In this document: positions 1 through 64,000 of the stretch, one piece after another
Position numbering within the stretch: the stretch's first letter is position 1
Layout: every line of letters begins with the position of its first letter
Origin: Lingula anatina
Taxonomy: Eukaryota > Animalia > Brachiopoda
Reading direction: 5' to 3'
Assembly: GCA_051362555.1 (NCBI GenBank)
Contig: CM120642.1
Coordinates: forward strand, 27,094,001 to 27,158,000
Length of the DNA stretch: 64,000 nt
Position numbers and translations under genes: made by a program
Notes under the pieces: generated by a model
Databases searched by the model: none
What the model was told of the DNA's origin: nothing
The model's input: only the letters and a program-made list of their open reading frames with translations

Positions 1-144
1 CTGCACATGCATTGATCGCTGTGCAGCAGGTTTGTTTTGTAATAAAGTCAATACCCCTGGTTGTGCAGGGATCAAGTAAAGTTCATGCTGACCCGGCCTT
101 ACTACACATTTAGTTACTGGTTAGATAACATGCCGATTGATCTC

Positions 145-622
145 AGAGTTCAATAGGGCTTTTCTTCCCGCTCATAACTGATTAGTTCCTGGGCATAAAA
201 CACAACATGCTCTTAAATGCTTCACACCACTGTGACTTTGTACAGTGGCTCCATCTACATTTGAAACAGTGCAGTGATATGGATATATCACACTTTGGAG
301 TGCAGTCTTGCTTTAAATATCAAAATTACATGAATGGTGATTTGCTTAATTTGCATAAAGAGAAGGAAATTCTACATTAATTAAGAGTTCAATAGGGCTT
401 TTCTTCCCGCTCATAACTGATTAGTTCCTGGGCATAAAACACAACATGCTCTTAAATGCTTCACACCACTGTGACTTTGTACAGTGGCTCCATCTACATT
501 TGAAACAGTGCAGTGATATGGATATATCACACTTTGGAGTGCAGTCTTGCTTTAAATATCAAAATTACATGAATGGTGATTTGCTTAATTTGCATAAAGA
601 GAAGGAAATTCTACATTAATTA
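145..622. repeat. Perfect 239-bp tandem duplication (145-383 and 384-622)
   Basis: Unit starting AGAGTTCAATAGGGCTTTTCTTCCCG and ending CTACATTAATTA occurs twice back to back, with no differences seen. Confidence 0.95.
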
Positions 623-1940
623 AGAACTTAATTATAAAACTTTTTTTTGTCCTCTGATATAAAGAAATACCTTGGTGGAAGCACTGAAGGAACAAGGAGC
701 CAAACTTTCAATAAGAAATGACGGAAATGAAAATATGTGTCAACAATTTTTATCAAATTGGAAATTTCACAGTAAACTCTGTTTGCATATTTGAAAATTA
801 TTAAATCTGAAAATTTGATGGAAATTATCTACCAAATTTACACAAAAATGTTTCTTTTTTTCTTTTTATTTCTTCTTCTTGGTCTTGGTGACTATTGGTG
901 CTGGGTAATTTCCAATTCGTCCATCCAGACTAGTGCTTTCAATCTTTGGTGCTAATAATCAGCGACAAAAGCCAGTTAAATATTCACAGTATTCCTCATT
1001 CATAGCTTATGCCATGTGGGTCTCGCTGGTAAACAATCAGTGAACGAGCTGCGTCCAGTGATGAGTGTGTTCATCTCCACAGAGCGCCACTCCAATCAAT
1101 ACTGCTGTAATTACAGTCTAACAGCAGGCTACTGTTGGAATAATCTATACACCAGGTACTTATACCCATAGGCAATCACTATGCACTGAACGTACTCGAC
1201 GTATATCGCACATTACCGAGTTGTTAACAAAAAAGAGCAACTGTAGTGTAGTAGAAACACACCTTGTTTTTAGTGATTGTGCCATATGAGTGGCCATATA
1301 TTAACAATGGCCATATCTTTATGTAGCAGTTTTCTTCTTTGTGTTCAAATGGTCACTTTACTTCTTTCATATGCCCTTCCCTCACTCCTTTACATTCATC
1401 TCCTTCCTCCTCTCTATTAAATAATTACCATTTAAATCTGTATTTTGTTCTGCATTTTGGTATACAGTATGTAAAAGAGTAAAGCTAGATCAGATATGTA
1501 TATCAATTTCAAATGAAAAGCAGCAGGAAGTAACACAGTACATACACATAATTTCCCCATTGTACCGTCAATAGTGCATAACAAATGACCGTGTTGCTCT
1601 CTCATGTATGCCTTATCTGCCATCCTCTAAATGTATAATTTATCGGCCAGTGAATCAAATTATGTTACCATAAGTCAAGGCTCCCCTCAAGAGGACAGCA
1701 AATGATAACAGGCTCCTTCAATTCATAGGCCGTGGAAAAAAAGCACATAAATATGGTCAATTACAGCCCACTTCACATATAAGTCAGTGTTGAATATACC
1801 CGGTTAATTATCGGCAATTTAGATATTAATGTCACTGTGGCGTGCCACCAAGACTGTGGTCCTTAGCAAGTGGCATTAAATAGGCTTGTTAATCTACTTG
1901 CTAAAACAGTTGATTTCAAACTAAGAATAAAGTATTGTAT

Positions 1941-2201
1941 CAGTGGCAGATTTGTGGGGGGGGGGGTTTCAGGGAGGTCCTGACCCCCCACCCCCCCACC
2001 CCCCCTTCGATTTCTAAAAAAAATCACACTACTGGTCCCCCTTGAAATTAGAATTTTGACTGGCTGAACCATGGTTCTAAACCATACCAAATGACACCGT
2101 GGGCCCTCTAATATACCAAACCCCATGCCAAAGAGGGGGGAGGGTCGGCTTTGCGTCCGAGGACACCCCCCCCCCTTTCAATAATCCTGGATTCGCCCCT
2201 G
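1941..2201. mobile_element. Non-autonomous DNA transposon (MITE) with CAG...CTG termini, hAT-like, 5-bp TSD
   Basis: Imperfect TIRs CAGTGGCAGATT / GATTCGCCCCTG; flanked by TGTAT on both sides (1936-1940, 2202-2206); internal G/C runs. Confidence 0.7.
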
Positions 2202-3631
2202 TGTATCATACGTCTGTATTCTGCAATATAGCTGGGTAAATCAAGTCACTTAGATACAGGAGTTATGTTGTTGGCATATGATCCTTGTCTAGCATACATC
2301 ATAACATATTGTGCCAGTTTGCAATGAGGTGCCTAATATTGAAATTTTAAAGAAGTATTTGGGTTTTAAAAAAGTATCCTTAAAAGCAATATAATTTTTT
2401 TTTTTACCTAATGAAAAAAGCGCATGTTTTTGAACAGATCTTCAAATGTTACCAAACAAACATTGTTGTTCACTTCAGCAAAACAGTACTATATGGCTTC
2501 TTTGAAACAACAATTTTTATAAACATCTGTTGCATATTATCATTTGAACAAAGAAGCAGTAAAAAAATGTTTACTAAAAAACAAACAAACAAACAAACAA
2601 ACAAAAAACTAACTGCATGATTTTGAACCTAAAACACAAGTGGAATATTTTTTTAATTGGACTTCATGCTTATCTGAGTATCTGCGTGTCATTAATTTGG
2701 ACAAGGTGCATCAGTGATGGCAAGTTTTATCTCTGCATCACAACAGATTTCTCACCATGAGCAGTTAATCCACTTGGAAATATCCAGCCCGATAATTGAA
2801 TATCTCAACAAAAGTGTTCCTGGGATAAGGCTCACCTAGGAGGCTTCTTACCAGACAGATAATTAACTGTTGAGACAGTGTGGCAGACCCATGATATAAT
2901 ACATGGATGAAAAGATAGTGTTTTGATGATGCAAATCTATAATACATGAGCAAGTGCACAGTGCTTGCATTTCACCATTGACAGACTGCAATTTCTGTGT
3001 CATAACTGATCTTTGCAGTTCACTACTGATTTATAAAGACAGATAGACCATTGATTTATAAACACAGGCAGAGCACTCAGGTTGGGCCATTTACTACAGA
3101 CAATCTGAGCAGGTGAAGTGACCCCATTCTTGCACCTGAAAGCCCACTTTCGAAAGCTTCACTGAAACTGGCCAGTCATTTTGCTCAGTGGATTTGATGT
3201 TCACCAATAATTGTTCTGATTTAAAAGTAATGGTAATAAACAGAGAGAAAAAGATATTACATAACAGAAGATAAAATAAAAAAATGACTGAACACTGAAA
3301 TAGAATTCCAAAGATGTTAAATTTCATGGAATATGATATAAATCATATTTCCTAGGTCTAATTCCTTATGGGAATCGCTTACACATTTAATGTCTTTTCA
3401 CAACCACATTTAAATGTCATAGAAAATGACATGGCAAATTGCATGCACCTTTTTTTTCTTCAGACACTCACAACAGGAAGCAGCTTCAAGTGAGAGTGTA
3501 GTGAGTGTTAAAAACATAAACAGTTCTCACTCAGTACAAGTGGCTTTTCAGCCTTCATGGAAAAGCCCTTGCACATCTTATATTTCTTTTCATAAAATAC
3601 AATGAAATGTAATAAATATCACACTACTTAC

Positions 3632-6600
3632 CGCATTAGGCATTATCAGCTTCAATTGAGCCTTGTTCCGCACAGTTCCATTCACTAAGGGGACGTCTGC
3701 TTTTTGAACTGTCGGATCTTCCACAGGTTTCCCCGACTCTTCCCTGGGTGCTCTGCTTTTCTCCTGGGTTCCAGTGGCAGATCGACCATGTTTGCGGTTT
3801 TTTGAAGACAAAGTTGGTGAAGTGAAGGCATTGGCAACAGCAGTTTCAGATTGAGAAGACCTTTGAGTCCGTTTTGGTGACTTAGAGGAGGAGTCGCTGG
3901 TGGAACGAGGACGTTTTCTATGATGCTTGCCGTCCCGTTCCCTGTGGTGATTATTACTACTGCTACTCACATGGTGCTTTGTGGCTGATGAATTGTCAGT
4001 GACTGGTTCTTTAGACTGGGACGATGACTTGCGGTCCTCTTGATGATGACTCCTAGAATCCCCGCCTCCCTGCCATCCAGCTGGATGATGGGAACACTTG
4101 GTTCCACCAAATTTTGTCCCATTTTCTTTCACATCGCGTCTTTCTTCGTCGCGTAATCGCACGCCATTTTTGCCTGCCAGTTGCTGCACTTGCTGAGGCG
4201 GTGGGAATAAGTTACTTGGAGGTTTTGTGGCCACTGGTGTCGCGGGCATGCTCTGCACACCTATCAGATTTTTGGCCTCTCGCGAGTGTAGCGTCTGCTG
4301 CACAAAGTCATAGTCTCCCAGAACGTTTTTGATCTGTTGTGTAGTGGAATCTTCTCGTACGATCTAAAATAGTAATAATAAAAAATTTTACTGACTACAT
4401 GATGACATTCTTTAATCAGAGTGTCCTATGACCAACTTCTTTTTTTCAAACCTTGAATTTCTCTCCTTTTTTATTGGGGGAGGGCAGCTGTTTCATCCAC
4501 TAGTGTCAGATCAGACTAAATAAAGAGTCTTCGTAGAATTTTTGACACTTTCTATTGAATTAATAAAACTGAAACCTACTGTTTACACATTTACGTTCTT
4601 TAAATTTGATTTTAAAAAAATAAACACAGACATTGGGAATAGGTCTGGTGCTGTGTTTCTGTTGATTCTGGTTTTGTGATATTAGCAAAGAGCAGACGGT
4701 TTCATTATTTAACCTCCTGTCTAGACACAACAGTCTGCTGCCACACATCACCTGCCGTCTATTTTCCTGGGACTATATTCACAATATTATTAATACAGTC
4801 TGTGTCACAAACTCTACAGCTTCTTGGCCATGAGGACCACCAGTTTCGTATCTAGAATCAACTGGTCCAAATTAAGATTCACTGGTCCAAATGAAAATTC
4901 CAGTCAGACCGGACATCTATCCATATTACAAATTGATTCTTGTAATAACAAGACCTTGATTTTGTCAAATCTTACTGGAGCACTTTCCCTGTGGAGACAC
5001 ATTCAAAAATATTTAAGGAAAATTGTGGAAATAGTTGAATTTTTTAATTAATGAAAAGATCAACTGGCTGTGTCAGATCACTTAATTCACACGTTCTGAA
5101 AAATCTTCTGGTTCACATGAAATTTTTACTGGCCATGGGCATTGAACCAGTTGCTAACTTGGCAGACTGTTAATACTTTTAGTCTTCATTTTTAGGCCAA
5201 AAGCTCCATCTACTTTGACTCAGTATAAAAATACCAGCACGTGACTCTGATAAACTAGACGTCCTTATGCAACGCTAAAGATACAGTTATACAAGCATGC
5301 ACATTTTACTTATGCAAAAATGATTATCACATAGGAACTTATGCAAAAAATGATTCTCACATAGAAAATTATGTATGAATGTATCCCAAGCAAAGAATCA
5401 CACTTAGTTTCCAAATTTACAATCTCTCACAAGTAACATTTATCAGAGATGAGGCTACAGGTGTTATTGGTTTTAGTTGTCTCAAGATCTTAAGCTATTT
5501 GGTCAAAACAACTTCTACTTAAACTTTGGAATTTCCATATCTGCCTGCACCATATTTCACCCAATCAGTTTTTTCTTGGAGAGGGCTTAACTTCACTCAA
5601 CCATGATAGCGCATTTTCAGAGAAAAGAAATCCATAATTCATTCAGAGGGATGAAAGTTCATTAACCCAAATCCAGTAAATATTTTGTTCTGCATTGACA
5701 ATGAGTGACTTGTACCTGACATGGCTGCTGATAGTAATCTGATAAATAACTGGCTTAAGTTAATGAATAATTGAAAATACAATAGCAGTGTCATCACAGG
5801 GCAATGTTTACCTTTTTAAGTGGTATCAGCACTCTATCCACCATTGCACCTCAGGTTTTAGGGGCTCATACTTTATTATTTATTTATTTACTTATTCATT
5901 ATTTATTTATTTTTGAAACCTCAGATATCCCCTAGCATATCAAACTATCATATATAAAACAAACATGGAGGTCCAAGAAGGCTAAGACTCACTCATAACA
6001 ACCTCCTAATTTTCCTCCAAATTTTCACAAATCACATATTTAACACAAACAAATCAGTTTCAATTTTTTTTTTTTATCTTATTTGTCCCATTGCTCACTG
6101 AGATCACTTCTGGTGTGACTTCCTAGTATACAGGTAGTATCACATTAGTGGCCGAGTTCTCCAAGGTGGCAGTGGAAACTAGGGCTTCTTGTTATTTATA
6201 CCTTTAGGCCCATGCACGTACAAGTGATTATCTGGAGAACACCAAGAGAATGTGCAGCCTGCCCCAACAACAGGTGTAGCTCAGTAGCTGTTACTGCTTC
6301 AAATCATACACTTTCAATAAGGAAGTGAACATTGATATGCCTGTTTATCACACTAAACTAATCTGGAAGTCAAAGGCAAGTGCTTTTCTTGCAGTCTTCC
6401 ACTCCTTTTAATAGCCTGTCAGATGAACTGTCTTGATGATGGTTTTTAACAAGCCATGGTTCAATGACCCCAAGAGATCATGAGTACAAAATTAGATCAC
6501 ATAGAACCTGAAATAGAAAGTGCTTCGACCGAGTAACATAGGATAACTGGCATACACAGGAATATTCTATAACAAGAAGCTTATGTGAGGTTTTAAGTAC

Positions 6601-9050
6601 ACAGACTTAGTATATACATCTAAATTTCCAGTGAGCTATCAGTGAGCTATAAGGTGTCACTATCAAATACCAAAACTATGTTAAATGACATTAGATACTA
6701 GAATACTTCATGTAAATTCAATGGATGAACAAGCTGGAACTGCATGTAAACTGAACAAAACTCCTCTTACTTGTGACCTCCAGGGTGACGAACCTGGATG
6801 AACTGCATGTGATCTATAGGATATAAACACTATAACTACACGTGACCCTATGTCAACTTTTCTGGAAATTTTTGGAAAAAAAAAACTGAAACTGCCTGTA
6901 ACCCCAAGGGTGAACAAACTGGAACCATACCTATTCTATACCTACTCCCTACAGACCACCTTATGAGACAGTGGCAGATGTGCAATATGACTCAAATCCT
7001 CAATGAAGTAGACCAACATTAAATGGGCCAATAAATCCAAAGTGGCATTACAGTATGAGACCATTCCCAGAGACTATCGTACTAACTTTGGATTGAACTA
7101 TCTCCAAGGGGATTCTCCCTAAATTGCAATTAACTTAAGTACCTTAGATGTCTGTCATGCCTACTGAAGCTGATAAGGGGTAAATAACTATTGTTTAGAA
7201 GCTTTAGTAGGCATCCCAGACATCAAAGCCACTTAAGCTGAAAGCAATTTAGTAAGAAACCCCATGGAGATGGACTGACCCTGTTAGATTGATCTAAGGA
7301 TGGGAACCCAGTCTATGGTTTCCAGGGCTTGTTGGGGTTGAGACAGGAGGAAAAAAACTGGCCATTTCATTCTATTAATTATTTTCCTGAAATATCTTTT
7401 TTCGTGACTTGTATATCCAAGTAACTTTCCGTACTTGTAATTTTATCAGTCCCTATAATATGAAGAACACTGGGCTAACACTCACATAGAGATAAATCCT
7501 TAAATCACTAGTCCCTACCCCAAATATTGTAAACAAGGGCATTTCTTAGAATCTATTTTTTTCATCTGTAAATAAAAACAACTGAGAACTGAAAAGGGGA
7601 GGAAATATCTGTCATGTCCACCTGACTTCATATCCACAGCTCCAGGCATTTATTTCAACTTACACAACGCAAAAGTTTGCCTGGAAGTGATATTATGACT
7701 AAAAGATGACCACAGACACAATACAAAGGTGGTTCACTAGGTACTCCTTGTCTTTTACCTTTAGTGATCTTAAAATTGGATACAGGCCAAGAGTACAGTG
7801 ATTTTTCTCCAATCAACAGCCAAGATAGAACTTGTTTACCTCCAATATTTTGATATCTCTCTTGAGCATCTTCACCAGGGAATGAGGCTATCCAAATGGA
7901 CAGCCTCTATTCGGGAGATATATTTGCATCACCCCCCCCCCCCCTTTTCTACATGTCTTACTTCTTCTCTGGATATACACCAAGGTCCAAAACATACTTC
8001 TCAATAGAAATATTTTTACCATTTACATCTCCTCTGGTAAGTTTGTCACACTCACTCGTTAATTGACCTTGCACTCTTCAGCGTTACATGCATACATGAA
8101 TGTTTCCTTCATTAAATATCAATGAATCCAGTTAATTCATAACGATGACAAATGCCATGCCATATTTTTATATAGACCTTGTTCGTAAGAGTCTCAATAA
8201 ACATGAATCTAACAGCTTGATCATACATAATAGAGCAGCGAAAGCAAAATAGCAATAAGATATTTATCACTTTGATTTCCCATTCACTTTTTTTTTTCAA
8301 TGCAGCAGTGGTTATGAAATTCACAGCTACACCTGTCGTGTTCACACAGGTGAGCATGCTACCTCGAGTGCAATCTAAGTCAGAGTGACATCCTTGAAGC
8401 ACTTTGTTATATTAGTCACATTGGAATTATAGACATCGTTTTTATTTTATTACTTTTTTCACACTGTTCCATGTAACATAACTAAATTTCAAAACCAGCT
8501 TGATCATATCTTGCTTGCTAGCCTTATAAATGTTCCAACAGGGTCTGACCTTCATTTGTCTTCACACAGAATAGATGGCGCCAATAATATGGAAGCTAAT
8601 CTGGTCTGCGGAATGTGATGTACTTCACAGCTATATTTGTTCAACGAAGTCGAAATTAGCCCACCCAAAACACGGATGAAACACTGACATGGATACTTTA
8701 TGCAAGACTTCCTTTATATTTTAGTTTGCTTTTTTCCCATACACAGATATATTACAACAAATTTTTGGCATGTATTTTCTGTCACCTTATTGAATATTTC
8801 AAGCAAATATTCTTTGGTGCAATTGAAAAAAAAAAGCTAACAGTAAAACTGCTTTATCCCAAATGTGCCAAAAAAATTTTTTAATGCAATACTAGGTTAT
8901 AAATGTACCTATCAATGAATATGGTTTGTTCATTCTCATTAACCTGTACATAGTAATACATGAGTAAGAGTACACCTGACAGCTTGATATCATTTCAATT
9001 ATTTTATGGCAACTGACAAGAGCCTGCAAGTCTGGACCTCAAGTAATTTA

Positions 9051-9104
<54 letters not shown>

Positions 9105-12100
9105 GGGCTAACACTGAGATCTCTTGAAACAGTTAATACATGAAAACATATTCTATTATATACATTAGAAAACAATGCTGATATTAGTGTTTGATAAACT
9201 GAAGTCCATTTCACAACAGAGGTTCAGACTGAAAAACATGTCAAACTTTTAGACAGGAAATTAGTATCATAAACACCATCTTCTTCCTTTTATAAAACAG
9301 GTGCAACGTTTCATTGAAATGGCCTTAAAGTCATATAATTATACTGATTAAAATTGGGCCAAAAATCCACTGAATAATTTGGTCTAAAAATTAAGACTAA
9401 CTCAAAGAGTAGTGATAAAATTTGTAATATGCTGACCTTGACCGGAATGCCAAAGAGAGGCTGTTGGATCTGTCCCTCCTTCTTCTGCTGGTGGCATGCC
9501 TCAAGCCTGGCCAGTCTGGCTTGTTCCCTCTGTGCTTCACGATCATTACTACTGAAAGTAGAAAACAATGAAAAAAATATCAGGCCCACAGCTACACAAT
9601 GTCAAGTTTCCATGTAGTTGCTATGCAAGTCTTTGTTTTATCTTTCACTGAACAATGTATGGAACCATTGCCAATAATGGCCATTCAGTTGTAAAGAATA
9701 GACAAAGAATAAAATCATCAGGTCAATGTAAACAAATCCAGATTTCTGAGTTCCACAATTTTTGTAAGTACCTGAAATTATAAAATAGAAAGCCAATGAC
9801 AATCTGGAAAAGTGTCAGGCATAGGAGTGATTAAAGAAGCAAAACATATAATCAGGTTCCAATTTCTGTACCTCATAACTTGTAAAACAAATCAGGCACT
9901 GTATATGCATGAAACAAGAAGAGAAGACGGCATCAGGGCTCCGTAACTCAAAAGCATCGCAAATTGCGAAAAGCGATATCACCTTTTATTTCGAGGCTAT
10001 TATAAGGGGCGAGTATGGGCGAGTTATGGAAGCGAGATGCTTGCGCTCGGTCGCAATGTGCGATGCTTTAGAGTTACGGGGCCCAGGTCTACAAAGCACC
10101 AAGCGGCCCAGTCAGAATGAGTTATGTCAACCTAACTAAAGCTCAACGACTCCACAGGGACTCTTGCTGAATACAATCAGATTAATAGCCTAATTCACCT
10201 CCTCTTGTCTCTGTGGAGTTTGTGCACCTTAGCTAGGTGGACATTACTCATTCTGAACAGTTCTTTAGACTGGTATGTTATCCCTGTTGACTCCTCTTCA
10301 AGACTCCAATTAAATTGAATGCTACTGATTCAACAGTGATCAATCATAACTTGATGGACAAAAGAAAGAAGGAATTCCCAGGTCAATGTTGAATCGAGGC
10401 GACAACTATTAACTGAACCCAATGCCTGTGTTTCTAAATAAAGCAAAACTTGCGTCAGTAATGGTCATAGTAATGGAAATTGCCACTTTTCTCCACTTTT
10501 ATTTCAATTTTCTATGTTGTTATTTCATCTCTCTGAACACCTGAAGGTTTTAGTTACCCCAAAGCTGGTCTTAGAAAAGACTTTAGTGAACCTAACTAAG
10601 GTGCATTTATTAAAAAGAAGCTTATAGGCTCACCACCGACAAAATAAAGACCAGAATCTAAATTCAGCATCATCTGGAGATGGCCATGTTACTGGAAAGG
10701 GCAACGGCCACTGTTTGTCTATTTGTGTTTCTTTGTTGCTATTTCAACTCAGTGCAAAAATCCTGCCATAAGGTCAAGCCTATGGAAAGACTCTTACATT
10801 ACCAGTATGGTTAATATATTTGATCCCACGTTCCAATATGAAACAATCAAATAACAGCAGCAATCTGTAGGAGGGTACATCAGCAGTGGTGTAAGATTAA
10901 TGGGCCTTGCATGCAGACAGACTGGTTGAAGTCAGGTCGATGGCACATCAACACAAAATGAATTACAAGTTTGAGCAATTCCAGCAAACAGTTTGCTTAT
11001 AATAACTTATTGTGCACAATCTACAGGTTAGAGTTTGTCACTGGAACTATCTATCTAATGACCTTTTATAAACCTGCACATCTGGAATGCTATCAGTCGT
11101 ATAATAGCCTCATTGTGTCATAACATTTTAAAACATAGAATAACTATGTAGCATAGAAGATATATCACTAAATGACACAAATAAAGACAGCTCAAACAGA
11201 AGACAAATTGTCCCTTTATTTTCCTGAACATAAACCTGTCCTTTGGAGAAAATTTTACTACTGAAACACCAATAACATGCCTCAGATCCAGTTCAACCTG
11301 AACTTCCACTATGTAAATAATGATTAATCAATAGAAAAACATTGGACCAGCGTGTGCTTCCCCTTTCCGTGGCCCTGCGGGTTTCCTGCTCAGATTTTTT
11401 TTCCTTTTCTCTTCGATCATACATTAAATACAAGGCAACCTACTGCAGCAGTTACCTGCACCAGTGAAGATTGGAAGGAAACGCTGTAAATTACTTCTGC
11501 TAATGGATAATTAACACCCCAATGAAAAACCAATTGCTGTCTGTCGTTGGGGAAATATCTCTTTTAATGAGGCACTTCTCTCAAACTCAATAAAACAGTT
11601 GAAATTTGCCCACCTAAGCCAAGCTGCACTCTATTCACCCAGGTGACCTACTGCTGGGCTGGTGACTAGTTCATATTACTATTACTACATCAATGTCACA
11701 CAGATTGCAAGCCCTTCACTTGGGAATAACGATATTCATGCTTTTTTTTTCTCAAGAATTTCATTAGATCAAGATTATCACGTCAATTGCTTGGTGTGAG
11801 CGGATGCACTCAAAGCAAGGGCTGCAAAAAGCTAGGCAGCAAAAGAGCCAAGGTCTTTTCTGAACAGGAAATAGATCAAATATTGTGCAGTCTTCAATCC
11901 CTACTTTCCATGATTTATTCATCAATGAGTTGTAATTTTTTCTAAAGAAATCTTTTTACCAAAAAAAAAAAAGGAAAAAAAAATCTTAAGACTGACTCCA
12001 GTTTCACCATTTTACTAAAAAACATCAAAGAGAACAAGAGACGGACTTCTCTTCTTTGCTTGTGACCAATATCTTGGAGCTATGGAAATATTATACACCA

Positions 12101-15100
12101 AACATGAAGAGATGCATAAACACTGTCGTCAGCAAAGTACTTAATCCCTAGATGTCACCAGTCATCTTGGATGTCACCAGTCTAAGCATGTGCAGACCTT
12201 ACAAATGAATTGCCCTTTTAAACGTCCATTATCATACCTTGTCAGTGGGCTATTCTTTTCAACAGAAGCAGATTGGGATGAACATGATATCCAGCTATAA
12301 AACGGCATCTGCAGCATAATCCCAAACCAATTGCTGGCCTATACAATTTCCATTAGGCAATCCAGGGGCAGAAAATCACATGGCTTGTTTTGTTTCACTA
12401 CAGATACGTACATGGTGATTTACTGCATACCACATAAGTACTCAGCAGACAATCTTTAAAATTTATAAGACAAGCTAACCCATAAACATCAGACCACAAA
12501 ATCTTTCCATATGTATAAATGTATAATATATAAACACGATTATCAATATTATAAGTGCAATCACCTTATGCTAAAACAAAGAGTTAATGGATAAGGCTGT
12601 GTGCAATTATAAAATGCTTGTTTCGTACTAACATCTTGCTACATTTAATTCTCCAGTAAAAAGATAACCAATACCACACATGTAAATTGCAAAACAAAAA
12701 AATGGATTACATCATTACAAAGACATAATACTCTACCAAAAGAAATACCAATTTTTCTATCAATAACAACAAAATAATATCAAAGTTAACATGTCTGCAT
12801 GTTAAACAGTCAGGAAAAAATTGCCACTTCATTCTCCTGGTGCTTGCCCTGAATTGAACTGGCCTTTCATAACTACCACATGTCTGCAAGTGAGCAAGTG
12901 ATCCAAAACAACGAGTATAACCTAAATCACAGAGGGCATATTCAGAACAGTGGACTAACGGATCCACAAATCAAGTATGGCCGACCCACTTCGATTCTTG
13001 TTGCATAATACCTGTGGGAAATCTATTCAGTCTCTAATCGGGAATTAAACAACAAGCTTTTAGTGGGTCCCCATTTTTGATCCACGAATCTGTAAGTCTG
13101 AATGTTCTGAATGCGTTCCAAGTGATCCGAAATAATTGACGATTACCTAAGTCACTGAGGCAATACATGGAATATACAGGTTTCTATACAAGTCTTCTAC
13201 ATGAAATAAATATAATAACAAAAATAAAATAATAATGATGACATAAGATAAAAGTCAATGGTTGCCTTAAGAAGTGTGGATGCAAGCCAAATCAGGGTTT
13301 ACTGGATCACAGTTAACTTGCCAGTTGATCTTAACATATGATAAAATGGCACTCAAATAACTTTATATATAGTCTCCCATAGATGCTTGTTTGTTCCAAA
13401 GCAAATTTCATTACAGCACTGTCTGGTATTCTATTAATTACTGATGGGATAATGTGTTAGACAGAACAAGGATCGAGGTCTAGTAATTGGTAAACCAGGG
13501 TCTTAACCAGCAGATGTTACATCCCCTCAACCTTGACACAGATTCTACACCAGGGCTTGACATGATCTTTTTGGGGGGCACTTGGGGGGGGGGGGAGGAA
13601 TTTTTTTTAAATCAAATCATTTTAAATAGCGTCTGTTACAATAACTTAAGTTGAGGGAGTCCTCAGAAAATCTTGAAATTTAGAAAGTAATAGGTGTATT
13701 TTGGTGGCTTCTCCACCCAGAAAATTACAATAGTTATCAGGGCTTGACATAACCTATTTTCAGGCCTGAAATTTTACTTGTCCTAACCCCAAATCAAAAT
13801 TATAAAAAAAATATCCCAGCATCTGGAAACAGTGTTTTTCAATCTGTAAAAATGCAATGTGCATTGTTGCTTCCTTTACAAACAGCAACCATCAGGCTAA
13901 TAGATAATATAATATTTATCACGACAGTATTGAATAAGTCATATAATTGAGAAGTCAATTTTTGCTGCCCGATTTTGGTAAGAGAGTCATCTACACACAT
14001 ACCACCACCCACTCCACCAACATGGCCATTTATCTGTATTTATTCTAATTGATCCAAACAGTTGGAAGTGAATCTGAGAAAGAGAACACAATAAAACCCT
14101 TGAAGTGTAGTAATTACATGTTAAAATATTGCAATACATGTAAGTATACCACACAATGTGAAAAGTGCCTTGGGCTCTTGGCGAGAATAAACTTTGTCAA
14201 CTTCAATTCTTAGAAGTGCTTGCTAGGACCAATGTTTGGTCTTTGGATGGCATTTTTCTTAACACGTAAGCATTTCTCTATTATATGGTGCTTAAATTTT
14301 ATTTGTCTTTCCACAACATTGCTTACAGCACTGGAATATCAGCCTGGCCACCCTAATCCAATCAAACAAAGATTAGCAGACACAGGACAATGTGTATAAA
14401 TTATGTTTCATCTTCAAGGTCAATGTTCACTGCCCTCAGAGCAAGTGCAATCATGCTGGGTTTCGACAGGATGATTTAGTATTTGAATTTATAAATGAAT
14501 TGTACTTGAGGGCAACCAGTGAAACCTACCTTATCCAGGGTTGAAATCAAGGTTATAGACTGTTTACTACGACCAATAGAAAACACTGTTTAGTATACAA
14601 TGCATCTCAAGGAAGAAGAATAATGGTCAACAATCTATGATTCATTTCCTGTGGAATAATATCTCTAAAATTACTTCCTAGTAAATGTTAATATTTATAT
14701 ACTGGGACAAGTGCCATGTACAGTCCAAATTGTAATAATTTTTTCAGTCAAGTTGTGAAAGCATAACTTAGTGTACCATCTCAACAGACTGTGCGATTAC
14801 GGTTACTAACCACTGAAGCCAATCTTATCCCTCTATAGTACCACCCACTACCAAGCGGTAAGTCTAGTGCCATTGCACTGACCCCTATGGTTAGAAATAA
14901 TCATCACAAATGTTCTGCTGAGATAACAGAGAGATACCACAAAGTTAAGTCATCATGACGGGACTGGAAATGCACCATTGCATAATGCGCCGGCTCAGGC
15001 TTCATGTTACCAAGGCAGCAAAAATAAAGCGCACACAGGGGTAAAGAACCTCTTTAATAACTAACCTCATGTAATCTAAATGTCAGCCATAATATCTTAC

Positions 15101-15319
15101 AGACAGACATGGAACCTCCATCTCTCACAGCAGGATTGGATTCAACAAGATGTAAATTTCTATTTAGCCATTTTGCAAATTTTGCATACATAAAAATAGC
15201 TGGTTCATGCTTGCCTGTTGGAAGCAGCTATCATAAATCTTTTCCCTAGCACCCACAACATAGATCTATATGTCTGGAGTGCAATGACCAAAGCTTTCCA
15301 AGCACACTTTTTGGGGAGG

Positions 15320-15366
<47 letters not shown>

Positions 15367-16736
15367 GGGGGGTTAACTCTAGAGAAGTTTATATATTGGT
15401 ACATGAGCCCTCTATCTTTAAGGGTTAATTATCAGAATGCCAGGTTTACATAATAGAAGAGTGAACAAAACCTTGATCAGAGAAAACCATGTAATCCTGT
15501 AATTCGACTCCAGGAGTCCATGATTTCATTTAAAAACACTAACATAGTGCAATACTGAGTTTAATAAAAGGATGGATTTACACCCATGATAGGAAGTGAT
15601 TCCAAAGTCTCAATAATCCAATTAACCATGAAATAGAGCAAAAAATCCTTGATTTGATTGTTTCCTTGAGAAAATAAATGGTTGGTGCACTAGCTTGTTA
15701 GAAGTAGCATTCATAAATCTTTGGGCCGTTCCCATAGATTTTAGATCGATCTATCCCCGTGGGGAGTCTCACTAGATTACTGTCAGATAATCTGACTAAA
15801 ATGTCCGTCCCGCCTACTACAAGCTGTAAGGAGGTAATTAACTTTCGTGCCTGCTTGGCTCACAGCTATTTAGGGTGAACCCCTAGGGGGTTAGGTGGAT
15901 CAAGTTGGATCCATCTAATCTCTGGGAATGGTGTCTTTGTCTCAGCAGCCACAAAATTAAACAATATCTGGAGTGTGTTGACAAACCCTTTCTTGATTTG
16001 ATTTATTATATCAAATCAATAAAAGTATACCTGTATATTGGTTAACCTCAAGGGAATTTTTTTAAGTATCACCATCAGCATATAATATGAAAGAGCCAAC
16101 TACACAATACTTAAATGCTTCTCAGTGGTGATTACACGGAGATTGGGTATGTGACTTTATCTCCTAAAATTTACCTGTTTCTTAGACCCTATTCCCATTG
16201 ACACCATTGGCTGACTGCATGGGTTGACCCACCTCTGCAGGGACTCCTGCTGAATACAATCAGTTTAACAGATTTCAACAACACACTTCCTCTTGTTTTC
16301 AACAGACTCGAATAACCACCAGTTTTTCTGTATTCTACTTAATGCCAAGAGGCGTGTAATCTGCGAAACTGATTTCATTCAGCAAGAGTCTCCACGGATC
16401 ATAGACTGATAGTTTCGATGAGAATGAGCCCTAAGATTAACCCATTTCTTAATCTGCATAAAAAAGAAGTAAAATGAAAGCCATTTCTCAAAGACTTAAA
16501 TGCTGTGCTCACCAAAAATAGACCTGTGTATCTTCACAGATCACATTTAGTGTACTGATATACTAGTACATAACCTGCTATTTATAAATAGCAACAGTGA
16601 CCAAGATTAGATACTGGTTATTATATTGTCCTAAAAATCTAAATACTGTTACAGTGTAGGTATCAATTTGCTAGTATGATAGTTTTACTGTGAATGCACT
16701 ATATGGCTAATACTAATGCCCTGCCCCCCCCCCCTC

Positions 16737-16799
<63 letters not shown>

Positions 16800-19700
16800 C
16801 ATATAAAGTACATTAAGAAATTATAATTATTCTTTTGCACTTAATGATGAAGTAACTTTTTTGTTCTTCACTCTTGGCAATGCTTTGCAGTAATGAGATT
16901 CATACTATCAAATTACACACTGCATGAGATAAAGTAGTCAACTGTGCTACCCTGATAATGGTAAAATTGGATCAAGGCTGCACTACTGTCCGGAGTGAGA
17001 AGACAACCTCACATTTTACAACTGGCGCCCTGAGTGTCAGAGTCACTGTTAAGTTTTGCTGATATGGGTTATACATGAAATCTGTTATCAAGATAGAGCT
17101 AGCAAAACTGGAATCTAGAACCTAGGGTATCAACTGGTTAAATGGCTAATTTTTTTTTCTTTTTTTTTTTGCCATCTTGCAATTGTGCTGTCGTCCTCTT
17201 ATTCCTTTTTCAATTTTTCTGTCTCTCTTTTTCAAATTTATGTTTAACAAAGCTTGCATGTGATCTTTAGCAAAACGAAACCGACATTTCTACATCTCCT
17301 GCTAACATGTTAAACACTGATGTTAATAAAAATATATCCTTCTTGCCTATCAATAAATGCCACAGGCCAAGAGCAACAAGCTAAACTAATCCAGGTATTG
17401 TTAACTGTCTGGCGTTATTTATATTCATTCATCACGAGCAGACATAAGGAGGGCACCACCTGCCATCTAGAATACAGCCCTCCCTCTCTCCTTCAGAACA
17501 ACACGCACTCATACTCATAGACAATCTACTTATCTCGTAGAGGCACTGCCAATGAACTTTCCTCCATTCTTTCAGACTTGATTAAAGATCTCCATACCTG
17601 TGCACATAGACCCAGACAGCTACAACCTTTCCATCTTGGGTCTCCCCAATGGAAACCAACATACAGGCACATTCGCCTAAGTTACTCACATTCTTGTGGT
17701 CGACATCTCAAGCAGGCAGGAAAAGGACATGGTCATCTCTGTATATATGGCTGTGTAGCAGTATCCCTTCTAACATGATACTCTCACTGTTAGGTCGGAG
17801 ATATTAGTCCAATAGAAAACTGGCACTACTACCAACACCGCCACTTCCAGCCCACGAATCCCTGACTAAGCCGACCGCCCCTCCATTCTAGAAGCTGGCG
17901 AGCATTCTTGAATGCCGTCTTCTCCTTGAAATATTAACATGCCTCTACGTAATGGGAAATAGTCTCGAGTTCCCCACTATGCTACAGATACACAGTAGTT
18001 CCATATGGTTATGCAGAGCACTGGTCTTCACATACCAGGTCACTACTGATATGTCACAGTTCTACTGCCATGACCTGAATAAATTATCATAAATTATCTC
18101 CTGATGTTTCCCCCCTTTCCTTGTCAATACTACTACAGTTCTAGCATCAACACTTAAAAAACACTGACTCTACTGTGAACGTCCATATTCAACCTTGAAT
18201 TTTAAATTCCACCATCTATCAAAAGTAGTTCCTGGTATATATATACATATAATATATATGTTTTTCCCACTGTAAAGTTATCTAGTGAGTATTCTCACTC
18301 AATTCACCCAACCAGAAATTATTCCACAGCTTCGTAACTTTAACCAAACGATAAAATCAATTTAATGCGCTTCAACGCATGAAACCTGGTGAACTTTGTT
18401 GGTTTCATAAATTTCATGACTCCTGAGTCAGATGGTTCTGTAGAGAGAATCGTACGAGTGACTGTCTGAGAAAAAAAAATACTCCACAACTACAGATGAA
18501 ACTGATAACCTTTATACAGAAACCACTGTCAAAGACCAAATTGCTAGATGTAAATTAAAAGAGTCATGAATCTTCCTGCATTAAAGTTATAATGTTTAAG
18601 TGAAGTCAAAATCTATTTCACATTCTATATGTAAATGTTGGTATCACAGTTTAGTCTGAGAAGGCTTCCCTGAAGAAATATCCACCGTTTAAGTTCCTCA
18701 TATTGCCTCAAAATGTTTTGCATCTTTCACTGGATTAATATTTATTATTAATATTAGTATCAGATAACATTCATAAGTATTCTAAAAGCATTTACTATCA
18801 TTTAAAAACAGAGAAATATTTTAAAATCTGATAGCTTAAGTTGAGCAAGTGCTTCTTTCTCTTTGAAGGTCTGATGTAAGTGATAAATAACAACCCTTTT
18901 TAAAAATGAAAGAATGAAAAAAAAAATCAGCAAAGGGCACCTTATTATCTTGTTGCACCAAATAAATCTGTCAAAGCACTCCTCCCCTCCTCCCCCATCT
19001 ATTCACCCTGAAGCGGACCCTAAGTGCATTAAAACACACACACACGCACACACACAATATTATGGTCCTATTTGTTTAAGACCAATTTTTTTCTATTCCA
19101 ACCCTACATAGATCAGTGGCAGTCTAATTACATGAAATCCTGAGCCTGCTTTAAAACAAGAAAGACATGGCTAATATTTCAGACCACTACTTTATCTTAG
19201 TGAAGTAGCTTTGGTTCTTTAACAGTTAAACATCAATTTCCGGACTAAAAATCTGTTGTAAAAACAGCCAGGCCCCCTGGATTTTGAAGTGAATTCCAAC
19301 CAGGATACTGCAGGTTTTCTGATGTGGCAGAGATGAGAGGAGATGTATTGATAGTTGAGCCTCACAACTCCAGATTTAACCTGATAGTTACAGTAATTAT
19401 ATCTTTACCCAGGAAGATAAATATGTTGGAAGGATACCACTAAGATTGGCTACATTGCGCCCTTTCCATTTTTCATAGCAATTTCTGAACTACTCATTTT
19501 TGTTAAAAATTAAAAAAAAATTCCATTCCCTTGCTTACTTACAGTAAGAACAAATTCATCCTGGAAACTTACAGTCGAAGGTTATTTTGTTCAAGTGCCA
19601 GGGATTTTGAAGCTGAACAACATCCGAGTCCTCAAATACTGGTTGCTTAATGTTGCTTTTTTTGGGTGTAAATTGATGTAGTTAAACAGATAAAGCATTA

Positions 19701-22700
19701 CACTTTTCAAATTAAGCTTCACAACATGCTCACCTCTCAATCTGTATCAGTTCTATTGATGAATGAGATTCAGAACTCTCTAGTCTCTCCTCCTCATTTC
19801 CATATCTAAAGACTTGTAACTATATTTTTACTCATTCTTCAAAAATGAAACAGACTAGGACTTTTGTACGTACTGAAGCTTAGCATTAAACATTTTCATC
19901 ATGGTTTGTCATGCCTTACTTCAAAATGCAGTTATATTGGTAAACAGAGAAAACTAGACATGTTGACTTACATGGGAAAGAAATATATTGTTTCAGAGGG
20001 AACCCCAGTAAAATACAGCACCAACTTGTATATATTACAAGTGGCCATAATAATCCGAATAAGTCATTTGTCTTTTACAAATATTTCACATGCAAGTCAT
20101 TGCAAGGGGCATTTTAAATCATCTTGTACATCAAAATAATCCAGTTGGTATGTAATCTTAACTGATTGGCCAAAAAGTTTTATCAAGACATTAAACCTTC
20201 CATTTGGCACTTTGCCCTACTACAACAGCAGGTTTTACTTGGGCAACATATGCACGAGAGACATACAAATGATCACTGAATAGTTCCTTTACTGTTAATA
20301 TTCACTGCAAGTGACAAGCAGCTATAGATTTTCAGTTACGAGGGTTTCAAATTTACAAGACAGTCTTCATTGCTCTTTCATACCAAGTACGGTAATTACT
20401 CATTCTTTTCAATGGGTAAAAATTATCAAACTTTCAGATACATAAAATTAGCATTTGAGGTGCTTTTACTGCAAAGAATGGAACTAAACAGTAGCCTTCT
20501 TCACATCATTTTTGCTACCACTCAATACCAATGTTCTTATGTTAAGAAATTATGACTAAAAAAATACAGTATCTTGAAATTCTCAATTTTCACCCATTGA
20601 AAATATAAGGTAATTATCGTATTACAGAAAAGCCCGGCTTGCAGTACAGTAATGGATTGGACTCTCCAGTCTGATTAAATCTACTATAGCCCAAATCACC
20701 TGCTATCAATATCATTAAGCATACCTATATGTCAAAATATCTTCTCATGATACTTCCCTTCAATAGAACTCAAGGGTGTTAACAAATAATCACAGGAAAC
20801 TAATAACACAACTGTAAAAGAACAATGTTCTTCCAAAGGTCACAAAAAACATTTCTCGCCTACATTTGCACAATAAATTTCATTGCTGTTAAGAGAAACA
20901 GAATGCAGTAGTATCTTATACGTGATGGATTTATTCTCATGCTGAAATCCCTCGAGGAAAAGAGAGGCAAGGGCTACCTACAGAACACATACCACCAGCT
21001 ACATATGTGCTAGTACTGGGATGCATTTGGAAACATTTGGATTATGAAACAAAGCAAGGTTAATATATGCCCAAAATACATACATTTTTCTTTTCTTTTT
21101 TTGGACATGGAACAGAAACTGAATCTTTGATTCAAATGAACTGATTGACACTAAAATTAAGCAGGTTATAGAAAAGTCCATTTCTAACATAAGTATTCCA
21201 AGTTTGTGAAAATTAACTTTTCAAGCACAATGCAATGGGAAAAAATTTTGGTTGTCAATCAGAATTTTCTTCAAAACCAGGTCAGTGTGCACCAGTAACA
21301 GAAAAAATAGGATTTAACTTCAATGCCAATCCAAAGACATTAAATAGTAAAATGCCTTACAATCCTGGCAGATAAGAATGCAACTGGTTTCTAGAAAAAC
21401 CCAGTGCCTCCAGCTCTGTAAAGCTGGCAGTTCAATTAACAATTTCCTACTTCTATATTTAACTGAAACAGACACCAGTTAAGTCACCACAAAAATGTAA
21501 TAAAAGTAGCATTGTGTTCTTAAAGAGTAACTTAAAAGGATGACAACTCTTCATTTTGGCGTGAAAAGTGCCATAAAATGTATTTTCCTGGGGTAAACAT
21601 CAATTTTCCCCTACCTTCCAATGGTAAATGAATCCGTTCCAACATTCAAAAGTAGTCATTTTTTTTGTTTTTTTTAAGTGTGGCCATTTATGACAGTCCA
21701 CATGGTCCAAAGGCAAGCACAGAATCTAGAATTATTATGATAACCGCTGTTTTGGTGGTAAAATGGAATTTATTATATTTCAATTTGTTGCTTACAATGC
21801 ATTTATTGTGGAAATTTAGACTTGGTTCTCATACCTATATAGATCTAACAGGATAGATCCATCTCCAGGGGATTCTCACTAAATTGCTTTCAGCTTAAGC
21901 AGCTTAGATGTCTGGCACGCCTACTGAAGCTGCTAAACGATAATTAATTACCCCCTTGCAGCTTCAGTAGACATGAAAGTCATCTAAGCGACTTAAATTG
22001 ATTGCAATTCAGCAAGAATCCCCTTGCAGATAGATCTATCCACAGTACAACAGGGTCTGGAAATGGTCCCTTAAAATCTGATATGAAGAGTTGTTATCCC
22101 TTTAAGTCATCAAGTTAAAAATTCACCTTATTTAACACTAAAGCATTATCTTGATTCAAAAAAGTTCTCATGGCAAACTTGTCAAGTTAAATTTGATCCT
22201 TTCAAAACAGCTTGAGCTCAAAGCTTTCTGGCTGTTTACATTATAGGCAAAACAACTACTTGTCAAAATGCACTTCTCATAATATCATTTAATGTCTCAC
22301 ACTAAGTTAATCTATCAATATTTACATCAAAAAAGACAGCTTAGCGTGTGTATCAAAACTATATGCTATATCAGGCTTCAATGGACTATCTCTGACTTAA
22401 AGATAACATCAATTCGCTACCAAAACAAATACAGTTCAAAGGTAAATGTATAAATGATGACATTGTAAATGGCCTTGTGACAATATGTTGCTTAGTATAA
22501 ATATGCTATAGCTCCGAGTAAGCATATTTGCAGCAGATGCCTCATTATTTACAAATCTACGGTCCACCAAATAAGATAAAAGTCACACTAAAAGACAAAA
22601 TAAAACATGCTATTCATGCATCATATTTTTTTTTCTTTCTTTATCTCAGATTATAGTGCTGTTAATCGCCTGAACACCACCAAGTAATTATTCTACAGGA

Positions 22701-25700
22701 TATTAACTCATAAATTACAAACACTCCTCATAAATAAAGATTTTTTTAAAATCTATTACTGGACAGTAGACCCTTACAATTTGGCCCAGATGATGACATT
22801 GCATGACTATGTTTACTAGAATGAGAACAGCTCCACCTGTGTTCTCTAAAGACTGAATTAGGTCTCTGTGTGGAAGACCCAATATTGCAAACTAAACTGT
22901 TAGTCCAGTTAATAGATTTTAAAATCTTTACTTATGTAAAATACGATGGGATGACTAACCTATCCAGTATTACAATCACTTCCAATATCATGATTGCATG
23001 ACTGATTACAGCATCCACAAACATGACAAAAATGATATCATGAAAATATTTTTACCTTCAACCTCACATTTAGTTGATGCACTACATCTTTTGATTTCTT
23101 TTAACTCATACACTATTTAAGATCATGACTGCTCAGATGATGCAATGGTCTGTTTTGTATAAAGGACAGGTAATCCAGAGTTTTTAAAGATGTCCCAGAG
23201 GTATTTTCAAATATATACATGTGATGGCTAAAATTGCTACTGAGCTTCATTCAACTAGACATGCTATCCAAAATGAGATGCACATGAATGTGGACAAAAC
23301 AACAAAAATGATGTTGAAGATCAAGAGATGCTAAATCAGCAATAAGTGTGGGAATGGGAGGTAGTGGATGAAAAACACCAAATACCAGTCACATATGATG
23401 ATTATTAAATACAAGCTGAAAATAATTATATACTACTAGCGTGTGGCCAACCTGGACATAGGCTCACGTCAGTCTTGATGCAGGATTATGTCCAGGTCTG
23501 ACACAAGCTAACGGTATGAAATATTTTCAGCTTTTGCTAAATAATTATTACATATGCTCTATCTACCAAACTCATGAACATTCTTGACCAAATATGAGTC
23601 TTTAGCAAAAATTTAAAAATTATTAACTGCCACTATTTTCCATTTTAAGTAGTTGGGGGGGGGGGGATGCAATTTCATTTAAGGAATAACTCATAAGATA
23701 GTAAATGTCAAGCGTCACACTACCATGTCACTTATCTAAACTAAATATCACCTAGATCTCCCTCAAATGACGTCACCAACGTCATACAATGATAACAAAC
23801 CAAATTGCTTAGGCACTGGTACATCAATGCGAACATTTTCAGAAATGATGTGCGTATGTTATGCCATTTCTTAACTCATTAAAATACGCAACCACCTTCA
23901 GCAAATAACAACATGAGTTATACCTTGGTGACAGTTTTGTCCCTACATTATGTTTTATTAATCGCTGGTCGAGTAATGCAGCATTACAGACACGTAAACC
24001 TTGGATGCGTGAAGAACTAGAGCTCACCCAAACAAGGAAATCCCAGCTACTTTACACAGCAAGCATTTAAATCAACCATTAAAACACATTCCATGGAGAA
24101 CTTGGAACCATTTACATTGACTATAAAACCACAGATTCTGTCAAATTATCAATGTAAATTCTGTTCAAAATAACTAGTTCTGAGTATGTTTGTTAAAGGG
24201 ATATAAACTCTTCGTATGAAATCTATATTTCACAATAAAAACATTGTAAATAACTCATAGAAATATAATATATTCTCTTTTACGACGAAAACGGCAATTA
24301 TAGCTATTATTCTGATATCTGAGCTTGTCTTCAGATCACGTGACCTCCATTGATGGCTATACTCTGCTATAACCTCTTAAGAGATTTTAACAAAAAACCA
24401 AACTTTTTAGAAAAAAACCAGGGACTAAATTTGAATGTAAAAATGGATTCATTAACCATTGGTAAGTATGGGAAAATTGTTGTTTACTCCAGGAAAATTC
24501 ATTTTTTGGCCAAAACGAAGAGTTATTATCCCTTTAAGCTTAAAGCACTGTTCCTGAAATGACACTGATATTAGATAAATATGTATATCTTCAACTTTAT
24601 TGAACTAATCTAGTTGATGATGGACACCTGGAATGATACATATAAAGAGCACTATTAGATATCTAGCTATCTCCTTCCCCCGGGGGAAGTTTTATACGGG
24701 CATGTATAAAACGTCACTTATATGTCAGTCCTCATTCCTCTTTTTTTAAAAGTCCTCTGTCTCCTCCCCTGGGGAGCTTTTAAAGTTTGTGAAAATGGGT
24801 CCTCCATAGTTCTTTTCAAAAGTCAATTGAATAAGGAAATTGAAGCAACAACAACAACTTTTAAAAGCTATATGCTAAAAGAAAATCAAATTAAATATCT
24901 AGTTAAAGTCATTTAAAAAAGAAAAGTCAAGTATTATGAGACTTCAAGAAGAGTCCCTGGTTGAAGCTGGTTTCCAAGTTTCCTGTATGTCAGTCTCTTT
25001 AGAATGACGGCTTGGTCTGGATGGAGTAAGCATTTCTGTGGTTCCTGGCTTGTTATGAGGTAGCAAACGGGCTAATGCACGTGGCAAACCACCACTGGTG
25101 CGCTGTTTGGTAACAGTAGGGGCATCCTGGCCACTGGGATCTGGGGCACTCAAATCTGGCTCTTCAGATAATGGTGATGGAGTAGAAGCATCCTGGTATG
25201 GCACAGTAGGTTCATCTGGATTTTTTGGCTGTGTGACCTGTACAGGGTTGTCATGGGTTTGCTTCTTTCCCAGATTAAGGTCACCAGGTTCGTGATGGAC
25301 CAACTTAGTGGGTTGCTCAGGCACTGTGTTCTCCTTGAGGGCCATCTCAATCATGGGGAAGTAGTCACTGGTAACAAATGGAGTGAACTTCCTAAGATGC
25401 TGCCTGTTGCGGATAGTCACCCTGCCTGAACCATCTACTTTGATGACATACTGGTGGTGCTGTCTTACTTCAATTACTATTCCAGTTCGCTCCCACTTCC
25501 GGGGATAATTTCCCACAAGGTTCTGTAAGTACACATGATCTCCAACCCTCAATGGTGGTAAGATCCTAGTATGCTCACTCCAGCGTTCATGCTCTCTGGA
25601 ATGACGTTTTGCAAGTGCTCTTTCTCGATGTGACATCAGCTCTGCCCATGTTTCGTGTGGGGAATACCTTCCCATGGGTATTGGAATGGCATCGCGAATA

Positions 25701-28700
25701 GGCCGTCCAAATATAATTAATGCTGGGGAGGCCTTTGTTTGTGGGTCAATAGAATTTCTGTACATAAGCATGGCTTTCTGAAACTTGTCAACATCAAGGG
25801 ATCCTGTTGGGGCTATATTGTCTGCAAGCATTCGCTTCACAGTTTTGACAGCTATCTCAGCTCTACAGTTAGCATGAGGGTTGGCAACTGACGAAATTCT
25901 GTGTTTAACACCCCAGGTTTTAAGAAATTCTTGTGTTTTCCCCGCAGTAAATTGTGGTCCACCATCTGAGGTTAACTCCTCTGGTATTCCAAATGTGACG
26001 AAAGTTTCACGCAATCTTCTGATTAGACCCTCTGCGCCTCCTTCTGCTTTAAAAGCCATTGGCCAATTGGAATATCGGTCGACAATGACAACATAATCTT
26101 TACTGTTGTATGTGAAGTAGTCACAGCAGATCATTTGGAAAGGGTAGTCTGGTTGTTTAATATCAGATGGTGGCTGCATCGGGTTTGATTTAGCCATGCG
26201 ATGACAATGTGCACATTGGTCCCTAACTCTAGCAATGTCAACTGAGATATTGGGCCAAAAAACAGAGTCTGCTGCTCGGGACTGCATAGCACTTATACCC
26301 TGGTGAGCTGCATGGAGGGCATTGAGGATTGGTGTGCGTAAGGCCCTTGGGATAACAATTCGTTGACCCATGAGTATCACTCCATCAACAACACACAGGC
26401 TTGCTGTGTGACGGTGGTATGGACGTATCTCTATGGGGAGTTCTCTGCAATCTTCTGGGATGCCTTTCTCAAGGTATTGCATTAGTGCAAGTAATGTTGC
26501 ATCTGAAGAGGTGGCATCTCGGACCATATCCCAGGTGACAATAATGTTAGCAGCATCCAGTGAGGCAGACGCAGCAGCAATGGTGCAAGCATCATCAGCA
26601 AAGTCTGTGTCTGCTGTGTCTTGGTATAGACTAGCCAATGTGACCTGTGGAGGCACAGTCATGTAGGATATGGTGTCACTGTCAGATGGTTCATTTGGTA
26701 GATGCATTCTACTTGGCCGACCAGCAGGGTGTCTGGATGCTGCATCTGGGCCGGGATTCTTCTTCCCTGGGACATGCACTATGGTGAATCTGTATGCAAG
26801 TGTCTTTTCTTTGAGATTGAGTAGTCGCCTGTTGTGAATTTCGGTGAGTGACCTATCATTTAGCACCTGAACCAGAGGTTTGTGGTCTGTGGCAACAATC
26901 AAATCTTTACAGCCCAATACATAGTAGCGAGTCTGATGCAATGCATAGGCCACGGCCAAGGCTTCACCCTCTATGGGTGCATATCTGCTTTCTGCTGGAT
27001 GGGTAAACCTGCTTCCTACCAAGCATAACTTCCAGCCATTGTGACAACATGCTGGAGTTTTGGAGGTGCATTGGCAATACTTTTGCATCAGGAAGAATCC
27101 AACTCCATCAACAGACCAATCAGTGGACAGACATGTTTGGCGGTTTGGATCAAACAAACGCACTCCTTCTTTCATCTCTTCTATAATGACTTCTTTGGAT
27201 TGGTGGAACAGGTTGTCCAACTCATCTGTCCATTCAAATTTTGTGGACGGCTTTAGGAGCTTCCTGAATGGCTTCATCTGACGTGCCATTGAGAATGCAT
27301 AAGCGCCTTGATTAATGAGCCCAAACCAGGCTCGGGCACCACTGATATCTGTAGGTGTTGGGAATTTCCTTATGGCATCCATAAATTTGTCACTTGGTTG
27401 TATGTTCGTAGGTGTGATTGCAAGACCAGCAAATTCGACTGCATCTTGGGCGAACTGAAATTTCTTGGGATTCAAGGTGATACCGTTACGTGCACACAGG
27501 TCTAGCCACTTGCATGCCTGAAAGAATGCCTCTTCAACTGAGTTTGCCCACATGCATGTATCATCTACACACTTGACTTTATTAGGGAAGTCTGTGATTA
27601 TGGCATCAAATCTCTGGTTGTAAGCATCTCCACTGGCTAAAAACCCCTGAGGTGCTACCTTGTATCTGTAACGGCCCCATGGTGTGATGAATGTTGTGAT
27701 ATGCCGGTCCTCCTCCCTAATAGGCACAGAGTGGTACCCATTCCAGGCATCTGTCACGGTTTTTTTTACACCCTGTGGGATGCGGTTTGCTAAGTGAAAG
27801 GGGGTAGGCACATGGTGTGTTTGGCGGACAGAGTGGCGGTTCAGTTGCTGTAAGTCTACTGTTCGCCTAGGAGTGCCATCGGCTTTTCCCGTTACTACCA
27901 TGCGGGAACACCATGTTGTTGGGGTATTTGGGCTGACTCGTTCAAGGACCCCTATTCGGACATCCCTTTCAAGGTCAGCAAAGACCCTCTCTTGCCAGTG
28001 AATTGGAACAAGTGCTGGCTTATGGACTGCGACCGGTTTGGCATCTGGATCCACATGAAGTTGGAGCGGCTCACACTTCATCAGGGGTAATGGCTGGTGT
28101 TCACACGTATTAAATGTTGTTGCTCCATAATAGTCGAGGAGCCAATCTTTAAGCACTTCAACATTTTCTTCCAAAGCCTTTAAGCCAGGGGGAAGAGATG
28201 TGGGTAATGGTGGTGGCTCCTCTCTGCGCCTTGGACATGTGCATGGAACTTCGTCAGTGGGGCCAATTGAAGCTGTGTGTGTTATATGCGTGGCACTCGG
28301 AAAATCTGGCTTAATTATCCCCAAGTCTGTTAGTGCCTCTCTGCAGAGGAAGGCTTTCTCAATGGATTCAGACACGTAACACATCAAGCGAGACGTTCTG
28401 ATGTGATTGTTTTCATCTTTGACTGAGACACTGACAGCAATGCCACCCATAACACCCAGATTCTCTCTGATGGCACCTCGCATCACAAGTTTAACAGGCA
28501 AGAGGTCTTCTTTCCTTATGCCTAGAGCCATAGCCGACTTCAGTGGTATTATGCTGCTCTGACACCCTGTATCCGCAATCATGGACATATTGACTGGTTT
28601 AAGTGTTGACGTGTCTTGCATCGGATACCCAAAAGCAGCATGATCTGCAGGTAGAGGGGTCATTCTCACTAAAACCATTGGGTGCGGTTTTGATGGGCGA

Positions 28701-31700
28701 GCTATCCACTGGCCGTCAAATATGTGGTGATCAAGTAATGCAGTCTTGTTGGTTTTATGTCGCCTGGGCGGATTGTTTTCGGAAGCCGTACACAGCTGAT
28801 CAAATACATAATTGGTGTCAGCGTGGTCCGTACCCTTAGTTTGACCTGTCTGAGTGCGTGGTTTGGGCGGGTTTCTATATCCTCTCCCTTGCTGGCATAA
28901 CCTTGAAGACTTATCCCGGTGGCCCCATTCACCGCAGGTGTTACATTTGCTGCAAAGGTCTGTATAATGTCCTTTGACACCACATTTGGCACACATGAAA
29001 CCCCATGCCTCACACTTCCTGGCTCTTGCTCTTCTATCGTTTCTTGGTCCATGGGCAAGTCCACCACATGCCCAGCATTTTGGTTTCCCATCAGTTTGAA
29101 CAAGTTGTGATTTCTGAACATTGCTGGCAGCATTAGCATTGTCTCCGACTGCACTCTTGGTCACTTTTCCCTGTTCCTTCTGAGCGATAAAGGATACAGT
29201 TTCCTCTAGCGTCCTGTCTGTTTTAGGGTCACCCAATAAATCTGACATAATTTCTGGGTCAGCGATGCCTCTGATGAGGTTGTCTTTTATGATTTCATCG
29301 CTGTAGTCAAACATATGGGTGCAGCCTTCTTCTTTACATGTGGCTGTATATCGACACAATGCTGCTTGGCCTCTCAGGCTTGCCAAAAATGTTCTAATAC
29401 TGGTTCCTGGAGTTTGAGTCATTTTACTCAGTCGTATGCGATGAACCAGGGTACTCTCATCTTTGACAGCTAGTCTTCTTATGGCAGCTAGGAGGTCTGC
29501 CTCCGCCATATTTGCAACATTGTCTCTAAGATCTCGCATAATGTCTGTGCGTAAGTCTTGATCACAACAGTAAAAGAGGGCGGTTGCTACCATGTTTTCA
29601 GCAATGTTCATACCAGCCTTGTACATGTTCCACTGCCTGGTGAATGCCGACCACTGATCTGGATCAGACCCTGTTGAAATTTGTGGTGGATCCAGCTTGA
29701 GTTTCTGGGGCGCCGGCTGAGTCGGATGGGCAGTCTGGCCATGCATTTGGAGAGCTGCAGTTAAGGCTCCTGCGAAGGCAGCGTCAAGGTCCTGTGACTG
29801 CCAGTCACAACCCACCACAGGACATTGCAGTTGGGGCATCCTGTTTGTTTTGAAGACTCTACAAATAATGGCTGAAAATCTAACTCGGTTATCTACACAG
29901 TGGCAAGGGAAATCTGGTGTCCGTCATAGATAAATATGTATATCTTCAACTTTATTGAACTAATCTAGTTGATGATGGACACCTGGAATGATACATATAA
30001 AGAGCACTATTAGATATCTAGCTAGATATCTTCAAGAGACAAGGAAAATATAATTGGCTGCCAAGCATATCTTAAATTGAAAAAAAGATCAAGTATAATG
30101 CATGTTGTGATAGGGTCCATTTGTCCTATATTCTAACACCACATGATACTGAACTTATCATAACTTTATATAAAAATCCAGAGAAAAATTCAAACAGTGC
30201 TCATCTCTCAATGCATTGGTTGTTCATCTTTGATACTAATCCCCACCCCATCCTCTCCCAGATAGTGAAAATGTATGGTTTTGGTGGAGATTTTGGTATC
30301 TTCTTTCATGAAGATGACCTTGACAATAGACCGAACCAGAGATAAACACAGGACCACAGCCAGTGATTTCAAAGGAGAGGGGTCTTTTTTTTTTAAAGTT
30401 GACCTTTCACTATGAAACCCCTGTGTGCCAAGATCAAATTTTGTCCAGAATGGACCTTTTTCCAACAGAAAAGGCAGTTTTGGTTTGACCCCTCCCCCCC
30501 CCCCCCAAAAAAAAAACCCTTGGCCTGAAAAAAAAAGCATTTAGGATATCAGCAAATCCTAATCAAACATCTTCAGAAAGCTATCAGTGTTAATGACCTC
30601 AATAATCCTACTGGAAACAACTGATAATCATAACCATTTGACAAAACATCTAAACCTGATCAAAGTAATGAACAGCCAAAATGTATTTTACCAGCTGAAG
30701 GATACCTGAAAGATGGAGAGAACATTATCATTAGAAAGTAATTGGCTGTGACCAACATATGATCAAGTTGTCAACTTATTTCTTCTTGCTATATCCTGGG
30801 GCAACTGAGTTAATGGTAGATACATAACAAGCATGAAAATAAACAAGTTATGTTGACTTTTATCCTTTACCTCAGAGAATCCAGACAATACAAGTATTTA
30901 GATTTAGTGCATTGCATTAACTAAGAAAATGCATTAAATCAGAGCTGAGAGTTCAATTTATTTGGTTAGAACATATCTGCTATTTAAAACATGATGCCAA
31001 AATATCCAATCATCTCATACAAACAATGTTTTTCATTCATGTAGGCAAACAAGAAAAAATACAGACACACTCTATATATGGTTGTGACCTATTTCTGACT
31101 ACAGAGAAAAGACCATTTAATTTGACAAACAAGAGTGAGGTAAAAATCCCAAGAACACAATGTCATCAGCAAGTCATAACTTGGGACTTCACCCTTTTCT
31201 TAAGAATTGGCATACCAATGACCCTGTTAAATAAATCCATGTATTATCATAAATAAGGTCATTCAAAATGGCAGCTAGATACAGCCAGTATATATTTTGT
31301 CCCTTTAGGAAATTGTGCATACATTCATCTCTTCTGAAATATTTGTCATATAGATTTTAAAGTAATAAGTAATTATAAACAATATAATCACATGTTGATT
31401 CACAATAGAATAAAATATGCTTGTTTTAAAAAGCATCTGTTTTTTTGAATCTCAAACTGGGACATCTCCTAACTTCACAACTCAAAAGTGAAATAACATA
31501 TTATCCCAAAGCTAGGAGTAAGAGTACATTTGTTGTTCAATGCATGTAACAAATTTCAGTCATTCACGTGCAATGTTTGCTCATTACCGATAAAGATGTT
31601 AACAAATGCATACATAAAAGTTTTTGGACTGACAGTTATGTCAAAATGTTTCCACCTAAGAAGAGAGGGGCCCAGTTCAAGTTCATCCCAGTATTATTCA

Positions 31701-31764
31701 TAGAGTTCCGTATATAATAAGAGGTGATAAACAAAGTGGCGTCTTACCTAGCTCCAGTTGCCAT
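3632..31764 (-). CDS. AFF4: AF4/FMR2 family transcription elongation factor (AFF/lilli-like), 5' part; continues beyond position 1
   Basis: Exons 31764-31748 (ATG GCA ACT GGA GCT AG|gtaag), 9551-9437 and 4363-3632 have GT-AG boundaries and compatible phases. Protein: MATGASSNDREAQREQARLAR...QPLFGIPVK IVREDSTTQQIKNVLGDYDFVQQ, matching the AFF N-terminal motifs (human AFF4 PLFAEPYKV...RIQSMLGNYDEMK), then a Ser/His/Lys-rich disordered region. Exon 1 is inferred from phase and promoter-like context. The paralog symbol is nominal for an invertebrate gene. Confidence 0.85.
4796..5169. mobile_element. MITE with CAGTCTG...CAGACTG termini and 6-bp TSD (copy 1)
   Basis: TTAATA|CAGTCTG ... CAGACTG|TTAATA; internal similarity to the reverse complement of 53945-54297. 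Confidence 0.75.
7057..7313. mobile_element. Foldback MITE, Harbinger/Tourist-like, subfamily A
   Basis: Palindromic along most of its length; 3-bp TSD TAT/TAT; homologous to 21819-22070 and 42224-42480. Confidence 0.85.
9054..9107. repeat. (GT)n microsatellite followed by poly-G
   Basis: Direct reading. Confidence 0.95.
9937..10083. mobile_element. Short palindromic MITE with CAG TSD (Harbinger-like)
   Basis: Arms GGCTCCGTAACTCAAAAGCATCGCAAATTGCGA / TCGCAATGTGCGATGCTTTAGAGTTACGGGGCC (~33 bp, few mismatches), flanked by CAG on both sides. Confidence 0.8.
12934..13119. repeat. Degenerate foldback element
   Basis: GGGCATATTCAGAACA...GACCCACT / AGTGGGTC...TGTTCTGAATGCGTTCC inverted arms. Confidence 0.6.
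15322..15372. repeat. (GT)n plus poly-G
   Basis: Direct reading. Confidence 0.95.
15723..15935. mobile_element. MITE, Harbinger/Tourist-like, subfamily B
   Basis: GGGCCGTTCCCA...TGGGAATGGTGTC, TSD TTT/TTT; reverse-complement homolog of 48840-49054, 59156-59359 and 62093-62308. Confidence 0.85.
16185..16431. mobile_element. MITE, Harbinger/Tourist-like, subfamily C
   Basis: GACCCTATTCCCA...TGAGAATGAGCCC, flanks TTA/TAA; homologous to 61729-61988 and a fragment near 10140-10210. Confidence 0.75.
16738..16798. repeat. (CA)n microsatellite
   Basis: Direct reading. Confidence 0.95.
21536..22101. mobile_element. TTAA-flanked MITE (Kolobok-like) interrupted by a subfamily A MITE
   Basis: TTAA|AAGGATGACAACTCTTCA ... 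TGAAGAGTTGTTATCCCT|TTAA; interior matches the reverse complement of 24197-24533. Confidence 0.75.
21819..22070. mobile_element. Foldback MITE subfamily A (nested)
   Basis: Reverse-complement homolog of 7057-7313 and 42224-42480; TSD TTA/TTA. Confidence 0.85.
24197..24533. mobile_element. TTAA-flanked MITE (Kolobok-like)
   Basis: TTAA|AGGGATATAAACTCTTCGT ... ACGAAGAGTTATTATCCCT|TTAA; purine-starting TIR with TTAA TSD. Confidence 0.75.
24572..24669 (-). repeat. 3' LTR (98 bp, TA...TA termini)
   Basis: Identical to 29927-30024; contains sense AATAAA (24596-24601). Confidence 0.95.
24670..24681 (-). other. Polypurine tract GGGGGAAGGAGA
   Basis: All-purine run on the element sense strand directly abutting the 3' LTR. 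Confidence 0.9.
24944..29839 (-). CDS. Gag-Pol polyprotein (1631 aa)
   Basis: Zn knuckles (CAKCGVKGHYTDLC), protease IADTGCQSSII, RT (DAWNGYH, PWGRYRY, APQG, CVDD), RNase H (TDWS, YAPIEGE, TDHKPL), integrase HHCC (LHAAH...CAHC) and DDE (CCDYF, SDGGPQF, NCRAE); no stops or frameshifts. Confidence 0.98.
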   Translation of the reverse strand: MPQLQCPVVGCDWQSQDLDAAFAGALTAALQMHGQTAHPTQPAPQKLKLDPPQISTGSDPDQWSAFTRQWNMYKAGMNIAENMVATALFYCCDQDLRTDIMRDLRDNVANMAEADLLAAIRRLAVKDESTLVHRIRLSKMTQTPGTSIRTFLASLRGQAALCRYTATCKEEGCTHMFDYSDEIIKDNLIRGIADPEIMSDLLGDPKTDRTLEETVSFIAQKEQGKVTKSAVGDNANAASNVQKSQLVQTDGKPKCWACGGLAHGPRNDRRARARKCEAWGFMCAKCGVKGHYTDLCSKCNTCGEWGHRDKSSRLCQQGRGYRNPPKPRTQTGQTKGTDHADTNYVFDQLCTASENNPPRRHKTNKTALLDHHIFDGQWIARPSKPHPMVLVRMTPLPADHAAFGYPMQDTSTLKPVNMSMIADTGCQSSIIPLKSAMALGIRKEDLLPVKLVMRGAIRENLGVMGGIAVSVSVKDENNHIRTSRLMCYVSESIEKAFLCREALTDLGIIKPDFPSATHITHTASIGPTDEVPCTCPRRREEPPPLPTSLPPGLKALEENVEVLKDWLLDYYGATTFNTCEHQPLPLMKCEPLQLHVDPDAKPVAVHKPALVPIHWQERVFADLERDVRIGVLERVSPNTPTTWCSRMVVTGKADGTPRRTVDLQQLNRHSVRQTHHVPTPFHLANRIPQGVKKTVTDAWNGYHSVPIREEDRHITTFITPWGRYRYKVAPQGFLASGDAYNQRFDAIITDFPNKVKCVDDTCMWANSVEEAFFQACKWLDLCARNGITLNPKKFQFAQDAVEFAGLAITPTNIQPSDKFMDAIRKFPTPTDISGARAWFGLINQGAYAFSMARQMKPFRKLLKPSTKFEWTDELDNLFHQSKEVIIEEMKEGVRLFDPNRQTCLSTDWSVDGVGFFLMQKYCQCTSKTPACCHNGWKLCLVGSRFTHPAESRYAPIEGEALAVAYALHQTRYYVLGCKDLIVATDHKPLVQVLNDRSLTEIHNRRLLNLKEKTLAYRFTIVHVPGKKNPGPDAASRHPAGRPSRMHLPNEPSDSDTISYMTVPPQVTLASLYQDTADTDFADDACTIAAASASLDAANIIVTWDMVRDATSSDATLLALMQYLEKGIPEDCRELPIEIRPYHRHTASLCVVDGVILMGQRIVIPRALRTPILNALHAAHQGISAMQSRAADSVFWPNISVDIARVRDQCAHCHRMAKSNPMQPPSDIKQPDYPFQMICCDYFTYNSKDYVVIVDRYSNWPMAFKAEGGAEGLIRRLRETFVTFGIPEELTSDGGPQFTAGKTQEFLKTWGVKHRISSVANPHANCRAEIAVKTVKRMLADNIAPTGSLDVDKFQKAMLMYRNSIDPQTKASPALIIFGRPIRDAIPIPMGRYSPHETWAELMSHRERALAKRHSREHERWSEHTRILPPLRVGDHVYLQNLVGNYPRKWERTGIVIEVRQHHQYVIKVDGSGRVTIRNRQHLRKFTPFVTSDYFPMIEMALKENTVPEQPTKLVHHEPGDLNLGKKQTHDNPVQVTQPKNPDEPTVPYQDASTPSPLSEEPDLSAPDPSGQDAPTVTKQRTSGGLPRALARLLPHNKPGTTEMLTPSRPSRHSKETDIQETWKPASTRDSS
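29916..29926 (-). other. Primer binding site TGACGGACACC (non-tRNA, putative self-priming)
   Basis: Abuts the 5' LTR, lacks the TGG start, and is complementary at 10/11 nt to LTR segment 29973-29983. Confidence 0.7.
29927..30024 (-). repeat. 5' LTR (98 bp, TA...TA termini)
   Basis: Sense TAGCTAGATATC...TCATTCCAGGTGTCCATCA...AATAAA...TTTATCTA; identical to the 3' LTR. Confidence 0.95.
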
Positions 31765-32280
31765 TTTTATTATCCTTTGTGGTGTTCTTAAACAAACTTC
31801 AAATTAATAAATTAAGAAAGAAGAAAGAAGGCAGCTCCTTTCCCCTTACTAAAGGAGCCATTCTAGTCCGAGCTACATAATGGTGTCCGTAAATTAATCC
31901 CTCTGCCTGCTCTTCAGTTCTGATATACAGAAAGTCTGCACATACAATCCTATAGTGGGTTTACATGAAAATATTTCCCATTACGTTTCCGGTAAATATT
32001 GAGTAATGTAGTATTATAAATACACTTCAAAGTAAAATCAAATTCCTATGCCTTTCGGTACTGTCCCGATAGGTTGTTTACAGTTTGTGCATTTCTTTCC
32101 GCGAAGAAAGAAATCCACATATTATATATTTTTATAGCTTCAAGAAAATGCACCCTGCTTTAGTTTGTAACCTCATACAGTTTGTCTTATTCTGAGTTAC
32201 TTTAAGAGGTTCGAGGACAGTTTTTGTGCAGAATGAGAATAAAATGATATTGCGTATGAATCTAATTTGACCCAGAAAAA

Positions 32281-32320
32281 GTCGGGCCGGACGTCACTCA
32301 CAGACGGGTCACATGACCAG
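32281..32320. promoter_or_regulatory. Candidate AFF proximal promoter motifs (CRE-like GACGTCA, E-box GGTCACATGACC)
   Basis: Locally CpG-rich cluster about 0.5 kb upstream of the inferred AFF start codon; motif match only. Confidence 0.35.
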
Positions 32321-35300
32321 GTTTAATGGGTTCTGCGAATGTGTACTGTTTTAACGATAAAATCGATGTAGGTCTGCACGAATTCTAAATATAAAAATTC
32401 AATCTGTATATCTATAAGTGCAAAGTTGTCAATTTTTGCAAATGAAATATCTTCGGCAAAATTTGCAACTAGATATCCTTTTCTTCTTTCTGTTTGAAAA
32501 AATCACATGTACAATATAAGCCTACAATGTACTGTACATGAGTACATGATTTCATGATTTCATTTGCGTGCTGCAAGTCATGTTCTTCAAGACATTCTGG
32601 ACATTGTTTCAGAAATAAGCAGTTAAGTCTGCATTGTTTAATAAAAGTATAGGGATTTAATATTAGACTCTGATTCTTTTTTCCTGCAGGGGCGTGGTAA
32701 TTTTTTCTTTCTGTCTTTCGTTCTTTATCAATGACATCAATTAGCCTAGAAAACGCATAAGAACAACGTACCCTAAAAACGAACGTCAATAAACTATATT
32801 TGGCAGAAAATAACCCCCTCATGTGCAGAAATAATACACGTCTTACGTATTTTTCTTTTTCCCCAAGACATGTGCACATACCAATCTACATTGTACTAAT
32901 AACCAAGCCCATTACGGAGACTTAAAGAGGGCGATGGCGCATGATTTCTGCAATTAAGTTTCATTGCTTCCTCGTAAATGTGAGCATGGAACGTATAGTC
33001 TTTTCGTGTGCATAAAGAAGATTGCATTTGCCGAAATGACTTTTATTCAGGTTTGCTAATTCAACTATTACAGGTCGATTGTCTTATACCATTACGAGGG
33101 AGCTTCAAAGTTGTAATTCAACTATGTGAGTCGCTTACCACCCCATTGAAATGCAATGTGCCAAAATTATTTTCATGCCCGTTCTTTCTTAACCTCAAAC
33201 GCAAGGAAAACAATAGAATAGAATTCTGTGCTACTTCAAAGTTGGATATAGAAATCAAGAAGGGGTGGATTGATCTGTCCCTCTATCCTTCCCCGATTCC
33301 CCTGGGAAGGACGTCCTTTTACATCCAGGCCCGTCAAATAGTTCACGATTTTGATTGCTAAAAAATGAAAAAAAGCTCACTTGAACTCAAATCATATTAA
33401 TCGGCTTAATAGATCTTAAAAGACAAGGGAATCGAATATTTTGGATCAAAAAGAGGCGATTGATAAGCATTGTACTACTTGAATATGCATTTACACTTCA
33501 TTTATTTTTTACTTAAAAAATCGAAATTCTTGACTGCGCAAAGAGGCTCATAATGGCCAGAAACTATTTCGGACCAAACGTAATGCAAAAAGTGAACTTA
33601 ATAACGCCCCAAAGTCTCTTTCAAAGTGACTCGGTCTTCTGGGCAATATGCCATATGGCCTCCATCACCCTATATCATTTTTCTACGGTACAGTCAGAAA
33701 TCTAGATCAATTTGTTGAGGGTAGTGTAAATACGAATGCACAGCGATGAAGTGAATGATAGGGGTGAGGGGCGAGGACGGGGGGGGGGGGGTGGTGGTGG
33801 TGCAGATTCATTAGTGACAATTAGTGCTTTTCAAATTTTATGTGCGGTAATTAATAGAGATTTTCGAACGCCTCACTCATTCTACCAGGCCTGTTTCACT
33901 TTCCTTTTAATTTGCATTTAGTTACCCATAAATCTATTATTTTGAACATGAAGCCAATTCAATTTCAGAACATCTCAATCAATACTTTATATATTACTAA
34001 TAAAACCATTTTGGAGAATATTATTAACTTATTTTGTTCGTATTTAATAATCAAATAATGTAGCAAACGATGACAAATGGATTGTTAGTTCTTCATTTCC
34101 TTGTGTGTCTGACAATAGTACGGAAGCATGTACAAATTGTTGCGTTTCCTTTTACTGGTCTGCCAAGGCCTGCACATATAGTGATATTTTTCTGCAAGTT
34201 TACCTGAACATATATAGATTTATAGAGTATTTGCAATGATTGGGAACTGAACGCCCTTACCCCTTCCTGAATATAGTCTTTTTTCCTCCTTTTTTTTCAT
34301 AATATGGTTATGATCAGTAGGGTGTTGAAAATACCCTTAACAGATAGACCCTCCAATACTACATGTTCTCCTCTAACTGGAGTATATAATGATCTAAAAA
34401 CAATTGAAAATTGTCCGATTTCATTTTCTGGATTTTTTCATACTCTGATACGGGTGACAAAGTAATGTTTATTGGCTTTAGTTAAAATGATGCTTATTAC
34501 AGACTCAATTTAGTTTTTCTCTTCCCTTATCAAAAAATCATAATCAATTTAAATCACGTGAATGTGTACAAAGGAAGGCAGATTGCATCGTCGAAATGTA
34601 ACGCGCTTTGGTTGAAAAAAGGGTCTACTGAATGATATTGTGTTAGAGGTGACATTTTCTAGAAAAGATAAAGCAATCATTTTCAGTACACATTAAAACT
34701 TGCGACATTGTCACAATGGAGGTGAAACAAATATAAGACCGAAAAAACTAAATTGGCAAATATACTGACACTTAACAGAAAAAAAGTCATATCCATTTCC
34801 TGAAACATAAACAGGTACATTCCAGTAAACAGTTAAGCCCTAATTTCAAAATAGTAAATTTTTCTTGAGTCAACAGCTAATGTTGAAATAGTGTTAAGAT
34901 CCAATATTTCGATGTCTATCTAGAGCATCTTCATCAAGGAATAAGGCTATCCATATTGCACAGCTGATGAAATGATTATCTGAATCCTATTTTCCCGATC
35001 TTTCTTTTTATCAAACAAAGCCAAGAAGTTAATTTCAAATAAAAGAAAATATGGTTTTGTTATAGAGCGAACAGATGTGTCAAACGGCGACGACATACAG
35101 AGATCAGAAGATATTGTGCCCGAAAGGGTTAAACAGAAGTACACTGAGCGGTAGGTGAATCTTGACATTTTCATTTTTTTTAGCATGTAAAGACAAGAAG
35201 CAAGTTCATTATAATAAGCTCACAGAGTACCTACCCAGTGCATATCTTGGCGTTTTTCGTTCCATACATCACCATAAAATACGGCACACGTGTTAAGCTA

Positions 35301-36036
35301 ATGCATCCTCCTTGGCCAGCCTTCCGTTGGATACTGAAAACCTGTCAAAACTGACAGAATACGATGTTTAACCAATCTAAGTTTCTCTCCTCCCCCCCCC
35401 CCCCCTCCCAATTTATTCCATTTTCAAAGGGCGACTACAGTGACAAGTACGGAGTACATGACACGCGCATGCTCACAGGACTAAGGATTTCTTGCAGACG
35501 CAATGCTCCGAGGATGACAAAGCACATTCGAGCTCTGATACTAATGAGATCAAGCAACTACGGGACTAATTGAGGTGCACGCTGCAGTATGTCGGAAAAA
35601 TTGGCGACATTTGGGGGAAGATGGCCCTTTCTATTTCAAGGGCATTTTTTAAAAATCTTTGTAGAAAATCATATTTCGGGGTAGTTATGTTCAAAATTTG
35701 ATTTTTTTTAAAAATGTGTATAACTACACCAATGTACATAGATTTATACCACAGGTTGTATTACACATGGAATCTAAACTTAAAAGCACTATTGGAAGTT
35801 TATGGCTGCCACATGGTAATTTTTTACACAAAAAGAGACGATATTGGACATTCTTTTTTTATGCAACAGTGTACTTCAATATATCAACAAAACACCAGAA
35901 TATCCTCTATTCAATTTTTTTTTATTCCTGATGTATTAAGATACTCTTTTACATCATTCATAGAATTCGGGAAACAGGAAGTCTCTTCATTCTCATGTTT
36001 GTATCATTAATGTTCTTGTTGAGATAATTAAACAGC

Positions 36037-39100
<3,064 letters not shown>

Positions 39101-39116
39101 GTTGGAAGGCTGTACA

Positions 39117-39124
39117 GGAAAAGG
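39117..39124 (-). promoter_or_regulatory. 5' TOP / TCT initiator of RPS3A (CCTTTTCC)
   Basis: Pyrimidine tract 17-24 nt upstream of the ATG, typical of ribosomal protein genes. Confidence 0.75.
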
Positions 39125-39371
39125 TCGAATTGTTGTGTATAAAACAAGGAATCAGTATTGGGCGAAGAGCCCATATGATATCGAAATATTAACCCATCAA
39201 ATAAATGGTGTTCATTTGATGAACAAAAACAATAATCTTTATGTAACCATAATCCCATTAGGCATTCATTTGCATATATATATAACTAAAGTTTCTGCAT
39301 TTATCTCCCTGTGCCAAGCTTTTTCTAATGATCGTCTCAAGCGTACCCAATGTCTTCCGGTTGTCAACAAG

Positions 39372-40154
39372 ATGCAGGGGGAACCACAGCCGGCACAGCA
39401 AAATCAAACGATTCAGGCAGAACTACCAGCATATGAACTGCCGCCTAAATGGATACCATTAGATGAGGTATGTGCAAAACAAATCACCTCTTAATGTGTA
39501 TGGTAACAGTTAGAGTAATCTAGACATGACAGCCAAGTTTAACACTAGTGGAAATTGTATCAGTTCACTTAATGACTTACTGTACTGTATTGAGTTACTG
39601 GCATTGGGTATTGGTACAGTTATCTGACTTGAATTATCTGTGGTAATTTTGAAGCTAAGTTACCAGATTTGTAGTGTTTTACTTGTTCTTTTGTCATGTG
39701 AAAAAAATACATTTAAGTCACTTGAAACTCAAAAACAGTGCAAAATAAAAAAAGCAGCAAACTAATGCCAGTGATGTAAACTGCTATATTTCATGAAAAA
39801 GGCTACCGCTACAACTGTAACTTAATCAGAATAAAGTTACTATATGAGAAAGCAGATATTTGCTTCTAATTTTCTTTGATTGTGTGCAGCAAATTTGCAT
39901 ATTTACATGTTAACATTTGTCATATTAACTCTTATAGAGACAGAATCACCCAGACTACAATAATGATCTCAGGAAGTTTTTGCCAAGAGCTCTGAAACTC
40001 AGAAGAAATAAAACTACAGATCAGGTGATTTCACTTGCATTCAATTTGATTATAGATATTATGCAAATGGCTATTAAAGTTTTGCCCATCACTGGAGAAA
40101 ATGTGTTAACATATACATGTAGATTGTGTATATCCCTGTAGAATAATAAAATTA

Positions 40155-40207
<53 letters not shown>

Positions 40208-42906
40208 AGATACTACTTTATACTGATAAACAATCATGAGGTCTTTTAAGACTTCAGAGAGTGTGAAAAATTTATCACTTGTACTTTTTTTTAAACATTT
40301 ACTTTTGTTTGTTTCAGCTTGGTTTTAATGTAAGAGGAGGTAGAGAACACAACTGTGGAATCTATATATCAAAGGTAACAAATCAAATCTCTATCACTAG
40401 AAATGGTGCAAATTTCTTGATCTGCAAGAGGTCTCAAAAATCTATTTCTATAGAAATCTCAAATTTTGATAAAATACAATGTAGGTGTTTATTATATACT
40501 TGGCATAGAGTACGATGTTGTATTCAGGGATTTGCTATGTGGTTAAATTACATATTTACCTCCCAGATCCCACCAAAAAACATAATATCTACTTTGACGC
40601 CCCTACCCAATTGTTTGATAATGTTCCAACCAGTCACACACATGATAACTTGAGGTTGTCCCATTGTTTTGATATCAATAAAATATAAATCAGCAAGACA
40701 ACATACTGACCCAAAGCAAAGTCAATAATTGTATAATATGAAATGAATGTGATGCCAATACATTTCTATTTATGTATATTTTCAATTTTAGTCATTATTA
40801 TGATTATTTTGTGCTTAATTATCTTTCTTGCCGTTACATGATAAACTCCTGAATGTTTTTATGCTCTGCATTTTCTGATTTATTAAGGTAACCCTGTTCA
40901 GTAGGTAAAAATTGATTAATTTTTTTTCTTTTTTAATTATTTAATATTTTTCATATAAATCTGAAGGTACTTCCCAACACGGATGCACAGAGACTAGGAC
41001 TGAAGGAGGGAGACCAGGTGAGATTTGCTGTTAAGCAGGGCTTTTCCCAAGATTGGGGGTACAGGCCGTCCGAAATTATCACCTTTCATTGCCTACAAAA
41101 TTTCAGGGTGTCCAAGTAATCATTTTTTCTAAAAAAATTCATAAGCCGTCTGGCCATCTTTGAAAATATCGGCCATTTAGTGAATCCAAATGGAGGCTGT
41201 CCAAATGACAGCTGGACGGTTTGCTGGGAAAAGCCTGGCTGTTAGGACAACTGCTATTTGCTTGTTTTACATACATTGATTCAGGAATATGTAAGTCCAC
41301 TGCATTACTTTCTGTTTGTAAAGTAAGAAAGAAGTGAATGGTGCCATTTTTTATTGATCAAATTTAGATAAAGATAAATGAATAAAGGGATTAAAATGTC
41401 CAGAAATTCAGCTATAAACCTGTTTTGAGAATGAATTAAAAACAACCTTAGTTTAATTTGTGGTCAGGTGTCAACATACTTTCTTTCATCCCTGAAGGAA
41501 GCTTGGATATTTTTAGTCTCTTTATTTATTTTTATATTAAGTTGATCTAATAAAAAAAGATGACACAATTTATTTATATCTTACTTCTGCAGTTAAAAGC
41601 ATGGTGGAGTCATGAATTTAAGAAAAGATATAATAATACACACATATGAGTGAAAAATATAAATGAAGACATTCCATTAATTTTTTCAGATAATAACTGT
41701 TAATGAAGCAGACTTCTTGAATGTTGAACATGCAGAGGTCAGTATGAAATTATGTTTTATCTGTAGTAGAAATTGAAGACCAGATTTATAAAACAGTAAC
41801 TATAAAGTTAATGTAATTTTGAATGAAGAAATAGATTCAAACCAGTGATGTATTTAGAGCTTTAATGTGTTGAGATTTGAATGCCTTTCAGGAGTCTTGA
41901 GCTTAATTGTTTTTAACACTAATATGAAGGATCAAAGTTTTAAAATATTAACATTTGGCGATATTATTTTAATGACAGATATTCATGTTCACTTTTTAGG
42001 CTGTAAAAATTTTAAAAAGAAACTTGGATGTGCAATTGACTGTGAGATATTTTCCATATGGTGAGTATTGTTACAGTAAGATTAACCTTCACATTACCTG
42101 GGGTAGCGCTAACACTCGGCAATCTAACCAAATGTTTTAACAGACTTAAAATGGCTAAACAAAATAGGGTTGATTTGACTTGTTTTAGTTAAATTCAAAC
42201 CATTAGGAGAAAGTGATGAATAAGGGACCATTTCCAGACCCTGTCGTACTAACTGTGGATTGATCTATCTCATAGGGGATTCTTGCTAAATTGCAATCAA
42301 CTTAAGCGGCTTTGTTGTCTGTCACACCTACTGAAGCTGCTAGGGAGTAATTAATTATCGATTAGCAGCTACAGTAGGTGTGCCAGACATATAAGCTGCT
42401 TAAGCTGAAAGCAATTTAGCGAAAAACCCCTTGGAGATGGATTGATCCTGTTAGATCAATCTAGGCATGGGAGCCCAGCCTGAGCAGCAATTTGGCAAAG
42501 CAAAAAGAAAAAAATCTACCCAAGATTACGTCCCTAAAAGAGGAAAGGTCAATGAACAGATTTCAATAATAGATTCTTCACATAAACTTAAATTCAGAGT
42601 TTTACCTTATTACACCCATAGCCTCTTTCTCTGATGACAGTATTTTGAGAGACATTGGAGTATTGGAATTGAAATTGTTTGATGCATCTATTATTCTATG
42701 TTGAAGTGAATTAAGAAGTTGATAAAATTCTTTGTGATGAAAGGGATTTTAGGTTAATAATGATATTTTCATAAATAGTTTTGATTTTTTAAATTTTAAG
42801 TTACAAACTCCCATCATGCTAGGGCTCTGATTGCATATTGTATTCTTCTTTAGGTTATGATAGAACATATGGCAAGATACGTCCACTTCGGAGTGCCACC
42901 CAGTAG
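39372..42906 (+). CDS. PDZD11: PDZ domain-containing protein 11-like, 150 aa
   Basis: Exons 39372-39467, 39938-40024, 40318-40374, 40967-41017, 41690-41737, 42000-42060, 42854-42906. LPAYELPPKWIP, HPDYNNDLRKFLPR, LGFNVRGG...GIYISKV, VRYFPYGY match PDZD11. Confidence 0.95.
40156..40206. repeat. (ATT)n microsatellite
   Basis: Direct reading. Confidence 0.9.
41036..41237. mobile_element. hAT-like MITE in PDZD11 intron 4
   Basis: TIRs CAGGGCTTTTCCCA / TGGGAAAAGCCTG; flanks GCTGTTAAG / GCTGTTAG (degenerate ~8-bp TSD). Confidence 0.7.
42224..42480. mobile_element. Foldback MITE subfamily A
   Basis: Homologous to 7057-7313; flanks TAA/TGA. Confidence 0.85.
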
Positions 42907-45900
42907 AACATGCTGCCCTGGACGTTGGATAAACAGCTGCCATTCATTCCAAAGCCAATACTGTTATTATTAGTGATTTTTTTTCATTATCATCAAACCA
43001 CATCACAATACTCATATTAGAGGCATCACTGGATGAAAGATCTTTAATTTTTTATTTTTTATGGGAAACTTCATTTTCTATTAGTTTGTAGATTGAACAA
43101 AGACTGTTTATATTGAGACAGCTGTTACAATTTTTTGTTATTGGGGAATATTTAAAATGAGTACTTCTTGGGAGTTTTTTTTTTTTTTTTTTAGTAATTT
43201 TCATGTACTTCCAGATTTTGTGAAATATTGACAGGATCAAGCTATTTAACTGTTACATGAAATCAATTCAAGAGTATATCATGTTTCAAAGTAGTTAGAA
43301 ACACATTTCATGATATCAAGACCACCAAGAGTTATGTTTTAAGAAACATTTGTTCATATCAGCCTGCTATAATTTTATCTAAGCTGTACATTTATAAAAA
43401 ATTTATAAAGCAGAGAAACACTATCTTAATTGTGCTTTATCTCGTATATAATTGGTTGGATTGACTTCACATCACTGTCCAACTAATGAATAATTTTTAA
43501 ATGATCATTTTATTTTTTCAAAAATTTGTGCAGCTGGTTTCAGACAAATTTTCAATTAGCTTGATGGAAGAAATAAAATGGAGTCATCACAACAAATGAA
43601 ACTGATTATCTTTATTGCATATAATCTGCAATCAATAAAACAGAAAACTGAAAGAAAGATAAAGTGCTAACAGACAAATGTGCAACAAACCCAAAAAATA
43701 ATCACAGAGAAAATAAAACATAACATGGATAAAGTATGGCTTGGCCTTTCAATTGTGAACACTTTGTACCTTCAAGCCAGCTCAAGTTGTAAACCCTGCT
43801 ATGCAATAAAATTATATTGCACAGGGGAAATAATAATACTAGAGAAATACTGAAAAATAAGGCTATAAATATAACCAGAGAGGTAATACTGCACCACTAG
43901 CAAGGTTAGGCACATCAAAGGGATTATAACATAGATGTAACTGAAAAAGCTTCCAAAAAGTTTTCATATCTACTACCAGATATATTTTATTTATATGGCT
44001 ATTTGCTCTTTAAAATTTTTGATATTTCCACCACTGGAGAAAATGTGTTAACAATAAAAGTGCAAAAAAACTGGCTGGTGGTACAGTAACCCTTGATCAA
44101 AAACCACTTCTTTGAGTCTAACAGTTGAAAAAAATCAATACTCAAAAACAAGACTGTTTACCGTGCATGTAGGTTTCCTATAACTTAAAGATTATTTTAA
44201 AAACGTGCATATGAAAAGTATTTAATAATTCTTGGCAAAGGACTTCAACTCTGCTGTATCATTTTATACTAATGATTGACACAGTCATCTTATTTTAAAA
44301 GCTTTTAAGCTTAACTTTTTCTTCTTACACAAAAGTTTATAAGAGTAATAATCACATTTTTTATCTTTAAGCATGCAAATATGGCGATCATAATGAAGTT
44401 AATTATGGCCTTTCAAAAACGTTTCAAAACTACATATTCTAAAAACTTTTTTATCTGCATGTATGAAAATCAGTTTTGTTAATGCCTATTTTTTTAAACA
44501 TTTTTCAAAATGTACATAAAAATAAGCATTTATTTTCATTAGCAATCCAAAATACACATTAAAAATAAGAGATACCTATATCAACATATAGGAACCTCCT
44601 ATATCAACTTGAACATCAACAGCTATAGTGAAAGACTGCAAAATAAAACATACACAACCTGTTACAGACCATAGCAGTGTGTATCAAGTCTCCCACACTT
44701 TACTTACATTCAGCCAGCTCCACCCCAAGTCTCAGAGACTATTTGATTTGTAACCAGAACATTTTGGATCAAAGAAGGGATGCACTTTATGACAGGTTTT
44801 ATATCAAAATTCAGAACAATAAGCTTTTTATGTATGAAGAGAAGGAACAACCCTCGAGAAGAAATGGCAAATTTCAAGTACCAAAAGTCATGAGTAAATA
44901 CTGAAAAAACTTAAATAAATTGACCCTTTTTCATATTCAAGTTCTTTTAAATGTCTTAGAAAAAATCAAATTTTTAAAGATTTTTATTGAATTACCAAAT
45001 GTAGTACAAATTTAGGATTTAAATATTGTGAAACATCAACCTTGAAAATTTTGAATGAATTATTATTACTCCAAATCACCATGTATCTGCCTTGTACAAT
45101 TTTCTGGACACAGCAGAGGCACGTTGATAAGACAGAAGCGAGTTTCCAGCAACCTTTGACACTCGGGGTGCTAGGGTCTTCCCAAGCTGAACAAGACTTG
45201 TGTGTGCATTAAAATGTTTAATACAAACTCCCTGTAAGTTTGAATCTTTGACATAATGTAGCAGCATGTGACAAAAACTTTAGTATCCCATCACAACAGT
45301 TAAGCCTAAAAATTTGCTGGCCTGAATGGTGTGACCTGTTAGCTTACTATACTGACAAACTGTTTCAATTTTACTGGTATTTGGAATGGGACCAGTGTTT
45401 ACATCACTGGTATAACAGAAATAGCTGCAGACCCACAACCCTGCAAAAAGAGTGATACTCAACTCCCATCCGCTATGTTGACATTCTTCATAAGTCAACT
45501 TCCTGTAATTTGGAAGATCTGGAACATACGACTGTCACAGCAAACGCAATTATTATATTTCAGTTCCAAATGGCACGAACTCCATCCCTGCACGACTTCC
45601 TGTAAAACTTAATATGATGAAATATGAGGACTGCTTGTTAGTTCATGGCGTGACATGAAATATGCTACAGTCGCGACATGTTTGTGCAACAAAACAGTCT
45701 GTACAGATGTGTTACATTTGTTGTGATGTTACAGTGCCTTGCATACATAGCAATTTGTGTAGTGACATTTGACAGTATCCTAGGCGTTCACTACAAAAAG
45801 TCTCAAAATTGATTGTCAATTGCATGAAATTTATATTCACATCATGACAGGTTTTGCCTGCACTAGGGCTCATCACAGCATTTTTGGTGGTGAAATTTCA

Positions 45901-46250
45901 TGTTCACCATTAAACCTCCATCTGTAGTTGTTTATATTTATAAACAGACCTTTCTGTCTCTGTATATATATATATGAGGTGTGGTAACAAACTCCAGTTA
46001 ACATATATCAAGATGCAAATTACATTAGATATTGTAAATAATTGATAATAATGAATACATTCAAAATATTTAGTTTCTAAAAACCCTCAATACTTCTGGA
46101 GTCTCATTTAGCTATGACATAGTGTTCTTGATTAATTTCAAAATGGAATGTCCAACTAGGTAAGAGATCTATTTAAAGTTAAGATACTTGAAGATCTGAA
46201 GAAAGTTATTATTACTATTCTTATACATCTAAAATCGATAATAACTGTAT

Positions 46251-46284
<34 letters not shown>

Positions 46285-46978
46285 ACTGCAAGAGGAAATG
46301 AAGTCAACTTGCCACCTTCAACTACTTTGGAAAGTTGTGTGATCAGATGACAGAGGAATAATTGGGTCCTTCTGAAGTCTGGTCACACATTTATGAATAA
46401 ATAAATATTTATATTAAATAAATAAATAAATAAAAACAGTTATTGTATAGTGACCATATGATTCCCTTCAAAATGTAGCCTAACATGAAACCTTTTAAAG
46501 CCTAAGGCTTATTACGCTATGAAAACCCTAGCCTTAAATACCAAATGACCCAAGCCCCTGCACAAAATAAGACACACACAACCGAAGTTTTAGGAAGAAG
46601 TTAAGAGACAATTTTAGGTGTCTATAAAACATCATCCATTAATATAAAGATTAGAGTTATATAAGATTATATAAAAGGTTTTGGGAAGGGATTTCCATCT
46701 AATATGTGTATAGATTTTTGAAAAGATTACATTAGAGATCACATGTCAGAAGACCATGGCAAATGTGTTTTAAAACTATTTTGAGCAATTAATGTATAAA
46801 TATTATGTTTTTGTTTAACTTTGGAAGTACAGTTCTTTCTTGGCATTATCCAAGTATTTATTTTATTCCCTTCTAAAACTAAATTACTTTCCTATAATAT
46901 CATAAATTATACAGATCTTGGCATTTACCATCATTAAGTTTCCCTATATATGATAAATCGCTTGTATATACACAAATA

Positions 46979-49121
46979 TTATACATCTTCATCATGAAAA
47001 TCGGATAATTTGAAATTTTCTTCATCTTCCAAGGATTCTTCAGATTGTGCAAGACTGTCTGAGAAGGCTTTGATGTGGTCATAGTTAAGACGAGGTATAG
47101 TGATCTGTTCTGGATATATCCACGGCTTGAAACTGGGATTATTCTTAGACTTCCAAGATTCGTAATTTTTGGCCGCCTTCTGCAGTCGTTGTATAATCTG
47201 AAAATGAAATAAAAATGTACAAATCAATCCTCAATAAAAGCTTTTCTTATGGTGACATATCTACAACCATTTGAGTTGATCCATATACTATAGCCTATAT
47301 AATAAATGGCAGGAAATAATTGCACATTCAGCTTTTTATATGACAAATAATTTCTGGCATTAAGTATCAACTTTATCAAAGAGTCAACCTTGTAACAGAC
47401 AGTATGCAGGTACAAAACAGTTATTCCACAGTGTATTTCCTCCCCATTAGAACATAATACAATGCTATCTGTCTTTTATAAGAAACACAGAACTAAAAAA
47501 TTTTACTGAGGAGAAAAAACAGAACAGTAAACCATCTACAACAAATGTCAATACTCCTGCATCTTAAATCAAGTGCTCTCAAAATGGTATTCAATTTACA
47601 ATGTAGCAACAGTTACAATGACTCCTAAATGGCTCCAGTCTGCCACCAAAACACCACAGATACCATTTTATTGCGAAGTTTCACATTCATGCTAAAGACA
47701 TTTTACATGTAGATCACTTAATAACCATCAATTTTACAACAGATATCATCTTTCATCCTCTCTAGTGATCATGAACCTAGCCCAGAAAATCCAATGATCA
47801 GAAAATTTGATAGCTCTATGGATGCTGGCAGAGATTCTCAACAATGAGCAGTATGGAATACAGCTCTGACTGATTATCAAACAATGAAAATCCAGACACA
47901 AACACTGTCATCTCTACCTTTCTAGAAATCAATGAAATGTCTATCTATTAAATATGACTGTCTGTTTGACTTGACTTATAGCACTAACCTTGTTTCTCAT
48001 GACATATTGATGTTTCCCACAGTCAAATGCATTTAGAAGTGATTTTAAACATGGAAGAGGTGCAATTGAGATTTTTTCCCCCTCAATCATTAATTCAACT
48101 TTCTAGTGGCAAAATCGGTCAAACAAGAAGACTATAATTTTCCCTTACTCTCACACTAAACACATTGACAATGTTCTGAATAACAAGCCATTCAATTTTC
48201 AATGCTTCAATTAATTGTTGCTTGGCTTTAATCTTTTTAAGAGGGATTCAAAACCATTAAGCACTTTATATTAACATGATTTAACACTTGGGTCCCATTC
48301 TAATCCATCATTACAAAAAATATTTGCAGACTTAATCCTGGAAGTTGAAAGTTTTATAGGGAATCTTTGTAGAAAAATAACTGACAACACTGCTGAGCAG
48401 TAATCAGTCATCTTCTGGGACAAAATAAACTCCTTAAAATGATCAAAAACATTTTATGTTTGCCAAGATTTGAAGTCAAACTGTACAATAAGGTGAAAAT
48501 TTGAATTTTTTCTTTGTTGTTGTTGTTGTTGTTGAAAGAGTCCTGAATGCAGTTTCGTGATCTAGGTTTACTCACTAGCATACAACGATATGGTATTAAG
48601 TGGAATGATAGTTTGCTCCTATTGTTCCTTTGGTATCAGCAGTGCCACCTTACTTTTTACTTAACACAGGAAAATATCAGTATGGGGCAACCTTAGAAAA
48701 CAGAAGTGTACTAGAACACCTAGTTTGAACCCTTCAGATGGTGTTGTGTAAGGTAGTTTTAACCCTTTAGATGGCATTGTGTAAGGTGTTATCCAGGGTC
48801 AAATCCATGGGGTTCTAATGGTTATTGCTAAAAGTCTATGACCCCATTCCCAGAGATTAGATCGATCTACTTTAGATCAACCCAACTCCCTGAGGGTTCA
48901 CGCTAAATAGCTGTCAGCCGAGCAGGCACGAAAGTTAATTACCCCCTTACAGCTTGTAGTAGGCGGGACGGACATTTAAGCCGGATTATCTGACAGTAAT
49001 CTAGTGAGACTCCCCGTATGGATAGATTGATCTAAAAGCTCTGGGAATACACCCTATGACTTCAGGATTCAAATGGCATGACAGGCCAAAGACACTTTGT
49101 AGAAGGGAATCAGATGATGGG

Positions 49122-49166
<45 letters not shown>

Positions 49167-52100
49167 ATACTCTCACTGGAGTTTTCCTAGGATCTGTAGC
49201 ATTGACCCTTGCTCCTTTCCTTAACTTGTGTGTCACAGATTTATGCAAAAACAGATGACGCAAAACTACACAATTTGCAGAAATGTTGGTGCTAAACATT
49301 TAAAATTGTTACCTTAGGAGCCAGCATGGTTGTAAGTTTATTAACTCCCCAACTTGGCAATTTGCCTGAAATGTAAAAATTGTATAAATTTTACAATTGG
49401 TTCATTCAATAAACTGGCAATGACTGAAGAATTTACTTTTATTCTTAACTTTTTTAATGCTTCCCAAGTAGCAAGTATAATCAATATTTAAAAAATGCAC
49501 CTTAAACAGTAAAAAATTCAATGGCTTAAAAAAGTACCTTTCAAACACATTGGCAAGTAAAGCGCTCTTCATATTTACAAAACCACTCAATTTTATCCCA
49601 AACAAGAGAAGCAGTACTCCTGCAGCATATTTTCAGGAAATAATCTTTAAATGCACATTTTTGCATGAGATAAATGGGTAACTAAACTCAATTGATCGTT
49701 CCTGTTATGTGATAGCTTGTGAATAATATGCCAAAGTACACAGACAATTGGACTATAGGGTGCAATAAGCTAAAATATGTTAAATTAAGAAAAAATGAAA
49801 AAAAAAGAAACATCTTTTATCTAATTAATTTGCAAAGTCTGATAATCATGATCGTCCTATGTTTTGCTGAAGTTGCATTTTCAGCTGGCTAAATTGAAAT
49901 GGATTTGTGCTTGAAGTCAAACTTGATATTAGTCTGACAGTATTTATCACATATTGGTCTGCCTAAATTAGTCCATAATAAATGTAGCACACATATTTTA
50001 GCGTGCAATTCCAACCACACAGCTATAAGCCATTGTCTAGAAAATCACACTTGAAATAGAAATTCATCAATTTTTTTAATGGAAAAACAAAATGTAGGTC
50101 ATCTTTTAGAATTTTTGTGAAATGCAACTTGTGGATTGAAATCTTTTGGAGCCTTTTGTTGAAACAAATTTGGAATTCAGTAATTTTATTTCTTATTCAT
50201 TGTTTTTTCCCAAACATGCAAAATGTCTTTATTTGGTATTTACATATTTTGTATGGCAAGCCAAAGCTAAAAGTGCTTTTCAATAGACAGGATCAAGTTT
50301 CCAAGTACTTAAGTGATCAAAATAAACACACAAACCTGACCTTGAACCCAGCTTCGATTAAATAAAACTGCCAGGGGAGGATTATTCTTGGGGCTTATTT
50401 CAAAAGCACCTTCACTCAGATCCCCCAAGTACACCCAACAATTGCGGCTTTAAAGGCACAACAGTTATGACACTTTCAAGATTATCTTCTCCCATTCATT
50501 TTTGTCAAATAATTTTCCTTTTCTCAATTCCAAAAGAGCTACAGGGTGTTCATCTCTCTGTTGTCACCTACATACCTTTAGGATCACACTGTGTCACATA
50601 GTAAAGTTGGCAACCCTTGGAATTTGATTCCAGAGGGCGCATCACATAGCCTGTGAGATAGGACATGCCACGAAGGAAGCCCTTCTTGATTGGAACTAAC
50701 TAAAATAAACAAAATAATAAAAAAAAAAACAGTTTTGTACATGTTGCATCAGGTGTGTGTGTGCCTGTGTACAAAGCTGTGTGAGTATGTGTGTATGTGA
50801 AACAAATGCTGTTGTATGACCTATAATTATTATCAGTCATTACACTAAAAAAAACTTTTATCAGAAAACTGATACATCAGCCATTAACAGTGATAAATGG
50901 ATAGATTAGATTTGTCAAGTCAGCATTCATTATTTGGTAACATTTAATTATTAAAACAATAAATGGATTTAGCACTTTTGTGTCCCACCTCATGGTTAAC
51001 TGAATGATTGAGAATCAAATATTCCTTTTCTGTTGCTAGCCATGACCTTTGAGTGACAAAGTCTCTGTTTCTTATAGGCCCTGGACATTTAACTGCAAAT
51101 AAAACAAATACCATCACATTACGTCACATACATATAATACATAACAGTGCACATACACTGTATCAAAAACCCCTACTCTAATCCCTTTGCTTACATTCAT
51201 CAATAATAACAGAAGCGTGGGTTTCTGACCTTTCTGTATGCACAAAGGAAATGTTTGATTTGAACAGCTGTAAGAGAACTAGTCAACTCAGGTGAATACT
51301 CAGGTATATGGCTTATTCAGCTGTACACCTGGACCAGGTGTTGATTTCTGCTATGTCAGGATTATAACTTTTAATACATCAACAGTTTCCAATGAAATTC
51401 ACTGCAAGAGAGTCATTTATTCATTATTTTGTCTCAATCAGAACCTAGGCATATCAAAATACTCATCTGTGGGGGAAAACATGTAATCCTTCCTTATTGG
51501 ACAATCGATTCAAACTGGAAATTATAACTCTTTTCCCCCTGCTGAGGGAGGAATAGTTTTGCCTCTTAGCAGAGATTCACATTATCTACATTGAGATCAT
51601 TTTGTCAGAAACAGACCATCTTTTCTGCAGGTTCTTGAAGAAGAGGGATAAAAATATTTGCATACGTTTTAGATAATACCCTCAGCAAAAATTAGTCCTT
51701 GAAGCCTTTTTATCAAGTAGAGTGCTAAGACATTCTTAGTCAATTCTTTTTTTATGTAAAAGTCATCTGATTAGTCAAACTAGAAATGTAAGATATTTCA
51801 TAATGACAAAATTCTCGACGAACTTCAGATTAAGTGCAAATTTTTTATCCACTCGGTGCCCCCCAAATCATCGATTCTCTCCTGTTTCTAGCTGGTTTAA
51901 TCAAGTGGGAAATTGTTACAGAAAAGAAAAATGCAATTTAACGAGGAAGATTCGCCCTGCTTAATTGATTTCCTCTCTGCTATGACACTGATTAAGCTCA
52001 AGCTTTGGAATAATTGATGGGTTTTCCTTGTTCTCTGTGACGTGAATAACACTTGTCTAGGACTTGGTCAATTGCCTTTAATTTCACCTGTCTGTTGGTA

Positions 52101-55100
52101 AAACCAAGTTAGCCTACATTAAAATATGCCTTTTGTGAAGCAACTTTGAAGAGATAAGACATGTACTTGTTGTAATATAACTGACATCTAAGAAATTGAC
52201 AGCCATATTCAGTCACTCACAATCCACATCAAATTTTTTACCCTAACAATTACTTGTTCTTGAGACCTGAAGCCCTTATGCAATTATTCAATTTCATGAA
52301 TTCAACACATTTTAAATATGAAAATATGATAAGAGTGTTACCAAACTGGTAAACAAAACTGAATATTGGACAATTACTTGAACTGAATACACCAATTGAT
52401 TTTAGATTAAGAATGAATTCCCTGTGCGAGTCAAGACATTTTTTCTCAGAGCCGAACTTGAAAATTGGATTGCTATCTAGAGAAGCAATCAAACCCTTTG
52501 GTCATTTCCATGAAAAAAAAACATCACAAGGAGAGATGAAATGAACCCAAGAAAAAATACTTTCATCTCCCTACCAAAAGCATCATTGACCTAGTCACTT
52601 TTTAAATGACTGTCTGCATGATATCTGAATTATCTCTAACTGTAGATCCATTATAAATTAATGGGAAATGCACTTCATTTCAAAATTTTAAGTTCTTTAG
52701 AGGGATATCATAGTTCAGTTGAATAATAAATCAAAACTCAATAAATAATTTTATATATATCTCAATATTCCTATTTTACATTTTACAAGATTTGGCTGTT
52801 CAAAAAAAATCAATAAGTTCAAATATAACCACTGATTTAAAAAATTTAATGCATGAGAGGAAATAAATAACATTTTATCATTCAATAGTAAGTCTACCAA
52901 AAGTGCACCACAATGAAATGTACACTGCAAGTAATAAAATACAAACCAAAATTTAAAAAATACAAGGTGAAAAAATGGGAGATATATCACTTAAAACAAT
53001 AGCAATAAAACATGCTCACTGGAGTGTAAGAAGACTGCCCCTCTTTTTTTGTTCTTAGGGCCCATAATTTATGAGCTATGGTCACTTTCGATCTATCAGA
53101 CTCCAGATCTTGACAGTTACAAATGATTGATTGTTATGGGCGTGGCACTTGCCAAGTGTGGCACTTGTCAAGCAAAGACAAGTGTGAAGACCCAAAAAGT
53201 TCAGTCAACTTGGACGATCCGCAACTTACAACACAACAGACATACAGTAAATGCACAAGTTTTAGTTGGACATAAAAAAATCAATTTCACCATTTGTCAT
53301 CATTTGTCTTCTCTCTGTATTTATCAAAATATTTTATAACTGAAAGTTATTGATATCAAACATGAATAAATAATATAAATAAATAATATAAAATAAATGT
53401 ACATGAAACAGTACTAAATTTCTGGACCATATGTTTTTAATAATGCTATTTAAAAACATATCATACACTCACTTGCATAATACCCAATATCATTGTTTGG
53501 ATTTAAACAGCAAACCTCAAAGCCCTCTATCATATTTGTGTCCCATACTCTCCTATATGATGGGTCATGAAGAACATCATACATTACATCTGCTGGGATA
53601 TCTTTAAATGTGCTAAAAACCTGAAAAAAGAAAAGAAATGAAAATTTAATACAGTACTTTAAAATTGCGCTGACTCAATTTAAGATTACCTTATATATGC
53701 AAGTCCTGCAAAACTACATGATACTTGTAGTGAATTGTGTTTTTCTGGTTTTATTAGAAGAGTAAAACCTTCAGTTTTACATTTCATTAGGCAGTGAGGA
53801 CAAGAAAGCAATCATAAAAACCATAAACGGCTTTATTAAAGAAAGCAATTCATTTGGCATCCATGGGGATACTTAATACTGGCAAGAAATACATCAAAGC
53901 TTTGAGGAATCCCCATATAGATCTTCTATTATGAAGTATTAATGCAGTCTGCAAAGTTAACTAGTGTCAGTATTAATTGATCTGGATCAGTGAAATTTCT
54001 GAAAAATGGTCATGTAGTTACTGGCCCGACTGGGACAGTGGATTTTTTCAGCTGTAACATCTACTCCAATATGTTTTATAAATGTTCATGCTAAATGTCA
54101 GTTCTTGTTGAATCCCATGATTCTTATTTTCAATTTTTCTTATTTTTAACAAGAAGTCGGTTTAATGTCAATGTGTTAATCTGAGTAATTTTCTTTTTAA
54201 TTGGACTTGGACCAGCAAATTTTGGTTTGGACCAGTAGATTCTCAGACCCTGGTGACCAGGATGGCCTGCAAGTCGAAAAGTTTTTGGCACAGACTGTTA
54301 ATGATGCCTGTATTGTTTTTAACGCTGGGAAATGCAGTGTAAAGTATAATACACTACTGCTTATTGGCAGTCCTGTTATGCTGCAATGAGTGAAATTGGA
54401 CAAATAGATATGACTATCAATTATTCATAGGGCACAAATATTCATGCAGCTGAATGTTCAGTATACTAAGCAATCAATCTTACGTAAAATGTGACAGATC
54501 TAACTAGGTACTATTTTCCATAACCTTTTCAATTTCTATAGCTTTATTTTCATGTCACATAAAAGTTACATTGTTTACTGACAGAATTATACATTCTCCT
54601 TTAAAATCACTAATAGTATAAATCGATCTCTATACACCCAGGGTCCATAACCACAGTCTTTTAGTTTGCAAATCAGATTCCCATTATTAAAGATTTAAGA
54701 CCTAAAGTGCTCCCTCTTTATTCCACTTGCCAAGTGTTAGTGTTAAATTAGTACAGCACAGTCAGACTAAGCCTAACAAAATGACAAATGTGACATCCCC
54801 TACAACAGTTTCCCATAAAAATGTCCTCAGCAGCACAGGAAATATTGATCACTGATAATCAGAAGTAGCAGCTGATATTGAAGTAGAAGACAGGCGGATG
54901 AATGAGGTCTGATAAAATGAATGATCATCCTGCATCTCATTATGAAGTACTAGTAAGGATATATTTGACTATTTTTACAAATGTGAAGCCAACAACTAGT
55001 GGTTTATTTATCTAGTATATGTAGCCAGTGAAACAGTCTTCTTTTTTAACGATCTGATTCCAAAACCAACATCTGATGATTTGAGAGAAAAGCATTTTTG

Positions 55101-56715
55101 CCAGTAAGGATATTCTTTTGAATAAAAATTTTGCAATTTAAACTTTTCTGGCTCTCTCAGTCATTTAGAATTTAATTATTATATGAAAAATGGAATAACA
55201 CATGGAATCCAAGTGTGGAGGTGAGTTTATTCTACAATATTCCTATAACACTTCTGTGAGGGATAACCAAGAGATATCTCTATGTACTTTTATCTATATA
55301 TGTATTAAGATATTTCTTAATGTTTTAAAAACCTATGGGGCAAAGGTAAAAGTATTCTGTTGAGGAAACTGATTTGCTTAATCCATGTACATTCAAGATA
55401 TATGTCCCTATTGTTTAAGTAGTACTATAATCCTGGTGAAAATATTAAATTCCCACTCATTCTCCATGGGTAAACACTACTTATTGCAAGTCAAATAAAT
55501 TTGATTGTCAAATCAAGCGGTCAGATAGATTACACTTATCAAGTGTTTAAACAATTAAAATTAGAAATGTGTAATAAATTCAGAGGACTGCCCCCTCCCC
55601 TCAAAAAAAATGGTATCATTTTGCTTTTGAAAAAAAAGATTGAATGCCATATATCTAATGTACATAATAAGTTTTAATGTAAACAGTCCTGTGAGATAAA
55701 GAGGAACACACATCAAAATAGAACAGATTAAATATTAACTTAAATACTGATTGAAAAGAATTGTAGTAATGTAGAGCGATCAAGATACCACGCCTTTTAT
55801 TTAAAATCATGCCCTATGTCCAAAGAGTTTTGCTTTTTAACAAATAAGACACTGAGAGTACTAATAACTTAAGTCAATTGTTTATGAAGATGAAGAAAAG
55901 GAGAAGTGCATTATGGAAGGAAAAGTCGGAGATAAGTCTCTATCACTACTTTTAACATTTTCCCTCATTATCAAAAAGTGTGCTCTTGTCAGAGAGGAAT
56001 CATTACAATAATTCAAAATATATATTTTTTTCAAACTATGTGTTACAAATGCATGGATGCTAGGATATATGGTTGATCCAAGAAGATAGAACTATACTGT
56101 TATATGTAGCCATCTGTAATTGTCACAATAAGAAACCTATCTTTAATTGTTGTTTATGTATTAATATTACCTTGATAAATATATTTTGGGTCATTGTAAA
56201 AATGTACTTGTACCAAAATTAAAATAAAATTATAAAAATATACATTTTTGCCAAGCAAGAATCTTTGGCTCTTTCAATAGTATATGTAATAAATTCAACT
56301 CCATGTCGCGAGCGGGTTATTTTCACTTTACTAACAGTTATACATTCTCTAACACTACTTCTGTAACAGCTAGAGCATAGACATCTGTAAACAAGAGCGT
56401 TTGGTGACAAGCAAAATCTTGCCTTGACAACGACAGCACCTAAGAAACAGAGGACCGTTTAAAATGAGAATTTACTTCAAAATGTTTGTATTGAATGTAT
56501 AACAACTTCGTGCAAGGGTCATACAATTACACAAGAGCGTCTCCAGAGCGCCCACTCACCTTGATCATCTTGAAACTCGTGACGTCTGTAGATTTAGTCC
56601 ACACGACAATTCCGTTTTTGTTATAATCCTGTCTCCAACCATCGTGGTTTTCACAAATTTCTTTTAGTTTCTCAAAGTCTGAGTCCATTGCGACTCTCAC
56701 CTCTCCCACCTGCAT
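46979..56715 (-). CDS. STARD10: START domain-containing protein 10 (PCTP-like lipid transfer), 267 aa
   Basis: Exons 56715-56560, 53620-53473, 51092-50989, 50699-50576, 49365-49313, 47197-46979. Motifs [63 protein letters not shown]. Confidence 0.95.
48840..49054. mobile_element. MITE subfamily B
   Basis: GACCCCATTCCCAGAG...CTCTGGGAATACACCC; TSD TAT/TAT. Confidence 0.85.
49123..49164. repeat. (TG)n microsatellite
   Basis: Direct reading. Confidence 0.95.
53945..54297. mobile_element. MITE with CAGTCTG...CAGACTG termini and 6-bp TSD (copy 2)
   Basis: TTAATG|CAGTCTG ... CAGACTG|TTAATG. Confidence 0.75.
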
Positions 56716-57356
56716 AGTTCTGTGTTAAGTTAGTATCCTGTTACTCGCTTCAAAGTTCGACCTGTCACGTTGTGTAGCATCTCTTTGAACCGGAAGTTAC
56801 GCGTGTATAACGTACTCAAAGATGACAGTTGCAAAAGCATAACAACAACGGTAGTTGCGTTCGAAGCATTCGTTAGTTAAGTGAAGCAGTAACATTTTAT
56901 CTCAATTCTAATATCTGTCACTATGAAAACAATTGATTTATTTAAAGAGCTTGCATTTTACTTATTAAATCATTCGTCTAATTTCGTCATGCAACCGTTA
57001 GCAGGTACTTTCTAAACATCATATCCATACGCATTGTTTATTCTATGTTTTCAGTAAATAATGACGGGTTAAACTTTATAAAAGATATAATTAAAACCAA
57101 AAATTCACTATTTCCAAGAGAAAAATGACAAACACTATAATGTTGACCCTTCCTTTAGACGTATTGTTATTTACTCGCGGATGGATTTCGCATAAAGGTT
57201 GTTAGGCTCGCTAGCCGGTGTCATCTAGCTGTGTGTTTCGTGTGGTTGTGGTGAAGAAGATAAGAACAAGTCATCAAACGAAGTATAGGTGTGACACATT
57301 TATTCTTGTTCACACATTTCTTATTGCAAAGCAAAAAACGAACGGGCTTTTGCAAG
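56716..57356. promoter_or_regulatory. Bidirectional promoter region STARD10/PGM2
   Basis: Divergent ATGs about 640 bp apart; ETS-type ACCGGAAGT near 56790; locally raised CpG. Confidence 0.6.
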
Positions 57357-60237
57357 ATGTCATTCAGTACTGGGGATTCCGTGCTTGATTCAACATTGAC
57401 CGACTGGCTGCGATGGGACCAGGTATACATTAATTATTAATTTTTTGTAAATTGTCTGTTCTCTGCATCTAAGTCTTACTCCTATAACATGCACGGTTTA
57501 GGGAGAGATATCTGCTTAGGTACCAAAAAAGTCAATAAATTAGAAAAAGATTCGCTTTTCCAGGTTGTTGAACAGTGGTAATGAACGGAATGAAGCTTAG
57601 TTCTACATGTAAATACGATGCACAAAGGTTTTATGTTTTTAATTTTAATAAATTGTCTTGGATAAGCTGCTTCCATATTAATGCTAAAAATTTAATGCCC
57701 GTATTTCGTGACTGGCTGTAGTCATATTTTGAAATGCTAGAAATTTTGGATATCCAAACGTTTACCCTTAACTTTTGCAGAACCCTGAATCCAAGTCTTT
57801 CATTGAGAAACTAATAGAAAGTAATAATGTGGATGAACTGCGTAATAGATTGCTGAAGAGAATGGAATTTGGAACTGCAGGTAAACTTTATTTTCTTAAC
57901 TTAAAAGATTATTATTATGTATTTTATTTAGTTATTTATTTTTATTTACATATTTTAAAATTTATTTTAAGTGATAACAGCTGTAATTAAATTCTCTTTA
58001 AAGGCAAAAAAGGACAAGTTACATTGTTTAACATCTCTTTAAGAAGTTATTTTAGTTATTTACTTTATTTGTAATTGGCTTTTTTATTTATTAATTTTTT
58101 TATTTATCAAGGAAAGTGCATTTGGGATGCATGGGAGTATGAACATTTCAAGATTTTGCAGAGAGAGTCATTTTATAAGAACATTATTTTGTCATCTTTA
58201 GTTATGACTACTTACACATAAGACTTTCTCATACCATGTACTGTATTTAAACCCAATGTTTCCAATGTCAGGTTTGCGTGCAAAGATGGGAGCTGGTAAC
58301 TCTATGATGAATGACTTGACAATCATACAGACATCACAGGTAAGATGTACTAAGATTGCTGCAATCTTTGTCTTCCAAAGTAAAGGCCTGCAGAAAACTC
58401 CATCCCTAACAAAATGTTAATAAAATTGAAATCTATAGAAAATTAATAATAAAATTAAATTTAAGCTGAAATTACCACTCTCAAACAATTGTCCATTTTA
58501 GTTGGCATGGTTTAAAATTTCAGATTATATAGTGCATATTTTTAGATAATAATGTTTCACAATTTAATTTTTAATCCTCATTTGTTCACAGTGCTAAGAT
58601 TTATGTGGAGTTTAGTTTTTAGGAACTTATTACTATTATTATATGTCTGTAATGTTTCAGATGTTCTTTGTAAATGTGCATCTGAAAGAAATGCTTATTT
58701 TTAACAACAAAATAGGCATCTTAAATTTCTTTATTATGATAGGAAAATATTCTTATTTTAGGGATTGGCAATGTATTTGGTCAGCTCTTCTCCCCATGTA
58801 ATAGAAAAAGGAGTGATGATTGGGTTTGATGCCAGACACAATAGCCAAAGGTTTGTAACAAATACTGTTGCATGAGCATGAATTTTGAAGCTTATCTATT
58901 GGTCAAGAAGCAGTGATGCAAAGTCCATTTTTCAGTGAGTTGACCTCCTAGTCTGTCATCTTGGATCTCCATGGCCACTGCAAATGCTAAATATGTCACC
59001 AAGAAGTTCTCGGTGTGTCTCAGTTATTTTCACTTATCTTAAAAATTCATGGTTGTGTAGCAAAGCAGTTATAGACTTTGTGTTTCAGTCATCTCATGTC
59101 TAGGTTCAACCCAAAGCCAGCCAAGAGATAGTGATCAGTTTTAGACTGCAACTAAGACCCCATTTCCAGAGATTAGATCGATCTACTTTAGATCGACCTA
59201 ACTCCCTGGGGGTTCACGCTAAATAGCTGTCAGCCGAGTGGACACAAAAGTTAATTACCCCCTTACAGCTTGTAGTAGGCGGGATGGACATTTAAGCCGG
59301 ATTATCTGACAGTAATCTAGTGAGACTCCCCGCGGGGATAGATCGATTTAAAAGCAGCCTAAGTAAGATATCACAAAAAATGGCAAGGTCGACGACTAGG
59401 GTGTGAAGTATAATCTGGCGCCAGTGTTTGTTAAATACATCTTTTACTTTATATGATATGAGCTCTTAACTATATTGTTTCATTAAAGAAAGGCATTATT
59501 TCATTTGTTTACCAATTAAATCAGAAATAAACCTTTCAACAAAGTTCCCTGGCACCAGATTGTGGTTTGTATTGTTGAGATTATATTGGCAGTTACAGTA
59601 TCAGTATATTAGTTACAATATCAATGCTCACATATTTTCTAGTATACCACTGACATGAAGCTAGACAGTAATTTCAATAGTAGCGAGTAATATCTGTATA
59701 AAGTCTTGTCTTACTAACAGTCTTGTCCGAGTTACCTTCTGGAAAGACTTCTTTCATATACTGTATAAGCTATAGTTCAATTTATAACGAAAATTGCATA
59801 GCTACACTGGAAAAGTTCCAGTATTAAGAAAGTCTACCAACTACATGTATTAAGTGAAGTAACAGAAACAGTTGTGTGTTTGATGTAATAGCAGTATTTT
59901 CTGCAATTTCAGCTCTATGGGCAAATTGATTTATGACATGATTAATCTTTCTTCCATTGCTTTATTTAGGTTTGCACAGCTGGCTGCCATTGCTTTCCTT
60001 CAGAAGAACATCCCTGTTTACCTATTTTCACAGATATGCCCAACACCTTTTGTTGTAAGTTAAAGCAACTTTTAAGATACTTTTTAGTAGGCACTTCTTT
60101 GGTTATCAGACTAAGAGTACATTTGCAAAATAAGTCGGAAATATAAAATAAACCTACCTGGGTAGGAATAATAGTGTTTTTTCATACTTGTAAAAATGTT
60201 TCTAGTAATAAGCAGAAATGCTATTTATCCTTTGGAC

Positions 60238-60311
<74 letters not shown>

Positions 60312-63300
60312 TTATGCCTACAGCCATATGCCACCGTGAAGCTAGGGTGTGTGTGTGGTATTATGGTCACTGCATCACATAACCCTAAGGAGGATAATGG
60401 ATATAAGGTAAACAATTACAGTTTTTCTGGGGTGATATCAGTCTGTATTTTCTTCTAGTCAGATATTGTGAAAATCTCCTGTGGTGTTCATCCGAGGTGA
60501 ATAACATTAGCATTTGAAGAGTAGAAAATTTATTTTACTTTTTTTTTTAGTCCTTTAGAATATGTTGGATTCCAGTTCATGCCATTAGTATCTTTTTTTT
60601 TCCTTTTTAATGTCATACCGTATATTTGATACATACAACTCAAGTGAATAAAATAATAAATGATATTTGTGTTTTTTGTGTTATTACAGGTTTACTGGGA
60701 AAATGGCGCTCAGGTAAGTACATTTTAGGTTAGCGGTTACAATTTCACATCTCCGCCAAGGATATTTTTATAATAGTCCATGAAACCTAAATCTGTATGT
60801 TGTTAAAAGAAATGTAATTTCTGTGGCTATGTTCACCTCAGTTTAACTTCAGGTTCCTGTTTCAGATTATATCTCCACACGACAAAGGGATTTCCAAGAG
60901 TATCACTGAGAACCAAGAACCTTGGCCTGAAGCCTGGAAAACGGACAGTCTGGATAGTAACCCACTTCTTAAGCAACCTTTTGAAGAAATCAAATCCTCC
61001 TATTTCCAGGAACTGCAAAAAATCTGCTTTTTCAAGTGAGCTCTTTAATGATTTGTTAATTTATTTATTAATTTTTCCCTTATGTCTTTTTCCCTTTGTA
61101 CTTTGCAGTTCTGACTTGTTCTATTGTTTAATTGGTTTTATAGGTTCTATTTTATATGATATCAAAATTTCAACAGTCTTAAAGGTTTTCACAAGTACAT
61201 GGACATATTGTTTGAATCAACTTGCAGAGAACTGAACCCATCTTCCCCACTGAAGTTTACCTACACAGCTATGCATGGTGTAGGTTACCTGTTTGCTGTG
61301 AGTGCATTTGAGGCATTTCATTTCAAGCCCTTCACTCCAGTTTTGGAACAGGTAAGAAGAAAAAACTATGAGTGCATTTTGTGTGACAATCAAGAGTTAA
61401 ATAACCTATGGTCATCCTAGACTTTGCCAACTGAGGGTTAAGGATACAGTGTAAAAGGACACCCATATTAATTTTAATGGATATTTTGATTGATGATTAT
61501 AAAGACTTGTGTAGAATCACACCTGGGCCCTTTCAAACAATCAGTTGTGATAATTTCATTCCCAGTTTTATAAACAACCCATTAGTCCCTAATAGATAAG
61601 CAAGGTGCACTAGTTTACTCCAATGATTAACATGCATACTTTCTCTTGAAAGATAGTTCCTGACCCAGAGTTCCCAACAGTGAAGTTCCCAAATCCTGAA
61701 GAAGGGAAGAGTGCACTGGTGAGCTTAAGGACACATTCCCATGGACACCATCGGTCTACGTAGATCAGTCCAACTCTCTGGGGACTCTCGCTGAATGCAA
61801 TAAGTTTTTAACAGATTAACACGCCTCCTCCTGATGTCAAGTAGAATACAGAAAAGCTGCTGATTATGCTAGAATGTTGGAAACAAGAGGGGGAATGTCA
61901 TTTAGTCAAGTTGATTGCACTCAGCAAGAGTCCACGCAGAGTTGGGTCAATCTACTTAAATCAGTGCAGGGTCTATGGGAATGGGATCTTAGACACCTGA
62001 GCTTCAGAGGTTACTAGATAATAATCTTCATTATCAGTTGGTCTCTGCAGTTATTTCCACTAATAGCAGTGGCATGTTGATAATAGAGTTTAGACTAGGT
62101 TCTGACAGATTTAAATCGATCCATCTGAATCAACCTTACTCCCTGGGGTTCATGCTAAATTGCTGTCAGCTTCCGGGAGCCAAGCGCGCAAGAAAGTTAA
62201 TTGCCCCCTTACAGCTTTTAGTAGGTGGAACAGACATTTAAGCTGACAGCAATCTAGTGAGACTCCCCAGGGGGATAGATCGGTCTAAATATCTGTGGGA
62301 ATGGTCTCTTAGTTTGCAACAATCTTGGAAATTCAGGGTGTAGGTAGGTCTTGCTTTGATGAAAGATTTTTTTATTAATGACAAATAAACCACTGAATAG
62401 GTCATTAAATACATTTCTAGCTCCCTTCACTATGTACAATATACACTCTCAATGTAATAAGTGTCAAATTTCTCTTAAAAACTTAAAGATAATAAAAAAT
62501 TTAATGTGAAATTAAGCTAATTCAACAGTTCACAGAAATCATGTTCTTCACATTTGGGGCAGATCAGACACTATATGAGATATTTCTCGTGGTGATTTTT
62601 ATTTGATAAGTAACATGGTATTTATCTATGTTGATCAGGATTATGCCATGAAGACAGCTGATGAAAACCACAGTATGGTGATACTAGCCAATGACCCTGA
62701 TGCTGACCGCTTGGCAGTGGCTGAAAAGCAACCAAGGTATCATGATAATAGTCATCAAAATTTATATTTTAAAGGCTTTTTCTATGTTGTTTATAAGTGA
62801 TATGAAACAGTTATGTAGTTTTAAAATGGTGCTGAATGATTTTGGAAAGGATTGATTATATGTATATTGTGACATTTTAATGAAATATATATTTATCCTA
62901 TTTACAAATTTGGGGGCCAAGGTTTTGAGGTGATTTTTTATAAGGCATTGAAAAAAATATAATTTCAACATGTCAGTTATTGCAGGAATTTTACCCAGGG
63001 ATGAGGTTTTTTTCTACTATAAGCAGATTTCTGAGTTTTTGGGAGCAAAAAAAAAAATAGCCTAGCCATCCCTGTGGACCCCAGGCTACTTTTACTAAAT
63101 GGCAGTCTCATACCTGTTTACCTGAAAGTGTTTGGTATAGGACAACAGTGCTTTTTTATATGTTTTAGTGGAGAGTGGCATGTGTTTACTGGCAATGAAC
63201 TGGGGGCATTGTTTGGATGGTGGCTGTGGTTTACCTTTAAGAAGGCAAATCCAACAGAAACTGGTGAGTTTTGGGATTAATTTTGTAGAGCACAGTATAC

Positions 63301-63966
63301 GTTTGACTTAAAACAATGATGATAGGACGTGCAAGCCACTCAATAAATCAAATGATTGTAAGTTCTTCCAACATTCATGTCACAAAGGTTGCAAATAGTT
63401 CCACCATATTAAGCATTATATAAATTACAGAAATAAATATTAGATGCACATGTTTGTGTTATTAATATTGATATGTGTCATGTATATGTGATACATATTC
63501 AGGGGCTGATGTTTACATGTTTGCCAGTACTGTGTCCTCTAAGATCCTTCACAGCATGAGCAAAAAGGAAGGTTTCAATTATGAGGCAAGTTAACCTTTT
63601 TTTAAATTGCAAAATAAAAAGCCACTATACACTTAACATTACAGTACACAAAAGGTTAAATAGAGAAAATATGTAGAAATAAGTAATTTTTTTTCTTGTG
63701 AACAGATTATGTCAAAAATATATTTTGTCAGACTTTTTGTCTCTCTTGTGAACCTAACTATCTTTTCTGAACTTAATTTTTTCTCAGCCATAACTAATAT
63801 AACAGCATTTAGAGAATAATGTAGATTAAAGAAAACGAATTGCTTGAATATTAATGTATCATTTAATTTCAGGAGACACTGACAGGGTTCAAATGGATGG
63901 GAAATCGTTCACATACGGTGATACAAGAAAAGAAACGCGTGGTGTTTGCCTTTGAAGAGGCTATAG
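57357..63966 (+). CDS. PGM2: Phosphoglucomutase-2 / phosphopentomutase (PGM2/PGM2L1 family), 5' part; continues past window end
   Basis: Exons 57357-57422, 57781-57880, 58272-58339, 58762-58850, 59970-60054, 60324-60407, 60690-60713, 60866-61035, 61228-61351, 61653-61718, 62639-62736, 63169-63263, 63503-63585, 63873-63966. Motifs WLRWD, RMEFGTAGLR, TASHNP (phosphoserine), NDPDADR (metal), ETLTGFKWMG, FAFEEAIG. Confidence 0.97.
59156..59359. mobile_element. MITE subfamily B (right TIR partly deleted)
   Basis: Highly similar to 48840-49054; flanks TAA/TAA. Confidence 0.85.
60241..60306. repeat. (TA)n microsatellite
   Basis: Direct reading. Confidence 0.95.
61729..61988. mobile_element. MITE subfamily C
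   Basis: GGACACATTCCCAT...ATGGGAATGGGATC; flanks TAA/TTA; homologous to 16185-16431. Confidence 0.8.
62093..62308. mobile_element. MITE subfamily B (diverged)
   Basis: Shares AAAGTTAATT...CCCCTTACAGCT...GACATTTAAGC...CTAGTGAGACTCCCC core; TSD TTA/TTA. Confidence 0.8.
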
Positions 63967-64000
63967 GTAAGAAACCAGTGCTCTGCATTCTATGCTTAAT

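Follow-up and report, generated by a model that had tools for sequence, protein, structure and literature searches.

The mechanism by which the retrotransposon Tf1 primes itself has been demonstrated (PMC7175516, PMC4600332). Self-priming has also been proposed for Tj1 and for fungal and vertebrate relatives, and it has been predicted for the plant element Tcn1 and for the TAR lineage of Copia elements (Houba and Osr-1) (PMC6317226). In the tubeworm Lamellibrachia luymesi, at least seven elements (LLGY5, 6, 14, 25, 32, 58, and 85) have TA..TA termini, a 5-bp target site duplication (TSD), long terminal repeats (LTRs) of 117-191 nt, and lengths of 5.2-5.6 kb (PMC8220671). In the portions of that paper covered here, the primer binding site (PBS) appears only in the introduction and one legend, and the primer site of the LLGY elements is not discussed. 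Likewise, the covered portions of the mollusc and annelid surveys do not mention the PBS (PMC6238403, PMC8556966). Searches of the literature, which did not cover Repbase, Dfam, or subscription journals, turned up no description of self-priming for any animal Gypsy group other than chromoviruses. Here we describe a Gypsy element located in the window (the whole 64-kb stretch of DNA that was analysed) together with a clade of relatives which, judging from sequence, likely primes reverse transcription with the first 12-17 nt of its own transcript, and which probably gained this ability independently of Tf1.

Structure of the element in the window

An intact Gypsy element of 5,453 nt was found on the minus strand at positions 30024-24572. 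Its features are as follows.

30025-30029, no strand: target site duplication, upstream copy, 5 bp
29927-30024, minus strand: 5' LTR with TAG...CTA termini, 98 nt, identical to the 3' LTR
24944-29839, minus strand: Gag-Pol ORF P0001, single and uninterrupted, 1631 aa, with no env and no chromodomain
28895-29077, minus strand: three zinc-knuckle-like arrays in Gag, read from the translation, one CX2CX4HX4C and two with longer last spacers
26810-27790, minus strand: RT (Pfam RVT_1, aa 684-807) and RNase H (aa 870-1010)
25877-26353, minus strand: integrase, with H2C2 and core domains at aa 1163-1321, lying downstream of RNase H
24670-24681, minus strand: polypurine tract (PPT) adjoining the 3' LTR
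24572-24669, minus strand: 3' LTR, 98 nt, identical to the 5' LTR
24567-24571, no strand: target site duplication, downstream copy, 5 bp

The LTR termini are TA..TA and not TG..CA. In P0001, the knuckle-like arrays are accompanied by a DTG protease motif and by RT, RNase H, and integrase, arranged in the order of Gypsy elements. Because of the LTRs, the TSD, the PPT, and the RT-RNase H-integrase order, the copy is assigned to the Ty3/Gypsy LTR retrotransposons; it is an intact, recent insertion. A multi-knuckle Gag had been noticed from the letters alone.

Exon-like frames are present in the window at 36444-39494 (minus strand), 3590-9601 (minus strand), and 60147-63280 (plus strand), which are putatively ribosomal protein S3a, an AF4/FMR2-family gene, and phosphoglucomutase, respectively. 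The element lies between the first two of these, on the same strand, possibly inside a long first intron. The window also contains an exact 239-nt tandem duplication at 145-622 and two dispersed repeat families (7054-7314/21867-22041/42221-42481 and 48836-49039/59152-59355/62178-62243), and a tRNA search of its 64 kb gave none.

Complementarity between the PBS and the LTR

The features around the 5' LTR that concern priming are the following.

29973-29983, minus strand: LTR segment predicted to serve as self-primer, with 10/11 positions complementary to the PBS
29972, minus strand: T just 3' of the primer segment, facing the terminal LTR A (29927), the same pair in 9/9 elements
29951-29956, minus strand: AATAAA in the 5' LTR, downstream of the primer segment (3' LTR copy at 24596-24601)
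29916-29926, minus strand: predicted primer binding site without TGG, directly after the 5' LTR
29889-29895, minus strand: leader TAGATAA, complementary to the U5 end, not conserved among relatives
29981-29986, minus strand: YCA(+1)NDT motif common to all nine clade elements, with a putative function, A 29984 being the favoured predicted start
29986-29991, minus strand: TCATTC, second initiator-like candidate, A at 29989, sequence not conserved

The PBS, TGACGGACACC, occupies 29926-29916 and the LTR segment, GGTGTCCATCA, occupies 29983-29973. Both, as well as TCATTC and TAGATAA, had been quoted in an earlier sequence-only reading, and all were present when the coordinates were checked. That reading had described a PBS without TGG and self-complementary to the LTR at 10 of 11 positions, and this description holds: the first 11 bases after the LTR contain no TGG and pair with 29983-29973 at 10 of 11 positions, a match equalled by only 1 of 20,000 dinucleotide shuffles of the LTR. 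The predicted fold contains the primer-PBS duplex. Ten of its positions were examined, and the pair probabilities came to 0.81-1.0 at nine of these, against 0 for the A-C mismatch. The mismatch lies four bases from the primer end, and the same position is paired in the other eight elements described below. Across the junction, the terminal A of the LTR together with the first TG of the PBS makes an ATG, from which a 12-codon upstream frame starts (29927-29889, minus strand); eight of the nine clade elements have this junction ATG.

Search for relatives

The RT-RNase H region gave 2,710 protein matches at an E-value of 1e-20. The best 120 of these showed 62-87% identity, and the named organisms among them were two, Mya arenaria and Mytilus edulis, so that the host is probably a mollusc or an animal akin to one. 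Twelve loci were obtained by scanning contigs from metagenomes and genomes. Six of them (L001, L002, L003, L007, L008, and L012) have an LTR and the bases following it; the others (L004, L005, L006, L009, L010, and L011) showed no recognisable combination of LTR and PBS and were not used. From the genome containing L012 (G001) came two more testable elements, L043 and L044, as well as L045, of which there is a 3' LTR only. The nine testable elements are the window copy, the six loci, L043, and L044. The LTR and PBS of L001 were taken from the 3' end of the contig; L003 was read in two places, at its 3' copy for the LTR and at its 5' end for the PBS. The LTR start of L007 was set by eye. Five scans of viral contigs gave no related locus, 400 further genomes gave no relative, and the ESM Atlas gave only unnamed or generic Gag clusters.

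G001 is filed as a bacterial MAG and holds many animal contigs, with 123 polyprotein-profile matches including four clade members; 39 of its 42 tRNA matches are on one large contig, evidently that of the bacterium. At the 3' end of L001 and the 5' ends of L002 and L008, an LTR is preceded by a PPT and followed by a PBS. These ends may represent tandem copies sharing one LTR, circles, or collapsed assembly; Tf1 forms tandems that share an LTR (PMC11042837). In L007, a 3' LTR copy (5203-5472) is broken by about 190 nt just after the primer segment.

Covariation of the PBS and the LTR segment

PBS-LTR pairing starting from PBS base 1 was found at 9-11 of 11 positions in all nine testable elements, although the LTRs of the first seven are mutually only 31-68% alike. 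At positions 1-10, 87 of 90 cells were Watson-Crick pairs and one was G-U, a share that is partly due to construction because the best-matching primer site was picked for each element, so that controls were needed. Two to four pair types were seen at each of positions 2-11. Pairing with the element's own LTR exceeded that with swapped LTRs, the observed sum of 93 being reached by 2 of 362,880 permutations. As negative controls, the other LTR elements of G001 were used. All 15 have TGG within six bases of the LTR, and their PBS-LTR match was at most 8/11 at any of five offsets. A TG..CA element with a TGG primer site, nested in L043 (G001:C142), served as an internal negative control.

Some qualifications apply to individual elements. 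The PBSs of L001-L003 are mostly shared, and the nine elements therefore correspond to about seven independent sequences. L007 has only 9 pairs in a row. No TGG occurs within the first 8 bases after the LTR in eight of the nine elements; in L043 it occurs five bases in, and the pairing extends two bases 5' of the A of the YCANDT motif. An extra pair between the T after the primer and the last A of the LTR is invariant (9/9). The two LTRs of L044 differ opposite PBS position 2, giving G-U with the 5' copy and G-C with the 3' copy.

Compensatory covariation in relatives had been set as a test of the original proposal, and all nine testable elements passed it; the register in which the primer 3' end faces the first PBS base, likewise read from the window copy, is the same in all of them. 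The PBS-LTR pairing, its register, and its conservation through sequence change are real.

A further part of the proposal, that the U5 end pairs with the leader TAGATAA, stood only in that the 7-nt complement exists. It is present in the window copy alone, is not conserved, and is not beyond chance, since 117 of 1000 shuffled leaders were as stable. At P 0.05, none of the nine elements, four of which have very short leaders, beat its shuffled leaders. The stem is missing from the predicted folds, but this is no evidence against it because the fold program cannot form the stem together with the primer duplex (crossing pairs). Tf1 itself reportedly needs a U5/leader stem, a result ascribed to Lin and Levin in 1998.

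Predicted transcription start site and RNA evidence

All nine elements carry YCA followed by N-D-T, with the A located 12-17 nt from the primer 3' end. The pairing extends as far as this A or the base next to it and stops there in every element but L043; in three elements the pairing to this A involves one bulge or loop. The motif is a putative initiator, with A 29984 favoured as the transcription start and A 29989 as a second candidate. TCATTC, to which the latter belongs, had been taken as an initiator-like mark of the transcript 5' end. It is present, and its A lies 17 nt from the primer end, at the same spacing as the YCAG A's of L002 and L003, but its sequence is not conserved across the nine elements.

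In four RNA runs with the same species label, 153 reads lay along the element and none on the upstream flank; coverage was shallow and strand uncalibrated, and no pile-up was seen at the 5' or 3' end. In runs X1 and X4, nearly all first mates within 24680-30400 were on the minus strand, which would mean antisense RNA if the common stranded protocol had been used in these uncalibrated libraries. Runs X7 and X9 contained a variant of 90-97% identity on both strands.

The same motif can also be read as a splice acceptor. According to this explanation self-priming is real, but the 5' side of the primer is spliced: the YAG is a 3' splice site, and what becomes attached to it is an exon of the host, a spliced leader, or a tandem copy lying upstream, so that the element can do without its own promoter. 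In the window copy, a CCAG supplies the first G of the primer segment. YCAG is found in eight of the nine elements and in the lone 3' LTR of L045, and YTTYCAG in six of the first seven elements, whereas L043 has TCAC, without AG, at the same place. U3 measures only 19-51 nt in six elements. In the first seven elements no TATA is present at -35 to -22, a scan for downstream elements was not significant, and four of the seven have YTRAY 20-31 nt upstream; L044, in contrast, has a TATA box (TATATA) at -31. Exons and spliced leaders often end in AG, and a joined end of this kind would restore the paired G. The AG-free zone, however, is explained by U3 composition (P 0.17-1.0), and no conserved donor was found at the gag end in eight elements with an approximate matrix. 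In addition, the listed reads include no joint into the LTR, and three reads, at low depth, continue from the PPT into the LTR without splicing. We therefore regard splicing of the primer 5' side as unlikely, and consider the motif to be far more probably an initiator than a splice acceptor. A spliced RNA that carries gag alone and has the 3' LTR for its acceptor was also considered and was rejected, as no conserved donor was found.

Proposed mechanism of self-priming

We hold with high confidence that this clade is self-primed. Transcription would begin at an initiator-like A (29984, alternatively 29989) immediately 5' of the paired segment, and the first 12-17 nt of the transcript would then bend back and anneal to the PBS, closing a 37-74-nt loop that contains R/U5. 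The RNase H of the element, whose domain is present, would by analogy with Tf1 cut 3' of the duplex, and RT would then extend straight into U5 and R. A poly(A) hexamer (AATAAA or ATTAAA) is located in the loop, downstream of the primer, in five of the first seven elements, and such a signal would leave an R of about 35-45 nt to serve in strand transfer. The 3' LTR would supply the primer segment anew. Should copying of the primer into the plus strand take place as in Tf1, the PBS would be re-templated in each cycle, and both sides would consequently drift together; about half of Tf1 cDNA keeps a copy of the PBS (PMC11042837).

Phylogenetic position and origin

An unrooted RT-RNase H tree of 33 rows was constructed, 17 of 50 rows (near-duplicates, long branches, and surplus) being omitted; a quick tree included all 50. 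Tf1, sushi, and named Mag sequences were absent from the 33-row tree. The nine elements and four proteins without primer-site data formed one side of a branch with support of 100/100 and a length of 1.27. The row nearest to this clade was L047 (96/90), a TG..CA element with TGG, and the other 11 tRNA-type rows were located further out. L047 and L050 are presumably of the Mag type from their Gag motifs, and the Gag and integrase tail of L047 would make it Mag C/SURL-like. The RT-RNase H score against yeast Ty3 was 114.5 bits for the window element, a low value that may partly reflect its long branch, and 152, 211, 281, and 313 bits for the tRNA-type elements L047, L050, L064, and L077, respectively. 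The LTR termini are TA..TA in eight of the nine clade elements and TA..GA in L043.

As had been supposed, the element is without a chromodomain: none was detected in P0001 or in 29 of 29 full-length relatives, nor among the precomputed domains of the best 120 protein matches. Its description as Mag-like, on the other hand, can be kept only loosely. The nearest row, L047, is of the tRNA type, but the elements form a separate, long-stemmed clade with neither TGT..ACA ends nor a tRNA-type PBS. A placement outside the chromoviruses is suggested indirectly by the low Ty3 score, by L047 as the nearest row, and by the missing chromodomain.

Descent from Tf1/sushi chromoviruses with loss of the chromodomain, or self-priming ancestral to both groups, would do away with an independent origin. 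The geometry is indeed the same, with about 11 nt of complementarity, a PBS abutting the LTR, and a single ORF. However, the window element has the lowest Ty3 score among the five Gypsy RT-RNase H sequences compared, and every more distant row whose primer site is known is, like L047, of the tRNA type. Moreover, the RT motif TTFITPWGRY, common to the clade, L047, and L059, is not of the TAF type, and the clade has TA..TA termini as against TG..CA for Sushi (PMC3601003, Table 3). Common descent with Tf1/sushi is accordingly improbable, and, given self-priming, its origin in this clade is likely to be independent of theirs.

We lean towards a broader scenario in which a widespread clade of marine-invertebrate Gypsy elements diverged from Mag-like relatives primed by tRNA, arrived at self-priming by itself, and had its ends rebuilt. 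The rebuilt ends would lack a U5/leader stem and would comprise TA..TA termini, LTRs reduced to as little as 71 nt (approximately initiator, primer, and poly(A) signal), and an invariant U, which is paired with the final base of the LTR and is perhaps left on the DNA as template for the non-canonical terminal A.

A possible regulatory role of the hairpin

The hairpin might instead be regulatory, hiding the 5' poly(A) signal or controlling translation or packaging, while a tRNA half or another small RNA serves as primer. The poly(A) hexamers in the loop would suit such a role, and half-tRNA priming without TGG exists in Copia lineages (PMC6317226). Regulation, however, does not need the pairing to end always at the first base after the LTR, nor does it account for about seven PBS sequence types each matching its own LTR only; the hairpin would also block any other primer at the PBS. 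This explanation is very improbable. The short match, the AT-rich DNA, and the origin of several relatives from collapsed metagenome contigs could suggest chance or an assembly artefact, but this is refuted by the shuffles, the swapped-LTR control, and the 15 negative controls, and by the presence of both LTRs and a TSD in each of the window element, L012, and L043, so that its probability is negligible.

Comparison with known systems

If this separate animal Gypsy clade does use self-priming, RNase H can be recruited repeatedly to cut out an element's own primer, LTRs of 71-98 nt offer a minimal system in which the requirements of the reaction can be worked out in the absence of a U5/leader stem, and these elements may be freed from control by host tRNA fragments. 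Since standard LTR finders filter out TA..TA ends, LTRs shorter than 100 nt, and elements without a tRNA PBS, the clade is probably under-annotated; a 100-nt LTR minimum was used in PMC8220671. In the searched supplement files of PMC6238403 and PMC8556966, no sequences with the clade motifs were found.

The tubeworm LLGY elements share the RT motifs DAWNGYHS and TTFITPWGRY with the clade (PMC8220671). By these marks, that is, by comparison of motifs and tables and not by a tree, the LLGY TA..TA group belongs to the same clade. LLGY23 has the DAWNG RT motif together with TG..CA ends and a 356-nt LTR (PMC8220671), and could either represent the closest sister group with tRNA priming or result from miscalled boundaries.

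Short LTRs, a 5-bp TSD, and the absence of a chromodomain are shared with the Mag lineage (A, B, and C clades; MolGy3, MolGy11, PolGy1, and LGF7-9). Described Mag elements, however, use tRNA-Leu, -Ser, or -Arg (PMC3286476) and have TGT..ACA ends (PMC3601003), whereas the clade has neither a tRNA-type PBS nor such ends and lies on a long branch of its own.

As in Tf1 and Tf2 of Schizosaccharomyces pombe, Tj1 of S. japonicus, and the Tf1/sushi group, the PBS abuts the 5' LTR, is complementary to about 11 nt of the LTR, and bears no tRNA signature (PMC7175516, PMC4600332). The Ty3/Gypsy domain order and the single ORF are also as in Tf1. Unlike Tf1/sushi, the clade has no chromodomain, TA..TA ends, LTRs of 71-193 nt, and no conserved U5/leader stem, and it is far from Ty3 by RT-RNase H score. 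Moreover, the mechanism has been demonstrated for Tf1, whereas self-priming of the clade is deduced from sequence. In this respect the clade resembles Tcn1 and TAR, for which self-priming was predicted from LTR-PBS complementarity (PMC6317226), although these are plant elements, Tcn1 being in the Tf1/sushi group and TAR being Copia. Because TAR is a Copia lineage, an origin of self-priming outside Tf1/sushi has a precedent (PMC6317226).
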